In this document: in pieces, positions 1-62,654 of the stretch
Numbering within the stretch: position 1 is the stretch's first letter
How the letters are laid out: every line of letters starts with the position of its first letter
Source of the DNA: an uncultured Bacilli bacterium
GTDB taxonomy: Bacteria > Bacillota_I > Bacilli_A > RF39 > UBA660
Assembly (NCBI GenBank): GCA_944358735.1
Contig: CALVRT010000081.1
Span: forward strand, 1 to 62,654
Direction: 5' to 3'
DNA: 62,654 nt
Position numbers and translations under genes: made by a program
The notes under the pieces: model-generated
What the model saw: only the letters and a program-made list of their open reading frames with translations
What the model was told of the DNA's origin: nothing
Databases searched by the model: none

Positions 1-198
1 AGTAGAATTTTGTTTATTCATGACACTAACCGCTTCCGTATAAGTTGAATAAGTCCCGACAGTTTTATTACCTGCTGTTCCCGAAACCATAACAACTGAA
101 TAAGCTCTAGCGGCTTCGACTTTAAAAGCTGGCAGAAACGGTCCGAAGAAAGACACTAATATGAGAAAACACATCAAGACATTTACTAGTTTTTTCAT
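1..198 (-). CDS. 5' end of a secreted protein of unknown function; the ORF runs off the left edge
   Basis: ATG at 198..196 follows GGAGG (ggaggctggttatctATG). The N-terminus MKKLVNVLMCFLILVSFFGPFLPAFKVEA reads as a Sec signal peptide. The frame stays open to position 1. Confidence 0.5.
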   Translation of the reverse strand, partial: MKKLVNVLMCFLILVSFFGPFLPAFKVEAARAYSVVMVSGTAGNKTVGTYSTYTEAVSVMNKQNST

Positions 199-357
199 AG
201 ATAACCAGCCTCCTTATCTTCTATAACAATTATAACAAAAATCCTATAAATTTACAATAAACGACATTTTTAAGCATTAAAAAATGTCAAGAATTGACAA
301 GCTATTTATTTACTAATATAAGGGTATTTGCTATAATGAGGATAAGGGGGATATCTT

Positions 358-1122
358 ATGAAAAATAAAAATATTTTAGAATTATTTAAAGAAAGTTTAA
401 AAAATAAAAATACTTATATTCCTAATCTATTAACCGCTTCAAGGTTGGTAGGTGCTTTTATTGTTCCTGGATTATTTCTAACCGGCAATATTCCTGGGGC
501 AATTATTGCGGTCACGGCTTTTGCAGCTACAGATTTTTTCGATGGCAAAATTGCCAGAAAATATGACGGTTTTAGCGAATTTGGCCGAATTTTAGACCCA
601 ATTGCTGATAAGGCATTTGCTATCATCCCTTCCCTTGCTATTTTACCAAGCGTTCCAATTCTTGCTTTAAATATTATTCCGGAAGCGGTTATTGCTTATA
701 TTAACACTAAATCATATACCGAAAACGGACACCCAAAAAGTTCCTTTTTAGGCAAGTTTAAAACTTTTTGTTTATTTCCAACCGTGGGCCTTTGCTATTT
801 AAATGCGGCTCTAAACTTACCAATTACTAATATTTTAACTACCGCTTTTTGTATCGGTACTTTAGGAGTCCAAGGTTTAACCGCTAGAGATTACTATAAA
901 AAAGCCAAAGATGAAGCTAAAAATGAGGTAAAAGAAACCGAAGAAGATTTAGAAAAAGATGAGAAAACTACTGAAGAAGATTTAAGTTATCAAAATGAAA
1001 AATCATATGAAGTAAACGCTACCTTTCAATATGAAAATGATTATGAAGATATTACCCAAGTAACCTATAACAAACCTAAAACATTAAAAAAAGTAAGGAG
1101 ATATTATGCTAAAAAAAATTAA
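358..1122 (+). CDS. CDP-alcohol phosphatidyltransferase (PgsA-like) with an acidic low-complexity C-terminal tail
   Basis: DFFDGKIARKYDGFSEFGRILDPIADK fits D-G-x2-A-R-x8-G-x3-D-x3-D. Several hydrophobic helices. RBS aagggggatatcttATG. TTGACA (294-299), 17 nt, TATAAG lies upstream. Confidence 0.85.
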   Translation: MKNKNILELFKESLKNKNTYIPNLLTASRLVGAFIVPGLFLTGNIPGAIIAVTAFAATDFFDGKIARKYDGFSEFGRILDPIADKAFAIIPSLAILPSVPILALNIIPEAVIAYINTKSYTENGHPKSSFLGKFKTFCLFPTVGLCYLNAALNLPITNILTTAFCIGTLGVQGLTARDYYKKAKDEAKNEVKETEEDLEKDEKTTEEDLSYQNEKSYEVNATFQYENDYEDITQVTYNKPKTLKKVRRYYAKKN

Positions 1123-1882
1123 AAATTGGTCTAAAGATTTTGATAAGAAAACTTTAGCTGTTTATTTTACATTAAGGCTTTTAGTCATTATTGTTTTAAT
1201 CATTCAACTTTTACATCGTAATTGGGAAGCTGCTTTCTTATGTATTTTAACTTTAATTTTATTTTTAATTCCCTTTTTTATCGATAAAAGACTTAAAATT
1301 GACCTGCCAACCCCTTTAGAAATTACCATTTTATTATTTATCTTTTCCGCTGAAATTTTAGGCGAAATTAGAAATTTTTATAGCTTGTTTCCCTACTGGG
1401 ATTTACTTCTCCATACTTTAAATGGTTTCTTATGTGCCGCAATTGGTTTTTCACTTATCGATATTTTAAATAATTCATCAAGACTTCACCTTAATTTAAG
1501 CCCTATTTTTGTCACTTTAATCGCCTTTTGCTTTTCGATGACAATTGGGGTATTATGGGAATTTTTTGAATATAGCGCGGATAAATTACTTGGCTTTGCT
1601 ATGCAGAAAGATAAATTTATTACAAATATTTCCACTGTAGAATTTAATCCAGATGGTGAAAATGTTCCTGTTCATATAAATAACATCGACAGTACCACCA
1701 TTAATTATGATAATAAAGAATATACTTTTGAGGGTTATTTAGATATTGGTCTAAATGATACAATGGGCGACCTATTTGTTAATTTTGTTGGTGCAATTAT
1801 CTTTTCGATATTTGGTTATTTATATATTAAAAATAGGGATAAGTATAAATTAGTTGAAGGTTTTATTCCGAGAAAAAAGTGA
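1106..1882 (+). CDS. polytopic membrane protein, family not recognised
   Basis: Multiple hydrophobic helices. AAGGAG lies 6 nt before the ATG. A 17-nt overlap with the upstream gene suggests an operon. Confidence 0.6.
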   Translation: MLKKIKNWSKDFDKKTLAVYFTLRLLVIIVLIIQLLHRNWEAAFLCILTLILFLIPFFIDKRLKIDLPTPLEITILLFIFSAEILGEIRNFYSLFPYWDLLLHTLNGFLCAAIGFSLIDILNNSSRLHLNLSPIFVTLIAFCFSMTIGVLWEFFEYSADKLLGFAMQKDKFITNISTVEFNPDGENVPVHINNIDSTTINYDNKEYTFEGYLDIGLNDTMGDLFVNFVGAIIFSIFGYLYIKNRDKYKLVEGFIPRKK

Positions 1883-1922
1883 TTTTTAATAATCATTTTT
1901 TTAATGTCAAAAAAAAGCTAGG

Positions 1923-3056
1923 TTACCCTAGCCCATTAAATACCATATAAAGGATAAAAACGGTATATATTAAATACAATATCCAGCCATTGATTTTTTC
2001 AAAACTGGTTGATTTATATTTAACACCAACAGCCATTGTAGCTAAAATACCACCGATAAGCCCACCAATATGAGCCCAAATATCAATACCAGAAATAAAG
2101 AAGCCAATTAATAAGTTAATAATAACAAGTGGTATTATTTGCGATTTAATTACACTATCTAAATATACCCGGTAATGATAACCAAAGTATATAAGTGACC
2201 CCATTAAACCAAAGATAGCGCCACTAGCCCCAACACTAAAGCCTGAACTCATAAAGATTGAAAGTACGCTACCGGCTAAAGCAGAAAGAAGATAAACAGC
2301 TAAATACTTGCCTTTTCCTAAAAAACTTTCAAGCTGCATACCGATAATATAAAGGGCATACATATTAAATATTAAATGAACTATGTTGGCGTGTAAAAAA
2401 GTTCCAGTAATTAAACGATAAAATTCGCCATGAGTAACCAAATAACGATTTACTGCCAGTTCAGGAAGCAAATTATAAAACATTGAAATAATAAACATAA
2501 TCACATTAATAGCAATTAAAATATATGTAATAATCGGTTTTTTCATACTAAATACATCTTCGCTCATTCGGGCATCTCCTTCATTTTTATCGTTAATATC
2601 TTTAGTTAATTTAAGAAAAAGTTCAAGACCCTTTTCTTTAAAATTCATATTGTTATTAATATCTGGAAATGATGTTGTAATAAACTGATATTTATTTAAA
2701 TCATCTTCTGTCTTAACATTAGCAATCGCAATATTATCTTCATCAAAATCTTCTAAATGAACGTTATCACCTAAATTAACAAAAATACTTAAAGTAGTCA
2801 TTTTAAATGATAAAGTTCTTTTTTTGATGTTTTTCATTAAAACTTTAGTTTTAAATAAATCGCTTTTAAATTGTTCATTATTATGAATATAGTTAGATAC
2901 GATTCTAACGATTTTATAATCTTCTTGTAAATTCTCGAGCCATATTTCATTTTGAACGCCGTGAATAATAATAGGATTATATCCTTTAAGCGATATAAAA
3001 TAATGTAATAATTTCATAACTAGTTCTTCATTTTCGGCTATAGTTATCTGATTCAT
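1923..3056 (-). CDS. rhomboid-family intramembrane serine protease with an N-terminal cytosolic domain (GluP/YqgP-like)
   Basis: HANIVHLIFNMYALY, GASGAIFGLMG (catalytic Ser) and AHIGGLIGG (catalytic His) lie in a multi-TM C-terminal half. Confidence 0.85.
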   Translation of the reverse strand: MNQITIAENEELVMKLLHYFISLKGYNPIIIHGVQNEIWLENLQEDYKIVRIVSNYIHNNEQFKSDLFKTKVLMKNIKKRTLSFKMTTLSIFVNLGDNVHLEDFDEDNIAIANVKTEDDLNKYQFITTSFPDINNNMNFKEKGLELFLKLTKDINDKNEGDARMSEDVFSMKKPIITYILIAINVIMFIISMFYNLLPELAVNRYLVTHGEFYRLITGTFLHANIVHLIFNMYALYIIGMQLESFLGKGKYLAVYLLSALAGSVLSIFMSSGFSVGASGAIFGLMGSLIYFGYHYRVYLDSVIKSQIIPLVIINLLIGFFISGIDIWAHIGGLIGGILATMAVGVKYKSTSFEKINGWILYLIYTVFILYMVFNGLG

Positions 3057-3067
3057 AAAACGCCTCC

Positions 3068-3946
3068 TTATTCAAATTTAGTAAGAATATTTAAAAAGCA
3101 CGCCGGAAGTTCACTATCAAACTCCATATATTTTCCGGTTTTTGGATGAACAAATCCTAAAGTTTTGGCGTGTAGGCACTGACCGCTATCATCAATTAAT
3201 GGTCTTTTTGAGTATACGTTATCATTAACAACGGGGTGTCCAATATAAGCCATGTGAACTCTAATTTGATGGGTTCTTCCGGTTTCTAATTTTAGTTCAA
3301 TTAATGTTGCTCTTTTGTATCTTTTTAAAACTTTAAAATGAGTTACCGCTGGTTTACCATCGGCCCGAACGGTCATTTTTTTTCGGTCATTTGAACTTCG
3401 TCCAATTGGCGCGTCAATAGTTCCAGAATCATTAGTAATCTCACCCCAAACTAACGCTACATATTTACGAGTTGTTTTTTTCTCTTCTAATTCTTTAGCG
3501 AGTATCTTATGAGCCTTATTATTTTTAGCAACCATTAATAACCCTGTAGTATAAGCATCAATCCGGTGGACAATTCCCGGTCTTTCTTCACCATTAACGT
3601 CACTAAGGCTAGTGTGATATAAAAGTCCATTAACTAAAGTATGATGCATATTACCAGCTGCGGGATGAACAACAATGCCATTAGCTTTGTTAACGACAAT
3701 AACATCTTCATCTTCATAGACGATATCTAAATCCATTTTCTCGGGAATAATATCACTATCTTCCTCAAAATGATTAACAATTACTTCATCCCCTGTTTTG
3801 ACTAAAAAACCAGCTTTTACTTTTTTTCCATTTACTAGAACTTCGCCATTTTTAATCATTTTCGTTATTTGACTTCGACTTTCATCCATTACTTCAGTCA
3901 AAAAATTATCCAATCTAATTTCATCACTTTCCACTTGATACTTCAT
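3068..3946 (-). CDS. rluD: 23S rRNA pseudouridine synthase, RluA/RluD family
   Basis: HRIDAYTTGLLMVAKN and THQIRVHMAYIGHPVVND motifs with an N-terminal S4-like domain. I moved the start to ATG 3946 (AAGGAG 6 nt upstream); the track ORF starts at 3967. Confidence 0.9.
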   Translation of the reverse strand: MKYQVESDEIRLDNFLTEVMDESRSQITKMIKNGEVLVNGKKVKAGFLVKTGDEVIVNHFEEDSDIIPEKMDLDIVYEDEDVIVVNKANGIVVHPAAGNMHHTLVNGLLYHTSLSDVNGEERPGIVHRIDAYTTGLLMVAKNNKAHKILAKELEEKKTTRKYVALVWGEITNDSGTIDAPIGRSSNDRKKMTVRADGKPAVTHFKVLKRYKRATLIELKLETGRTHQIRVHMAYIGHPVVNDNVYSKRPLIDDSGQCLHAKTLGFVHPKTGKYMEFDSELPACFLNILTKFE

Positions 3947-4394
3947 TTTTAGCTCCTTTGAAAACATCGATAATAATTAAGATTACTCCAACAACAATAA
4001 ATATATCAGCCAAGTTAAACACTGGAAAATTATATCCAAATATATTAAAATCTAAATAATCAACAACAGCTCCATAAATAATTCTATCTATTAAATTACC
4101 AATTATACCACCTAATAATATACCATAAAGTATTTTTTGATAATTTTTAAGTTCTTGCCCTTTAATAAATAAAAAGTAAATTAAAATAATTGTAAAAAGG
4201 GAAACGATAATTAAAAATGGTGTATTAGAACTTAAAATACTAAATGCTGCTCCAGTATTAGATATTAGCGTTATATTCCAAAAATTATTAATTATGGTAA
4301 TACTATCACCCATATCCATATTTAATAAAAGAAGTGATTTAATAATTCTATCTAAAACAATTCCGATAAAACTTATTAAAATAATTTTTCGCAT
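3924..4394 (-). CDS. lspA: lipoprotein signal peptidase II
   Basis: NTGAAFS, GNLIDR, VVDYLDF and FNLADIFI motifs with 4 TM segments. It overlaps the rluD start, as in the usual lspA-rluD operon. Confidence 0.9.
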   Translation of the reverse strand: MRKIILISFIGIVLDRIIKSLLLLNMDMGDSITIINNFWNITLISNTGAAFSILSSNTPFLIIVSLFTIILIYFLFIKGQELKNYQKILYGILLGGIIGNLIDRIIYGAVVDYLDFNIFGYNFPVFNLADIFIVVGVILIIIDVFKGAKNEVSSGK

Positions 4395-4501
4395 TTAACT
4401 CACCTTATGATATTATATCAGATTTTGGTCTAAATTACTACTTATATTTCACTTAAGTTACCATATACCATATTAGATTGTAGTTCCAATATGTTTGGGT
4501 C

Positions 4502-4526
4502 AAAAAAAGGACTTGAAATAGTCCTA
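4502..4526 (-). terminator. intrinsic terminator after helD
   Basis: Minus strand reads AGGACT-atttca-AGTCCT followed by T7. It lies inside the left copy of the 38-bp repeat. Confidence 0.75.
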
Positions 4527-4540
4527 ATTTAAATATTTAT
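4503..4540. repeat. left copy of a 38-bp perfect direct repeat
   Basis: aaaaaaggacttgaaatagtcctaatttaaatatttat is identical to 7136-7173. Confidence 0.95.
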
Positions 4541-4575
4541 AAATACAAATTTAAGAATTTTCTTTAAATAAATGT

Positions 4576-6627
4576 TTAATTAAAATCTTTTTTTAATATT
4601 TTGGGCCTTTCTAAACACAAGCTTGGCTGATTATAAACTATTAATTGATGCTGCGCCCTAGTACATACAACATAATACAATTTTTTTTCTTCTTCTGTAT
4701 AATAATTATCAGGTTTAGTATATACAATAACACCATCAAATTCTAATCCTTTAGCTATATATGATGGCAAAATGGAAATCTTATTTTTTTCTATAGTGTT
4801 TTTTACAAATACATTTTCTGAACAATTAAACAAAAGCCTTTTATAAAGATTATTCATTTCTTTATCATCTTTTGTAATAATCGCTATCGTTTGCATACCA
4901 TCACTTTTCATTTTCTTTAAATCACTAATAATATCATTTATATCATCGCTTTCTCTTTTTAAAACAGGAAAACCATTTTTACCTCTTATTGAAGTAATAT
5001 TATTAATATTTAAAATGTTACTAGCAAATTCAATTATTTCTGAACTAGATCTATATGTTTTATTTAGTTCTATATAATTACCCTCGATATCAAAAATCGT
5101 TTTTAACTCTTCTAATGATTTATATGTACTATCAGGATTTATGGCTTGATTAATATCACCTAATATAGTAAAAAAAGCTTTAGGAAATATTTTTTTTAAT
5201 ATCCAAAATTGTAAAGGTGAATAATCTTGGGCTTCATCAACAACCATATGTTTAACTTCACTATTATATGGAAAATCATTTAACTGAAAATACAAGTATA
5301 TAATTCCTGAAATGTCATCATAATATAACTTATTACCTTCCCTAATAATATTTTTCCCATCTAAAAATCCTTTAAAAATATAAATCGGATCAAGGTCAAT
5401 ATTAATTTTTTCACTTAAAATATTTTTAATCTTTGTTTTATATTTTTTTAAAGGAACATTGATACTGTGACAAATATATTCAGCAATTTTTTCTATTCGC
5501 TCTGTAAAAGGCAATTTTTTATACTTAACCATTAATAATTCATTTAATTCAAAATGATTGAAATAAAAACCGTTTAAAGTAATCCCACTTTTAAAAATAT
5601 GTTTTTTTAAGTAATTTTCAAGATATTCATCTAACTCTTCTTTTGTGTATATATTCTTTATCATATTACCATTACTTAATTCATCATATTTACGTTTTAA
5701 AAATTCTGAAAAAGTTTCTATTTTTTTATACTTTTTCAAATAGGTTTTAACTATATCGTTAAAAGTAGTATTTAAAACATTTTCCTCGCCTAGTTCTGGT
5801 AAAACATCAGAAATATACTCTGAAAAGACATTGTTAGGTGAAAATATTAAAATATTATTAGACGTTAAACCTTTCTCTTTATATAATAAATAAGCAATAC
5901 GATGAAGCGCTACTGAAGTTTTTCCACTTCCAGCAATACCCTGAACAATCAAATATTTATCTTTAGTATTTCTAATAATTTGATTTTGCTCTTTCTGAAT
6001 TGTCGTAACAATATTTTTCATTTTATCAGTTGAGTGGGAAGATAAAACTTCTTGCAACACTTCATCATCAATATTAATATCATTTTCGACAATTCTTTTT
6101 AGTTTTCCCTTTTCTATTTTATATTGCCTTCTTAAAGTAATTTCACCAACTACCATTCCCATTGGTGCTTCATAACTAGCTTTTCCCATAGTATAATCAT
6201 AAAAAAGACTTGAAATTGGCGCTCGCCAATCAAAAATATAATTTTCATTTTCATTATTAAGACCATACAATCCGATATACACATTAATTGTTTCATCCGG
6301 AAGTTTAAAATCTATTCTACCAAAATAAGCCTTATCTAATATTTTTTCATATTTAAATACTTTTTTTATTTTTTTATTAGTAATCTCTACTTTAGCATCA
6401 GTATCGTTTAATAAGTTGCCATACTCAAGTTCACTTAAACTTTTACAATCATTCCATATATATTTTTTCAATTCAAAAATTTCCTGCTTTTCTTTAGTAA
6501 TTTTAACATCTATTTCATCGATTAATGTTTTAGCCACTTTTTTGACTTTGGTTAAATATTTTTCTTCTTCTTTCAATGTATTAGCATTAACACTCATAGC
6601 ATCACCTGTTAAATAATATTTTAACAT
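4576..6627 (-). CDS. helD: HelD / helicase IV-type UvrD-family helicase (RNA polymerase recycling factor)
   Basis: Walker A GIAGSGKTSVALHRIAYLLY, Walker B VVDEAQDY, and a C-terminal UvrD_C-like region (LEFDGVIVY, YVVCTRAQHQL). The long N-terminal arm is typical of HelD. Confidence 0.8.
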   Translation of the reverse strand: MLKYYLTGDAMSVNANTLKEEEKYLTKVKKVAKTLIDEIDVKITKEKQEIFELKKYIWNDCKSLSELEYGNLLNDTDAKVEITNKKIKKVFKYEKILDKAYFGRIDFKLPDETINVYIGLYGLNNENENYIFDWRAPISSLFYDYTMGKASYEAPMGMVVGEITLRRQYKIEKGKLKRIVENDINIDDEVLQEVLSSHSTDKMKNIVTTIQKEQNQIIRNTKDKYLIVQGIAGSGKTSVALHRIAYLLYKEKGLTSNNILIFSPNNVFSEYISDVLPELGEENVLNTTFNDIVKTYLKKYKKIETFSEFLKRKYDELSNGNMIKNIYTKEELDEYLENYLKKHIFKSGITLNGFYFNHFELNELLMVKYKKLPFTERIEKIAEYICHSINVPLKKYKTKIKNILSEKINIDLDPIYIFKGFLDGKNIIREGNKLYYDDISGIIYLYFQLNDFPYNSEVKHMVVDEAQDYSPLQFWILKKIFPKAFFTILGDINQAINPDSTYKSLEELKTIFDIEGNYIELNKTYRSSSEIIEFASNILNINNITSIRGKNGFPVLKRESDDINDIISDLKKMKSDGMQTIAIITKDDKEMNNLYKRLLFNCSENVFVKNTIEKNKISILPSYIAKGLEFDGVIVYTKPDNYYTEEEKKLYYVVCTRAQHQLIVYNQPSLCLERPKILKKDFN

Positions 6628-6659
6628 ATTTATAAATTTTATAAAACTAATTCAGCGCG

Positions 6660-7084
6660 CAATTTATTCAAATTTATATTGTGAATCAATAGCAACATAT
6701 TTCTTTTTATCATTATCATAATTTCTGACTTAAAATATAAATAAGCACCAGTCGATTAAATACCAGTTATTCCCACAATACCTATTTGTCCATTTTTAAC
6801 ATTTTATTCTTCAGCGACTACAACCGAATTTTTAAGTATATTATAATAAAATGTTCTATAAGAAATAACGTTAATTATTTTTTACGAATTTATTAACTAT
6901 GTTACTTTATATCTTCAAGAGCTAGCTTATACATAAGTATTGGGTCATAACAATCATAAGTATAAATTTTTTGCACGCGGGAACGTTTATATGTAGCTCC
7001 AATACTTTCAAGTTTTGTAATCATTTCTTCTTTATTAATCTTTAAAATTTTTATTTCCAATTCTTGATAATTCACCTTTACCAC
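6660..7084 (-). pseudogene. decayed CYTH-domain (CyaB/ThTPase-like) gene; only a 60-codon N-terminal ORF (6902-7084) survives
   Basis: ELEIKILKINKEEMITKLESIGATYKRSRVQKIYTYD resembles the first beta-strands of CYTH proteins. Downstream of the stop, all three frames are littered with stops for about 240 nt before helD. Confidence 0.4.
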
Positions 7085-7135
7085 CCTCTCAATTAATTTA
7101 CTTTAATTATACTATGGCCACAGTGTAATAGCAAT

Positions 7136-7159
7136 AAAAAAGGACTTGAAATAGTCCTA
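7136..7159 (-). terminator. intrinsic terminator of the kinase-like gene, overlapping its TAG stop
   Basis: Minus strand reads AGGACT-atttca-AGTCCT followed by T6. Confidence 0.7.
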
Positions 7160-7173
7160 ATTTAAATATTTAT
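7136..7173. repeat. right copy of the 38-bp perfect direct repeat
   Basis: Identical to 4503-4540. Here its last 17 nt encode the C-terminus and stop (KYLN-TAG) of the kinase-like gene. Confidence 0.95.
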
Positions 7174-8977
7174 CGATTATTCTTTTAATTTCGACATCTA
7201 ATTTTGTTTTATCGATATAATCAGCAAAACCATCATTTAGATAATGTTTAGCTATCGAAAGCTTCTTTTCTTCAAGCATAATAATTACTGGAGTTTTAAA
7301 GTTTTCATTTTCTTTTAGCTTTTTTAATACATCTAAAGCATTCATACTTTTCATTGTGTCATCTAAAATAATAATGTCAAATTTTTGGCCTATTCTTGTC
7401 TTATCAAGGCAATCTTTACCATACATAGTTCCAACCGGTTCTACATTTAATTCATTACAATATTCTTGAATACTATTTAACTCTTTTAAATCATCATCAA
7501 CTATTAATACTTTTTGAAAACCTAATTTTTTTGAATAATCAGAAATTTTAGCTTCAAATTCTTGATTTACATCATCAGCTATTTTTTGGTCTAAAACAAT
7601 AGTTACTTTAGTACCTTTATCTTCTTGACTTGTTATAAAGAAACTACCACCAAGCATTTTCATAACTTTTTTAATTAGTTTTAAATTCATATCTAAAGTA
7701 TTTGCTTGTTCTAGTTCTTCGTTATTGACATTATCATTAGAACTTAAAATATCATTAACTTTTTCTAGGCTCATCCCTTTACCAGAATCTTCAACAGAAA
7801 GAATTATTCGGCAAATATCATATTTAATTATCGTATTTACTTCTAAACTAATAAAACCTTCAGTTGTATTTTTAATTGCATTAGTTAGTAATGAAGAAAT
7901 AACTTGTTTTACTCTAATTTTATCACCATATAATTTATCTGGAATATTTTGGCTAATGTTAATAACAAAATTAATTTTATCGTTTATTTTATTTTCATTT
8001 TGCATTTTTATTTCATTTAAGGCTTGCACCAAACTATATTCTTTATTTGTTATTTTAATGTTTTTAATATCAATGGCGGAAACATCCATTATATTATTAA
8101 CCTTCATATCAGCTTCTTTGGTTTTAATTAATATATTTTTTAAAGCTTCTTCATAATATTTTTTGTCATCTACTTCTAGTGCTTTATTACTAATATTAGT
8201 AATTGTATTAATATACTCCCTAGATTCAGTAGTTAAATTAAACATAAAATTAGAAGTGCCTTGACTATTTTTTTCAATTATTGATTTATTACGATTAAGT
8301 TCTTCAATTACTCTTAAATCAGGATTTTCTAACGTAAAATACATTAATATCGTTATAAAAATTTCAACATACGAAACTAAAGTCGCACTTGGAACTATTT
8401 GCTGGAAAATTGAAACAAAAATTACTAGGGCGATATAAGCATAAATTGGAAGATATTTCTTTGCCAGCAATGACCCTTTAGTTGAAAAAATATAGTATAA
8501 ACTAATTAAAATATATATAGTTCCGGTAACAAATACCATTTTCGTACTTGGCCCATACGTGTATGTATAATTGTCAAAACCTTCTGGGAAATAATAATAA
8601 ATTGGTAATATCCAAGTAACAGCCGCACATATTAGATAAATAATCAATAATATACCAAACACTTTTTCCTGTTTATGTCTATTTCTATATTTTTTTGTTG
8701 TAACATAAAATGTATAAAAACATAAAACAAAAACCCAAGCTTCAATTACAAGTAAATACCCTTTGGCGGCTAATGTATTAACAAGTGGCATTGTATCCAT
8801 AATTTTTGCTGTTCCTAGCATACTAACTTCTATTGCTGCGCCTAATAATGTTAAAATCATTAACATACTGTAAATCTTATTTTCTACTGTATCCAATTTC
8901 TTTTTGGAAAAATACACTATCATTAACAAAACTAAAATCAAACTTGCACTAATAGTAAAATACAAAAAATAATTCAT
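7157..8977 (-). CDS. membrane-bound hybrid histidine-kinase-like protein (HATPase_c plus receiver) with a degenerate H-box
   Basis: About 6 N-terminal TM helices. N-box LLTNAIKNT and G1 box VEDSGKGMS are present. C-terminal receiver (KVLIVDDD ... DIIILDD ... DYIDK). The H-box position reads SNFMFNLTTESREYIN, with no His. Start is probably ATG 8977 (GGAGGGTGG upstream). Confidence 0.75.
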   Translation of the reverse strand: MNYFLYFTISASLILVLLMIVYFSKKKLDTVENKIYSMLMILTLLGAAIEVSMLGTAKIMDTMPLVNTLAAKGYLLVIEAWVFVLCFYTFYVTTKKYRNRHKQEKVFGILLIIYLICAAVTWILPIYYYFPEGFDNYTYTYGPSTKMVFVTGTIYILISLYYIFSTKGSLLAKKYLPIYAYIALVIFVSIFQQIVPSATLVSYVEIFITILMYFTLENPDLRVIEELNRNKSIIEKNSQGTSNFMFNLTTESREYINTITNISNKALEVDDKKYYEEALKNILIKTKEADMKVNNIMDVSAIDIKNIKITNKEYSLVQALNEIKMQNENKINDKINFVINISQNIPDKLYGDKIRVKQVISSLLTNAIKNTTEGFISLEVNTIIKYDICRIILSVEDSGKGMSLEKVNDILSSNDNVNNEELEQANTLDMNLKLIKKVMKMLGGSFFITSQEDKGTKVTIVLDQKIADDVNQEFEAKISDYSKKLGFQKVLIVDDDLKELNSIQEYCNELNVEPVGTMYGKDCLDKTRIGQKFDIIILDDTMKSMNALDVLKKLKENENFKTPVIIMLEEKKLSIAKHYLNDGFADYIDKTKLDVEIKRIIDKYLN

Positions 8978-9044
8978 ATCCACCCTCCATTACTATAACC
9001 ATTATAACACATTTTTCCCCTACATAAAAGAAAAAATAGCAATA

Positions 9045-10739
9045 TTATGCTATTCCTCCAATTGTTTTAACTTTAGGTTTTTCAAGGTTTTCGTCTTCCT
9101 TCTTTAAAGCCATAAAGTCAACTTTACCAATATCAGTTAATGGGATATCTGTTCTAAATTTATATTCAGCTGGTGTAAAATATTCAGGAAATCCAGCTTC
9201 GTCAATCATTTCATTTAATTCACTTATGATTTTTTCTTCTTCACCAATATAATCAGGTTTTAAAACAATGTGAGCTTTAGGAACTTCTTTATCGACTGAG
9301 TCATATACCCCTACTACCGCACAAGCTTCAACAGCTGGATGTTTAGCAAAAAGATTTTCTAGCTCTGATGGAAATACTTTATAACCACTACGAGCAATCA
9401 TCCTTTTTATTCGGTCAACAGTATATATCAAACCATTTTCATCAACATAGCCAATATCACCAGTATGAATCCAATACTTTCCATCACTATGTTTTATTTT
9501 TATTTCATCAGTTGCCTCTTGATTATTTAAATAACCTTTCATAATTGTTGGCGTATTTATACATAGTTCTCCTTTATTGTTATAAGTAAGTTCTTCTTCA
9601 GTTCCTGGCTCAAAGGCACTAATAGTAGTTTTAGAAAGTGGTATTCCATTACTACCTGAAGCATTAATATCTTTAAAAGAACAAGTTGCAACTGAACTAC
9701 ATTCAGTTAAACTATATCCCTTCATATATACAGCCATACTACCGTGTTCCCGAAGAAAATTATTTAAGCTATCTTCAAACTGTTCTAAAGTTTTATCACC
9801 ACCACCTAAAATAGCTTTAAAATGAGAAAGGTCGTGATTAATCATTTTGGGACTTTTCATAAGTGTTTCAAAATATGTAGGTACTCCCATCATAACATTA
9901 GGTTTATGTTTAATAACTAAATCATCAATTTTTTCAACTTCAAATTTTGGAACTAATGCAGTTTTCCAACCTAATACAGTTGGTGTATGCAAAGCTAAAA
10001 CTGTACCAAAAGCCACAAATGGAACAATTACATTTAAAAATACATCGCCTCTTTCAACTCCTGAAGGACAGTTTTGTACTTGAATCATTGCGGCATTAAA
10101 GTTTTCGTTAGAAAGAAGAACAGCTTTCGGCACACCAGTAGTTCCGCCAGTATGAACAATACCTGCTGGATAATCTTTCGTATATTCTTTAACCGGCACT
10201 TTCTGAACATTTTGTCCATTTTTAATAAAATCTTTCCATTTGATATATGGTCCTTGTTCAGGAATATCTAGTGGTTTTAGTTCTCCTTTTTTAGTTTTTA
10301 TTTTATCGCTAACTTGCTTACCAATTTTTAATGGCAATGGTAAGGAATCATTAGCACTAAAAACAACTACATTTTCAACTTTAGTATTTTCGATAGCGTT
10401 TTTTACATTTGGATAACATAAATCTAAAGTAACTAAACATTGAGAATCGACTTCATTTAAGTACCGATTAATACCTTTCGCATTTGTTCTTGGGTCAATT
10501 ACATTAGGAATTGCTCCAATTTTATTCAAAGCATAAAATGAATAGATAAGTTCTGGCGTTGAAACACCACATATAGTTACAATGTCACCGGCTTTAACGC
10601 CTAAACTCACATATGCTTTGGCAGTTTTATCAATTTCATCAAATAACTTTTGATAAGTTATTTTTTTACCAAAATAGTTTAAAACCTCATCACCTTTATG
10701 TTCCTTGTTATAATCCCATAAAACTTCATAACAAGTCAT
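9045..10739 (-). CDS. AMP-binding acyl-CoA synthetase / fatty-acid-CoA ligase family enzyme; intact part only (see finding on the interrupted N-terminus)
   Basis: HTGGTTGVPKAV, GYSLTE and TGDIGYVDENG motifs. The conserved-looking coding frame continues upstream to ATG 10883 but is broken by TAA at 10865..10863. Confidence 0.85.
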   Translation of the reverse strand: MTCYEVLWDYNKEHKGDEVLNYFGKKITYQKLFDEIDKTAKAYVSLGVKAGDIVTICGVSTPELIYSFYALNKIGAIPNVIDPRTNAKGINRYLNEVDSQCLVTLDLCYPNVKNAIENTKVENVVVFSANDSLPLPLKIGKQVSDKIKTKKGELKPLDIPEQGPYIKWKDFIKNGQNVQKVPVKEYTKDYPAGIVHTGGTTGVPKAVLLSNENFNAAMIQVQNCPSGVERGDVFLNVIVPFVAFGTVLALHTPTVLGWKTALVPKFEVEKIDDLVIKHKPNVMMGVPTYFETLMKSPKMINHDLSHFKAILGGGDKTLEQFEDSLNNFLREHGSMAVYMKGYSLTECSSVATCSFKDINASGSNGIPLSKTTISAFEPGTEEELTYNNKGELCINTPTIMKGYLNNQEATDEIKIKHSDGKYWIHTGDIGYVDENGLIYTVDRIKRMIARSGYKVFPSELENLFAKHPAVEACAVVGVYDSVDKEVPKAHIVLKPDYIGEEEKIISELNEMIDEAGFPEYFTPAEYKFRTDIPLTDIGKVDFMALKKEDENLEKPKVKTIGGIA

Positions 10740-10957
10740 TTCTGGTATTTCAGCACTTTTTTGTTCATCAGTATAGTACTGAAGCCAAGGTTTATCAATA
10801 GATGGATAACCAGTTAGCTTTTTACTTTTTTCTTTGTCAAGCTTTCCGTTTTGCGGTACATCTTAAATCTTTAAATTCTCCATAATACCTCCCTGTTTTC
10901 GGCATACTTTTCTTTGTATTACCTAATAGCATTATAACAGTTTTTTCAGAAAAATAC

Positions 10958-10981
10958 AAAAAAAAACACTGAAATTTCAGT
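10958..10981 (-). terminator. intrinsic terminator after rnhC
   Basis: Minus strand reads ACTGAAATTTCAGT, then g, then T9. Confidence 0.75.
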
Positions 10982-10994
10982 ATTTTTTACATTT

Positions 10995-11942
10995 TTAAAG
11001 CTTTTTTATCTTTTCAGTATTTTTAAAATTAAGTTTTACCAGATCATTTAAGGCACTAAAGTCACTTTGTCTAACAATTTTCATTGCCGCTTCATCAGCT
11101 AGTTCCCCTGCTCCTTTTGGTAAATAGAACCCAACATTTTTACTCATTTTATCAAACTCTTTAATAAAGGCATACCGGCTAATAAGTGATGCACAAGCAA
11201 CTGATAGACATTTATCTTCAGCTTTAGTTATAAAAGTAATATTTCTTTGAACTTCTGGAGCTTTAATAAGATATTTATAATATGAGCTAGGCGACGTAAA
11301 CTGGTCGACAACAATATAGTCAGCTTGTTTGCCATATTTTTCATTTAAATCAAGTAAAACTTTATTATGAAGAATTGCTTTCATCGCATTCATATTAATA
11401 TCAGCACTATATTTTCCATTATAATCACGATTAGTTAAAATACGTGTTGAATAAGGAATTTTTTTAATAATTTCTGGAACTATTTTTAAAATCTGGGCAT
11501 CAGTTAATTTTTTAGAATCCTTAACACCTAAATCCTCTAAAAAAGGAATATTTTCTTTAGAAACAAAAGTGCTAGTTACAACAATTGGCCCAAAATAATC
11601 ACCAGTTCCTACTTCATCAGAACCAATTGTATTAGTATAATAAACAAAACTTTTCTCCGCTGGCTCTTTCTTTTTCTCACCAGCTACTTTCATTTCCCCT
11701 TTACCGCCATTTAATTTTTTTTCTGTTTCAAGCCAAATATTCGCATCCATATCAGCGCATATTCCTTGAAATACGGCTTTCCCACTTTGATAAAGAGTTA
11801 CAACTGTATCCATTTCATCAGCTTGAAACACTGCATAAGGTGGCGTTTTTGGACGTTTTTTATCTTCAAAGTACTCTTCCATTTTTTTCATTGTATTTTC
11901 GCTAACTTTTAAAGTTACTGTTTTTGTTTTTGCTTTTGCCAT
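10995..11942 (-). CDS. rnhC: ribonuclease HIII
   Basis: GSDEVGTGDYFGP and GVKDSKKL catalytic motifs follow an N-terminal TBP-like domain. Start is probably ATG 11942 (GGGTGAT upstream). Confidence 0.9.
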   Translation of the reverse strand: MAKAKTKTVTLKVSENTMKKMEEYFEDKKRPKTPPYAVFQADEMDTVVTLYQSGKAVFQGICADMDANIWLETEKKLNGGKGEMKVAGEKKKEPAEKSFVYYTNTIGSDEVGTGDYFGPIVVTSTFVSKENIPFLEDLGVKDSKKLTDAQILKIVPEIIKKIPYSTRILTNRDYNGKYSADINMNAMKAILHNKVLLDLNEKYGKQADYIVVDQFTSPSSYYKYLIKAPEVQRNITFITKAEDKCLSVACASLISRYAFIKEFDKMSKNVGFYLPKGAGELADEAAMKIVRQSDFSALNDLVKLNFKNTEKIKKL

Positions 11943-12124
11943 TTTTATCACCCTACTACTAATTCTAACACAAACAAAAAGTTATCTCAAGTAGTTTATT
12001 TTTGTAAACAAAAAGAAGTCCGGACGCAAGTTAAATAAATTAATTTCCAAATCTATGGTAACTTCCTTTTCTGTATTTACAGCTTATTATAATTAAAAAT
12101 AACTATCAATGCCTTTTTCCTATT

Positions 12125-13318
12125 TTATAGTGATTTCCTCACAAAATTTGGCTTTTTAAATGCTATACAGTTATAATTTGGCTCATTATAATTACTTAAA
12201 TCAAAATTTTTAAATGTTTCTTGCATAATTTTATTATTTTCTTTAACTGAATAAGCTCCAAAATTATAATTATTTAATCCTTTTCTAAAAACATAATAGC
12301 CACCAGGAAGCGATAAATTATTATAATCATAATTATCATATATTTTTCCGTTTGCCGAATCAAACAAATACCATCTATCATTTAAATAAATTTCTAAAAA
12401 TATATGTCCGCGGACCATTTTAGCTTTATCATTTTCCTCCTGTAAATCTTTAATCCAATCAATGTGAGCACTAGAAACAAAAATCGCCGGAACTCCCTTA
12501 AGTCTTAAAACAGTGCCCAATACTAATCCCGCATCATTACAACCAGACCAAATTTTAGATTTTATAATATCTTCAGTGACCCGGCTAAACTTATCTACCT
12601 CATCTAAAGTAAACTCATTTAAAAATATATTATGAAGTCTCTCTATATCATCTAAACTTTTAATTTCTCCAACCATATCGGCAAATTCCATCATTGCAAG
12701 TCCTACATTATTTTGCATACTATTAATTAAAAAATCATTTAAATTAGTTCTGTCTATATTACAAATTTCTTTTAATGATGGATTAACTTTAGGTGCTTTT
12801 TCAGCATATTTTTGTAAACTATCTTTAATATTAACTATATAACGGCGAAGAACACTACCTTTATGCGTGATATCTATACAAACATCTCGTAAAACACCAT
12901 AATTTTTTTCAATTATGTTAATTGAACCAATATTTCTTTCATCACAAGTTATCATAACTTCTTTTAAACCTAACTTTTGGCACTCTTCTAATGCTAAATG
13001 ACACGATAACGTTCCATAACCTTTACCTCTGTAGCTTGGTGCGATTTCATAACTAATATGGCCACCATATTTTTTAAATATTTCATCTTTATCAATATCA
13101 ATTTTTATAATAATTAAACCAACTGGATTATTATTTTCTATTAACAAAAATGGTATAATTTTCATTTCATTTTGAGTCAATTTATCAAGCCAGCCATAAA
13201 AGTTAGATTGTCTCATTCCAAGTTTAACATTAGGAATATTTTTAATAAAGTCATTATTATAAATCTCCATTAAATCAACATCATCATCAGTTATCCGTTT
13301 TAAATAAGCCTTATTCAT
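12125..13318 (-). CDS. two-domain protein: N-terminal GNAT acetyltransferase fused to a transglutaminase-like (Cys-His-Asp) domain
   Basis: The GNAT core reads PSYRGKGYGTLSCHLALEECQKLGL. The C-terminal half has WSGCNDAG (Cys), RGHIFLEIY (His) and YLFDS (Asp) in the order expected for a transglutaminase/papain-like core. Confidence 0.6.
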   Translation of the reverse strand: MNKAYLKRITDDDVDLMEIYNNDFIKNIPNVKLGMRQSNFYGWLDKLTQNEMKIIPFLLIENNNPVGLIIIKIDIDKDEIFKKYGGHISYEIAPSYRGKGYGTLSCHLALEECQKLGLKEVMITCDERNIGSINIIEKNYGVLRDVCIDITHKGSVLRRYIVNIKDSLQKYAEKAPKVNPSLKEICNIDRTNLNDFLINSMQNNVGLAMMEFADMVGEIKSLDDIERLHNIFLNEFTLDEVDKFSRVTEDIIKSKIWSGCNDAGLVLGTVLRLKGVPAIFVSSAHIDWIKDLQEENDKAKMVRGHIFLEIYLNDRWYLFDSANGKIYDNYDYNNLSLPGGYYVFRKGLNNYNFGAYSVKENNKIMQETFKNFDLSNYNEPNYNCIAFKKPNFVRKSL

Positions 13319-13416
13319 AATTCACCTCTTGATACATCAATAATATCACAAAGAAAAAAATTAAACAATCTTTATTTTTCTTTAGAAATGTAATATAATT
13401 ATAATGGAGGAGATTT

Positions 13417-14118
13417 ATGAATATTATTGATGTTGTAATTTTAGCTTTTATTGCTTTAGGCGCTTTTGTTGGTTTTAAACAAGGCTTTACTAAAAGTTTA
13501 GTTAACTGTATTGGTTACATTGTAATTATTATTCTAGCCTTTATTTTAAAAAATCCAATTAGTGAACTTTTAATGAGCTTTATGCCCTTCTTTGATTTCT
13601 TTGGCCTTATTAAAGGACTTACGGTCTTTAATATCGCTTTATATGAAATAATTGCCTTTTTACTAGTATTTAGTATTTTACTAATTGTTTTGAAAATACT
13701 ATTATTAGTAACAGGCATCTTTGAAAAGATTTTAAGTTTTACAATTATTTTAGGTATCCCTTCAAAAATACTAGGAGCTGTGATTGGTCTTATTAAAAAT
13801 TTTGTTATTGTTTTTGCAGTTTTATACGTTTTAAACTTATTTAATATTACCGGTTTAGAAAATTCTAAACTAAAAGACCAAATATTAAATAATACACCAA
13901 TTTTAGGTAGTTTGGCTGGTGAAACTACAGACGTAGCTAAAGAATTTGCCAGTATAAAAGACAAGTATACAGGTACAACCAATAACAATGAATTTAATTT
14001 AGAAACTTTAGATTTATTCTTAAAATATGGGATTGTAACTCCCGAAACTGCTCAAAAGTTAATCGATAATGGTAAACTTAAAATAACTGGTGCGGAAAGC
14101 ATAATTGATAAATATTAG
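13417..14118 (+). CDS. cvpA: CvpA-family membrane protein
   Basis: The N-terminus MNIIDVVILAFIALGAFVGFKQGF and 4 TM helices are typical of CvpA. Confidence 0.8.
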   Translation: MNIIDVVILAFIALGAFVGFKQGFTKSLVNCIGYIVIIILAFILKNPISELLMSFMPFFDFFGLIKGLTVFNIALYEIIAFLLVFSILLIVLKILLLVTGIFEKILSFTIILGIPSKILGAVIGLIKNFVIVFAVLYVLNLFNITGLENSKLKDQILNNTPILGSLAGETTDVAKEFASIKDKYTGTTNNNEFNLETLDLFLKYGIVTPETAQKLIDNGKLKITGAESIIDKY

Positions 14119-14132
14119 AAAGGACTGATAAT

Positions 14133-14426
14133 ATGTTAGAAGGTAATGTTACAAATTTTGATGAAATAATAAATGAAGGAAATGTGCTAGTAGATTTTTA
14201 TGCCACTTGGTGTGGACCGTGCAAGATGTTAGCGCCAGAACTTGAAACCATTCAAGATAAAGTTAAAATTGTGAAAATTGATATTGATAAAAATCCTGAT
14301 TTATGCAAAAGATATGGCGTTATGAGTGTACCTACTCTAATCTACTTTACATCTAAAGATAATTATAAAACTCATACTGGTTATATGCCAAAAGAAAACA
14401 TTTTAAACTGGCTTAATATTGACTAA
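14133..14426 (+). CDS. trxA: thioredoxin
   Basis: WCGPC active site; about 100 aa. Confidence 0.9.
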   Translation: MLEGNVTNFDEIINEGNVLVDFYATWCGPCKMLAPELETIQDKVKIVKIDIDKNPDLCKRYGVMSVPTLIYFTSKDNYKTHTGYMPKENILNWLNID

Positions 14427-14482
14427 CTTAAAATTAAAAGGTATAATCGTATATGAAATTTAATTAGAAAAGAGGTATGATT

Positions 14483-15028
14483 ATGGAATTAAAAGGTTCA
14501 AAAACAGAAAGCAATTTACTTACCGCTTTTGCTGGAGAAAGCCAAGCAAGAAATAAATATACTTACTTTGCTTCAACCGCTAAAAGTGAAGGTTATCAAC
14601 AAATAGGAGCAATTTTTGAAGAAACAGCTAACAATGAAAAAGAACACGCTAAAATGTGGTTAAAATTATTATTTGAAGGTGACATTAAAGACAGTTTAAA
14701 TGTAACAACTATGGAAGCTTTAAAATTAGCTGCTGAAGGTGAAAATTATGAATGGACTGATATGTACGCTAATTTCGCTAAAGAAGCCAAAGAAGAAGGC
14801 TTTGACCATATAGCTTACCTATTTGAAGAAGTTGCTAAAATCGAAAAAGAACACGAAAACAGATATTTAAAATTATTAGAAGCTGTTAAAGAAGAAAAAG
14901 TGTTTAAAAAAGAAGCTCCAAAAATGTGGATTTGCCGGAACTGTGGACACGTACACTATGGTGAAGAAGCTCCAGAAGTTTGTCCAGTATGTGCTCATCC
15001 AAAAGCTTATTTTGAACTTAGATGTTAA
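14483..15028 (+). CDS. rbr: rubrerythrin
   Basis: Ferritin-like E..H pairs ([18 protein letters not shown]) plus a C-terminal rubredoxin CRNCG...CPVC. The second ATG (14483) is better spaced from AGAGG. Confidence 0.9.
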
Positions 15029-15033
15029 AATTA

Positions 15034-15058
15034 TTAGTCTGCGGACTAATTTTTTTTA
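15034..15058 (+). terminator. intrinsic terminator after rbr
   Basis: TTAGTC-tgcg-GACTAA followed by a T run. Confidence 0.8.
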
Positions 15059-15133
15059 CTATTTTTTCTTGTTTTAATTTAATTAAAAATAATTATACTA
15101 ATACTGTAGCCTAATTTTATAGGAGATGATTCA

Positions 15134-16126
15134 GTGTTTTTTAAAAATTTTCAAAAAACCATCATCACGCTTCTTCTTTTATTATGTATTATTCCAGTAA
15201 ATGTTTTTGCTTATTCAGAATATATAATGCCTGGCGGAGAAAATATTGGAATAAAATTAAATTCAAAAGGAATTTTAATTGTCGGTGTTTATAAAGTTGG
15301 AGATGAATATCCAGCAACTGAAGCTGGTCTTAAAACTGGAGACGTTATTACAGCCATAAACGGTAGTGAAGTTGAAACAATTGAAGAAATGGCTTCTAAA
15401 ATAAATACTGATGAAAGTGAAAATGTTAAAATCAGTTATGAACGAGATGGCAAAACTAAAGAAGCCACGTTAAAGCTTTACAAAGACTCTAATGATGTTT
15501 ATAAGACTGGTTTATATGTCAAAGATAGTACAACTGGTATTGGTACATTAACCTTTATCGACCCAAATACCAAAACTTTCGGAGCATTAGGTCACGAAAT
15601 ACAAAGTCAGGAAACTGGTGAAGTTTTAGAAATAAAAGACGGTAAAATTTTTAATTCAACTGTTACCGGAATCAAACCAAGTTCTGATGGCGTACCTGGC
15701 GAAAAGGAAGCCGAATATGATGCTACTAAAACAACTGGCGATGTTGATGAAAATACCACCCAAGGTATCTTTGGAACTTACACGGCAGAATTACCAAATA
15801 AAGATACTTACAAGGTAGCCGAACCCGAAGATATAAAAACCGGCAATGCCAAAATTTTAACCGTTTTAGAAGGAAGCACAATTAATGAATATGATATTAA
15901 AATTACTGAAATAAATAAAGACGATGCCAAAAATAAAAACTTTATTTTTGAAATAACCGATGAAGATTTACTTAACAAAACTAATGGAATCATTCAAGGT
16001 ATGAGTGGCTCTCCTATTATTCAAGGAGATTATATTATTGGAGCGGTTACTCACGTTGTCGTTGATAATCCACATAAAGGTTATGGAATATTTATTACTA
16101 ATATGTTAGAAGAAGCCGAAAATTAA
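15134..16126 (+). CDS. spoIVB: stage IV sporulation protein B (SpoIVB signalling serine peptidase, S55)
   Basis: PDZ domain (GLKTGDVITAINGSEV), then GTLTFIDPNTKTFGALGH and IQGMSGSPII catalytic motifs. GTG start. Confidence 0.85.
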   Translation: MFFKNFQKTIITLLLLLCIIPVNVFAYSEYIMPGGENIGIKLNSKGILIVGVYKVGDEYPATEAGLKTGDVITAINGSEVETIEEMASKINTDESENVKISYERDGKTKEATLKLYKDSNDVYKTGLYVKDSTTGIGTLTFIDPNTKTFGALGHEIQSQETGEVLEIKDGKIFNSTVTGIKPSSDGVPGEKEAEYDATKTTGDVDENTTQGIFGTYTAELPNKDTYKVAEPEDIKTGNAKILTVLEGSTINEYDIKITEINKDDAKNKNFIFEITDEDLLNKTNGIIQGMSGSPIIQGDYIIGAVTHVVVDNPHKGYGIFITNMLEEAEN

Positions 16127-16128
16127 AA

Positions 16129-16182
16129 CAGGGATAGTGATGTCTCCCAATTGGGATTCACATCATAGTTCCCTGCTTTTTT
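16129..16182. terminator. long hairpin acting as a bidirectional terminator between spoIVB and the minus-strand sRNA unit
   Basis: CAGGGATAGTGATGT ... ACATCATAGTTCCCTG with T runs on both strands. Confidence 0.65.
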
Positions 16183-16186
16183 ACAT

Positions 16187-16355
16187 AAAAAAATGTCTAA
16201 AAGTGCGCCTTTTAACGATAAAACCGGGCTCACCAGGTGGGCATCACATTATATATTTTAGGATTCTTATAATATAAGCCTTCAACACCATATATAAATT
16301 AGATTCCCGAATCGTTATTTGTAGGTTTTTCATAATCGGCTAACATCTTTTAGAC
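16187..16355 (-). ncRNA. stand-alone structured small RNA of about 169 nt; candidate 6S-like RNA
   Basis: It has its own consensus promoter. The 5' GUCUAAAAG pairs with the 3' CUUUUAGAC, which is directly followed by U7. There is no ORF or RBS. Extended imperfect end-to-end pairing occurs (GCC/GGC, CGAU/AUCG, AAAACC/GGUUUU). Confidence 0.55.
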
Positions 16356-16361
16356 AATTAA

Positions 16362-16390
16362 ATTATATCATACTTTTTTCACTTTGACAA
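16362..16390 (-). promoter_or_regulatory. sigma-A type promoter of the sRNA unit
   Basis: Minus strand reads TTGTCA (16390..16385), 17 nt, TATAAT (16367..16362). A G at 16355 is the likely start. The -35 abuts the pnp stop codon. Confidence 0.7.
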
Positions 16391-16392
16391 GG

Positions 16393-18522
16393 TTATTTTA
16401 AAGCCTCTTTTCGTGATAAATTAAGTCGTCCTTTACGGTCATAACCTAAAGCTTTAACAATTATTTCGTCACCAACTTTAACCATATCACTAGGTTTTTC
16501 CACTCTTTCTTTAGCTAACTGTGAAACGTGCACTAGGCCTTCACACCCAGGCCATAGTTCAACAAAACATCCAAAGTCTTCTACTTTAACAACCTTACCG
16601 GTATAAATTTTACCCTCTTCGACTTCCCGAACCACATCTTTTATTTTTCTAGCTGTTTCCTCAATTATTTCTTTATCTGTATGATAAATAATAACCGTTC
16701 CATCATCTTCTAAATCAACTTTTACCGCATTGACATCATTAACACTTTTAACATTACTAGTCTCTAAAATGATTTTAGTAATCATTTCCCCACCACGACC
16801 AATAACATCTTTAATTTTTTCTGGGTCAATAGTAAAAGTCATCATTTTAGGGGCATATTTACTAACTTCCGGTCTTGGTTCTGGAATAGTATCAGTAATC
16901 ACTTTTAAAACTTTTAACCGGGCTTTTTTAGCGGCTTCTAAAGCTTCAGCTAATATTTCTTTACTTACACCCTTTATTTTAATATCCATTTGTAAAGCAC
17001 AAATACCATCTTCAGTTCCCGCAACTTTAAAATCCATATCACCTAAATGGTCTTCAAGGCCTTGAATATCCGTTAAAATTGTATAATCATCGCCTGAAGT
17101 AATTAAACCCATAGCAATTCCTGCTACCGGTGCTTTTATCGGTACACCGGCTGCCATTAAACTCATACATCCCGCACAAATACTTGCTTGAGATGAAGAA
17201 CCATTACTTTCAAGTATTTCTGATACAACTCTAATTGTATAAGGAAATTCTTCTTCTGATGGTAAAACTTGAAGCAACGCTTTTTCTCCCAAAGCTCCAT
17301 GGCCTATTTCTCTTCGTCCAGGAGCTCCATAACGACCTGTTTCGCCAACTGAAAATTGTGGGAAATTATAATGAAGCATAAACCTTTTTTCACTTTCTAA
17401 ATCAAGGCCATCTAAAATTTGATGTTCGCCTAAAGCCCCTAATGTTGTTACTGATAAACTCTGGGTTTCGCCTCTTGTAAATAAAGCTGACCCGTGCGTT
17501 CTTGGTAGTAAATCTACTTCGGCTGATAATGGCCTTATTTCATCTAACATTCGGCCATCAGGTCTAATATGTTCACCTACAACAATTTTGCGAAATTCAG
17601 TATATTCAATATCTTCTAAAATTAGTTTAATTTTGGTCGTTAATAAATCAATTTCCTCTTTAGTTAAATCACTATATTTTTCTAATAAAGTATTAATTGC
17701 ATTTTCTTTTGCTTCATCAACGGCTTTTTTTGATTCTAATTTACCTTTTACCTTTAAGCCATCATATATTCCCTTTGTAGCTAATGCTTTAACTTCTTCT
17801 TTTAAGTCATTATTTATTTCTAATGTTTCATATTCCATTTTTTCTAGGCCAATTTCTTTAATAATCTCATTTTGAAACTTCGTTAATTCTTGGACCGCTC
17901 TATGGCCAAACTGAAGCGCTTCAAGCATATCTTCTTCTTTAACTTGTTTCGCACTTGATTCAACCATATTAATGCTGTCATAAGTACCAGCAACAGTTAA
18001 ATCAATGTCCGATACTTCACTTTGTTCAGTTGTCGGATTAATAACAAACTCGCCATTTACTCGCCCAACTTTAACACTAGCGACTGGGCCATCAAAAGGA
18101 ATTTTACTTATTGATGTAGCTAACGATGAACCAAATAAAGCTGCCATTTCTGGAGAATTATCTGGGTCAACTGATAAAACTGTATTAATAATTTGAACCT
18201 CATTTTTAAAACCAGCTGGAAATAATGGGCGCATTGGCCGGTCAATCATTCGCGCCGCTAGAGTCGCATTTTCAGTTGGTCGGCCCTCTCTTTTAATAAA
18301 ACCACCAGGAATTTTACCAACTGAATATAATTTTTCTTGATATAATACAGTCAGTGGAAAAAAATCGGCCAAAACATTAACATTATCAGAAACAACTGCC
18401 ACACTTAAAACAACAGTATCACCATATCTAACTAAAACAGCTCCATCTGCTTGTTTAGCAAGTTCTCCGTGTTCAACAATTAATTTCCGGCCGTGAAAAT
18501 CTAATTCAAATGTTTTTTTCAT
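16393..18522 (-). CDS. pnp: polyribonucleotide nucleotidyltransferase (PNPase)
   Basis: Full-length architecture of two RNase PH domains plus KH plus S1 ([31 protein letters not shown]). Confidence 0.97.
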
Positions 18523-18591
18523 AAATGCCTCCTTATATATTTATGTCTTTAATATAGTTTAATTATACCACGTATCTTTTAATTTTTATAG

Positions 18592-18613
18592 AAAAAACAC
18601 TCAAAAAAGAGTG
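18592..18613 (-). terminator. rpsO terminator / pnp leader hairpin
   Basis: Minus strand reads CACTC-tttttt-GAGTG followed by T6. A TGgTATAAT promoter for pnp follows. Confidence 0.7.
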
Positions 18614-18617
18614 CCTA

Positions 18618-18887
18618 TTATTTTCTAAGTCCTAAACTTTTTACGATTTCACGATATCTAGTAACATCTTTTTCTTTTAAATAATTAAGCATACTTCTTC
18701 TACGACCAACTTTTTTAAGTAAGCCACGCCTAGAATGGAAATCGTGTGAATGAGTTTTTAAATGTTCAGTTAAATCAGCGATTTCTTTAGTTAAAATAGC
18801 GATTTGCACTTCTGCTGAACCAGTATCTCCTTCACTTCTAGCATATTTCTTAACAATTGCTTGTTTTTCATTTTTAGATAATGCCAT
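18618..18887 (-). CDS. rpsO: 30S ribosomal protein S15
   Basis: 89 aa with [11 protein letters not shown] and [20 protein letters not shown], 17 nt, TATAAT promoter at about 18966-18994. Confidence 0.97.
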
Positions 18888-19003
18888 AATACTCTCCTTT
18901 CTTTTATAATATTCGCTTATACCTAGATATAAAGATGGAGTTCTTTAAATCCACGAATAAGTACATTAATAATTATACACAAATTAAAGTTAAAAATCAA
19001 CTT

Positions 19004-19231
19004 TTAATTCATATATTTTTGCATTTGCTTCATCATTTGATTAACTTGTTTCTGACTAGGTGTTCTTCCCATACCACTCATCATCGCTTTAATCATTTGC
19101 TCATTGATTGGTGGATTTTCTTTTAATTGTTTTTTAAATAGTTTACGAGCGATTAAAAAACCAATAATTACGCCAACAACTAAACCACCAATTATTTTTA
19201 ATAAATCAAGTAGTAGTGCTCCCCACTCCAT
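19004..19231 (-). CDS. UPF0154 (YneF-like) small membrane protein
   Basis: A single N-terminal TM helix followed by [28 protein letters not shown], which is characteristic of this family. Confidence 0.75.
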
Positions 19232-19289
19232 AATATCAATTCCTTTCTGTTATATAGTTTACTAAAAACTAAAGTATTTTGCAAGCAAA

Positions 19290-21215
19290 TCATAGTAATT
19301 CCTTAATTTTTTTCCTTATACTATCATAATCAAAATTATATTTCTTTAAAACATCTTCAGGTTTACCACTAGCCCCAAATTCATTTATGTTAATTAAATA
19401 TTTTTCACTCGAAACAAAATCCCTTAAGCCAAAGCTACTGCCGGCTTCGATAAAGAAAGTTTTTACTCCTACTGGTAATACCTCATATTGATACTCTTTA
19501 TTTTGCTTCTTAAATGACTCTACCGATGGCATACTAACAACTCTTATATCGTAATCTTTTTTTAAATCCTCTGCTACTTTTAAGGCGAGTTCAACTTCTG
19601 TCCCGGTAGCTATTAAAATAGCTGATAATTTCCCGGTTTCTCTCCTAACAATATAAGCTCCATTTTTAACCATAACATTACTAGTAGCTTTAAAATTATA
19701 TGTTTTTGCCCTTGATAGTATGATAGCACTGGGCTTTTTATTAATTAAAATATTTTGCCAAGAACCTACAGTTTCATTAAAATCGGCGGGCCGGTAAACG
19801 ATTAATCCCGGAATACTCCGAAGACTAGCTAATTGTTCTACTGGCTGATGGGTAGGCCCATCTTCACCAACATTTATAGAGTCATGAGTAAAAATATAAA
19901 CTACCGGCAATTCCATTAAAGCACTCATTCTAATTGCGGGCTTTAAATAGTCAGAGAAAGTTAAAAATGTCGAACAAAATGGTAAATAACCAGATAAAGC
20001 TAGTCCATTAGAAATAGAACCCATTGCGTGCTCACGAACACCATACCAAATATTTTTACCTTTATAGTTATTAGGCCCAAAATCGCCTTCGTCATTTAAA
20101 TACGCTTTAGTTGAACTTGCTAAATCTGCACTTCCGCCAAATAATAAAGGATTTTTCTCTGAAAAATAATTCATAACTATTTGATTACTATCTCTAGTTG
20201 CCAGCATCTGCGGAAAATCGATAGTCATATCATTAAAATTAATATTTGTTTCCCCTTTAATAAATTTAACTAAATATCCGTCTGGATGACTTGTTTCATA
20301 ATCGTTATAAGCTTTTTGATAGTTGAGATATTTTTCACTACTACGAGTCATTATCTTATTCTTAAAATAATTTACAGCTTCTTCATTAACATAAAATTCT
20401 TCTTCCGGAATATTAAGTTTTTGTTTTAATTGACTAATATCTTCTGAAGTCAAAGGCTTTCCGTGAATTTTATTAGTATTAGCAAGTAATGAACCTTCTC
20501 CTAATATAGTTTTAACCTCAATTAATACTGGTAAATCCGATTTTTTAGCCTTATTTATCGCTCGGTCAATTTCACTTACTTTATTACCAACACTAAATAC
20601 TTGCCACCCTAATGCGTCAAAACGTTCTAAAACATCTTCCGTAAAAGTATGATTTGTTTCCCCATCTAATGAAATTCTATTAGAATCATATAAAACAATT
20701 AAATTGTTTAATTTTAAGATTCCGGCTAACGAGGCAGCTTCATAACTAACGCCTTCCATTAAATCACCATCGCCACATAAAACATAAATATTATAATTAA
20801 TTAGTTCTTCTTCTGTTAAACTTTGTAAGTGCTTTTCCGCGATAGCCATACCAACTGCGGAAGCAAATCCTTGTCCAAGTGGTCCGGTACTCATATCAAC
20901 CCCTGGAGTAACATTATACTCTGGATGACCTGGGGTTTTAGAATTTAACTGCCTAAAACTTTTTAAATCATCTAAAGTAAGAAAACCACACATATACAAA
21001 GTCGCATATAGTAATGCAGACCCGTGACCGGCTGACATCACAAAACGGTCACGGTCCACCCACTTTGAATCATTTATATTTATGTGCATATGGTTTGCAT
21101 ATACAGTATAGATAATTGACGCAGCCGATAGAGTAATCCCCGGATGCCCACTACCAGCTTTATTTATCATATCAATACTTAAAGTTTTTAAATTAGCTAT
21201 AATATCTTTTTCCAT
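19290..21215 (-). CDS. tkt: transketolase
   Basis: GSGHPG, the ThDP motif GDGDLMEGVS, and a C-terminal pyrimidine-binding domain. Confidence 0.95.
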   Translation of the reverse strand: MEKDIIANLKTLSIDMINKAGSGHPGITLSAASIIYTVYANHMHININDSKWVDRDRFVMSAGHGSALLYATLYMCGFLTLDDLKSFRQLNSKTPGHPEYNVTPGVDMSTGPLGQGFASAVGMAIAEKHLQSLTEEELINYNIYVLCGDGDLMEGVSYEAASLAGILKLNNLIVLYDSNRISLDGETNHTFTEDVLERFDALGWQVFSVGNKVSEIDRAINKAKKSDLPVLIEVKTILGEGSLLANTNKIHGKPLTSEDISQLKQKLNIPEEEFYVNEEAVNYFKNKIMTRSSEKYLNYQKAYNDYETSHPDGYLVKFIKGETNINFNDMTIDFPQMLATRDSNQIVMNYFSEKNPLLFGGSADLASSTKAYLNDEGDFGPNNYKGKNIWYGVREHAMGSISNGLALSGYLPFCSTFLTFSDYLKPAIRMSALMELPVVYIFTHDSINVGEDGPTHQPVEQLASLRSIPGLIVYRPADFNETVGSWQNILINKKPSAIILSRAKTYNFKATSNVMVKNGAYIVRRETGKLSAILIATGTEVELALKVAEDLKKDYDIRVVSMPSVESFKKQNKEYQYEVLPVGVKTFFIEAGSSFGLRDFVSSEKYLININEFGASGKPEDVLKKYNFDYDSIRKKIKELL

Positions 21216-21327
21216 TTTAGTTTCATCCCTTTCATTTTGTTTAAAGCCTACTTAATAAACTAAATTTATTTTTGGGTTATCCCTCTATTCTAAAATATAT
21301 TATAGCAAATTTTTTATAAATTTTAAA

Positions 21328-21462
21328 CTAGATATTTAGAGTTTCATTAACCTCTATTTGATTTTCATCTAAAGTTTTGGGTGTATCACTACCAATATAA
21401 AATACGCCTATTACCATAACAGCAAAAATAATAATCCATTTGTTTTTAATAATTTCTTTCAT
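21328..21462 (-). CDS. unannotated 44-aa single-pass membrane peptide divergent from lexA (candidate SOS-induced division inhibitor)
   Basis: Reads aaagggtgatttagATG. Product is MKEIIKNKWIIIFAVMVIGVFYIGSDTPKTLDENQIEVNETLNI. Its promoter spacer is a LexA box. It is below the 60-aa cut-off of the ORF track. Confidence 0.6.
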   Translation of the reverse strand: MKEIIKNKWIIIFAVMVIGVFYIGSDTPKTLDENQIEVNETLNI

Positions 21463-21517
21463 CTAAATCACCCTTTCATTATTTAATTATGAATCAGCGC
21501 TTCTTCATTACACATCA

Positions 21518-21546
21518 ATCATATCACGAACAAATATTCGTGTCAA
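21518..21546 (-). promoter_or_regulatory. LexA-controlled promoter of the 44-codon ORF
   Basis: Minus strand reads TTGACA (21546..21541), a 17-nt spacer cgaatatttgttcgtga, then TATGAT (21523..21518). The spacer is LexA box 1. Confidence 0.7.
21527..21540. promoter_or_regulatory. LexA (Cheo) box 1
   Basis: CGAACAAATATTCG differs from the Firmicute consensus CGAAC-N4-GTTCG at one position. The flanks extend the palindrome (CACGAA...TTCGTG). Confidence 0.7.
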
Positions 21547-21554
21547 TAGTTTTT

Positions 21555-21568
21555 CAAACATTTGTTTG
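21555..21568. promoter_or_regulatory. LexA-box-like palindrome 2, overlapping the lexA -35
   Basis: CAAACATTTGTTTG has symmetric G-to-A and C-to-T changes relative to the consensus. Confidence 0.45.
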
Positions 21569-21594
21569 ACTTTTTACATTTTTTGTGTTAAAAT
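21566..21594 (+). promoter_or_regulatory. lexA promoter
   Basis: TTGACT (21566-21571), 17 nt, TAAAAT (21589-21594) with a TGt extended -10. Confidence 0.6.
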
Positions 21595-21646
21595 ATATTT
21601 GACATATTGAAATATATGGAAAAATTAATGTGTAAAGGAGGACATA

Positions 21647-22264
21647 ATGGAAAAATTAACTAAACGGCAAAACGATGTTTTAGATTTTGTTAAATCTTAT
21701 ATTGTCTCACACGGCTATCCACCAACAGTTAGAGAAATAGGTAAAGCTTTAGACATTTCGTCACCGGCGACCGTTCACGCCCATCTAAATAATTTAGAGA
21801 ATAAAGGTATAATTAAAAAAGATAGCTCAAAAAACCGAGCTATTGAATTACTTGTTAAGAACGAATATGAAAAGGAAAATGAACAAATAGCCGACGTTCC
21901 GCTTTTAGGAATGATAACGGCCGGTAGTCCAATTGAAGCTATTGAAATGCCAAATCAATTTTTCTCATTACCAACCAGTTTAATTCCCAAAGGTAAAGAA
22001 GTTTTTACACTAGAAGTTAGCGGAACTAGTATGATAAATGCTGGGATTTTAGACGGTGACATTGTTATTGTTGAAAGAAAAAATACCGCCAGAAACGGTG
22101 AAATTGTCGTAGCTATGACCGACGAAAACGAAGTTACTTTAAAAACCTTTTATAAAGAAAATGGATACTTTAGATTACAACCAGAAAATGATACAATGAA
22201 CCCAATCTTTTTAAATAATGTAACAATTTTAGGCAAAGCTATTGGTTTATACAGAAAAATATAA
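21647..22264 (+). CDS. lexA: LexA repressor
   Basis: N-terminal winged HTH (GYPPTVREIGKAL), an AG cleavage site (MITAGSP), and the Ser/Lys dyad (VSGTSM ... TLKTFY). Confidence 0.95.
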   Translation: MEKLTKRQNDVLDFVKSYIVSHGYPPTVREIGKALDISSPATVHAHLNNLENKGIIKKDSSKNRAIELLVKNEYEKENEQIADVPLLGMITAGSPIEAIEMPNQFFSLPTSLIPKGKEVFTLEVSGTSMINAGILDGDIVIVERKNTARNGEIVVAMTDENEVTLKTFYKENGYFRLQPENDTMNPIFLNNVTILGKAIGLYRKI

Positions 22265-22290
22265 GGAAATTAATCCTTATATTTTATTTT
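22261..22290. terminator. shared hairpin terminator between convergent lexA and the GNAT gene
   Basis: ATAAGGA-aattaa-TCCTTAT followed by attttatttt. Confidence 0.55.
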
Positions 22291-22925
22291 GTAAAAACTT
22301 TACCAGGCACAATCGCCCCAGTACTAGTTAATACTTCTTTCCCTTTTTGGCTAGTTGGATATATTAGAAAATGACGGTCATCTGATTCTACTTGGCCATT
22401 GCCTCTTTCAAAGGTAACCGTTTGAATAACTTTTTCGCCGTTTTGACACATATCAGTATAACCTAATTTTCTACATAACCCTTCAGACATTGAACCTTCT
22501 AAATTAGTTCTTAAGTAAATAAAATCAATACCATTTTCTAAAGCAATATCATGAATAACTTCCATTAAAGTAGTACAAACCCCATGGCCCCGATATTCTT
22601 TAAGGGTAGCAAGACCATAAATATAGAAAGGATTCAAAGCCCCAGCTTCGTCCGCAAAATAACTTTCGTGTTCTTCTTCCACTTCGTGCATAAGGCCAGC
22701 AAGACCCATTAAATCACCATTACTATGGTAATAACCTAAAGCTAGGCCGTTTTTTAAATAACCATTATATTCTTCTAATTTATCTTTCAAAGTTAATGGC
22801 TCATCAAACGGTGGTTCTTTAAAAACATCGATTACTTTAGAAAAGTCGTCAAAATTAGTAATTGGCTTTATAACAAAGCCATTTTCTTTTTCAATTGGTT
22901 TCATATTAAATAATTTGTTTTGCAT
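22284..22925 (-). CDS. GNAT-family N-acetyltransferase
   Basis: The acetyl-CoA binding core reads KEYRGHGVCTTLMEVIHDIALENGIDFIYL. It lies 4 nt downstream of the M20 gene, suggesting an operon. Confidence 0.75.
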   Translation of the reverse strand: MQNKLFNMKPIEKENGFVIKPITNFDDFSKVIDVFKEPPFDEPLTLKDKLEEYNGYLKNGLALGYYHSNGDLMGLAGLMHEVEEEHESYFADEAGALNPFYIYGLATLKEYRGHGVCTTLMEVIHDIALENGIDFIYLRTNLEGSMSEGLCRKLGYTDMCQNGEKVIQTVTFERGNGQVESDDRHFLIYPTSQKGKEVLTSTGAIVPGKVFTK

Positions 22926-22929
22926 TTTA

Positions 22930-23988
22930 TCACTCCTCTATTAATTTTTTAAATATTTTATATAAATTTAATAATGATTCTTTATTAACATATTCATTTG
23001 GACAGTGCGGATTATCCCCGATTGGATTAGTTAAAACTGTTGGAATATTTTTATCCGCAAAGTAAATCGCATCAGATGTTGCAACATTTTTAATTATCTC
23101 TGGTTTATAACCAAGGATTTCTTTACTAATTTTTAAATATTTCTCGATATATTTATTATTAATGTCGGTGGCAAAAGCCAAGCCTTTTTCGATAACTGTT
23201 ACTTTAATATTAGCATTTATTTTGTTTATTTCATCTAATATTTCGTCAGTATTACATTCAGGTACATACCGAATATCTAAATACATAACAGCCTCATCAG
23301 GAACCTGATTTAAAGCTTTACCACCTTCTAATTTTGACAAATTAATCGAAGTTTGAAAATCATCATCGTTTTTTGGTAACGGATATTTTTTAAGTAGTTT
23401 TTCATAACAACTATATAACTCGTTTATCGCATTAATACCATTATAGGGCTGGGACGCATGCGCAGATGTGGTTTTAACTTCAAGTTTTAATTGAAATAAA
23501 CCTTTTTGTTTATAAATGACTTGAAAATTTTTACCCCCATCAGGGACAACCGCTAAATTAATATTAGGATATAAATTAACAAGCTCTCGTGCGCAGTGGC
23601 CGGCAATTTCTTCATCACTAGTTAAAAACAAAGCTATTTTTTTTTTTTTTTTTAAGTGCTTAAATAATGTTAAAATAACAGCAACTGACCCTTTCATATC
23701 AACCGCTCCCCGGCCATAGACATTTTTTTCATCTTCGGAAAATCTATAAGTATCAGCTGGCACAACATCGACATGAGCACAGAAAACAATATCATAAGCC
23801 GTATCTTTGGTATTAGCAATTACCAAAGATGAATGACCTTCAAATTCATAATCTTTTATAAATAAGTTTTTAGGTAATCTAGTTTTTACTTCATCTAATA
23901 ATTTTTTATTCATCTGTTTATCAGAAGAAACACTAGGACAGTTCATAAGTATTTTTAATTCTTCAAGTATTTCCTTTAAGTTATCCAT
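22930..23988 (-). CDS. M20-family metallopeptidase / deacylase (ArgE/DapE-like)
   Basis: CAHVDVVP, GRGAVDMKG and SDEEIAG metal-ligand motifs. Confidence 0.8.
   Translation of the reverse strand: MDNLKEILEELKILMNCPSVSSDKQMNKKLLDEVKTRLPKNLFIKDYEFEGHSSLVIANTKDTAYDIVFCAHVDVVPADTYRFSEDEKNVYGRGAVDMKGSVAVILTLFKHLKKKKKIALFLTSDEEIAGHCARELVNLYPNINLAVVPDGGKNFQVIYKQKGLFQLKLEVKTTSAHASQPYNGINAINELYSCYEKLLKKYPLPKNDDDFQTSINLSKLEGGKALNQVPDEAVMYLDIRYVPECNTDEILDEINKINANIKVTVIEKGLAFATDINNKYIEKYLKISKEILGYKPEIIKNVATSDAIYFADKNIPTVLTNPIGDNPHCPNEYVNKESLLNLYKIFKKLIEE
23637..23653. repeat. 17-nt homopolymer (A17 on the coding strand) inside the M20 gene
   Basis: It encodes L-K-K-K-K-K-I. Confidence 0.95.
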
Positions 23989-24221
23989 ATTTATTCCTTT
24001 CTCACAAAATTAAAACCTATGCTTGTATATGCATAGGTTCTATAGTTTAGACTATAAAATTATTTCCGTCCGCAGATACAAGCATCACAAACAGTACTTG
24101 CATCTTTGACTTTCATCTAGCAAGTACTTACTGACAGCGTCTGCGGTTGTTCATTTGAAATAATTTCATAATATCTTCCTTTCTTGGTCTATATAATACA
24201 CAAAATATTTTCTTTTGTCAA
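23989..24221 (-). promoter_or_regulatory. promoter plus leader of about 200 nt with a leader ORF, antiterminator and terminator upstream of the M20/GNAT operon
   Basis: TTGACA (24221..24216), 17 nt, TATTAT (24198..24193). Long stem: CCGCAGA (24146..24140) pairs with TCTGCGG (24076..24070). Terminator: AACCTATGC (24039..24031) pairs with GCATAGGTT (24022..24014), followed by UUUUAAUUUU. Alternative 10-bp pairing: ATGCTTGTAT (24085..24076) with ATACAAGCAT (24028..24019). Confidence 0.6.
24128..24169 (-). CDS. 13-codon leader peptide MKLFQMNNRRRCQ with three consecutive Arg codons
   Basis: aaaggaagatattATG; codons CGC-AGA-CGC at 24145..24137 overlap the 5' arm of the long leader stem. Confidence 0.5.
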   Translation of the reverse strand: MKLFQMNNRRRCQ

Positions 24222-24265
24222 GCTTTAGAAAAAAATTATTTTTAGGTGAAGTATCGTTTTTCAAA

Positions 24266-24895
24266 CTAATTAGTTACTTTGATTAACCTTTTCCTAACTG
24301 TTTTATTACCTGTTTCATCAGTAGCTGTATAAGTTATAACATAATCCCCAGTTTCTTCTTTTAATGTACCTTCATAGCTCAAATCATAATCACCTGAATT
24401 ATCAGTAACTTCTATCCCTTCTTTTAAATCATAATTATTAACTTCACTTTTAGTGATTGTTACCGTTGTTGGTAAAGTTATTTTCGGAGCTTCTCTATCA
24501 ACAATTTTAACTACCCTACTAACAGAAGTTACAAGTTTAGAGTTATCTGGGTCACTAACACTATAAAAAATACGGTAAGTCGTAAACTTACTAGTATCAA
24601 CTTCACTTCTTACCCGGTTATCTTCATAAACTGATGTTTGAATTAAATTAGAAATGTTTCTCCCATCTTTTGTATAAGCAGACGCTCCAAGTTCCTCATA
24701 CTCACCATTCATTTCGGTATAAACAACATAGCCCCCATTTAAAATAATTTCTGGATTATCACTTTCTTCATAAGTGACATAGTTAGGTTTTTCTTCGGGA
24801 ATTAAGTTAATAACAATCATGCATACAATTGCCGAAACTATTACAAGAAAAACAATGGCGATTAATTTAGGCAATACTATTCCTGATTGATTCAT
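24266..24895 (-). CDS. membrane-anchored protein with a C-terminal Ig-like (DUF5011-type) domain
   Basis: N-terminal TM helix. C-terminus DREAPKITL...GIEVTDNSGDYDLSY...GDYVITYTATDETGN resembles bacterial Ig-like/DUF5011 repeats. Its start overlaps the stop of the pilin-like gene. Confidence 0.55.
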   Translation of the reverse strand: MNQSGIVLPKLIAIVFLVIVSAIVCMIVINLIPEEKPNYVTYEESDNPEIILNGGYVVYTEMNGEYEELGASAYTKDGRNISNLIQTSVYEDNRVRSEVDTSKFTTYRIFYSVSDPDNSKLVTSVSRVVKIVDREAPKITLPTTVTITKSEVNNYDLKEGIEVTDNSGDYDLSYEGTLKEETGDYVITYTATDETGNKTVRKRLIKVTN

Positions 24896-25329
24896 TAATT
24901 AGTTTCCCCTCCAGCATCATCAACAGTAGCTTTATACTCAAAATGATTACCCTTTTTAGTAACCGTTACATAGCTTAAGGTAGGATTAAACGGCTCGCCG
25001 GTTTTTGGATTGTCAACTTCTGTCGGTAAATAGCCACCTTTTTGTAAAGTATCTAATGTTACGCAGCACGGGTTAACTGGTTTTTGGTCACCCGCATCAC
25101 AAGGTGAAGTGTTACATTTTGCACCCACTTGATTTAACTTTTCTAAATTCTCTGCATAATAGTTTTTAGCCGCCTTAACTAGCTGATTGATTTGGGTATT
25201 ATATAAATCTTCATCACTTTTATTAATACTTCTATCAATAAGCGGAACGGCAATCATCGAAATAATAGCTAAAATAACAATAACACCTAATAATTCAACT
25301 AATGTAAATCCTTTTTTCATATCTTTCAC
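24895..25329 (-). CDS. prepilin-type N-terminal cleavage/methylation-domain protein (type IV pilin / ComGC-like pseudopilin)
   Basis: MKDMKKG/FTLVELLGVIVILAIISMIAVP shows the canonical G/FTLxE prepilin motif. Confidence 0.8.
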   Translation of the reverse strand: MKDMKKGFTLVELLGVIVILAIISMIAVPLIDRSINKSDEDLYNTQINQLVKAAKNYYAENLEKLNQVGAKCNTSPCDAGDQKPVNPCCVTLDTLQKGGYLPTEVDNPKTGEPFNPTLSYVTVTKKGNHFEYKATVDDAGGETN

Positions 25330-25346
25330 CTAATATAATTATAAAT

Positions 25347-25374
25347 ATAAAAACTAGCTTCGTCAAGAGCTAGT
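25347..25374 (-). terminator. intrinsic terminator after xseB
   Basis: Minus strand reads ACTAGCT-cttgacga-AGCTAGT followed by TTTTAT. Confidence 0.65.
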
Positions 25375-25585
25375 TTTCAGGATTAAAATCTTCTAAAGTG
25401 CCATCTTCAGTTACAATTTTATTAACTTTTTCTTCAATATTTTTAAGTTGTTCATCACATTCTTTAACTAACTTCATAGCTTTAGTATACTTTTCGATTG
25501 ATTCGTCTAAAGAAACTTCACCATTTTCAAGTTCAGCAATTATTCCTTCTAGTTCCTTTACTTTATCTTCAAATTTTTTTTCCAT
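25370..25585 (-). CDS. xseB: exodeoxyribonuclease VII small subunit
   Basis: A 71-aa helical protein (FEDKVKELEGIIAELENGEVSLDESIEKY) directly after xseA. Confidence 0.9.
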   Translation of the reverse strand: MEKKFEDKVKELEGIIAELENGEVSLDESIEKYTKAMKLVKECDEQLKNIEEKVNKIVTEDGTLEDFNPEN

Positions 25586-26991
25586 TATTTATCCTCCTTC
25601 TTTTTTAATATTTTAGCCATAATATAACCATCATTCACTTTAATATTTAAAGTATCATTTATATTAACTTGTTTTAAACTTTTAACTATTTTATCGTTAA
25701 GGTAAGTAATACTATAACCTCTACCAATTATTTTCAAAGGATTTAAAAGTTCTAATTTATCAATAATACCAGATAATTTAGTCTGCTCTTTTTCATATAA
25801 TTTTTGAGGATTAGTTAAAATATAGCTATTTTTTATATATTCTAACTTCAATTCTTTTACTTTTAAATTATTATAAAATAATTCAGTAACTCTTTTAGCC
25901 ATTGAGGCAATACTTTCAGCTTTAGCTTGGTAAAGCATTTCCGGATTGTTTAAAATATAATGACTGCGCAAATTAATTAATTTTTCTTTTTCTTTCGCAA
26001 GTTTTTGCGTTATCAAAGTATTTAATTTTTCGTTTATTAAAGAAATTGTTTGTTTTTTATTTTCATACATAACCATTGGCGTTTTTAAAACATAAGAGCT
26101 TTTTATTGCTTCAAGGTGCAAGCGTTCATATTTTATTTTTTTATTTATTGCTTCTCTTAATCTAATCGATAACTGGCTAATATGATTTGTTAAATCTACC
26201 ATATTAGGAACAGCCAGTTCAGCGGCCGCTGTTGGCGTTGGTGCTCTTAAATCAGCGACAAAATCACTTATTGTAAAATCAATTTCGTGCCCAACAGCAC
26301 TAATTGTTGGAATTTTACACTGATAAATAGCCCTCGCCACTATTTCTTCGTTAAAAGGCCATAAATCCTCGATTGAGCCACCACCCCGGCCAATGATTAA
26401 CACATCTAAATCAAAGTTTTCGGCTCGCCCAATATTGCGAACAATATCATCTTTAGCGTTTTCTCCTTGAACTAAAGTCGGAAAAAGAATTGTTTCACAA
26501 ATTGGAAAACGTCTTTTTATCGTTGTTATAATATCTCTAACTGCCGCCCCGGTACTAGCTGTAATTATTCCAACTCTTTTAGGAATTTTCGGAATTGGCT
26601 TTTTATGACTTTCAGCAAATAAACCTTCTTTAGCAAGTTCCTTTTTTAACTTTTCAAAAGCCACATACAAATTTCCCATACCATCTTCAAGCATTTCATC
26701 GACATAAATTTGATAATTACCAGTAGCTTCATAGACACTAATTCGGCCAGCGACTAAAACTTTAGAACCGTCAGTTGGTGTAAAATTTAATTTACTAGCA
26801 CTTGTGCGAAACATAATCGCATTTATTTTACTGTTTTCATCTTTAAGAGAAAAATATAAATGTCCGGTCGTATGGGCTTTAAAATTAGAAATTTCGCCTT
26901 TTAAAAAGACCATCTTCAAGTTATTGTCACTATCAAATTTAGCTTTTAAATACCTAGTAATGGCTGTTATTGTCAAATATTTTTCATTCAT
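25585..26991 (-). CDS. xseA: exodeoxyribonuclease VII large subunit
   Basis: N-terminal OB fold, IGRGGGSIEDLWPFNEE, and a long coiled-coil tail. Confidence 0.93.
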   Translation of the reverse strand: MNEKYLTITAITRYLKAKFDSDNNLKMVFLKGEISNFKAHTTGHLYFSLKDENSKINAIMFRTSASKLNFTPTDGSKVLVAGRISVYEATGNYQIYVDEMLEDGMGNLYVAFEKLKKELAKEGLFAESHKKPIPKIPKRVGIITASTGAAVRDIITTIKRRFPICETILFPTLVQGENAKDDIVRNIGRAENFDLDVLIIGRGGGSIEDLWPFNEEIVARAIYQCKIPTISAVGHEIDFTISDFVADLRAPTPTAAAELAVPNMVDLTNHISQLSIRLREAINKKIKYERLHLEAIKSSYVLKTPMVMYENKKQTISLINEKLNTLITQKLAKEKEKLINLRSHYILNNPEMLYQAKAESIASMAKRVTELFYNNLKVKELKLEYIKNSYILTNPQKLYEKEQTKLSGIIDKLELLNPLKIIGRGYSITYLNDKIVKSLKQVNINDTLNIKVNDGYIMAKILKKKEDK

Positions 26992-26993
26992 AA

Positions 26994-27398
26994 TCACACC
27001 TGCTTATTATGATATATTTTGTCCAAAACCCCATTAATCATTTTTCTTACCTTATCATCACTATAAACTTTAGCAAGTTCAATTGCTTCATTTATCGCAA
27101 CAATATCTGGTGTTCCTGTATAAAGAAGCTCAAAAATTCCCATTCTTAAGATGGCTTTATCAGTATTACCAAGCCTATCAATCGTCCAGCTATCTAAATA
27201 TTTATTAGCAAGTTCATCAATTGATTCTTTATAAGTTATAACACCATAAACAACATCCTTAACAAATTCATTATCAATAACTGATACTTCTTTAATAACA
27301 TCATCCACGGTATAAGGTATATTATTTGTATCATACACTTCAATTTGATATAAAATAGTCATACATTGTTTACGTAATTCACTTCTGTTTGTTTGCAT
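26994..27398 (-). CDS. nusB: transcription antitermination factor NusB
   Basis: [14 protein letters not shown] ... [10 protein letters not shown] ... INEAIELAK. Start taken at ATG 27398 (AAAGGTGG upstream). Confidence 0.9.
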
Positions 27399-27444
27399 TT
27401 TTACCACCTTTATTAATTTTACCATAAAAAAAGAAAAATAGTAA

Positions 27445-27834
27445 CTATTTTAAGTATTTTTCTCCTTTACCTTGATATAATTTAACTAAACACCAAATAT
27501 GAACATATATTAACAAAATAATTAATAACACCCAGCCGATAATCGGTACGATAATACAAATAAGCCAGGCATAAGGTAAAGCATATATTTCAGCACCTGG
27601 AACTTCCAACTTTTTACAAACACTTGTTAACGTTTGTAAATAAAAAATTACTAGCATCACTGCTGCTGGAAAGAAAAATAAAATAATTCCCAATGCCCAA
27701 TAATACCATTTAGCATACCAAGCCTTACGGTCAAAAACTTCAAGTAAAGCGCCTAGAAAAAATATCGAAACGCCGGCTGAACCAATACCAAGTAAAATCC
27801 ATAACCACCAATTATTTCTTTTTAATAAACTCAT
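27445..27834 (-). CDS. small 4-TM membrane protein, function unknown
   Basis: Trp/Tyr-rich hydrophobic protein; no motif recognised. Confidence 0.5.
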
Positions 27835-27869
27835 AAACTCCTCCTCAAAAAAAAGATAATTATTATCTT

Positions 27870-28064
27870 TTATTCGCAGCGCCCTTCTCCTGGATTTTCA
27901 CCTTCAACATATTCTTTATCAATTAACTCGCAAGACGTTTTAGTCATCGAATCGCGAAGATAACCACCAAATATTTTTACGATACTTACAACAATAACAC
28001 TAATAACCGCAATGATTAATAAATATTCAACAAGAGCCTGCCCTTTACTATTTAGTTTATTCAT
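27870..28064 (-). CDS. Flp/Fap-type (class III signal peptide) pilin-like protein
   Basis: MNKLNSKG/QALVEYLLIIAVISVIVVSIV matches the Flp G/xxxxEY processing motif followed by a hydrophobic helix. Confidence 0.6.
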   Translation of the reverse strand: MNKLNSKGQALVEYLLIIAVISVIVVSIVKIFGGYLRDSMTKTSCELIDKEYVEGENPGEGRCE

Positions 28065-28204
28065 GCCATCCTCCTAAAACCACCTATATTTATTACATTA
28101 TAAAATATTTTTAATGAAAAAGCAAGTAATTATAATAAAATATTTAAGTAGAAATGTGTTTGTAATTTAAAAGCTAATGAGCTTCACTACTCATCCTGAT
28201 TTAT

Positions 28205-28257
28205 AAAAAGGCAAAAAATCTATAAAATCGACAATCTTACCATAAGATAAGATTGTC
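28205..28257 (-). terminator. intrinsic terminator after the large pilin-like gene
   Basis: GACAATCTTA (28230-28239) and TAAGATTGTC (28248-28257) form a 10-bp stem, followed by a T-rich tail on the minus strand. Confidence 0.7.
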
Positions 28258-28269
28258 AAAATCGTTTTG

Positions 28270-29475
28270 TTATCTAATATAACATTTACTACCAGAAACA
28301 TAAAAATTAGAATCAGTACAATAATAATAACCACGATGATAAGTAGCAGAAGTTGTAAAAGTTTTTCTACAAGTTGCATAACAATTATAACTATAGCCTT
28401 CAGGTTTTCCAGAGCAACTAGAAGCACAGCCATTAAAAGTACAACTATATCCCTGGGCTTTATAATAAGCTTGATTATCAGTCCAAGAAGCTGCTTGCCC
28501 ATCAGGGCCACAAACATTTCGACCAGTAACGGAAACAGTATTTGTTTTCCTACATGTCGTACCACTTAAAGTATAACCACTTGGACAAGTATAATAAGGA
28601 CTAGAATATGAAGCTGATTTTTCAACTATCATCGTAAGTGAAGCTGTTTTTGTATTTGTACCATCGGTAATTATACCAACTAATATTCCGTTATTTGCAA
28701 AATAAACATTAGTGTTGCCATTAACACTTGATTGCAAAGAATCATCTTTTTGATATGAACATCTTATATTTCCATATAATCCACACTGGTTTTGATAATT
28801 TATTTGCCCATAGCGGCTTGACTGCAATAAACTTGGAATTTGTAATAATTTTGTTGTTACTTCTTTATCTCCACTAGATTCTTTATTTAAAGAATTTGTT
28901 ACACTAACTTTTATTGTATGACTTGTATTTTGAGTTAATCCTGTAAAAGTATAAGAACAACTTTCTTCTTTACATACACCGTCTTTTACTGGCATTAATA
29001 TAGGTGTTTCATCATCTATTTGAAAATTATAGAAACTAACTAGACTTTCTTCTTCTTTAACCTTAACATCAACACTAATAGAATTTGTCGTACTAGATGT
29101 ATCTAGTGTGATAATCGGCGGAGTATTATCAACAAGTGCATATTCTCGGCATTCTGAACTTTCTGAATAATTATAATAATAAGCCTCATCTTTTTTTGTT
29201 ATAATTACACACCCTTTATTATTACTTTCAGAGACATAGCCTTCCTTTTCTAAAATATCAATACTAATGCCACCTTTTTCATCCGGTAGTTTTTCTTTAT
29301 TATCATTTCCCCAATTTTTAGTCGCCAACTCTAATGATTCTTTAGACATTTTTTCTGTTTCTTCTTTTCCTTTGTTTATTTGATTTACTACTAAAGGGGC
29401 GACTATTAAAATTATCGCTGATAAAATTAAAACTGTCCCCAAAAGTTCAATTAAAGTAAAACCACTTTTTTTCAT
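28270..29475 (-). CDS. large prepilin-type N-terminal-domain protein with a Cys/Tyr-rich C-terminal module
   Basis: MKKSG/FTLIELLGTVLILSAIILIVAP prepilin motif. The last 110 or so aa carry 16 Cys, with YYTCPSGYTLSGTTC and YYYCTDSNFYVSGSKC as related bracket motifs. Start at ATG 29475 (AGGTGAT upstream). Confidence 0.75.
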   Translation of the reverse strand: MKKSGFTLIELLGTVLILSAIILIVAPLVVNQINKGKEETEKMSKESLELATKNWGNDNKEKLPDEKGGISIDILEKEGYVSESNNKGCVIITKKDEAYYYNYSESSECREYALVDNTPPIITLDTSSTTNSISVDVKVKEEESLVSFYNFQIDDETPILMPVKDGVCKEESCSYTFTGLTQNTSHTIKVSVTNSLNKESSGDKEVTTKLLQIPSLLQSSRYGQINYQNQCGLYGNIRCSYQKDDSLQSSVNGNTNVYFANNGILVGIITDGTNTKTASLTMIVEKSASYSSPYYTCPSGYTLSGTTCRKTNTVSVTGRNVCGPDGQAASWTDNQAYYKAQGYSCTFNGCASSCSGKPEGYSYNCYATCRKTFTTSATYHRGYYYCTDSNFYVSGSKCYIR

Positions 29476-29570
29476 TAAAATCACCTATTCTATATTGATT
29501 ATAACATATATTTTGTTATAAAATAATAATAACTGCAAAACTTTACACAAATTTTAATATAGGTGATAAC

Positions 29571-29849
29571 ATGGAGATAAAAGAATTAAATGGTTTTTGG
29601 GATAATTTCAAAGGACTAATGTTTAAAAAAAACATAAATTACGCTATTAGGCTTAAATGTAATGGTATTCATACCTTTTTTATGAGAATGCCTATCGATG
29701 TTGTTTTAACTGATAAAGAAGGAATTATTATTGATATTATCTATAATCTAAAACCTTGGAAAATAATTTTACCAAAGAAAAATGTTTACTATACTTATGA
29801 ATTTCCTATTAATTTAATAAACTTTAAAATTGGCGATAAAATAAGCTAA
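29571..29849 (+). CDS. DUF192-family protein
   Basis: About 90 aa; GIHTFFMRMPIDVVLTDKEGIIIDI resembles the DUF192/COG1430 core. Confidence 0.55.
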   Translation: MEIKELNGFWDNFKGLMFKKNINYAIRLKCNGIHTFFMRMPIDVVLTDKEGIIIDIIYNLKPWKIILPKKNVYYTYEFPINLINFKIGDKIS

Positions 29850-29883
29850 TTCTACCAAAAATTATTAAAAAAAAAGAAACCTT

Positions 29884-30180
29884 TTAGGCCTCTTTTGGAT
29901 ATACACTAACTTGCTTTTTATCGCGTCCAACACGTTCAAATTTAACTACACCAGGTATTTTAGCAAACAATGTATCATCTTTTCCAATACCTACATTTAC
30001 ACCTGGGTAAATTCTTGTTCCGCGCTGACGATATAAAATACTACCACCGGTAACAAACTGTCCATCAGCAGCTTTCGCACCTAGTCGTTTAGATTCTGAA
30101 TCACGTCCATTTTTAGTTGAACCTTGTCCTTTTTTATGGGCAAAAAGCTGAATATCTAATTCCATAAATTTTAATGACAT
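29884..30180 (-). CDS. rpmA: 50S ribosomal protein L27 with a Prp-cleaved N-terminal extension
   Basis: [28 protein letters not shown]. Start at ATG 30180, 9 nt after GAGGAGG; the longer track ORF start (30198) overlaps prp. Confidence 0.95.
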
Positions 30181-30184
30181 TAGA

Positions 30185-30481
30185 CTACACCTCCTCATTT
30201 ACTATAATGTTTTGTTTATATTTTTTAGAAAGTTCTTTTAATAACTCTAGCATATTTAAAATAACTGTTTTGATAATTTCATCATTACTTAAAATATCAA
30301 TCGTAAGTGTTTCATCATTATAGTTATAATTTAAAGATTTATCATTAAACCTTAAAGCTAAATTAACACTTGTTGTTACGATGCTACTTACTGATGCACA
30401 AACGATGTCTTTTCCATAATCATCATACATCGCATGTCCAGTTATTTTTATTTGCTTATCTTTAATACATACTTTAATCAT
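30185..30481 (-). CDS. prp: ribosomal-processing cysteine protease Prp
   Basis: [20 protein letters not shown] (His/Cys dyad), located between rplU and rpmA. Confidence 0.9.
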
Positions 30482-30483
30482 AC

Positions 30484-30783
30484 TTAAGCACTAACTTTAG
30501 TAATTTCTATTTTAGTATAAGGCTGACGGTGTCCTTGTGTACGACGATATTTTTTCTTCGCACGATATTTAAAGACAACTATTTTTTTAGCCTTACCTTG
30601 TTTTAGAACTTTACCCTCTACTTTAGCTCCTTCAACATAAGGCGTTCCGCTTTTCCCATCAATCATTAAAACCTTATCAAATTTAATAGTATCTCCTTCG
30701 GCAGCATCAAGTTTTTCAACATATAAAATCGTACCTTTTTCGATATAATATTGTTTACCACCGGTTTCAATAACTGCTTTCAT
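30484..30783 (-). CDS. rplU: 50S ribosomal protein L21
   Basis: [17 protein letters not shown] ... [24 protein letters not shown]. Confidence 0.97.
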
Positions 30784-30890
30784 TTTAGTACCTCCTTTTA
30801 AATCTAAGACTCGCCATTAAGGTAGTTTAATACTTTTAAACCTTTTTTGTGCGGTTGTAGAGTTGAGGCTCTACACAATTAATGATTTTA
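30784..30890 (-). promoter_or_regulatory. rplU 5' leader with a conserved-looking hairpin (possible L21 leader)
   Basis: TGTAGAG-ttgagg-CTCTACA hairpin at 30856-30875, in the position where Firmicutes carry the L21 autoregulatory leader. I cannot verify the motif. Confidence 0.3.
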
Positions 30891-31595
30891 TCACATTTTA
30901 CTTTTAAAGTCAAATCTTTTTTTTAAAGCTTCTTTTTCCGTGATATATTTACCTTTTTCCTTAAATAAATGTTTATAATCTCGTTTCATTTTCGCATAGT
31001 TAAGACTTTTAATATTTTTATGTTTTTTAAAATTAAAATCATTATTATATCGTTCTAATAAAAATAAATTAAAAATATTATTATGGTCTTTATATTCCAA
31101 ATATACTTTAACAGCTACAAAAACAATAATTAGAACTATTAGTAAATTATATTTAATTTTTAATAAAAGTATTATTATCGTTAAAAAAGAAATATAAATT
31201 GTTAGAAGATGGCTTCTTTTAAAACTAATTATTTTATTTAAAATTATATTTAAAAATTTAGCCCCATCTAAAGGATAGCTGGGAAGTAGATTAAAACTTA
31301 AAATAGCCAAGCTATAATCTAAAACAGGTACTCCATAAAACTTAACTAAAAAATAAGTACCAATTAACTGAAATAGTGGCCCCATTATTAAAATAATAAA
31401 TTCTTCTTTTAAAGGTTTATTTATTTTTTCATGAAAAATTGTCAAAGCTCCAAAAGGCAAAAGTAAAACTTTTTCAATATGCCACTTATAAAATAAAGCG
31501 GCCAAAATATGGCCTAGTTCGTGAATTATAATAATTAAGGTAAATAACAAAAATCCCTTAAAGTTACCCGTTATTACTGCGATAAAAGCGACCAA
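30891..31595 (-). CDS. spoIVFB: SpoIVFB-type site-2 metalloprotease (peptidase M50)
   Basis: HELGH and NLLPSYPLDG motifs, 6 TM, and synteny spoIVFA-spoIVFB-rplU as in Bacillus. The TTG at 31595 is the first canonical start, but homology (KIHLFYY) continues upstream. Confidence 0.8.
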   Translation of the reverse strand: MVAFIAVITGNFKGFLLFTLIIIIHELGHILAALFYKWHIEKVLLLPFGALTIFHEKINKPLKEEFIILIMGPLFQLIGTYFLVKFYGVPVLDYSLAILSFNLLPSYPLDGAKFLNIILNKIISFKRSHLLTIYISFLTIIILLLKIKYNLLIVLIIVFVAVKVYLEYKDHNNIFNLFLLERYNNDFNFKKHKNIKSLNYAKMKRDYKHLFKEKGKYITEKEALKKRFDFKSKM

Positions 31596-31614
31596 ATAAT
31601 AAAAGAGATGAATT

Positions 31615-32172
31615 TTAAATATAGTCTTTATAATTTAAAAACTTCCCTTCTTTTTGAAAGTACATATTTAAAGTATTTTCTTTAGCTTCGCCAACTGTAT
31701 CACCAGCTTTAACATAATCGTATAAACTAATATTAGTGGTATCTAAATTACTATACCATACTTCAACATTGTCAGGGCGCTGGATAACAATGGTATTGCC
31801 ATAACCTTCTTTTTCACCGGCAAAAATAACTAGGCCTCGCGAAATAGCAGGAATTGCATAATTATCAGCAAGAGTTAAAGATACTCCATCACCATTTTTT
31901 TTACTTTTGTCATATTCAAGTTTAACACTAGAAACAACTTCTGTTTCTTCTTCATTTACAAAAGGCAAAGATGACCCAAAATATTTTTCGTAAATATCAT
32001 TTATCTTGGCAAAACTAAAATTATTTTGAAAAACAGTTTTATAAACTTTTTCTTGTAAGCTAGGATTTGCTTTTAAAACAATTAAACTAACTAAACAAAT
32101 TATAATTAAAAACAAAAAACGATTTAAATATTTAACATACCTAGGCCTTTCCACCTTTTTCTTTTTAGACAT
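31615..32172 (-). CDS. spoIVFA: SpoIVFA-like protein (degenerate LytM/M23 domain)
   Basis: N-terminal basic region plus TM helix. The C-terminal M23-like fold (GLVIFAGEKEGYGNTIVIQ ... VKAGDTVGEA) lacks metal ligands. Synteny supports the call. Confidence 0.65.
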   Translation of the reverse strand: MSKKKKVERPRYVKYLNRFLFLIIICLVSLIVLKANPSLQEKVYKTVFQNNFSFAKINDIYEKYFGSSLPFVNEEETEVVSSVKLEYDKSKKNGDGVSLTLADNYAIPAISRGLVIFAGEKEGYGNTIVIQRPDNVEVWYSNLDTTNISLYDYVKAGDTVGEAKENTLNMYFQKEGKFLNYKDYI

Positions 32173-32220
32173 ATTATCACCTTACTATATTTTATTTAAA
32201 ATATAGTTTTTTAGACTAAA

Positions 32221-32255
32221 TTATGTAGAATTCTACATAATTTTATACAAAAAAA
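32221..32255. repeat. 35-nt intergenic element, copy A
   Basis: ttatgTAGAATTCTACATAATTTTatACAAAAAAA matches 41932-41966 at 32 of 35 positions. It contains the 16-nt palindrome ATGTAGAATTCTACAT. Confidence 0.85.
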
Positions 32256-32264
32256 AAAGAAGCA

Positions 32265-33911
32265 TTACACTTCTTCAATAACAATTAAAATCATTGGTTT
32301 ACATTCTGTTTCTTTATAGAAATATTTACCAACTTTATCACGAACATCATTTTTTATTTTAGCAAAGTCAATATGACTTTCTTTAGTATGCTCTTTTATT
32401 AAATCTAAAGAAATTTTAGCCGCCTCTTTTATTAATTCTGTATTTTCTTTAACAAAAATAAATCCTCTAGTTAGAACCTCTGGTCCTGAAAGTAATTCTT
32501 TAGTTTTCTTATCAAGAGTTGCCGTTATAATAACAATACCGTTATCACTTAAAAGTTCTCTATCTTTTAATACTAATTCCCCAACATCACCCGCTGACAA
32601 TCCATCAATTAAAATGTCATCAATAGGTTCTTTCATATTTTTTGGAACTAATTTACCATTTTCAAAATAAGCTACTTCCCCATTTAAATGTAACAAAATA
32701 TTTTCATCTTGCATTCCAACAGTTTTAGCCACATTAGCATTAGCTACTTGATGACGGTATTCACCAATAACTGGAAAATAATATTTTGGATGCATTAAAT
32801 CAAGCATCAACATTAAGTCTTCACTAGAAGCGTGATGCGACAAATATTTTTTTTCTGGTAATGTTATAACATTAGCGCCGATTTTAGCTAACCTATCCAT
32901 AAGTTTAGTTGCACTGCTTTCCATACCATCTAAAATTGGAGAAGCAAAAACAATTGTATCTTGGTCGCTAATTTTAATAAACTTATCATACCCTTTGGCT
33001 ATACGCCATAAATTTGAAAAAGGTCTTTCCATTTCATCAGAAACAATAACCACCACTTTTTCATCGTTAATATGATGAATTGAAGTAATTTTTTTACGGT
33101 CAAAATCCAAATATTTTAAATCAATGGCCTTTAAAATCATTGTCTCTAATCTTTTACCCATAATTACGACTTTACGGTCTGTAAGCTTTATTTCATTAAA
33201 CAACTCTTGAATCCGATAAAGTTGCGCCTGATAAATATTATATAAAATGCGCCCTTCATTTTTATTTAACACTTCACTGATTACCGCACTAGTACGATGA
33301 TTTGGTGAAGTAAAACCTTTTTTATCAGCATATAAGGACTCGCTCATCAAGCATAATACACCTTGTTTACCAACGTACGCTAGTTTGCCAATATCTGTTT
33401 TATAATGACCTATCATCGTCGGGTCAAAGACAAAATTACCAGTATAGAAAATAACACCGTCTTTAGTATATAAAGCATAGCCAACCGTATCTGGTACGGT
33501 ATGTGTTAAAGAAATTGGAAAAATTGCATTTTCACCAAACTCTAATTTTCGGTGAGGTTTAATTAAAACCAAATTATCAAGTGGTAAACCTTCAGCTAAA
33601 AAGTCTTCTTTAATAATTTCTAACGTAAAAGCTGTAGCATATACTTTTAAAGTTGGTAGTTCTTTTAAAATATTTGTTAAAGCTCCCATGTGTTCATCAT
33701 GTCCGTGAGTAATAAATATTCCCTTTATCCGTTTAAGATTTCTCTTTAAATAATCAAATGACGGGATGATATAATCAACCCCAAGCATTTTATCATCAGC
33801 ATACTTTAGACCGGCATCAAACACAAAAATATCTTTATTTACTTCGACAACATACATATTTTTCCCGTTTTCATTTAAGCCGCCTAAAGCAAAAATTTTA
33901 ATTTTACTCAT
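32265..33911 (-). CDS. rnj: ribonuclease J
   Basis: Metallo-beta-lactamase motif THGHDEHMG plus beta-CASP and C-terminal domains. Start at ATG 33911 (AGGAG 5 nt upstream). Confidence 0.92.
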   Translation of the reverse strand: MSKIKIFALGGLNENGKNMYVVEVNKDIFVFDAGLKYADDKMLGVDYIIPSFDYLKRNLKRIKGIFITHGHDEHMGALTNILKELPTLKVYATAFTLEIIKEDFLAEGLPLDNLVLIKPHRKLEFGENAIFPISLTHTVPDTVGYALYTKDGVIFYTGNFVFDPTMIGHYKTDIGKLAYVGKQGVLCLMSESLYADKKGFTSPNHRTSAVISEVLNKNEGRILYNIYQAQLYRIQELFNEIKLTDRKVVIMGKRLETMILKAIDLKYLDFDRKKITSIHHINDEKVVVIVSDEMERPFSNLWRIAKGYDKFIKISDQDTIVFASPILDGMESSATKLMDRLAKIGANVITLPEKKYLSHHASSEDLMLMLDLMHPKYYFPVIGEYRHQVANANVAKTVGMQDENILLHLNGEVAYFENGKLVPKNMKEPIDDILIDGLSAGDVGELVLKDRELLSDNGIVIITATLDKKTKELLSGPEVLTRGFIFVKENTELIKEAAKISLDLIKEHTKESHIDFAKIKNDVRDKVGKYFYKETECKPMILIVIEEV

Positions 33912-33976
33912 TTTTTCTCCTTTCTTTTTTCTATAAATCTTTAACAATTATATCAAAACAAAGAAAAAAAAGCAAA

Positions 33977-34912
33977 CTAGTCATTTGCTTCATCGATAAA
34001 TATTTTATTAACTTCACTTTTTGGTAATAACATATTTATACCATCAATAACCTTAATATCAAAAGTTTTAGATTTGTCTTTATACTTTTCACCATCTATA
34101 CACCAATATTTTCGCGGTTCTTCGGCTAAAGTAATCTTTAAATGATTTGTCCTAAAGAAATAAAAGCCTGGAACTTTGCGAATGTCTGTTGTTTTCATAT
34201 AATATAAACTTTTAATTATATCTTTTTTAGTAGCTATATTTGAAAATAGAACTTCAATAAGCCCATCATTCATTTTCACATCTTTAAAAAAGTCAAAACC
34301 GCCCATTCGGCTTGCATTACAAATTAAAATAAATGAATATAAACCTTTACAAACCTCTCCGTTAGCTTCATAGGTAACTTCAAACAAATTGGTTTTTTGA
34401 AAAAATGATTTAACACCATTAATTAAATAAGCCAAATAACCATAACGTTTTTTTAAATTACGCGGTGTTTCATAAGCAACATTGATAAATTTACCAAGAC
34501 CGGCCACATAAACAAAAGGCTGATTATTAATCGTACAAATATCTAGTTTTCGTTCAACGCCAGCTAAAATTAACTTTAAATTATTAACTGGGTCTTTACC
34601 CATTCCAAACATCGCCCCTAAATCATTAGCCGTTCCAAGCGGAATATGTGAAAGTAATAACTTATCCTTTCTTTTTATATTGCCACTAACAACCTCATTA
34701 AAAGTGCCGTCGCCACCTAAAGAAATAAGTAAATCAACATCATTTAAATTTTTGACTATCTCTTTAGCATGCCCACTATATTTAGTATAAAAAACTTCTG
34801 TTTCATAATTTTCTGAAGCTAATATTTTAACAAAGTCATTAATTATTTTATCTTTATCATTTGACCCACTATTTGGATTACATAAAATTACGCATTTTTT
34901 CATTTCAGTCAC
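33977..34912 (-). CDS. dagK: diacylglycerol/lipid kinase (DagK/YegS family)
   Basis: NPNSGS ... LISLGGDGTFNEV ... IPLGTANDL. Confidence 0.85.
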   Translation of the reverse strand: MTEMKKCVILCNPNSGSNDKDKIINDFVKILASENYETEVFYTKYSGHAKEIVKNLNDVDLLISLGGDGTFNEVVSGNIKRKDKLLLSHIPLGTANDLGAMFGMGKDPVNNLKLILAGVERKLDICTINNQPFVYVAGLGKFINVAYETPRNLKKRYGYLAYLINGVKSFFQKTNLFEVTYEANGEVCKGLYSFILICNASRMGGFDFFKDVKMNDGLIEVLFSNIATKKDIIKSLYYMKTTDIRKVPGFYFFRTNHLKITLAEEPRKYWCIDGEKYKDKSKTFDIKVIDGINMLLPKSEVNKIFIDEAND

Positions 34913-34952
34913 CGCTTTTATTATATATTATTTTTATTATTTGTTCAAGTTG

Positions 34953-36146
34953 TTAAAATAATTCATTTTTTATATTTGGATTTTGTAAAACTTTTATTAA
35001 ATAATCAATTTCTTCTTTTGTATTATAAAAATATAAACTAATTCGGCAAGTGTTTTTTATTTCAAGTTCTTCTTTTAACATTTTAGCACAGTGACTACCA
35101 GCTCTAACACAAATATTATATTTATCTAAATAAATAGCTAGGTCTTGCGGAAAAATATCTAAATAATTAAAAGCAATTATCGCACTATCACTATGTTCAT
35201 TATAAATTTTTATTTGTGGTATTTCTTTTAATCTTTTAATTAAATAAGTTCTTAATTTTTTTTCTTCATTAGTAATATTATTAATACCAATATTATTTAA
35301 ATATTCTAATATATAACCAAAAGCAATGACGTCTCCAACATTAGGTGTCCCCGCCTCTAGCAAACCTGGAAGTTCTTTATAAAAACGTCTTCCATCTGTA
35401 CTAAATTCAGCATTCATTCCACCACCAAAGATTATAGGTCTAGTATCTTTTAATAATTTTTCTTTACCATATAAAATACCAACTCCCGTTGGGCCACACA
35501 TTTTATGGGCTGAAAAAGCTAAAAAATCAATATCTAAATCTTCGACATCAACTTTTATATGCGGAACACTTTGAGCACCATCAACGACAACTAAAATATT
35601 ATTTTTATGCGCATAAGCACATATTTCTTTAATGGGTCTAATATCACCAACAACATTAGTAACATGAGCGATAGAAATAACTTTGGTTTTCGCGGTAATA
35701 CTTTTTATTACATTTTCCGTTGTTACCTCGTGGTTTTCGTTAAGTGGTATATAATTTATAATTAAACCAAGTTCATCAGCAAGTTCAAACCAGGGTAAAA
35801 TATTAGAAGCATGCTCACTTTTAGTAAGTAACACTTCATCACCTTTTTTTAAATGATTACGAAAATATCCAAAAATTATTTTATTTAAACTATCAGTTGC
35901 TCCACTAGTAAAAATTATTTCCTTACTACTTCTTGCACCAATAAAATCTTTAACTAATTTTCTTGTTTTTTCATACATATTACTTGCTTTTAGACTAATT
36001 GTATAATCCCCTCTATGGGCATTAGAACTATAAAAATTATAGTAATCACTTAAAGCTTCAGATAAAAGAGTTGGTTTTAAAGTTGTTGCTCCATTATCAA
36101 AATAGATAAGTCCCGTTTGTAAAAGCTTAAAATCATCACGGTTCAT
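34953..36146 (-). CDS. class V aminotransferase, cysteine desulfurase (SufS/Csd-like)
   Basis: The PLP lysine lies in SAHKMCGPTGVGILYG; the catalytic Cys lies in RAGSHCA. Confidence 0.85.
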   Translation of the reverse strand: MNRDDFKLLQTGLIYFDNGATTLKPTLLSEALSDYYNFYSSNAHRGDYTISLKASNMYEKTRKLVKDFIGARSSKEIIFTSGATDSLNKIIFGYFRNHLKKGDEVLLTKSEHASNILPWFELADELGLIINYIPLNENHEVTTENVIKSITAKTKVISIAHVTNVVGDIRPIKEICAYAHKNNILVVVDGAQSVPHIKVDVEDLDIDFLAFSAHKMCGPTGVGILYGKEKLLKDTRPIIFGGGMNAEFSTDGRRFYKELPGLLEAGTPNVGDVIAFGYILEYLNNIGINNITNEEKKLRTYLIKRLKEIPQIKIYNEHSDSAIIAFNYLDIFPQDLAIYLDKYNICVRAGSHCAKMLKEELEIKNTCRISLYFYNTKEEIDYLIKVLQNPNIKNELF

Positions 36147-36393
36147 TTGCTTACCTCCTTTACTTCTAATATTATTATATTATAGTTTTTCAAAGTCGTA
36201 CCGGCAGTTTATTAATAAAAACCGGTGGTTACCTATATTTTACCATTTTTTTTCACTTTTTTGCATATTTTCAGGTAATTATTCTCAATATAATATAGAA
36301 TATTCGCAGATATTCACTAATAAAAGAGTTTATGCTCTTTTTTCTTTACTTCAAATTTAATTCATTGTATAATAACTTTAGGAGAGTGATAAT

Positions 36394-36756
36394 ATGGATA
36401 TTTTTTGTAAAATAATTAATGGAGAAATTCCAAGTTTTACGGTATATGAAGACGATGTTGTTAAAGTTTTTTTAGATGTTAATCCTGATGTAAATGGTCA
36501 TATGTTAATTGTTCCCAAAAAACATATTTTAGATATTTATGATATGGATAATGATACTTTACTACACATTTTTAAAATTACTAAAGAAATGGATAAATTA
36601 TTAAAAGAAAAATTACACACTGAAGGTCTTACTTTAGTTCAAAATAATGGTTTACTTCAAGAAGTTAAACACTTTCATTTACATTTAAAACCACATTACA
36701 GTGAAAAAGAAGAACTTTTACCTGTAGAAGATGTTTACAAAAAGCTAACTAAATAG
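36394..36756 (+). CDS. HIT-family nucleotide hydrolase/transferase
   Basis: Histidine triad HFHLHLKP; N-terminus CIFCKII-like (DIFCKIINGEIPS). Confidence 0.9.
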   Translation: MDIFCKIINGEIPSFTVYEDDVVKVFLDVNPDVNGHMLIVPKKHILDIYDMDNDTLLHIFKITKEMDKLLKEKLHTEGLTLVQNNGLLQEVKHFHLHLKPHYSEKEELLPVEDVYKKLTK

Positions 36757-36816
36757 TTCTTTTTTTATGTAAAATCGGAATACCACTCCGGATTTGCATA
36801 AAATTAAAAATGGCAT

Positions 36817-37341
36817 TTAGCCATTAATTACCTTAATTATTTCATTAACAACGTTATTTATATAAGCGTCTTTATTTTTTCTTTGATAAATATATATATA
36901 AGAAGGATGCATAATAGAAACCACTTTAGACTTAATGATTATATTATTATGATTAATATAAGTGTTAAAATAATTAGCTACATTATTTCCTAGTAAAAAT
37001 ATTATTTTCGGTTTAAAATAATTAATTTCATTTAACAAATTTGAAATGCAAGCTTGCATTTCTATTTTATTTGGATATCTTATTTTTTCCTTTTCATTTA
37101 ATGGTAAACATTTAACTAAATTTGTTTTATAAAAATTTATATTTGGAAGTTTTTCTTCAATTTCTTTAATTATTTTACCACTATTAGTATTTTCTTCTAA
37201 TGGATAGTTTTTCTTTAAGTCATTAACTTTTTTAGCTGATAAACCAACCCACATAACATCACACTTATCTTGATTATCAAGAAGTGGTGCTTGGTTTTTA
37301 TATAAACTACAATTCTGGCACTTTTCGATTTTTAAATTCAT
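36817..37341 (-). CDS. uracil-DNA-glycosylase superfamily protein, family 4/5-like with an altered motif A
   Basis: KCQNCSL ... VMWVGLSAK (in place of GEAPG) ... TNLVKCLPLNEKEKIRYPNKIEMQAC ... HPSYIYI. AGGAG lies 6 nt before the ATG. A 35-nt overlap with the upstream radical SAM gene. Confidence 0.65.
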   Translation of the reverse strand: MNLKIEKCQNCSLYKNQAPLLDNQDKCDVMWVGLSAKKVNDLKKNYPLEENTNSGKIIKEIEEKLPNINFYKTNLVKCLPLNEKEKIRYPNKIEMQACISNLLNEINYFKPKIIFLLGNNVANYFNTYINHNNIIIKSKVVSIMHPSYIYIYQRKNKDAYINNVVNEIIKVING

Positions 37342-38656
37342 TATTTTCTCCTAATTTATTTGTTTTTATAACAAAATTATTAATCGCATCATCTGAACAC
37401 TTACTAAAGTTACCTGCAGTAAAATTAAATTGTTTGCGACCATCTAATTCATCTAAAGCATCATTATGTTTAAAGGAAATATGTTTATTTATTTTATTAT
37501 ACAGTTCTGTTCCGTGATAAGGCCTAAACTGAAAAGCGCTAGTGCGAAATAAACCACAACTATTTTGAGAATACTCATATATTTTTAAGGCTAAATTATA
37601 AGTATCTTGACACTCTTTTTCAGTTTCATCAGGAAGGCCATACATAAAATAACCTTTAACATTTATTCCGGCATCTAATAATCTAGTGATAACATCATAA
37701 ACTTCCTCGACACTACCAACTTTATGAACCATTTTTCTTATTTCATCATTCCCAGATTCAATACCAATTTCTAATTCCCGGCATCCAGAATCTTTTAAAG
37801 ATACAAATAAATCTTCAGACCCTTGAAGTGATTTTATATGTGCCATTGCCCGCCACTCAAAGTTAAATTTTCCAAATATTTTTATTGCTTTTAAAATACT
37901 ATTTCTATTTTTTAGAAATAAATCATCAAGAACTCTGATGCTTTTAGTTTCGGGGTGCAGGCAACTAATTTGTGTCAATTCTTCAGTAATAGATTCTTCG
38001 TCTCTCTCCCTAACTGGTACATTACTATTTAAAGAGCGTGCACCACCACAAAAAGCGCAGTTATATAAGCACTCTCTTGAAGTAATTATAGCCTCTTCTA
38101 TTTTCCCGTAAACATTAGTAATGCTTCTATTTCCAAATAAGGTTCTGTTAAGCGGTAATTTAGATATATCTTGCGGTAAATAAATAGAATCTTTATCAAC
38201 TTCATAGACAAATCTATTATTACTTTGGAGTTTAGTCCGCTCACTCACCTGATTTTTAACAATATCACAAATTATATACTCACCTTCACCAATAATAACA
38301 GATATACTATTATTAGTTTTAAAATTAATTATATCTTGGTATAAAAACTTTGTACTTTTACCACCTACTAAAAAATTAGTTTTATAAGGACATTTTTCAA
38401 TTATTTCTTTTATCAAATCAAAATTAACTGAAAAAATATTTATACCTACAAAGTTAGGTTCTTCAACACCGATTATTGAAATTATCTCCTCGACCGTTAA
38501 ATTATCATTAACACAGTCAATTATTTTAACATCGATATTTTCTTCTTGTAAAATAGTTGCGATATAACCTAGCCCAAAAGGTGGTAGATAATCTTCTATA
38601 TCTCCCACTTTACGGTTATAAATTGGTGAATTAAATAAAATTACTTTCATAAACAT
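37307..38656 (-). CDS. B12-binding-domain radical SAM enzyme (class B)
   Basis: The N-terminal cobalamin-binding-like Rossmann region (VILFNSP ... PFGLGYIATIL) is followed by the CLYNCAFCGG CxxxCxxC cluster. Confidence 0.8.
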   Translation of the reverse strand: MFMKVILFNSPIYNRKVGDIEDYLPPFGLGYIATILQEENIDVKIIDCVNDNLTVEEIISIIGVEEPNFVGINIFSVNFDLIKEIIEKCPYKTNFLVGGKSTKFLYQDIINFKTNNSISVIIGEGEYIICDIVKNQVSERTKLQSNNRFVYEVDKDSIYLPQDISKLPLNRTLFGNRSITNVYGKIEEAIITSRECLYNCAFCGGARSLNSNVPVRERDEESITEELTQISCLHPETKSIRVLDDLFLKNRNSILKAIKIFGKFNFEWRAMAHIKSLQGSEDLFVSLKDSGCRELEIGIESGNDEIRKMVHKVGSVEEVYDVITRLLDAGINVKGYFMYGLPDETEKECQDTYNLALKIYEYSQNSCGLFRTSAFQFRPYHGTELYNKINKHISFKHNDALDELDGRKQFNFTAGNFSKCSDDAINNFVIKTNKLGENNEFKNRKVPEL

Positions 38657-38751
38657 CAGCTTTCTTTGTAAAATGATTAATAATTTAAGGCGTATAACTT
38701 ATTCATTCTTTCCCTAACTTCATATGATAGTGTAGATAGGGGGAAAAGAAA

Positions 38752-39012
38752 ATGTTTAAAAAGAACTGTATGTGTCAAATGCCAAACAATTGCTGTGAAC
38801 CTAACTGTCCAATTGTTGAACCGGCAATTAACAAATGTGTAGAAAGAGAATTCTGTCATGAGGTTAATCATATTTGCCCAATTCATACTCATGTGATTAA
38901 TAAACACATTTATAATCATACATACACTCCGCAGTATTCTTGTTCTGAAGAAAATCAAGTTATAAACAATGACCCAGGGTGCTGTGGTGGTTTTAACAAT
39001 AATGGCTTTTAA
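38752..39012 (+). CDS. cotD: CotD-like Cys/His-rich spore coat protein
   Basis: CPIVEPAINKCVEREFCHEVNHICPIHTHVINKHIYNHTYTP follows the IVxP...V.HI.P.HT.V.N.H..H.Y.P pattern I recall for CotD. Confidence 0.6.
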   Translation: MFKKNCMCQMPNNCCEPNCPIVEPAINKCVEREFCHEVNHICPIHTHVINKHIYNHTYTPQYSCSEENQVINNDPGCCGGFNNNGF

Positions 39013-39027
39013 GCCATTTTTTTCTTG

Positions 39028-40335
39028 TTAAAAAGGTATTTTAAAATTACCATCTTTAAATCTTTTCATCATTATTTTCATTTGCTCAAACTGTTTTAAT
39101 AAGCGGTTTACTTCTTCAACACTTCGGCCACTACCAGCAGCAATTCTTCTTTTACGGCTGGCTTTTAAGATATCTGGATTTCTTCTTTCTTTAGGTGTCA
39201 TTGATAAAATAATTGCTTCAATATGGGCCATTTGTTTAGGGTCAATATTAACATTATTAAGACCCATTTTTTTAGCTCCAGGAAGCATTTTTAAAATGTT
39301 TTCAAGTGGTCCAAGTTTTTTTATTTGGTTTAACTGGACAAGAAAATCCTCTAAATCAAACTTCCCTTTTTGCATTTTTTCAGCAGCTTTTAATGCTTCT
39401 TCATCATCCATTAAACCTTCAGCTTTTTCAATCATTCCCATCAAGTCGCCCATATCGAGAATTCTATTAGCCATTCTTTCTGGATAAAATTCTTCTAACC
39501 CATCCATCTTTTCACTAACACCGATAAATTTAATTGGGATATTGGTTAAGTGTCTAATTGATAAAGCAGCCCCACCTTTAGTATCACCATCTAATTTAGT
39601 TAAAATCGCGCCTGTTAAAGGTAGTTTTTCATTAAAGCCAGTAATAACATTAACGGCATCTTGTCCAGTCATACTATCAACTACTAATAATATTTCATTA
39701 GGATTGACCGTTTCGTTAATGTTTTGAAGTTCTTCCATTAACGCTTCGTCAATATGTAGGCGTCCTGCCGTATCAATTAAAACATAATTATATCCTTTTT
39801 CTTTAGCGTAATTAACTGCGTTATTAGCTATTTCTACAGGATTACTTTTACCTTCACTATAAACCTCAATATTAAGTTCTTTTCCTAATTGTTTTAACTG
39901 ATCGATAGCGGCTGGACGGTAAACATCACAAGCAACAAGCAATGGTTTTAAACCATATTTTTTTCTAACTAATCTAGCAAGTTTCCCCGCCGTAGTTGTT
40001 TTACCACTACCTTGAAGACCCGCCATCATTACAATAGTCATTGGTTTTACTACTATTAAAGGCTCATCTTCTTTACCTAGTAAATCAACTAGTTCATCTT
40101 TAACAATTTTAACAAAAACTTCGCCCGGTTTTAAACTTTTAGCAACTTCTTCACCCAATGCTTTTTCTTTTACATTGTTAATAAATTCTTTAACTACTTT
40201 ATAGTTAACATCAGCCTCTAGTAAAGCAAGCCTTATTTCTCTTGTAACTTCACCAATATTATCTTCAGTTATTTTTCCATAACCTTTTATTTTATTTAAA
40301 ACATTTTATAATGTATCCCCTAAATTTTCAAACAT
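39028..40335 (-). CDS. ffh: signal recognition particle GTPase Ffh, interrupted by an in-frame TAA at codon 10
   Basis: GLQGSGKTTT, DTAGR and TKLDGD G-domain motifs plus a Met-rich M domain. The N domain continues upstream of the track ORF to ATG 40335 (aaaggtgatagaATG), with TAA at 40308..40306. Confidence 0.9.
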
Positions 40336-40454
40336 TCTATCACCTTTTCTATAATTTAATAACTGCCTATAATTATATCATTTATTTTATATAAAATCAC
40401 TAGTTTTATTAAATTAATAGTTATTTCAATTATAATATATCTATTAAATAATAT

Positions 40455-40502
40455 ATAAAAACCAGCGGTATAACAGGTACTAACCTGCATAGCCTACTGG
40501 TT
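40455..40502 (-). terminator. intrinsic terminator after the XRE regulator gene
   Basis: Minus strand reads AACCAG...CAGGT-tagt-ACCTG...CTGGTT followed by a T run. Confidence 0.6.
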
Positions 40503-40596
40503 CTCTGGCAAATAATATACTCCATTCTAATGATAATTTTAAATCTAATACAATAAATGGCATAATGTTATTTCTTAAGTATTCCTTTAGTAGATA

Positions 40597-40845
40597 TTAA
40601 AATTCTCGGCTTAATTTTTCTAACTCAAAAGAATTATTATTAAAATCTATAGTAATTTTAGCTTTACAAATATCACATATATCAATAAAAGTTTTGACAC
40701 TTGGCATAGCAAGTTCCAGTTCATAAGCTGATATTGTTGATTTAGACACTCCAACTAATTTCCCAAGTTCAGTTTGCGATAAATTATTCAATTTTCTTAA
40801 ATTTTTAATAATTATTCCATAAGATATTTTGTTACTTTCTTTCAC
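40597..40845 (-). CDS. XRE-family helix-turn-helix transcriptional regulator
   Basis: IIKNLRKLNNLSQTELGKLVGVSKSTISAYE. Confidence 0.8.
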   Translation of the reverse strand: MKESNKISYGIIIKNLRKLNNLSQTELGKLVGVSKSTISAYELELAMPSVKTFIDICDICKAKITIDFNNNSFELEKLSREF

Positions 40846-40964
40846 TATATATCACCAAAAAAATTATCTCAAAAAATTAAAATTAAGTCTTAAAATGACA
40901 ATGTGGTTAGAATTTTGGTTTTTTTGTGGTACAATGAGATTGGAATTAAAGTAGGAGGGAATAT

Positions 40965-41908
40965 ATGAACAGAAGAAGATTAACAAGACGTTCAAGAAAA
41001 AAATAAGGAAAGTAATAGCAATTTCAGCTATTTGTTTGCTAGGTTTAATGACAGCTGGTTATGCGGCCATGCAAACTAATTTAAATATTAAAGCTAAAGG
41101 CAATGTATTACAAGGCGAAATTGATATAACTGATAACATCGTTGCTAATGGTGATGGACTGTATATTGACACTTACGAAGAAGGAAGATATGTCTATAAA
41201 GGAACAAATCCCAATAATTATATCGAATTTAATAACGAATTATGGCGTATTCTTGCCAAAGAGGCTGATGGAACATATAAAATAGTAAGAGATGAATTAT
41301 TACCAAACCAAGCTTGGCATACAGCAAAAAATTGTTCTACTGCATATAACACTACAATTAAAGACGGTAGCACTTATATAATTGAAAACATAACTTATTT
41401 AGCACCAGACATAGGTGCGGGCTGCATGGTTTGGACAGACCCCGCAACTTTAAATACATATTTAAATGGAGAATACTATAACAATTTAAATCAAACAGCA
41501 AAAAATAGTATCACATCCCACAGCTGGAAAATAGGAGGGTACAGCAATAATAACAGGAACGATTTAAGGAAAATAATTACCGATGAAGGCAGTAGTACTT
41601 GGAATGGTAATATTGGTTTAATAAATACTAGCGATTATTTAAGAGCTAATAGTGACATAATAAATTGTAATGCCAATAATGATTATTCAGTGTGTAAAAA
41701 TACAAATTGGCTATATAATAATAATGATTGGTGGACAATAAATACTTATTACTATTTTGGCATTACATATATAACATCTGATGGAGATATTACTTATACT
41801 GGTTCAGTAGTCACTAGTATTGCACCTCGCCCTACTCTCTATTTATCTTCTGATATTACTTTAACTGGAAAAGGTACTAAAGAAGAACCATATCATATAA
41901 AAAACTAA
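40965..41908 (+). CDS. secreted / membrane-anchored protein whose start and body are in different frames (A7 tract at 40997-41003)
   Basis: AGGAGG 7 nt before ATG 40965 gives MNRRRLTRRSRKK-TAA. The -1 frame continues IRKVIAISAICLLGLMTAGYAAMQTNLNIKAKGNV... to 41908. The track ORF (TTG 41036) begins inside the hydrophobic helix. Confidence 0.65.
40997..41003 (+). other. A AAA AAA slippery heptamer followed by a 0-frame TAA
   Basis: AGA AAA AAA TAA; a -1 shift reads AAA AAA ATA AGG. Confidence 0.8.
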
Positions 41909-41931
41909 CACCTTGATTGGTGTTTTTATGT

Positions 41932-41966
41932 TTATATAGAATTCTACATAATTTTTAACAAAAAAA
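41932..41966. repeat. 35-nt intergenic element, copy B
   Basis: ttataTAGAATTCTACATAATTTTtaACAAAAAAA lies just 3' of the ftsZ terminator on the minus strand, in the same relative position as copy A after rnj. Confidence 0.85.
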
Positions 41967-41992
41967 TTGCCTTTTTCAAAGCAATTTATATA

Positions 41993-43045
41993 TTACAATC
42001 CTCTTTTTCGCAAGAATAAAGGAATAGCAGAATCATCGTTATCATCTAAAATTGAGTTGATGCCATCATCTTCTTTAGCATGCGCTAGTTCTTTAGTATC
42101 ATCTTCAAAACCAGTAGCAATAACAGTTACAATAATTTCATCTGTAAAGTTTTCGTTAATAACCGCTCCAAAAATAGTATTTAAATCTCCACCAGCTGAT
42201 TTTCTAATAGCTTCCGCTGCTTCTTCAACTTCAAATAATGTTAAGTTAGGGCCACCAGTTACATTGATAATAGCGTCAGTTGCTCCATCAATACTAGTTT
42301 CTAAAAGTGGGCTTAAAACGGCTTGATTAGCAGCTTCAACAGCTCTATCTTCACCAACACCAGCACCAATACCAATTAAAGCATTACCACGTTTTTCCAT
42401 AACGGCTTTAACGTCAGCAAAATCTAGGTTAATAAGTCCAGCTACAGCAATTAAATCTGATATTGATTGAACACCTCTTCTTAAAACATTATCTACTTCT
42501 TTAAATGAATCTAAAAGTGGCGTTGATTTATCAATAATTTCTCTTAAACGGTCATTTGGAACAACAATTAAAGTATCAACATGTTTCTTTAATTCTTCAA
42601 TACCTTCTAAAGCTTGTTGCATTCTTTTTTTACCTTCAAATGAAAATGGTTTAGTAACAATACCAACAGTTAATGCGCCTTTACTTTGCGCGATATCGGC
42701 GATAACCGGAGCTGCTCCTGTTCCAGTTCCACCACCCATTCCGCAGGTAATAAAGACCATATCGGTATCTTTTAAGGCTTCTTCTAATTCGTTTTTAGAT
42801 TCTAAAGCTGCTTCTTTACCGATTTTAGGGTTAGCCCCGGCACCAAGTCCATTAGTAAGCTCTGAACCTATTTGTATTTTTGTTTCCGCTAAAGAGTTAT
42901 TTAATACTTGTAAATCCGTATTGGCAGCAATAAAATCGACACCTTGAACACCTGACTCAATCATTCTATTGACGGCATTTCCACCGCCACCACCAATTCC
43001 AATTACTTTAATTCTTGCTAATTGATCCATTTCTAATCCAAACAT
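41993..43045 (-). CDS. ftsZ: cell division protein FtsZ
   Basis: [13 protein letters not shown] and [11 protein letters not shown] tubulin signature motifs. Confidence 0.97.
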
Positions 43046-43057
43046 TTATAATTCCTC

Positions 43058-44293
43058 CTATTCCCCGAAAAAGTATCCAAATACTTTACCGAGCATTGTA
43101 TCATCTGATGTGCTTACCAAATGCTTATTTGGGGTTGATAGCACTTCCATATCATCACGACTTATCATTGTATATTCGTGACTTTTTAATTTCAAAGTTC
43201 CAATAAAATAAATAATATTACCAATTGCCGTACTATACTTATTATCTCGCGCACCAATTAATTTAATTTTTCCAATACTAACTTTATCGCCTAAAATTTT
43301 ATGACATAAATATTCAATATTTTCTAAATTACTTAAACCGCCCGTAATAATTATGTACTGCAGTGGCTTGTCAGTTAAATTATCCATTTCTTCTTTAACT
43401 ATTTCTAATAATTCTTTAACTTGTTCTTCAACCAAACGCGAAACTTCTAACTGACTAATTCTAATTTTTCTTTTTTCATCATTAATAACTTCATATAAAT
43501 TATTAACATCAGCATTTTTTGAATATGCTAGTGCAAATCTCTCTTTTATTCTTTTAGCTTCCTCAAGATTTATTTTAAATTTATAAGCAATCTCTTGGTC
43601 AATATCTAAACCACCCATATCAATAACCCGGCTACTAATCGCAAGACCACGGTTATATAAACTGATACTGGTAGTTCCAGCCCCCATGTTTATTACCATG
43701 CCAGTATTATTTAGTTTACTACTTTTATAGGCCGCTAAATCAACGATACTTCCCGTTGCAATATCAACTAGCTCAATACCTAAATTTTCTAAAACACTAG
43801 CAACTGAATAAACGTTTTTCTTTGGTACCGTTACCATCACCGCCCGAGCGTCCAAAGTTTGTCCACTTTGACCTTTAGGGTCATCTACCGGCCTCCCATC
43901 GACTTTGAAATCGATTGGCAACATGTTAACAAATTCGTGGTCGGGTAAAATATTTTTACGAATACCACCCCGATATGCATTCATTATATCTTTCGCCGTA
44001 ATTTTTTCATCTTGGATTGGCACCTGACTGTTTATCACCATATATTCAGCAAAATAAGTTGGTACAGAAGCAATTACTTTTTTTATTTCAATTCCAAGCA
44101 TTTCCTCCACTTCAGAAAGCGCTTTAGCAATTGATGCTTGAGCTTTTTTCGGGTCAACAATTAATCCCCTTTTAATCCCAGATGCCGGTGTATTAGTGGT
44201 AGCTAATAAATGCAAACGATTATGAGTAAGTTCACAAACAACCACTTTTATAGAATCACTGCCGATATCAATGCTTGTGTAAACATGCTCCAT
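43058..44293 (-). CDS. ftsA: cell division protein FtsA
   Basis: Actin-like ATPase (IDIGSDSIKVVV, NMGAGTTSISL, ITGGLSN) immediately upstream of ftsZ. Confidence 0.95.
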   Translation of the reverse strand: MEHVYTSIDIGSDSIKVVVCELTHNRLHLLATTNTPASGIKRGLIVDPKKAQASIAKALSEVEEMLGIEIKKVIASVPTYFAEYMVINSQVPIQDEKITAKDIMNAYRGGIRKNILPDHEFVNMLPIDFKVDGRPVDDPKGQSGQTLDARAVMVTVPKKNVYSVASVLENLGIELVDIATGSIVDLAAYKSSKLNNTGMVINMGAGTTSISLYNRGLAISSRVIDMGGLDIDQEIAYKFKINLEEAKRIKERFALAYSKNADVNNLYEVINDEKRKIRISQLEVSRLVEEQVKELLEIVKEEMDNLTDKPLQYIIITGGLSNLENIEYLCHKILGDKVSIGKIKLIGARDNKYSTAIGNIIYFIGTLKLKSHEYTMISRDDMEVLSTPNKHLVSTSDDTMLGKVFGYFFGE

Positions 44294-44379
44294 ACCATCA
44301 TCTCCTACAGTCTACACCTAATTATACTATATTTTTTTGTAAATGAAAAGTAAATGTCAAAATTTATCGAAAAAAATCA

Positions 44380-45540
44380 TTATATTTTGCGAATTAACCT
44401 TTTACCTGGTAAATAATGGCAGTCACTAGAACACTTAAAGCCCGGAAACGTACATCTAGCTCCATGGGTATAATTCTCCATCTCACTTTTTAATGGATTT
44501 TTATCATCTAATGCTTTATAATACTTATTTAAAGTATCCTTAGTTCTGAGCATCACTTCTAGCTGGGCATCAGTACAGAGTCGTTCATAAGCTTTTAAAA
44601 CAAAATTTTCATAAAAGCCTCTTTCTGTAATTAAAACACACTGGCCTTGCGGATAATCGTGTTTAACTAACCGAAAATCCTTATCCCACTGCCGGCGAAG
44701 TTCATCGTTATCGGCAACAATGATGGGCATATAAAACTTTAAGCCTTCGGTAAACTTCATTTTATAATCAAGCGTTCGGTGACGCTGGGCCTGGGCCAAA
44801 CAAGCTAAACTAGCTTCATAATTTGTACTATAAACATCACCAAAATATTCCTCTCCAGGTTCTTCCATAAATAATGACAATTTTCTATTTTTATTATTTT
44901 GCATTAACCTAGTATCTAAAACACCGAGCCAATCTAACTGTAAAATAAATTCTTGCATGGCTGTAGCTAGCTTTTCTTCAAACGGCGTTTTATCATCTTT
45001 ATTTATAAATTCTTCCATCATCGTAGCTATTTGATTAATTTGCCTTAAAGATGTTGTATATACCATCGTTTTGGGCGTAAATACACTAATAAAATAACGA
45101 GCATTTTCCAAAGCTAATTTTTCGATTTTTCTACTATCAAAATTTTTACCGTACTTTTTAGTTATTTCTTCTTTTAAAATTTCAACCCATTTAAAATAAA
45201 GCTTTAATTCCAAAGAATCGTCCCCGCTTGCTTTAACATACCTTTCGGACTTTTCACTCGTCGTATACATTTTTTCGTTATTAAGAACCATGGCTAATAT
45301 TTTGGGAATATCTTCAATATAAAGCTGAACTTGTTCATGGTCATAAATACTATGATGTCCACTATCTAAAGTTAAATTAATCCGGTTAAGCGTTTTTTCA
45401 GAATCTTCTTTCTTTGCTTTCGCAAGTCCTGTTTTACTATAACATATACTAGCAATTTTACCACATTTTTTCAAAGCCGCATCTTTATTATATGGCTCGA
45501 TACTATCATTTAAATAATTATCTAATACTTCTATCTTCAT
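44380..45540 (-). CDS. divergent ThyX (Thy1)-like protein, longer than canonical ThyX
   Basis: ASICYSK, SGHHSIYDHEQVQL and TSEKSERYV align with ThyX blocks, but the canonical RHR position reads NEK. An RHR occurs later (AQRHRTLDY). Start at ATG 45540 (GGGAGGA upstream). Confidence 0.45.
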   Translation of the reverse strand: MKIEVLDNYLNDSIEPYNKDAALKKCGKIASICYSKTGLAKAKKEDSEKTLNRINLTLDSGHHSIYDHEQVQLYIEDIPKILAMVLNNEKMYTTSEKSERYVKASGDDSLELKLYFKWVEILKEEITKKYGKNFDSRKIEKLALENARYFISVFTPKTMVYTTSLRQINQIATMMEEFINKDDKTPFEEKLATAMQEFILQLDWLGVLDTRLMQNNKNRKLSLFMEEPGEEYFGDVYSTNYEASLACLAQAQRHRTLDYKMKFTEGLKFYMPIIVADNDELRRQWDKDFRLVKHDYPQGQCVLITERGFYENFVLKAYERLCTDAQLEVMLRTKDTLNKYYKALDDKNPLKSEMENYTHGARCTFPGFKCSSDCHYLPGKRLIRKI

Positions 45541-45617
45541 AACCAAATCCTCCCTATTTATTTCATTATATCAAAAATTTAAGCTTTCAGTAACCCAAAA
45601 AACAGAAAAAAGCCAAT

Positions 45618-45866
45618 TTATGGCTCTTTAAAGAAATTGTCAATAGGTTGGTCTAAAACTACTGCAATACGATACAATGTTTCTAATGAACAACCTATCT
45701 TACCTTTTTTGAATTCTAATCTCCGCATAAAATCATATGAACGTTCAATGTCAACAGCTAACTGTTCTTGTGTTATCCCCGCTTGTTTGCGATACTTTTT
45801 AATATTAGCTGACACTTTAGTCATAAAATCTTTATCGAAATTAAAATCACGCTTAAATGCAGTCAT
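45618..45866 (-). CDS. XRE-family HTH regulator
   Basis: NIKKYRKQAGITQEQLAVDIERSYDFMRRLE. Start at ATG 45866 (GGGTGAT upstream). Confidence 0.75.
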   Translation of the reverse strand: MTAFKRDFNFDKDFMTKVSANIKKYRKQAGITQEQLAVDIERSYDFMRRLEFKKGKIGCSLETLYRIAVVLDQPIDNFFKEP

Positions 45867-45943
45867 TTGTATCACCCATTTATATAATGGCACATTTATT
45901 TGAAAAATTCCGGTAACTAGCAATCACTTTTAAAAAATTAGGA

Positions 45944-45972
45944 TTTACATATTTAAGTTTTTTTGCTATAAT
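45944..45972 (+). promoter_or_regulatory. promoter of the solitary tRNA gene
   Basis: TTTACA (45944-45949), 17 nt, TATAAT (45967-45972) with a TGc extended -10. The tRNA begins 13 nt after the -10. Confidence 0.65.
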
Positions 45973-45984
45973 GTTTTTGTACTT

Positions 45985-46058
45985 GCCACAATAGTATAAT
46001 GGTATTACGAAGCAATGGTAATGCTTTAACGTAGGTCCGATTCCTACTTGTGGCACCA
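45985..46058 (+). tRNA. tRNA-Thr (anticodon GGU) with encoded CCA
   Basis: Acceptor stem GCCACAA/TTGTGGC, anticodon stem AAGCA/TGCTT, loop A-U-GGU-A-A, T stem GTAGG/CCTAC, discriminator A, CCA. G1:C72 and C2:G71 fit Thr identity. The T-loop reads TCCGATT, so C where U55 is near-universal. Confidence 0.8.
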
Positions 46059-46102
46059 GAAGAGAATTTGCTCGAACTTTTGAGCTTTATTATATATTTC
46101 TA

Positions 46103-46134
46103 AATGTAGAGTTAAAAAGTTCTACATTTTATTT
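46103..46134 (+). terminator. intrinsic terminator downstream of the tRNA
   Basis: AATGTAGA-gttaaaaagt-TCTACATT followed by TTATTT. Confidence 0.6.
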
Positions 46135-46206
46135 ATATGTTTTGTGTCACAATATATAGAAAATTAAAGGTTTTGTTATTGTAGAAAATTTTTATATTTA
46201 AATCTA

Positions 46207-46239
46207 GTTGCCGAAAAGTTGCTGAAAAGTTGCCGAAAG
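46207..46239. repeat. three tandem 11-bp repeats
   Basis: GTTGCCGAAAA GTTGCTGAAAA GTTGCCGAAAG, lying between the tRNA and the Nudix gene. Confidence 0.9.
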
Positions 46240-46324
46240 AATTGATAATTAAAATTGTTTATAAAACTTTTCAAAACAATTAATAAGAATATGATACAAT
46301 TAAACAAGAAAGAAGGAATAAGTA

Positions 46325-46792
46325 ATGGATATTAAATATATAGAAAAAGACTTCCGTTTTCTTTATCGCACATCTGCAGTTATTTTTAATTATGATAAAA
46401 CCAAAGTATTATTATTTAATGTTGAAGGTAAAAACTTTTATATGCTACCTGGCGGTAAAATCAAACAGAAAGAAACAAGTATTGAAACGATAAAAAGAGA
46501 AATAGAAGAAGAAATAGGCTTTAAAGACATTGAATTTCATTTTCTTGCCATAAGTGAAGAATTTGTTATCGATGACAGCATTTATAATCAACAAATAAAC
46601 TTAATATACCAAGGAATATTTAAAAAGCCAACTAAAGAAATTAGGTTTAATGGTTTAGAAGGTAATTGGAGTAATTTTGAATGGATTGATGTATCTAATA
46701 TAGATAATTACAATATCTACCCAAGCAAAATAAAAGAAGCCATAAAAAATCCCAATAAAGTATATCACTATATTGAGCCTTTAAAAAAATAA
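46325..46792 (+). CDS. NUDIX hydrolase
   Basis: Nudix box GGKIKQKETSIETIKREIEEEIG. Confidence 0.85.
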   Translation: MDIKYIEKDFRFLYRTSAVIFNYDKTKVLLFNVEGKNFYMLPGGKIKQKETSIETIKREIEEEIGFKDIEFHFLAISEEFVIDDSIYNQQINLIYQGIFKKPTKEIRFNGLEGNWSNFEWIDVSNIDNYNIYPSKIKEAIKNPNKVYHYIEPLKK

Positions 46793-46926
46793 TCCATATT
46801 TTTCTTTAAGACAAATTATTATTGATAATGACCCAAGCTTTGGTTTGAGTTTTTTATTTTGTAATAAATAGCCAATTATATTAACAACATTTTGACAAAA
46901 ATTAATTAATATAATATTATGAATAT

Positions 46927-47039
46927 GTCAAAGAAATTTGCATAAAATAAAAAAGGGAACATTCAGTTTTCTATGCTTAATGTCTACCCAAATTATGTTT
47001 GATTAGACACTTATTCTAATAAATGAGTGTCATTTTTTT
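46927..47039 (+). ncRNA. short non-coding transcription unit or upstream leader element before pyrG
   Basis: TTGACA (46892-46897), 17 nt, TATTAT (46915-46920). Terminator GACACT...AGTGTC followed by T7 (47006-47039), competing with the TGTCTA/TAGACA hairpin (46981-47009). There is no credible ORF. Confidence 0.4.
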
Positions 47040-47107
47040 ATATAACAAGCAAACATATAAATAATTTTTTGAAAATCAATTTATTTCTAAAACTTTTTCA
47101 AAAATAA

Positions 47108-48790
<1,683 letters not shown>

Positions 48791-48802
48791 AACTACTGAA
48801 AT

Positions 48803-50182
48803 TTAATCAGTAGTTTTTGTTATCTCATTTATTTTATCCATAAATTCTTTTTGGATTTTTTCAAGTTCTTCTTCACTGCTGGCTTCAAACCTTACTGTTA
48901 AATTAGGCCCTGTATTACTAGCTCTAACTAAAGCCCAACTATTTTCAAATTCTACTCTAATCCCATCAATATTTTCATAATTATAATTTTTATTAACAAC
49001 ATATTCCTTTAAGGCTGCGACTATCGCAAATTTATTGTCTTCTCTTACTTTTATTTTAACTTCGCCAGTTGAATAATATTTAGGAATGTCAGCTAAAAGC
49101 TCACTTACTGTTTTATCCGTTTTTGAAAGGATTTCAATAATCCGAAGTGCCCCATAAATTCCATCATCAAATCCTTGATAACGGTCTCTAAAGAATAAAT
49201 GACCTGAATACTCACCACCAAAATCAAAATTACCATCCTGCATTGTTTTATTACAATAACTATTACCTGTCCGGTTCATAACTGGCTCTAGGCCTAATTT
49301 TTTAACATCATCAATTAAAGCTCTCGAACATTTGACATCAAATAAAGCTTTTTTAGTTTTCATAGTTTTAGCTAAATCACGATATATTAATAACATAATA
49401 ATATCCGCACTGATAAATTTACCATTTTCATCGGTCATTCCTACTCTATCAGCATCACCATCAATCCCAATACCTAAATCAAACTTAAGTTCTTTAACTT
49501 TTTCACCCAAGTCCTGCATATATTCACTAACTGAAGGGTCTGGCGTATGATTAGGGAAATCAGGGTTACTATCACAATACAAATACTCGGTCTCTAAATC
49601 AAACTCTTTAAAAACATCACGAATTACTTCACTAGCTGTACCATTACCACAGTCGACAACAACTTTAATTTTTTTTGGTCCTAAATTAATATGTTCTTTT
49701 ATATTTTCGATATAAGGCTTTTTAATATCTGCTTTAACAGTTTTACCTTCCCCACTATCAAACTCTAATTTATTAGTAAACATTTTAAAATTTTCAATCA
49801 TTTCACCAAAAGCATTACCAAAGGCATCAAAAGCCACTTTAAATCCATTATATTCTTTGGGATTATGGCTTGCAGTAATCATAATACCAGGATTAATATT
49901 ATAATACTTACGAGCAAAATAATACATTGGTGTAGTAACTAGTCCTAAATCAACAACATTCATTCCACTATCGTTTAAACCTTTAATTAAAGCTTCAGCT
50001 AAAACTGGTGATGATTTACGGTTGTCATGACCGACTAATACTTTTGTCTGCTCTCTTCCTTTAATATAAGTGCCAAAACTCCGGCCAATCGTATAAGCAA
50101 CATCTTCATTCAAATCTTCTTCATAAATACCACGAATATCATATTCTCTAAAAATCTGTTCATTTATTTTTGTTATTTCCAT
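48803..50182 (-). CDS. phosphomannomutase/phosphoglucomutase-family phosphohexomutase
   Basis: Phosphoserine loop TASHNPKEYNGFK, metal loop DGDADR, and sugar loop GGEYSGH. Confidence 0.88.
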   Translation of the reverse strand: MEITKINEQIFREYDIRGIYEEDLNEDVAYTIGRSFGTYIKGREQTKVLVGHDNRKSSPVLAEALIKGLNDSGMNVVDLGLVTTPMYYFARKYYNINPGIMITASHNPKEYNGFKVAFDAFGNAFGEMIENFKMFTNKLEFDSGEGKTVKADIKKPYIENIKEHINLGPKKIKVVVDCGNGTASEVIRDVFKEFDLETEYLYCDSNPDFPNHTPDPSVSEYMQDLGEKVKELKFDLGIGIDGDADRVGMTDENGKFISADIIMLLIYRDLAKTMKTKKALFDVKCSRALIDDVKKLGLEPVMNRTGNSYCNKTMQDGNFDFGGEYSGHLFFRDRYQGFDDGIYGALRIIEILSKTDKTVSELLADIPKYYSTGEVKIKVREDNKFAIVAALKEYVVNKNYNYENIDGIRVEFENSWALVRASNTGPNLTVRFEASSEEELEKIQKEFMDKINEITKTTD

Positions 50183-50267
50183 ATTATCACCACTATTATT
50201 TTATCAAATAGGTTTTATAAAATCTAGTCTTTTTTTGATAATATGATATAATGTTATCGGTGGTTTT

Positions 50268-50855
50268 ATGATAATTAAAGTAAATAGTAAACAAGATATA
50301 TTAAAATTTTATAAAAGAATTGCCTTATATCGAACCTTTATCTTTCGCTTTACTACTTTTAAGTTAAATGAAGATAATCCAAAGCTAACCCCAATAATTA
50401 AAGCTTTAAATATTAAAAAAAGAAAAAAACGTATAACTTATATTTATCACACCATCTGCACACAAATAGATGATTTTTATAAAAATACCGATATGTGTGA
50501 GTTTAAGAATGGCAAATGTTTATCACAAAGACTTGGTAATTCCGATAAAGTTAATGGATGTTGCCGTATTTGTAAATATCAAACAAGTGGTGCTTGTCCT
50601 ACTAAAAATTTAGCTTGTAAATTATTTTACTGCGAATCGGTCAAAGAAAAACATGAAGTAATTACTTTAGATGATTTGCCAATTTTCAAATGTTTTTCAC
50701 CACTTCAAAGATTTATTGTTAAATCTGACTTCTTTTCTTCAGAAAAAGATGTAATAAATGATTTATATTTAGGAATTATTCCGGCAACTATTAGAGTAAG
50801 TATTCGCTTTTTAGACACATTAATAAATAGCAAAAAATTTTCAGCCAAAAGCTGA
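50268..50855 (+). CDS. Cys-rich hypothetical protein
   Basis: CEFKNGKCLSQRL...NGCCRICKYQTSGACPTKNLACKLFYC; no family recognised. Confidence 0.45.
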   Translation: MIIKVNSKQDILKFYKRIALYRTFIFRFTTFKLNEDNPKLTPIIKALNIKKRKKRITYIYHTICTQIDDFYKNTDMCEFKNGKCLSQRLGNSDKVNGCCRICKYQTSGACPTKNLACKLFYCESVKEKHEVITLDDLPIFKCFSPLQRFIVKSDFFSSEKDVINDLYLGIIPATIRVSIRFLDTLINSKKFSAKS

Positions 50856-50911
50856 CTTTTTTATAACCATTTTTCTGGGCTGGCATACATTATTTTAGAA
50901 GGGGGAAATAT

Positions 50912-50983
50912 ATGAATAACTTACAAGTGGTAATTGATGCCGGCCATGGTGGCCCCAGCGTATCCCGAATATTATTTTATTAA
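50912..50983 (+). pseudogene. 5' stub of an Amidase_3 (N-acetylmuramoyl-L-alanine amidase) gene, truncated by the mobile-element insertion
   Basis: aagggggaaatatATG, then MNNLQVVIDAGHGGP. After this it diverges (SVSRILFY-stop) exactly where AT-rich element DNA begins. VIDxGHGG is the N-terminal zinc-ligand motif of Amidase_3. Confidence 0.65.
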
Positions 50984-52584
50984 TTTGAAAAATTCCATAC
51001 TATATTTATATTTCTTGTATTTGTTTCTTTATCATAAGAACCAATATAAATTTTATCAATAAATTCATCAACTATAACTTTATTTAGTTTCGTAATTTTA
51101 TTATATTTTTTTAACACTTCAGATGTTTGCATTTTATTATCTTCAGTTTGCTTATAATGTATAATTTCTTCGTCTAACTTTTTTTCTCTATTTATCATTG
51201 TATCAATTTCTTTTAAATAATCAGAAGATAACATTTTAAACATATCATCAGTTATTATTCCTTTTACTTTATCCTCATATAATTTTCTATAATAACTTTT
51301 ATTTTCTTCTATTTTTTTATTAATGCTATTTTTTTCATTTTCTAATATTTTTATTTGTTCAAGATTAATATTATTAATTTTCAGCTTTTTATATTGTTCT
51401 TGTAACAGCTCTTTATCATAATATTTCTTTAATAAATCATTGATAGCATCTAGTAATATTTTTTCCATATCTTGCAATTTTATTGATTTTTTATTTTGAC
51501 ATGTATGCGTTTGTTTTGCTCCTTTACATTGTAAATATATTCTTCTTCCATTAGGAGAACTTTTAACTTTATATGTATTTCTTATAAAAGCTTTTTGGCA
51601 TTCACTACAATATACTTTTCTACTCAAATAATGAATTTCTCCGCATCTTGTTGGGCATTCATGAGAATTCAGTCTTTTTTGTACAGTATTCCACACTTCT
51701 TTGGTAATAATTGGCTCGTGAGCATTTTCAGTTCTACACCATAGCCTTTTAGGTACTTTTTTAGATTTATGAACTTTATAACTTAAGGAAGTCTTTTTTC
51801 CTTGTACTAAATTCCCAATATAAACTTCATTTTTTAATATAGTTGCGATGGTATCCTTTGTCCACACAACTTTATCATAATCACATGTTCCACAAACAAA
51901 ATTACTACCACACTGCTTTTTATATTGAGCAGGAGTTGGAATGTTTAAGTTATTTAAATGTTCACAAATTTTATAATAGCCAAGACCACTTACATATAAT
52001 TCAAATATTTTTTTTACTACTTCAGCCGCTACTGGATCAATTACCAATTTATGTTTATCATTTTCACTTCTTTGATAACCATAAGGAGCAAAACTTCCCA
52101 TAAACAAACCATCATCACGTTTGTTTTTCAAAGATTTTTTTATATTTTGCGATAAATCTTCTAAATACCATTCATTTATAAGCCCATTAATCTGTCTTGA
52201 TTTTTTATTGGCTTCATTATTTGTATCAGCATTATCAATAATACTAACAAATCTTACGCCCCACTCTATAAACTTATTATGTAAATATCTTTCTATAACT
52301 TCCATATCTCTTGAAAATCTTGATTGACTTTTACATAATACCAAGTTAATTCTACCTTTTTCACAATCTTTCATAAGACGTTCAAACTCTGGCCTATAAG
52401 TACCGGCTCCTGAAAAATCATCATCAGAATATATATCTACTACATTCCAACCATTTTGAGCAGCATACTTTACACACATACTTTTTTGATTTACTATACT
52501 ATTACTATCATCATTTTTATTTGCTTTAAATCTATCCTCATCAGATAGTCTTGTATATACACCCACCTTCGTTATCATAGCCAT
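50980..52584 (-). CDS. large serine recombinase (integrase of the element)
   Basis: N-terminal resolvase domain (VGVYTRLSDED, catalytic Ser), recombinase domain, a zinc-ribbon-like Cys cluster (CPTRCG...CSEC) and a C-terminal coiled coil. Confidence 0.9.
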   Translation of the reverse strand: MAMITKVGVYTRLSDEDRFKANKNDDSNSIVNQKSMCVKYAAQNGWNVVDIYSDDDFSGAGTYRPEFERLMKDCEKGRINLVLCKSQSRFSRDMEVIERYLHNKFIEWGVRFVSIIDNADTNNEANKKSRQINGLINEWYLEDLSQNIKKSLKNKRDDGLFMGSFAPYGYQRSENDKHKLVIDPVAAEVVKKIFELYVSGLGYYKICEHLNNLNIPTPAQYKKQCGSNFVCGTCDYDKVVWTKDTIATILKNEVYIGNLVQGKKTSLSYKVHKSKKVPKRLWCRTENAHEPIITKEVWNTVQKRLNSHECPTRCGEIHYLSRKVYCSECQKAFIRNTYKVKSSPNGRRIYLQCKGAKQTHTCQNKKSIKLQDMEKILLDAINDLLKKYYDKELLQEQYKKLKINNINLEQIKILENEKNSINKKIEENKSYYRKLYEDKVKGIITDDMFKMLSSDYLKEIDTMINREKKLDEEIIHYKQTEDNKMQTSEVLKKYNKITKLNKVIVDEFIDKIYIGSYDKETNTRNINIVWNFSN

Positions 52585-52644
52585 TCCTCCAATCGTAATG
52601 AATGACTATAGAATTTATTAAATACAAATTTATTATACATTAAT

Positions 52645-52791
52645 TCACTCTTTTTTTAAACCTATGATAGCAGTATTTTCTAAAGTTAATATAATATTTA
52701 ACAACTTTTTGTTAAATATATCTTTAACCTTTTCTACTGACTCATTTTCATTATTTTTAATAACACTTTCTATATTATATTTAATTTCCAT
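52645..52791 (-). CDS. 48-aa hypothetical protein of the element
   Basis: aagggggtagacaaATG, then MEIKYNIESVIKNNENESVEKVKDIFNKKLLNIILTLENTAIIGLKKE. It is below the ORF-track cut-off. Confidence 0.4.
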   Translation of the reverse strand: MEIKYNIESVIKNNENESVEKVKDIFNKKLLNIILTLENTAIIGLKKE

Positions 52792-52944
52792 TTGTCTACC
52801 CCCTTTTACTTTTATTTTTTAATGGCATTTAAAGTGAGTGTTATGATAAAACAATATTTACAATTAATAAAGTTTTATCACTTAATTTTATTCCAATTAT
52901 GAAAGCAACTTTACATTTAATATTTTAAACATTTATAGTAATTT

Positions 52945-54921
52945 TTACATGCCAAATCCTTTTATATGAATTTCTACTGTTTTGTTATCATCATTTATTT
53001 GTAAATGAAATTTATTGTCAGAAATTATTTTTTTTAAGAAAAAAACATCACTATTTTTTAGTAATGTTTTAAACTTTATTATCATATATGTTTTATTATT
53101 ACATTCATCATATTCAACATTTTCTATACTATTATCAAATTTATTTATAATTAATCTTTTTATATCATTAAATATATTTTGTTCTTGTGATTGTTTTTGT
53201 TTAATTAAATCTTTTTGACTTCTATTCAATCTATTTTTATTAAAATTTAACAAAGTATTCTTTTGCGTAAAATCAATATCTTCAACTGTAAAATAGTTAT
53301 AACTTAAATCTAATAAACTTTTTTCCTCTCTATCTATTTTACCTTCTTTATAACATTTAAATTTATTATATAAAATTGTATCTCTTATTATTGGATACCC
53401 TACTGTTGGAAATATAATCATTTTATAATGAAGCTGTTTAACTTCATCTGGCGTAAGTAAATCACGTGCCATTAGTGAAGTTGAATTATTTCCACTATAA
53501 TCCATAATACTAAGAGATTGAGAAATAGAAGAAGATTCAATTGTTTTTTTACCTAGTCTTTTACTTATTGCCTCTGCTGTATCTTGAGTATTTGTTTTTA
53601 AATAGACAAGCCCACAGTTATCCAAAATTATTTGAGCAACTTCTTTTCCATAAACATTATCAAGCTGACTAAAAGATTGTATAAAAAAATGAAATCTCAT
53701 TCCTCTACTTCTAGCAACAGAAACCAATGCCTCTATATCGGCAAGTGGCGGACAATTAGCAAATTCATCTAAAATAAAATCTATTTGAACAGGTAATTTT
53801 TTATCTTCGTGTTTATTAGCTAATTTTACCAACTCTTTGTACAAAAGACCAACAATAATTGAAACTAAGGTATAATATGTTTTATCTTCATCCGGAACTA
53901 TTATATAAAATGCAACCGGTTCTTTACCTAATATATCAAAATCAAAATCACTACTACTAGTAACATTAGCAACGTTTATATCACCAAATATAGACATCTT
54001 CTCGCCAAAAACAGCGGTTATACTTTTATATGTATTTTCACTTGCTGAAAGAATTGAAATTAAACTATCCTTTGATTTTAATCCATATTCTTTTGATTCA
54101 ATATAGCCTTTAAATTTATCAAAATTTTTATCAGCCATTGATGAGTTTTGAAATTGTTTAATGTTTGACATTGTTATTTGCTCACGTTTTATTTTCTTAT
54201 CTTTATATTCTTCCAAAAACAAACCAATTAATCCTTCTAGTAGTTGCCTTGCTGAATTGTTCCAAAAAGGATCTTTCGGGTTTTCTTTTTCTTTCATTAC
54301 CATTTCAGATAAAGAAACTATTAATCTATTTGTTTCTGCATAATGACTCATTGCCATATTTTTATAATGCTTTTTTAAATTCTTATCTATTTCATTTTTA
54401 TATTTTTCGGCATTGTTAAGGTAATTTTCATATTCTAAGATTATAGGCTCTAAAATATTAATTCGATTTGACTTTTCTGGATTTCTAAAATCTATTGTGA
54501 TAACCTTATAGCCCCTATCGTTAAACATCTTACTTGTACAAGAAAATATTTCTCCCTTGGGGTCTGTTATGAAAACACTTCTTTTATTTATAGCCGAAGA
54601 TATGAATGCACACAAAGGAATTACTTGAGTAACAGATTTTCCAGAACCCGTTGAACCCAAATAAACCCAATGTGGTGTTTCATTATCAAACCAACCATTA
54701 TTTAATTTTTTATCAAAATATATTGGAAATCCAACTTTGCGAATGTTAGAAATTTTTTCTTTAGTAAAATATTTATTTATTTCTGATTCAGTTGCAAATC
54801 TTGCACTACCATATTCGTTGCTATTCTTTATTTTATGTTTAAATATAATTGGCTCTATATACATAAAAACAATAATAAATAAAATAATTAAAAGCAATAA
54901 AACAAAAAGCGATAAACTCAT
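52945..54921 (-). CDS. type IV secretion coupling protein (VirD4/TraG family)
   Basis: N-terminal TM helix, Walker A GSTGSGKS, Walker B-like FILDEFAN. Confidence 0.85.
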   Translation of the reverse strand: MSLSLFVLLLLIILFIIVFMYIEPIIFKHKIKNSNEYGSARFATESEINKYFTKEKISNIRKVGFPIYFDKKLNNGWFDNETPHWVYLGSTGSGKSVTQVIPLCAFISSAINKRSVFITDPKGEIFSCTSKMFNDRGYKVITIDFRNPEKSNRINILEPIILEYENYLNNAEKYKNEIDKNLKKHYKNMAMSHYAETNRLIVSLSEMVMKEKENPKDPFWNNSARQLLEGLIGLFLEEYKDKKIKREQITMSNIKQFQNSSMADKNFDKFKGYIESKEYGLKSKDSLISILSASENTYKSITAVFGEKMSIFGDINVANVTSSSDFDFDILGKEPVAFYIIVPDEDKTYYTLVSIIVGLLYKELVKLANKHEDKKLPVQIDFILDEFANCPPLADIEALVSVARSRGMRFHFFIQSFSQLDNVYGKEVAQIILDNCGLVYLKTNTQDTAEAISKRLGKKTIESSSISQSLSIMDYSGNNSTSLMARDLLTPDEVKQLHYKMIIFPTVGYPIIRDTILYNKFKCYKEGKIDREEKSLLDLSYNYFTVEDIDFTQKNTLLNFNKNRLNRSQKDLIKQKQSQEQNIFNDIKRLIINKFDNSIENVEYDECNNKTYMIIKFKTLLKNSDVFFLKKIISDNKFHLQINDDNKTVEIHIKGFGM

Positions 54922-54945
54922 AATTTATCCTCCATTACTTTATCA

Positions 54946-55410
54946 CTATAATTCATAATCGTCATCATAATTATTTCCTAAAACTTTTTTTATAGCAATT
55001 TCTAATCCATGTTTTAAAGCAGAATTATTTTCAATATCTTCTATAGTAAGTTCTAAAGCATCCAAAGTATCATCCAACTCATAAGTATAACCATATTCAT
55101 GATTTTCAAGTTCACTAACAAACATATCTTTAATATAACCCTCACCTGTTTTATCAGCTTTTATTAATTCATTATGTTCTTTTCTAATATCATTCCATAA
55201 CTTATTATATGCTTCAAGATCAGTTTTTCTTATAAAACCACCGCCACCAATAGAATAAATCTTATCAGTGTCAGTATATTCTAATCCCCATTTTTTCATT
55301 CCATTTTCAAATTGTTCTTGATTAAAAGCAAACATTAAGGGAAATTCGTTAACTCTTTTTTGATGTTTTTCTTTTATTTCATCATACTTATTTTTCACTA
55401 ATATCACCAT
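54946..55410 (-). CDS. acidic hypothetical protein of the element
   Basis: 154 aa with an acidic C-terminus (NNYDDDYEL); no motif recognised. Confidence 0.5.
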   Translation of the reverse strand: MVILVKNKYDEIKEKHQKRVNEFPLMFAFNQEQFENGMKKWGLEYTDTDKIYSIGGGGFIRKTDLEAYNKLWNDIRKEHNELIKADKTGEGYIKDMFVSELENHEYGYTYELDDTLDALELTIEDIENNSALKHGLEIAIKKVLGNNYDDDYEL

Positions 55411-55460
55411 CCTTTAAAATAAATATTTAATAATTATAAAATGATCAATTGTGTTTTTTT

Positions 55461-55494
55461 AAAACAAAAAAAGTGAAACAAACTCCTCACTTTT
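55461..55494 (-). terminator. intrinsic terminator after the relaxase operon
   Basis: Minus strand reads AAAAGTGA-ggagtttgtt-TCACTTTT followed by TTTGTTTT. Confidence 0.65.
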
Positions 55495-55713
55495 CAAAAT
55501 AAAAACATCACTATAACTAGTGACTGTCTTTATTATTACCGTCATACCACTTACTGTAGGAATATGTATGGCAGTAAAGTTAAATGGTTTAACTTTGATA
55601 AATAAACAAATATTTATCTCAAATAAATAATAACATAATATGACAAAATATGCAATTTATTTTAAATTAATTACTAAATAATTTAAACACAATACAATTA
55701 CCTACTAAAAAAA

Positions 55714-57003
55714 TTACTTGTTTTTCTCGTCATAATTAAATAATTTACTAAACTCTTGCGATGCTTCTTCCATTTCATAGTTTATGTTTTTTATTGCTTT
55801 TTGTATATTATAAATATTTTTATAATTCTTATTATTTGAAGATAACGCTGTTCTAATAATATCTTTTTTTGAATATTTTTTATTTTGTTTGTAATTATTT
55901 AAAATTATTTCTTTAAAAATATCATTTCCATTTATTTTTAGTTGTTTTATTTGCCCACTATAATATTTTTGTGTAGAATTAACAATCGCATTTAAAATAT
56001 AGTTATCCAAATATTTTTTCTTCATTTCAGTATATGAAAAATTTAAATTCGAACTTTTTATTTTATTATTTTTACCTAAATCAGTAATATAATTGTTAAG
56101 CATTTTTATACTATCATTAAAATTCTTTTTAGAAATTTTTAAATTGAAATCAATTTTAAATAAATCATTTTTGATTTCTTTTGTTAATTTTTTTATTTCA
56201 TCTTCATTAATAGAATTATATTTTATTTTAGCTCTCATTCCATATTCGTTTTCGTATAACATTTTGCCTAAAGTTAAAATTTTTTCTTCCAAAATGATAT
56301 TGTTTTTATTTTTCAAAATAAAATTATAAGAATTTGAATCAAAATATTTTTTAAACTCTTCAATATCTTTATTAATGTTTATAGACATTGGTTTGAATTT
56401 TGAATTTCTCTCAATAGAAAGACAAGTTTCTTGTTTTAGAAAATTAATAACATTTTGCGGGATTTTGGCCTGCCTTCTATACTTTAACTTTCCGTCTTTT
56501 GCTCTAGTGTTTGGACAACGTTCCATAAATGCAATATGAAAGTGAGGATGTTTAGTATTAGTATGTAATGAAAAAACATAAAACATTTTTTTTGCATCTT
56601 CAAACCCCATTTTTTTAAACACTTTAGGAAGAATCTCTTTTGCTAATTTTGTTTCTAAATCATCATAAGAAATATTACTATCTATATACTTTTTATCAAA
56701 CGATAAAACAATTTGCCATAAATTAGAATTATTGAATTGTTTGCTTATATATTTTTTGATTCTTGTTTTTTCTTCTGGAGCTGCTTTTTTACCATTTTCC
56801 ATTACTAAATTTATATCATCATGTTTATTAATTTTCCCAGTAAAATAATCAACTAAATTTAATGCTCGTTTTTTATCATCAGAAAAATAATCAATTATGT
56901 GTTCGTTATATTTTTTATCTTTATCAATATTTTTCTTTACTCTATCAGGATTATTTATTGCAAGTTTATAATTAGTTCTAACAATAACTTTTGGCTTATT
57001 CAT
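55714..57003 (-). CDS. putative conjugative relaxase
   Basis: The histidine-triad-like motif SLHTNTKHPHFHIAF follows an N-terminal Tyr-containing region. It lies next to the coupling protein. Confidence 0.6.
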   Translation of the reverse strand: MNKPKVIVRTNYKLAINNPDRVKKNIDKDKKYNEHIIDYFSDDKKRALNLVDYFTGKINKHDDINLVMENGKKAAPEEKTRIKKYISKQFNNSNLWQIVLSFDKKYIDSNISYDDLETKLAKEILPKVFKKMGFEDAKKMFYVFSLHTNTKHPHFHIAFMERCPNTRAKDGKLKYRRQAKIPQNVINFLKQETCLSIERNSKFKPMSININKDIEEFKKYFDSNSYNFILKNKNNIILEEKILTLGKMLYENEYGMRAKIKYNSINEDEIKKLTKEIKNDLFKIDFNLKISKKNFNDSIKMLNNYITDLGKNNKIKSSNLNFSYTEMKKKYLDNYILNAIVNSTQKYYSGQIKQLKINGNDIFKEIILNNYKQNKKYSKKDIIRTALSSNNKNYKNIYNIQKAIKNINYEMEEASQEFSKLFNYDEKNK

Positions 57004-57307
57004 TAAAATATTTGCCTTTCATTTTTTTATAAAAACATTTTAAATTAGGACTGTTATTAACATCTGTAACACTTAACCCTATATCTGAATATGTTTGTTC
57101 TAACAATCTTTTTATAATATAACAATTTTTATCTACATTATTAATTACTTTAAATATATCATTGAGATATAACAATAGTTTTTCCGAAGTCAAACTAAGT
57201 TCTAATAATCGATTGCATTCTTTATTAAAACTGGTATTATTCTGTTTTACTTTATTCTTTATTTGTTTATACACTATTTCATTAATTCTTATATGTGTGT
57301 CTACCAT
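56996..57307 (-). CDS. hypothetical protein (possible relaxosome accessory factor)
   Basis: Overlaps the relaxase start by 8 nt. Confidence 0.45.
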   Translation of the reverse strand: MVDTHIRINEIVYKQIKNKVKQNNTSFNKECNRLLELSLTSEKLLLYLNDIFKVINNVDKNCYIIKRLLEQTYSDIGLSVTDVNNSPNLKCFYKKMKGKYFNE

Positions 57308-57698
57308 ATTTCTCCTCTAAAACATTTAACACTTCTTTATAAATAGATAGTTTAATTTCAGAATTATTTTTACAATTCCATTTACTATCAATTAGTTCAT
57401 TTTTGATTTTACAATAACTATTTTTGTCAACAAAATAACTATAACCAAACCTATAGAAAACATTTTCCCAATCTTTTATCCTCGATTGTGGTAGTTTTAG
57501 ATTCATTATAGTTACATTAAATCCTGCGATTGCAAAAATTTCCTTACAAGTTAACTCAGGATGTTTTTGTCTTTGAATAATACACCAAAGTTTAAACAAA
57601 GGATCGTATTTAATAAATCTAGAATTATCTACGCTTAACACAAATGGATTAACTTTCAACAATTCGATTTCTTTTTTAGTATAAATTTTACTTTTCAT
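57282..57698 (-). CDS. hypothetical protein with a transposase-ORF-A-like HTH pattern
   Basis: YTKKEIELLKVNPFV ... CKEIFAIAGFNV resembles small HTH proteins common on Firmicute mobile elements. Confidence 0.45.
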   Translation of the reverse strand: MKSKIYTKKEIELLKVNPFVLSVDNSRFIKYDPLFKLWCIIQRQKHPELTCKEIFAIAGFNVTIMNLKLPQSRIKDWENVFYRFGYSYFVDKNSYCKIKNELIDSKWNCKNNSEIKLSIYKEVLNVLEEKYGRHTYKN

Positions 57699-57858
57699 TT
57701 TTAATATCCCCCCTATTTATAATTTCTTTTTCCCTAACTAAATAACCAATTTGAGCAAGTTCTAAAATCAGAGAATTTAAAGAAATGCCAAAATACTTTG
57801 CCATAATTTTAAATTTCTCATATGTATAAATATCTATTCTAAATGTAAATCTTTTCAT
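57688..57858 (-). CDS. small ribbon-helix-helix (CopG/Arc-like) protein
   Basis: MKRFTFRIDIYTYEKFKIMAKYFGISLNSLILELAQIGY. Start at ATG 57858 (AAGGGG upstream); the longer track ORF is unlikely. Confidence 0.55.
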   Translation of the reverse strand: MKRFTFRIDIYTYEKFKIMAKYFGISLNSLILELAQIGYLVREKEIINRGDIKNEK

Positions 57859-58135
57859 TATTTTCCCCTTTTCTATTGTCCCAAACATAACAAAAAAACA
57901 CCTAATTTTTTTAAGTGTTTTTATATCAGGATAAGTGGATGACACCATATTCATTATTTTTCTTTGAAAAACAACAAATTTTAATGGTGTCAAACTTATT
58001 TTGCACTTGCAAAATTAATCCCATATATTAATTTAAAATTAAATTAATCTTTATATTTAAATATAAATTATAGTCCCACTTTTTAAATCAAATAAATTTT
58101 AATGGGATATATGTTTATTCGTTGTTTTTTACAAA

Positions 58136-59569
58136 TTATACTTCATTCTTATTATTATAAATAGTACCGATTAAAACATTTGAGTTATGTTTCGACTTTA
58201 TTTCATAATCAATAGAATCTAACTTTTCAGTAAACAATAATCTTGATGGAAAAAGTACAATTTCGTTTGGTTTTATTTTGGTTTGTTCAAATTTAATATA
58301 ACAAAAATCCTCAGCATCGATTACATTATAATTAGAAACACTTTTAATATAATCATAAAAATATTCCATATAATCATCATAAGTAGGTTCTAAAACCTTC
58401 ATCGGAGAAATCATATGACTTGTTGGTAAGGCTGGTGATTCTATTTTGGATTTACACGAAGGTAAATTTGCACCAATAATTTTTTCTATTTTTAAAAAAT
58501 TATCAATCATATTATCTTCTATTATCTTTTCTATAATTGCTTCTGATGGGACTGGAAATTTTACAAAATTCAAAAATTTAGATTTTGGAACTTTTAAAGT
58601 CACTTCAATATCTTCATCAAATTTTTTACCACAATTCTCAATTGCTAATTCTACATAATATAAATTATTTATATTATTATTAAATTTTTTTATACCTTTA
58701 TATATAGCTATTGTTTTAGATAATTCAGACAATAAATTATATTTTTCACGTTCTGTAGCCGTTCCATAATAAGTCCCTGAATATCCTAATCCTATACTAA
58801 AAAAATGTAAATTACCGATATCAAAAAAGTTTTCGGTTAATTCAATTTTATTTTCATCGGCATAACGCTTAATAAGTTTTTTCTCTTCTGCTGTCATTTC
58901 TAATTTTGTTCCAAAACTAAGTTCGCTTTTTTCTATAACTATTTTTTTTATTTTATCAATTATATCATCAATCATTATTTTTGCATTTTCATCATTAAAT
59001 TCACGATCAAATTTATGCAATTCAAAATTATCATTCTCTTTCTTATTAATTATTCCTTTTACTTTAATGTAACTACTTTCACTTTTCACTTTTTCTTTAT
59101 AAAACATATCAAGGTCTCTTCTACTTACATACTCATTTTTTTGACCTATTCTAATTTTAATAGTTCCTTTTTTTAAGTCACCATATTGTTTGCTTAATAT
59201 ATATGGTTTATCTACATTTGTTTCAACAATTTTAAAAATTCCGTATTTATTACCTTTATAATCCAAAACTTTAAAATCAACGATTATTTTAGGTTCTATA
59301 TTATCATTGATTAGACTTTGGTAATCTGCACCATCTTTAATCTTGTCAACAGATACACCAAAAAAATCTCTAGGTTTATCCCTATATAATTTTACTCCTG
59401 TAATAATATATTTGTTTCCAGACTGATGGCAATTAGCAAAAGATAATACATCAATTAAAAAATCTTGTTTTTCTTTTAAATTAGAAAAATCATATATATC
59501 ACGTTTAAAATCAAAAAAACTATTTTCTTCTTCGTGTTCAACACAGTATATCAAAAAATCATCATCCAT
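58136..59569 (-). CDS. AlbA_2 / Schlafen-like putative DNA-binding domain protein with an unknown C-terminal region of about 300 aa
   Basis: EEENSFFDFKRDIYDFSNLKEKQDFLIDVLSFANCHQSGNKYIITGV fits the E-x-E-F-K ... AFAN-x-GG-x-IIGV pattern of the divergent-AAA/AlbA_2 domain. Confidence 0.55.
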   Translation of the reverse strand: MDDDFLIYCVEHEEENSFFDFKRDIYDFSNLKEKQDFLIDVLSFANCHQSGNKYIITGVKLYRDKPRDFFGVSVDKIKDGADYQSLINDNIEPKIIVDFKVLDYKGNKYGIFKIVETNVDKPYILSKQYGDLKKGTIKIRIGQKNEYVSRRDLDMFYKEKVKSESSYIKVKGIINKKENDNFELHKFDREFNDENAKIMIDDIIDKIKKIVIEKSELSFGTKLEMTAEEKKLIKRYADENKIELTENFFDIGNLHFFSIGLGYSGTYYGTATEREKYNLLSELSKTIAIYKGIKKFNNNINNLYYVELAIENCGKKFDEDIEVTLKVPKSKFLNFVKFPVPSEAIIEKIIEDNMIDNFLKIEKIIGANLPSCKSKIESPALPTSHMISPMKVLEPTYDDYMEYFYDYIKSVSNYNVIDAEDFCYIKFEQTKIKPNEIVLFPSRLLFTEKLDSIDYEIKSKHNSNVLIGTIYNNKNEV

Positions 59570-59663
59570 TTTTTCACCTCATTCTTTTTAGACAACAATA
59601 CATAAAATAACAATTAATATACATTTAAATATTGTATCATAATATTTAAAAAGGTAAAGGATA

Positions 59664-60509
59664 TTATGTATTAAAATTAATTAAATTCATTCCATCTACT
59701 TTTTTCTTATCATTTGTCTGTACTTCAAAATGTAAATGAGGTCCTGTAGAATAACCTGTAGTTCCTACACTAGCAAGTTGTTTTCCTTGACTAACATTCA
59801 TACCTTTTTTTACTTTTGAAGAATTTGGATACAAATGTCCATAAATAACATAGTAAGTTGCACTTGGTACATCGCATCTTAATTTTATATAATTACCATA
59901 GTCCCCATTTTTATCAATCGAATTTGATAAGTATTTAAAACTAGCGACTTCTATAATACCATCACAAACAGCATATACCGGAGTCTCATTACTTGCTGCT
60001 AAATCCCACGCTCCATGAACATCAGATTTTCCATATACAATTCTTTCTTGCATAAAATAACTAGTTACTGTTACTTTATTAAAATCAATAGGCTTTGAAA
60101 ATGGTTTTGAACTTAAATTATTATCTTGCTCATTAATATTATTACAAAGTGACATATTATTGTATTTTTTCATATCACAAACTTCATCTAATATTTTCAT
60201 TTGTTTATTTATTTTATCTAAATTGTCACTATAAATTTCATCAAATGAAAAAGAACTATCTTCATTGTAAAACTTTACTATTCTGGATAAAGTTACATAG
60301 CCATCGTTATTTTTTATATTTTTAGAAACAACAGGTAAATATAAATTGGAATATTTCGAATTATTTTTTACATATTCATCTTCTATATCACTATTAGTCG
60401 TATCAGTATTAAAAAAATTTAAAACACTTAAACAGGCAGTTAAAATTACAAAAAATATACAAATACAAACACCGCCAATTCCAGCACCTATAGCTAATAC
60501 TTTATTCAC
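59664..60509 (-). CDS. membrane-anchored M23 (LytM) peptidoglycan hydrolase of the conjugation apparatus
   Basis: N-terminal TM helix; HGAWDL and GTTGYSTGPHLHFEV zinc-ligand motifs. Confidence 0.85.
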   Translation of the reverse strand: MNKVLAIGAGIGGVCICIFFVILTACLSVLNFFNTDTTNSDIEDEYVKNNSKYSNLYLPVVSKNIKNNDGYVTLSRIVKFYNEDSSFSFDEIYSDNLDKINKQMKILDEVCDMKKYNNMSLCNNINEQDNNLSSKPFSKPIDFNKVTVTSYFMQERIVYGKSDVHGAWDLAASNETPVYAVCDGIIEVASFKYLSNSIDKNGDYGNYIKLRCDVPSATYYVIYGHLYPNSSKVKKGMNVSQGKQLASVGTTGYSTGPHLHFEVQTNDKKKVDGMNLINFNT

Positions 60510-60799
60510 ATTTCTACATCCTTATTTTTTGAAAAAGAAAATTCATTTATCATTCTAGATATATTAAGTGAATGATATAATTGATTAAAATTATCATCAT
60601 AGTTTAAATCTTTATTCAATACTAAATTATAAAGATCTTGTGCAACTTCTTCTAATAAATTTCTAGGATTACTTTTCAACATTCGCATTATATCTTGATA
60701 CGCTTCATCTTTATCTTCATATATTTCACCAATAAAATTCTTTCTATATTGTCCAAAATAATCACATACATTATTTGCAAGTTCAGTTATTTTCATCAT
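60506..60799 (-). CDS. hypothetical protein of the element
   Basis: Overlaps both neighbours (4 nt and 17 nt), suggesting an operon. Confidence 0.45.
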   Translation of the reverse strand: MMKITELANNVCDYFGQYRKNFIGEIYEDKDEAYQDIMRMLKSNPRNLLEEVAQDLYNLVLNKDLNYDDNFNQLYHSLNISRMINEFSFSKNKDVEM

Positions 60800-62654
60800 A
60801 TACTTCTCCCATCATTTTTCTTTCTAAATTAGTTGCTTGAATTAAAATTCTAAGTCTTTTTTTAGTATCAATATTTAGTAAAAATTCGCCTCTTTTAGCA
60901 AGTCCTAAAAAATGTTTTTGGGTATCAGTTAAAGGATTTTGTTTAAATAGTTCCAAATAAGCAAGTAAATCATCTTCTTTAAGCATTCCTACCATTTGAT
61001 ACTGACAATTATTAAATATAGCAGTAGAATGTCTTAATATCTGATTAGAACCAACAAAGTCTTTGATTGATTGTGTGGCCACCACTAAAGAACCATAATA
61101 TTTTCTTAATCTACGAGCGAGTTGTCCAAAATTTCTTAACACTTCAAAATTATTTTCGTCAATAAATAAATGAAATTCATCCGCAACTATCATTATTCTT
61201 TTTCTATCTTCAATTTTCAATTTATCATTATTAATTTTATTAGCGACTATATTATTGTTTAAATATGTTAATAGATTTAATGTTTGGGTATTAATTAATC
61301 TTCTGTTTTCACTATATAAAAGTTCCTGAAGATTAAAGGCAATTAAATCATTATCTAAATTTATATTTGTATAACCGTCAAACAAATATGAATCAGTTCC
61401 AGTTAAAAATCTTGAAAGCAGTATATCTAATTGTTCCACTATCCTTCTTTTTTCTTTACTTTCCAACTCTTTTTTATATTCCGGTAAATAGTTATATAAA
61501 TCCGTAAAAATTGGATAGTCTTCTGGCCTTAACGATTGTAAAGTGTTAATAGAAGTGTTTTTATAAATACCTTTTTTATTATATAATTTTTCTACTATTG
61601 CCAATAACATTATTAATTCTTTTTCAGTAATATCTTCAAAAGCAGATTTAAAAAAAGCCTCTAGGAAACCTAAATGTTTGGCTAGTGGGCAATCTGTTTC
61701 TCTAACGTCTGAATCCGATTCATCTTCATCACCTGAAATATATCTAATTTGTAGCGGATTTATAATTCCACCTTTTTTAGAATACAGGTCAATATATTCT
61801 CCACCATTGGCTTTAACTAATTTTTTGTATTCATTTTCTGCGTCAAAAATAAAGATTTTAGTTCCTCTAGCAAATTCATTAACAATTATTTTTTTCATTG
61901 TATAAGACTTACCACCACCAGTTGACGCTACTATCGCAATGTTATGTGATGTTCTAGAATCATTAATAATAAATGGGTCAAAAAAAGTTGGCAAGGATGT
62001 ATGAATATCAACACCTAACATATAACCGCTTGAGTCATTGTAGCAGTTTTTAGTAAATGGAAAACCAGCGCTTAAAGTAAGTGTTGGTAAATATATAGAA
62101 TAATCATCTAAAGTTCTAGTAGTCAGGTCATAACATTGCCATGTTTCCATTTGCCTTAATCTAGGTACATCTAATTTAATTTGAAAAGAATCAGCAATTC
62201 TTCTAAGTTCTCTTATCGTATTTTCCCTTGTTTTTTTATCTCCAATCACAATTAATATTAAAGCAACTTCTTTTATTTTTTCATCACCGTTTTTTATTTC
62301 ATTCATTAAAACCTGAAAATTTTCTTGTTGTCTATCTAATTCAGTCGCATCTGATAATTTTCTAGTAGTATTTCTATCACTTAATAAAAATTGATATTGT
62401 GAATTAACCCATTTAATTAGTTCATCTTGTGAAATGGTATCTTTAACAGTAAGACAAGCCCTTACTTTTGGAACATTAAATATATCTTCAAAAAACATCT
62501 CATCAACAAATGGTGGAATGTTTTTTATAGTTACCATTTGTAATTCTTTCTCATCAAATCTTAAATTACTAGTTTTTTCATTTAAACTCATTGGGCATAT
62601 TAAATTAGGCAAATCACACCAACTCAATTGATCTAAAGTATTATATGTTAGATA
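60783..62654 (-). CDS. VirB4/TcpF-like conjugation ATPase, 5'-partial
   Basis: Walker A ASTGGGKSYTMKK and Walker B MIVADEFHLF. The reading frame stays open upstream of the TTG at 62627 to the window edge. Confidence 0.85.
   Translation of the reverse strand, partial: YLTYNTLDQLSWCDLPNLICPMSLNEKTSNLRFDEKELQMVTIKNIPPFVDEMFFEDIFNVPKVRACLTVKDTISQDELIKWVNSQYQFLLSDRNTTRKLSDATELDRQQENFQVLMNEIKNGDEKIKEVALILIVIGDKKTRENTIRELRRIADSFQIKLDVPRLRQMETWQCYDLTTRTLDDYSIYLPTLTLSAGFPFTKNCYNDSSGYMLGVDIHTSLPTFFDPFIINDSRTSHNIAIVASTGGGKSYTMKKIIVNEFARGTKIFIFDAENEYKKLVKANGGEYIDLYSKKGGIINPLQIRYISGDEDESDSDVRETDCPLAKHLGFLEAFFKSAFEDITEKELIMLLAIVEKLYNKKGIYKNTSINTLQSLRPEDYPIFTDLYNYLPEYKKELESKEKRRIVEQLDILLSRFLTGTDSYLFDGYTNINLDNDLIAFNLQELLYSENRRLINTQTLNLLTYLNNNIVANKINNDKLKIEDRKRIMIVADEFHLFIDENNFEVLRNFGQLARRLRKYYGSLVVATQSIKDFVGSNQILRHSTAIFNNCQYQMVGMLKEDDLLAYLELFKQNPLTDTQKHFLGLAKRGEFLLNIDTKKRLRILIQATNLERKMMGEVYDENN

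Follow-up and report, generated by a model that had tools for sequence, protein, structure and literature searches.

A probable leader-peptide attenuator with consecutive arginine codons in front of an M20 metallohydrolase and GNAT operon of uncultured Bacilli

We analysed a stretch of 62,654 nucleotides from an uncultured Bacilli bacterium (contig CALVRT010000081.1 of assembly GCA_944358735.1), called the window below, which has a G+C content of 28%. A two-gene unit on its minus strand encodes a 352-aa M20 metallohydrolase that belongs to the ArgE/DapE superfamily and a 213-aa GNAT acetyltransferase, and the DNA in front of it carries a promoter, a short ORF with three consecutive Arg codons, several segments able to pair in alternative ways and an intrinsic terminator. 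The positions of these features are summarized in Table 1.

Table 1. Features of the leader and of the genes behind it in the window
Feature	Position	Strand	Sequence or remark
Promoter, sigma-70 type	24193..24221	-	TTGACA (24221..24216), 17-nt spacer, TATTAT (24198..24193)
Shine-Dalgarno sequence of leader ORF	24175..24183	-	GAAAGGAAG, purine-rich, 5 nt before ATG
Leader ORF	24128..24169	-	ATG to TAA, 13 codons plus stop; peptide MKLFQMNNRRRCQ
Putative sensing codons	24137..24145	-	CGC-AGA-CGC (Arg-Arg-Arg), overlapping segment A
Segment A	24146..24140	-	CCGCAGA; partner of D3'
Segment B	24120..24128	-	AGTACTTGC; begins at last base of stop codon; partner of C
Segment C	24093..24101	-	GCAAGTACT; partner of B or, alternatively, D
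Segment D with D3'	24070..24085	-	ATGCTTGTAT (24085..24076) plus D3', TCTGCGG (24076..24070); predicted antiterminator strand; partners C, A or E'
Outer stem, 3' strand	24057..24067	-	GGAAATAATTT; pairs with start of leader ORF, GAAATTATTTC (24167..24157), in untranslated RNA (minimum free energy fold)
Intrinsic terminator	24005..24042	-	stem 24042..24011 (12 pairs; core AACCTATGC / GCATAGGTT) and T-tract to 24005
Segment E'	24028..24019	-	ATACAAGCAT, inside the terminator; 10-bp complement of D
M20 ribosome-binding site	24000..23995	-	AAAGGA
M20 metallohydrolase gene	22930..23988	-	ATG at 23988
GNAT acetyltransferase gene	22284..22925	-	second gene

A preliminary description of this DNA had listed most of the leader elements, and these were found where it had placed them, namely the promoter, the purine-rich ribosome-binding site and the 13-codon ORF with its CGC-AGA-CGC run, the two arms CCGCAGA and TCTGCGG of a long stem (A:D3'), the inner helix formed by B and C, and the 10-bp complementarity between D and E'. 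The terminator hairpin with its T-tract, described as spanning 24039..24005, was present as well, and a terminator scan set its stem at 12 pairs. Its distance of about 20 nt from the M20 gene's ribosome-binding site had been put too large, the T-tract ending approximately 5 nt before this site and 17 nt before the ATG. The promoter matches 11 of the 12 consensus positions, and although promoter-like sites by themselves are not significant in this AT-rich window (23 found against 17.3 expected), a TTGACA-type promoter recurs at the equivalent position in the orthologous loci. In the window E' takes in the top of the terminator's 5' arm, the loop and the bases with which the 3' arm begins. The codon CGC, used twice in the leader ORF, is the rarest Arg codon in the genes of the window (1.5 per 1000). 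Another ORF encoding three consecutive arginines (40965..41006, MNRRRLTRRSRKK) was rejected as a leader, because it encodes the charged N-terminus of a signal peptide, separated from the rest by an A-run frameshift.

The preliminary description had also named the downstream genes as a deacylase of the ArgE/DapE family and a GNAT, which holds at the level of the superfamily, and had linked them to the N-acetyl chemistry of arginine and ornithine, which was not established. The best NCBIfam match of the M20 protein was the ArgE/DapE subfamily TIGR01910, with 153 bits against a cutoff of 217.6, and the protein fell below every equivalog cutoff. An assignment as ArgE (acetylornithine deacetylase) was not supported, with 112.8 bits against a cutoff of 297.7 for TIGR01892, and the closest solved structure in a PDB sequence search was the uncharacterised M20 protein 2rb7. 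The residues H72, D97, E126, E127, D150 and H328 were invariant in 33 homologues, and by analogy with DapE and ArgE they are candidate metal-binding or catalytic residues. For the GNAT protein, an assignment as ArgA (N-acetylglutamate synthase) was likewise not supported, since no NAGS model matched it and the structural matches were generic; the top Foldseek matches of its AlphaFold model (pLDDT 88) were arylalkylamine, N-alpha and phosphinothricin-type acetyltransferases. Searches of NCBIfam, Pfam and PDB sequences, together with AlphaFold and Foldseek, thus assigned no substrate to either enzyme.

Orthologous loci were gathered by a genome scan, a metagenome scan and exact-protein look-ups, and were counted where the M20 identity was at least 44% and enough upstream sequence was present. 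The genome scan with the single M20 protein gave one locus ('Bacillales bacterium UBA3789'), and all searches together placed the two-gene unit in approximately 17 distinct loci of uncultured low-GC Bacilli, with M20 identities of 44 to 79%. The related proteins were labelled Bacilli bacterium or Candidatus Faecimonas, and one orthologue from the latter was indexed in 640 blocks of a contig collection. The GNAT gene was always adjacent to the M20 gene, and the pair recurred in quite different neighbourhoods, always with 300 to 600 nt of non-coding DNA in front of it. A 40%-identical M20 paralogue (locus L018) lies behind a T-box of the Trp type with a UGG specifier (91.8 bits, just under the gathering score; E = 8e-21) and is followed by a gene for a class I tRNA synthetase of the Trp/Tyr type, probably trpS. 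Control by uncharged tRNA would thus have a second, independent instance in this enzyme family, and its recurrence fits enzymes that release an amino acid bound in a peptide or carrying an acyl group.

A search of the kind proposed in the preliminary description, for leader ORFs with an Arg run and for covarying stems, found both upstream of the orthologous operons. All of the approximately 17 loci, which hold 23 leader units (21 tabulated ORFs and two from loci with reversed gene order), contained a short ORF with a Shine-Dalgarno sequence, an ATG and two to four consecutive in-frame Arg codons, followed by a terminator, and in none of the 23 units were the stems kept while the ORF or its Arg codons were lost. 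The leaders are related by descent, and their counts are not counts of independent events. The ORFs ranged from 11 to 23 codons, and both the residues flanking the run and the choice of Arg codons varied, as seen in the peptides of L082 (MKLFLVNNRRRCS), L085 (MKLFQTIINNRRRFS), L086 (MKLFQTNNRRRLS), L087 (MKLLQINNRRRCR), L091 (MKLFLQNNRRRYR), L089 (MNSFIMNNRRRRYTLHLKKR), L003 and L094 (MNLFMTNIIRRRRYRRHLRKR), L011 (MVKYSMNIRRRF) and L016 (MKHYSINLRRRTRRRLGMK). Four loci had tandem pairs of leader units, among them L002 (MKKISMTIRRRRFD and MKIFVMNNRRRRLMVHLRKR), L009 (MSNIVNTIARRRRTHTLVK and MENILIIRRRLLR) and L001 (MKNIIVLIRRRRY and MKNLMRREVRFLVLRYLVQDY).

Arginine accounted for 93 of the 349 leader codons (27%) compared with 3.0% of the codons in the window's genes, while lysine made up 6.6% of leader codons and 9.9% of those in the genes. 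Codons of the AGA and CGN families were mixed in every one of the 21 tabulated Arg runs, and this retention of arginine across both families argues that the constraint acts on the amino acid rather than on an RNA word. In L028 and L095, where the GNAT gene comes before the M20 gene, the leader (MKYFIMRRRYS and MQYYIERRRYK, respectively) precedes the GNAT gene; its position follows the operon. When 92 loci (864 kb with both strands included) were scanned blind for a Shine-Dalgarno sequence, a short Arg-run ORF and a terminator, 24 matches came out, all directly upstream of the operon, and the signature appeared nowhere else in this material. The leader was also absent in front of more distant M20 homologues (identity of 41% or less).

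Folding of the leader and comparison of its alternative structures, as had been suggested for this DNA, revealed a strongly structured RNA. The minimum free energy of 23989..24192 was -56.2 kcal/mol against a shuffle mean of -34.7 (z = -5.74), and none of 200 shuffles folded as well. This fold included the outer stem, the long stem A:D3', the inner helix B:C and the terminator. The energies of the helices in the window were -10.9 kcal/mol for the B:C hairpin, -11.3 for the C:D hairpin, -13.3 for A with D3', -15.1 for the terminator and -17.9 for the duplex of D plus D3' with E'. A search at gathering score of the window and of 20 loci matched no Rfam family to the leader, and a permissive search with the leader gave only matches at chance level (E up to 10); T-box features and T-box Rfam matches were both absent from the leader.

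The leaders share the words xCTTGx in B, xCAAGx in C, GCTTGTAT in D and ATACAAGC in E', the last inside the terminator, and three mutually exclusive helices built from them, B:C, C:D and D:E', were conserved, with D:E' overlapping the terminator. MAFFT places the terminator loops wrongly when leaders are distant, and for this reason D:E' was counted on hand-set anchors as well. In this hand-anchored alignment of 18 leaders, six positions of the 7-bp B:C core were paired in all leaders and the seventh in 13, with covariation between CG (12) and UA (6), AU (14) and GC (3), and AU (7) and GC (6); C:D was paired over 11 bp in 17 or all 18 leaders. The antiterminator pairing D:E' put forward in the preliminary description was kept over 9 bp in 16 to 18 of the 18, even where E' lies in the 5' arm and loop of the terminator instead of its loop and 3' arm. 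Pair counting on the MAFFT alignment gave 88% pairing for B:C, with compensatory changes at four of nine pairs, 89% for A:D3' over its six core pairs, two of which showed double changes, and 99% for the terminator (16 leaders), with compensatory changes at six of nine pairs. The A:D3' pairing was weak in L005 and L011, and the outer stem was kept in the closest relatives with compensatory changes. In neither of the two pair counts on the MAFFT alignment did a shuffle attain the observed covariation score or pairing percentage, and slid registers collapsed. RNAalifold independently returned C:D and the terminator as the consensus structure.

As for the position of the ORF relative to these segments, in 13 of 16 leaders the last Arg codon preceded the CTTG of B by 14 to 15 nt, and the stop codon lay either 5 to 8 nt before this CTTG or 9 to 15 nt after it. 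We modelled the ribosome in silico by masking its footprint (A site -15 to +12) and folding transcripts that end as E' emerges. When the first Arg codon occupied the A site, B:C and D:E' formed in 16 of 16 leaders, and when the second did, they formed in 15. With the ribosome at the stop codon, D paired with C in nine of the 16, including that of the window, in which the nascent terminator was left free; in the variants with a long ORF, the modelled ribosome at the stop codon gave no C:D in the truncated transcripts. Even under the ribosome mask, equilibrium folds of full-length RNA favoured the terminator in most states, and forcing the antiterminator onto the full-length RNA of the window cost 13 kcal/mol relative to the preferred fold. 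Equilibrium folding thus mostly keeps the terminator, so transcripts cut where E' emerges were needed to reveal the switch, and the decision must be kinetic, as it is in classical attenuators.

On the basis of these sequence elements, of how they are conserved and covary and of what the masked folds gave, we interpret the leader as a transcription attenuator of the ribosome-mediated (leader-peptide) type that senses how much charged tRNA-Arg is available, with a probability of about 0.8. Transcription would start at approximately 24186, and a ribosome would begin the 13-codon leader. When Arg-tRNA is scarce, this ribosome would wait with one of the three Arg codons in its A site and its front edge just short of B, leaving B to pair with C; D would then remain free and pair with E' as E' emerges, and D:E' would block the terminator, allowing RNA polymerase to read into the M20 and GNAT genes. 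When Arg-tRNA is plentiful, the ribosome would run on to the stop codon that abuts B and cover B, and C:D and the terminator hairpin would form, ending transcription at approximately 24005 with a leader RNA of about 180 nt. An untranslated leader would fold into a long rod (outer stem, A:D3' and B:C) plus the terminator and would also be off. We infer that a shortage of Arg-tRNA would be the cause of stalling, that termination and read-through would take place at this site and that the operon would serve arginine supply.

The model refines in two respects the one first proposed for this leader, which was a four-segment attenuator whose antiterminator is released when a stalled ribosome opens the long stem. 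The ribosome-mediated logic stands, and the simple four-segment scheme is extended, not contradicted, by the 11-bp C:D helix, which is conserved too and gives the switch a multi-hairpin logic like that of the his attenuator. Likewise, the masked folds agree that a stalled ribosome frees the antiterminator, though not merely by opening the long stem, since it is B, left free to hold C, that frees D.

The geometry described above accounts for read-through from a ribosome held at the Arg run and not for why it is held, which leaves room for a nascent peptide that arrests the ribosome by sensing free arginine or ornithine in the tunnel, as in TnaC, SpeFL and the fungal arginine attenuator peptide; high arginine would then turn on genes with a catabolic or detoxifying role. 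We consider this very unlikely. The arrest peptides known to us are conserved along their length, whereas the leader peptides are poorly conserved in sequence and length outside the Arg run, and just 8 to 12 residues have been made at the stalling point. A still more remote reading is that of an RNA-only element, a riboswitch or a protein-binding leader, in which the small ORF would be incidental and the CGNAGA words would be kept only for pairing with D3'. The strong structure of the leader and the A:D3' pairing, which is real and carries compensatory changes, are what such an element would have. Against it, all 23 leaders retain the Shine-Dalgarno sequence, the ATG, the frame and the identity of the Arg residues despite synonymous exchanges of AGA and CGN codons, and so do L005 and L011 with their weak A:D3' pairing; moreover, the leader matched no Rfam family and has no conserved unpaired pocket typical of a ligand-binding site.

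Somewhat less improbable, though still unlikely, is a leader that senses ribosome-targeting antibiotics or general translation stress, with a drug-bound ribosome arresting at Arg-Arg-Arg (the +X+ motif) and the operon being switched on in answer to stress or for resistance, as in the erm and hflXr leaders. The run formally fits the R/K-X-R/K arrest motif of macrolide-bound ribosomes, and a leader of the arrest type with Arg-Leu-Arg stands upstream of hflX in Bacillales (PMC8632094). Some uORFs answer both kinds of signal, among them that of whiB7, which is reported to respond to antibiotics and to amino-acid starvation (bioRxiv 10.1101/2023.06.02.543512). The GNAT protein has a faint match to AAC(3)-I, with E = 1e-5 and 25 bits where the cutoff is 200, yet neither it nor the M20 protein belongs to a known resistance family for ribosome-targeting drugs. 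None of the 23 leaders has a Lys in its run, although the genes of the window use Lys three times as often as Arg and a single mutation turns AGA into AAA. The runs also reach four Arg codons, with further Arg codons downstream, and in this resemble amino-acid attenuators.

Read as an attenuator of charged tRNA-Arg, the leader resembles the his attenuator (hisL of Salmonella and E. coli) and the proteobacterial trp, leu, thr and phe leaders in its short translated ORF, its run of codons for one amino acid, its intrinsic terminator and its chain of mutually exclusive hairpins, in which the ribosome's position would decide between antiterminator and terminator. The multi-hairpin his scheme resembles the chain of B:C, C:D, D:E' and terminator in the window. 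Unlike the proteobacterial leaders, that of the window would sense arginine, belongs to a low-GC Firmicute and has no sequence or Rfam similarity to them. It also differs from his-type leaders in that its antiterminator strand has the terminator's loop and upper stem as its partner, not the whole 5' arm, and in that the genes behind it are not a recognised biosynthetic operon.

Our literature searches turned up just two cases of Arg-codon leaders, the speF leader of Salmonella and rbfL of S. aureus, and no description of the element in the window. Translation of orf34 in the speF leader, which has consecutive Arg codons, reports arginine availability and alters mRNA conformation and premature termination (PMC6386406). 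While orf34 shares its consecutive Arg codons with the leader ORF of the window, it is longer, enterobacterial and upstream of an ornithine decarboxylase gene, and the sequences are unrelated. The speF leader reportedly relies on Rho-dependent termination with an added ornithine-sensing peptide. S. aureus rbfL is a Firmicute leader peptide with Arg codons at which the ribosome pauses when arginine is limiting (PMC13009471). In contrast to the leader in the window, rbfL acts on translation, occluding the downstream ribosome-binding site, and has no terminator switch; it has two non-adjacent rare AGA/AGG codons, and stalling there represses, whereas our model predicts induction.

Firmicutes and Mollicutes are known to have leaders for other amino acids, including a His leader of hisS/hisZ in bacilli (PMC2965389), the Leu-rich ilv leader of S. 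aureus (PMC5794164) and a Phe uORF before aroF in Acholeplasma (PMC8632094). These have the same mechanism as that proposed for the window and belong to the same broad lineage, but they serve other amino acids and genes and share no common sequence with it. Their existence implies that T-boxes are not the sole route to sensing tRNA charging in these bacteria. The leader in the window would, like a T-box, read out tRNA charging through a choice between terminator and antiterminator, but T-boxes bind the tRNA directly, whereas here sensing would go through the translating ribosome.

In Proteobacteria, leader-peptide attenuation is textbook knowledge for His, Trp, Leu, Thr, Phe and Ile/Val; in Firmicutes it is rare, and the control of arginine genes is usually ascribed to repressors of the ArgR type. 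Judged from sequence comparison, the well-conserved leader described here most likely brings under this mechanism an amino acid new to it and a gut lineage that is uncultured and poorly known. Because the element is small and each of its predicted helices can be mutated separately, the model is easy to test. For a widespread operon the leader provides a functional clue, suggesting that the activity of the M20 and GNAT enzymes is wanted when charged tRNA-Arg is low. Tentatively, and with clear reservations, the pair might be a previously unrecognised arginine-supply module of common gut Bacilli. Were this true, it could act as a minimal ArgE/ArgA-like pair, or in a salvage by acetylation and subsequent deacetylation that recovers arginine from a modified or conjugated form, or in detoxifying arginine antimetabolites or inhibitors of arginyl-tRNA synthetase, which also starve the ribosome at Arg codons. 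The obligatory mixture of AGA and CGN codons would then mean that the switch samples both isoacceptor families of tRNA-Arg.

In several genomes, the unit formed by the leader, the M20 metallohydrolase gene (ArgE/DapE superfamily) and the GNAT acetyltransferase gene was found inserted between tsaE-tsaB-rimI and tsaD; the t6A gene cluster, conserved in other respects, is thereby interrupted. In one related locus, L082, a gene of the UbiA family is separated from the leader promoter by a structured, relatively GC-rich segment including GGGAGGCGCTCTCCC, for which Rfam gave no match; the window has neither this gene nor this segment.

As summarized in the table, some related loci carry paired Arg-run leader units in tandem, both upstream of a single operon. 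In the second units (e.g., MKNLMRREVRFLVLRYLVQDY), the ORF extends across pairing segments B and C of the leader RNA, and the related words CTTGTACT, AGTACAAG, GTTGTAC and GTACAAC are employed. In the two loci with reversed gene order, the leader is followed by a series of two or three terminator hairpins that resemble each other, and pairing strand D3′ (ATCTGTATAG) has as its partner the 5′ arm of the terminator, not its loop.

Coordinates of leader units, other RNA features and associated genes
Feature	Location	Strand	Match
Leader-M20-GNAT unit in t6A cluster	L089:177-4816; L093 / L094:2191-6925
Structured segment	L082:5620-5760
Tandem leader units	L001:2702-2990; L002:2134-2480; L006:1318-1600; L009:2188-2490
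Region after leader, GNAT-then-M20 loci	L028:1590-1680; L095:3190-3290
T-box leader	L018:600-814		RF00230; 91.8 bits vs gathering score 93; E 8e-21
Genes behind T-box	L018:961-2043; L018:2047-3042
6S RNA	window:16190-16359	-
Ribosomal protein L21 leader	window:30797-30866	-
tRNA-Thr(GGT)	window:45985-46058	+
Short ORF MNRRRLTRRSRKK and downstream ORF	window:40965-41908	+

The T-box of L018, whose specifier apparently reads UGG (Trp), precedes an M20 paralogue (40% identical), after which comes a gene for a class I tRNA synthetase of the Trp/Tyr type.

Within the window, Rfam and ARAGORN identified a 6S RNA, an L21 leader and a tRNA-Thr(GGT), all ordinary features. A second Arg-run ORF, MNRRRLTRRSRKK, was rejected as a leader: it ends in an A-run, and with one added A its frame would continue into a signal-peptide hydrophobic core and a 290-aa ORF (41036..41908). 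MNRRRLTRRSRKK is the start of a secreted-protein gene broken by a frameshift, which arose either from an assembly error or from slippage.

Each Arg run in the tabulated leaders (24137-24145 in the window) contained both AGA and CGN codons, single-family runs being found in 0 of 21. This mixing may result simply from the fact that CGNAGA pairs with the UCUNCG of D3′, or it may allow both tRNA-Arg isoacceptor families to be sampled.

Follow-up and report, generated by a model that had tools for sequence, protein, structure and literature searches.

An in-frame TAA at codon 10 of ffh in a contig of an uncultured gut Bacilli is probably a local error of the record

Stop codons at conserved Gln positions are known from the ciliate nuclear code (code 6), in which UAA and UAG are read as Gln, and from some recoded gut phages, in which UAG is read as Gln. 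In these systems the stop recurs in-frame in many genes, it is not the usual terminator, and a suppressor tRNA is present. To our knowledge, no bacterium reassigns UAA. Wrong gene sequences are also known to enter databases by another route: MAG contigs contain local assembly errors without any read support, and 13 such errors were found in one curated 1.13-Mb genome (Chen et al. 2020, Genome Res 30:315, PMC7111523). Here we describe an ffh gene (for the SRP GTPase Ffh/SRP54) that carries TAA as its tenth codon, in a metagenome-derived contig of 62,654 bp that was analysed whole (the window). The gene shares with the recoded systems a stop at a conserved Gln position; here, however, the stop is found just once, TAA still serves as the main terminator, and the codon is CAA in relatives. 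We consider that this internal TAA is probably a local sequence or assembly error. It resembles the local errors of MAG contigs (PMC7111523) in being a short stretch that is unlike every related genome and corrupts a coding gene, and in being isolated in otherwise accurate sequence, with more than one site on the contig. The likeness has limits: those errors were defined by absent perfect read support, whereas ours are judged from sequence comparison alone, and ours are pure substitutions that leave the length unchanged and are not tied to a particular assembler or platform.

The ffh gene occupies 39028..40335 on the minus strand (435 codons including the internal stop), as assigned from its translation, Pfam domains and full-length homology. 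It starts with an ATG at 40335..40333 (local reading aaaggtgatagaATG), and its translation begins with MFENLGDTL, is interrupted by TAA at 40308..40306 and continues in-frame with NVLNKIKGYGKITEDNIGEVTREIRLALLEADV. Downstream of this stop the frame (NVLNKIKGYGKITEDNIGEVTREIRLALLEADVNYKVV) is unbroken to the terminal TAA at 39030..39028; the internal TAA is present at these coordinates and the frame is not misread. With codon 10 read as Q, three Pfam domains are found above their gathering scores, SRP54_N (PF02881, residues 5-82), SRP54 GTPase (PF00448, 100-293) and SRP_SPB (PF02978, 325-423), in the order required for membership of Ffh/SRP54. This is the N, G, M order of ordinary bacterial Ffh (e.g. 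those of B. subtilis and E. coli), over 435 aa. Read in the same way, the product is colinear with 435-aa proteins at 88-100% identity over 100% of the query; one of the full-length matches, named signal recognition particle protein, is from Firmicutes bacterium CAG:822, the closest named relative. The initial annotation had called the gene ffh from the letters of the DNA, and the three domains and the full-length 435-aa homologues bear this out. The F-x-x-L-x-D-R-L-Q and ALLEADV motifs of ordinary Ffh are present in the relatives; in this record only, codons 8, 10 and 12 encode Thr, stop and Val, versus Arg, Gln and Ala in relatives.

An uninterrupted reading frame for the whole Ffh protein is thus absent from the record, given the TAA at codon 10. 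The first ATG, GTG or TTG after the internal stop is the TTG at 40158 (codon 60), which opens the longest uninterrupted ORF (39028..40158, minus strand, 376 aa). This ORF is the product on record for the contig, and it is without Ffh residues 1-59, as had been anticipated when the stop was noticed (a loss of about 59 residues of the N domain, to which Pfam assigns residues 5-82). In a collection of about 15 billion proteins, the exact truncated 376-aa product (P0121) forms a single-member cluster and comes from one NCBI contig only, which is as long as the window (62,654 bp); the window is therefore one whole deposited contig.

The neighborhood of ffh (ftsA-ftsZ, a small HTH gene, ffh and a radical-SAM gene) is conserved, and is the same as that of the single ffh of relatives. 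Upstream of the gene lies an extended -10-like element, TGATATAAT (40372..40380, minus strand), identical in relatives. This much of the promoter that had been proposed upstream of ffh stands, but a consensus promoter scan did not rise above background, given the high AT content of the DNA. Between ffh and a convergent 86-aa gene lies a hairpin (39001..39018, plus strand) that is terminator-like by scan, with a 7-pair stem followed by a T run, and would serve the 86-aa gene as a terminator-like site.

Eight contigs of the same species from other assemblies (L001-L008) share 98.4-99.8% nucleotide identity with the window at this locus. In the alignment all eight read AGA TTA CAA AAT GCT where the window reads ACA TTA TAA AAT GTT, which gives a patch of three private substitutions within 13 bp (40301..40313, minus strand): AGA>ACA at 40313 (R8T), CAA>TAA at 40308 (Q10*) and GCT>GTT at 40301 (A12V). 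No other position of ffh sets the window apart from all eight relatives, and the remaining 1,295 bases of the gene are without any private change. For example, the closest contig (L002) differs from the window at five positions in 3,091 bp, three of which are those of the patch; from residue 13 to residue 435, Ffh matches P0001, the protein of the closest relative, without a difference. All three changes alter the protein. Among the 120 closest homologues listed, D-R-L-Q is invariant, Gln10 included (120 out of 120), and R8T therefore removes an invariant Arg; position 12 is mostly Ala in the same set, with Val in two proteins and Ser in one. The initial annotation had placed the TAA at a Gln position, one transition away from CAA, and had proposed an alignment of ffh from close relatives as a check. 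Both statements agree with the homologues and with this alignment, in which codon 10 is CAA in eight out of eight same-species contigs (G on the plus strand). A scan of GTDB for the pattern of the patch matched only a wild-type copy in another species (L009); scans of JGI metagenomes gave no match for the mutant pattern, and none for a degenerate pattern that also matches the wild type.

To place the patch against the background divergence of the contig, private differences were counted at 31,759 window positions, each represented in four or more relatives that are at least 97% identical; additional same-species contigs were taken around rpsO, rplU, lspA and ftsZ. The window has 58 private differences over these positions (1.8 per kb). 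There are no private frameshifts in the 31.8 kb compared, and only one of the 58 differences creates a stop, namely that at codon 10 of ffh.

A second private patch is found in a gene encoding an M20 peptidase (22930..23988, assigned by Pfam): a run of 17 T on the plus strand (A17 in the coding sense; 23637..23653, the gene being on the minus strand). Four substitutions within 7 bp (23644, 23647, 23648 and 23650) replace the AAATACCAAGAAAAAAA found in nine out of nine relatives, and the region reads TTAAATACCAAGAAAAAAATAGC in these nine versus TTAAAAAAAAAAAAAAAAATAGC in the window. All four changes are to A in the coding sense; they leave the length unchanged, create the 17-base homopolymer and turn LNTKKK of the peptidase into LKKKKK. 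The longest A or T run in the relatives' loci (224 kb) is 9. Four substitutions to A that build a 17-mer, about twice as long as the longest homopolymer in the lineage, are hard to credit as natural mutation, and this patch is probably a second local error in the record.

The two patches also differ from the rest of the contig in the kind of change. Six of their seven changes are nonsynonymous, versus 13 nonsynonymous (mostly conservative) and 32 synonymous differences elsewhere (Fisher p = 0.007), where a few further differences are intergenic. In 20,000 trials that scattered 58 differences randomly over the 31,759 positions, 254 (1.3%) had a triplet within 13 bp, and two (0.01%) had at least two such triplets. 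The private differences outside the two patches look like ordinary evolution filtered by selection. Among them are runs of synonymous third-position differences spaced 3 nt apart (47623/47626 and 50018/50021/50024), in genes for CTP synthase and a protein of the phosphoglucomutase family; these look like short imported or recombined tracts, that is, real variation, in contrast with the two patches.

Could the stop be translated? If a suppressor tRNA or a changed release-factor set brought about decoding of UAA as Gln, or its efficient read-through, full-length Ffh would be made by design; the stop does coincide with a Gln codon, of which it is a one-transition variant (CAA to TAA), and the window, with its single tRNA gene, shows only part of the tRNA set of the genome. 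Such an adapted recoding is nevertheless hardly credible, since none of what it predicts (conservation of the stop, other in-frame TAAs, a reduced use of TAA as terminator) is seen. A reassigned UAA would be dropped as a regular terminator, but TAA is the commonest terminator in the window, ending 33 out of 51 ORFs of at least 150 aa (TGA ends 10 and TAG eight), and it also ends ffh itself, at the C-terminus of the homologues. Reassignment would also bring recurrent in-frame occurrences at conserved sense positions; the long ORFs elsewhere in the window are intact, and the ffh stop is the only one created among the 58 private differences. Programmed read-through or bypass would keep the stop and its context in orthologues, yet a stop at codon 10 is found in none of the eight same-species contigs and none of the 120 homologues listed. 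R8T and A12V, which accompany the stop, would be left unexplained. No tRNA with a UUA anticodon is encoded in the window, where only a tRNA-Thr(GGT) was found, and the read-through or suppression option of the initial annotation is not upheld. It is highly improbable that this ffh is instead a decaying pseudogene, redundant with an intact copy elsewhere in the genome, of which one contig is in view. Decay predicts further lesions in ffh, or relaxed constraint along it, and neither is observed, either in the 1,295 bases outside the patch or in residues 13-435; moreover, the gene sits in the conserved neighborhood of the relatives' single ffh. The second ffh that had been listed as an option is not on this contig: there is no paralogue, and no second SRP-type GTPase among the ORFs of the window. 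Recoding and a compensating second copy jointly have only a slight probability. As the predictions of recoding and of decay both fail, a single event over 13 bp is left as the alternative, which took place in the cell or while the record was being made.

An event in the cell would be a single complex (multi-nucleotide) mutation of codons 8-12 in the strain that dominates the sample, with no full-length Ffh made; the strain would survive by trace read-through of UAA, by a hop from the TTA of Leu9 to that of Leu13, by a second ffh elsewhere, or because loss of SRP is transiently tolerated. A small percentage of mutational events are multi-nucleotide, and some Firmicutes, e.g. Streptococcus mutans, remain viable when deficient in ffh. 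The bases are, after all, those of the deposited record, the contig is otherwise clean, and the rest of ffh is untouched, as expected of an event too recent for decay. For a de Bruijn assembler of short reads to write three variants within 13 bp, some reads must normally contain all three, and such a path usually needs read support; a 62-kb contig is unlikely to have very thin coverage. It also counts against an error that the record is not generally noisy, and that we can name no platform or step that yields G>C, C>T and C>T in ffh or four changes to A at 23.6 kb. We still regard a real lesion as unlikely and favor an error, because an allele of a normally essential gene that combines a nonsense codon 10 with the loss of invariant Arg8 would not be expected to rise to a majority; because rescue by reinitiation must use the TTG at codon 60, which removes some three quarters of the N domain (Pfam 5-82) along with ALLEADV (residues 37-43); and because the contig bears a second patch that selection has not filtered. 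That patch, with its all-to-A 17-mer, does not resemble natural mutation, and for a single lineage two events of this kind within 32 kb would be many. No second ffh is at hand on the contig to cover the loss. It is very unlikely that the three changes are real in the dominant strain and that this gut Bacilli has UAA at codon 10 of its only ffh, either living without SRP or making enough Ffh by read-through or by a 12-nt TTA-to-TTA hop.

Several natural sources of the patch were considered and rejected. A donor for gene conversion is not apparent: the 24-mer around the patch (with up to three mismatches) matches only itself in the window, and the mutant 15-mer is absent from 31 related loci. 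The changes create a quasi-palindrome (ACATT-ATAA-AATGT) with a stem of 5 bp, versus 3 bp in the wild type, but the hairpin is weak (-2.3 kcal/mol, z = -0.9) and not unusual for the composition, and the changes are spread over both arms and the loop, a pattern that one template switch leaves unexplained. Templating by a direct repeat from the start-codon region would account for two of the changes, which are toward that sequence, whereas the third is away from it (by eye). Deaminase-type mutagenesis fits poorly, to judge from the bases themselves, as C>T makes up only two of the seven patch changes, neither of them after T.

The TTA codon of Leu9 lies directly before the TAA, and an identical in-frame TTA (Leu13) follows 12 nt downstream (40294-40311, minus strand). 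Both are in the wild-type relatives, and the pair was therefore not created by the changes of the patch. Matched codons flanking a stop recall ribosome hopping (the bypass in T4 gene 60, and short hops in E. coli reporters); unlike in those systems, there is no sign of selection for bypass at ffh. Near-cognate read-through of UAA and a hop from Leu9 to Leu13 would be formal possibilities for low-level Ffh if the lesion were real.

If the patch is an error, as we think probable, the 13 bp at 40301-40313 would have been written with three wrong bases, one of which turns the CAA of Gln10 into TAA. On this reading an uncultured gut Bacilli of low GC content, close to Firmicutes bacterium CAG:822, would make an ordinary Ffh of 435 aa from an intact gene and translate by the standard bacterial code. 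That the patches are private, clustered and unfiltered by selection suggests an origin in sequencing or assembly and not in the cell. The anomaly is restricted to one assembly while the other assemblies of the same species agree; it bears no imprint of selection (six of seven changes nonsynonymous), and a similar anomaly, the T17 run, is found elsewhere in the record. A noisy long-read assembly was considered as the source and is unlikely given the absence of private frameshifts in 31.8 kb; what looks like an indel at 2061 stems from the alignment, and those at 10958 and 11001 are at or beyond the 3' end of the gene encoding RNase HII. The initial annotation had listed four options (a sequencing error, a very recent lesion rescued by reinitiation, a second ffh copy, and read-through or suppression) without choosing among them. 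Of these, sequencing error gains from the private TAA, from its place among three changes in 13 bp, from the altered invariant Arg8 and from the T17 patch. We conclude that the ffh stop is probably not a real feature: two defining features of a local record error were found, and none of those tested for reassignment or programmed read-through.

The window has a G+C content of about 29%, and its ORFs are long under the standard bacterial code. Besides the single tRNA gene (Thr-GGT), its RNA features include a 6S RNA (16190-16359, minus strand, 61 bits) downstream of pnp, and an L21 leader (30797-30866, minus strand) upstream of rplU, the Prp protease gene and rpmA. Type IV pilin-like N-terminal motifs (GFTLVELL and GFTLIELL) are observed in two genes on the minus strand, 24895-25329 and 28270-29484. 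The latter sits where high-identity alignments to relatives break off (about 28138-29568), the relatives having a 278-aa fn3-like gene or a 401-aa gene in its place. A gene at 41036-41908 (plus strand), with no Pfam match, encodes 290 aa in the window (TTG start) versus 317 aa in three relatives (L004, L005 and L012), whose sequences are longer than that of the window by 1 nt and by 4 nt at indels (40996 and 41752-41756). L001, the sole contig spanning both indel sites, has the form of the window (L002 ends at 41082). The gene either varies among strains or is frameshifted, or else the two forms differ in their start site. Synteny with all relatives stops at 50953. From there to the contig end (50954-62654) extends a block that resembles a conjugative element, with genes for a large serine recombinase (50980..52584), a VirD4/TraG-type coupling protein (52945..54921), a MobL/MobA-type relaxase (55714..57003) and a TraG/VirB4-like P-loop ATPase (60783..62627), and a 281-aa ORF (59664..60509) that is M23-type peptidase-like by eye. 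The block is probably an integrated ICE.

The contig should be flagged as carrying at least two probable local errors, and two of its products, the 376-aa 'Ffh' found in databases and the M20 peptidase with the poly-Lys run, should be regarded as probable artefacts. The case is of practical value in that a nonsense codon seen in a single record of an essential gene could be judged without reads, by means of independent assemblies of the same species. If the stop were true, it would bear on the dispensability of SRP in a gut bacterium with a reduced genome, or on read-through of UAA in bacteria.
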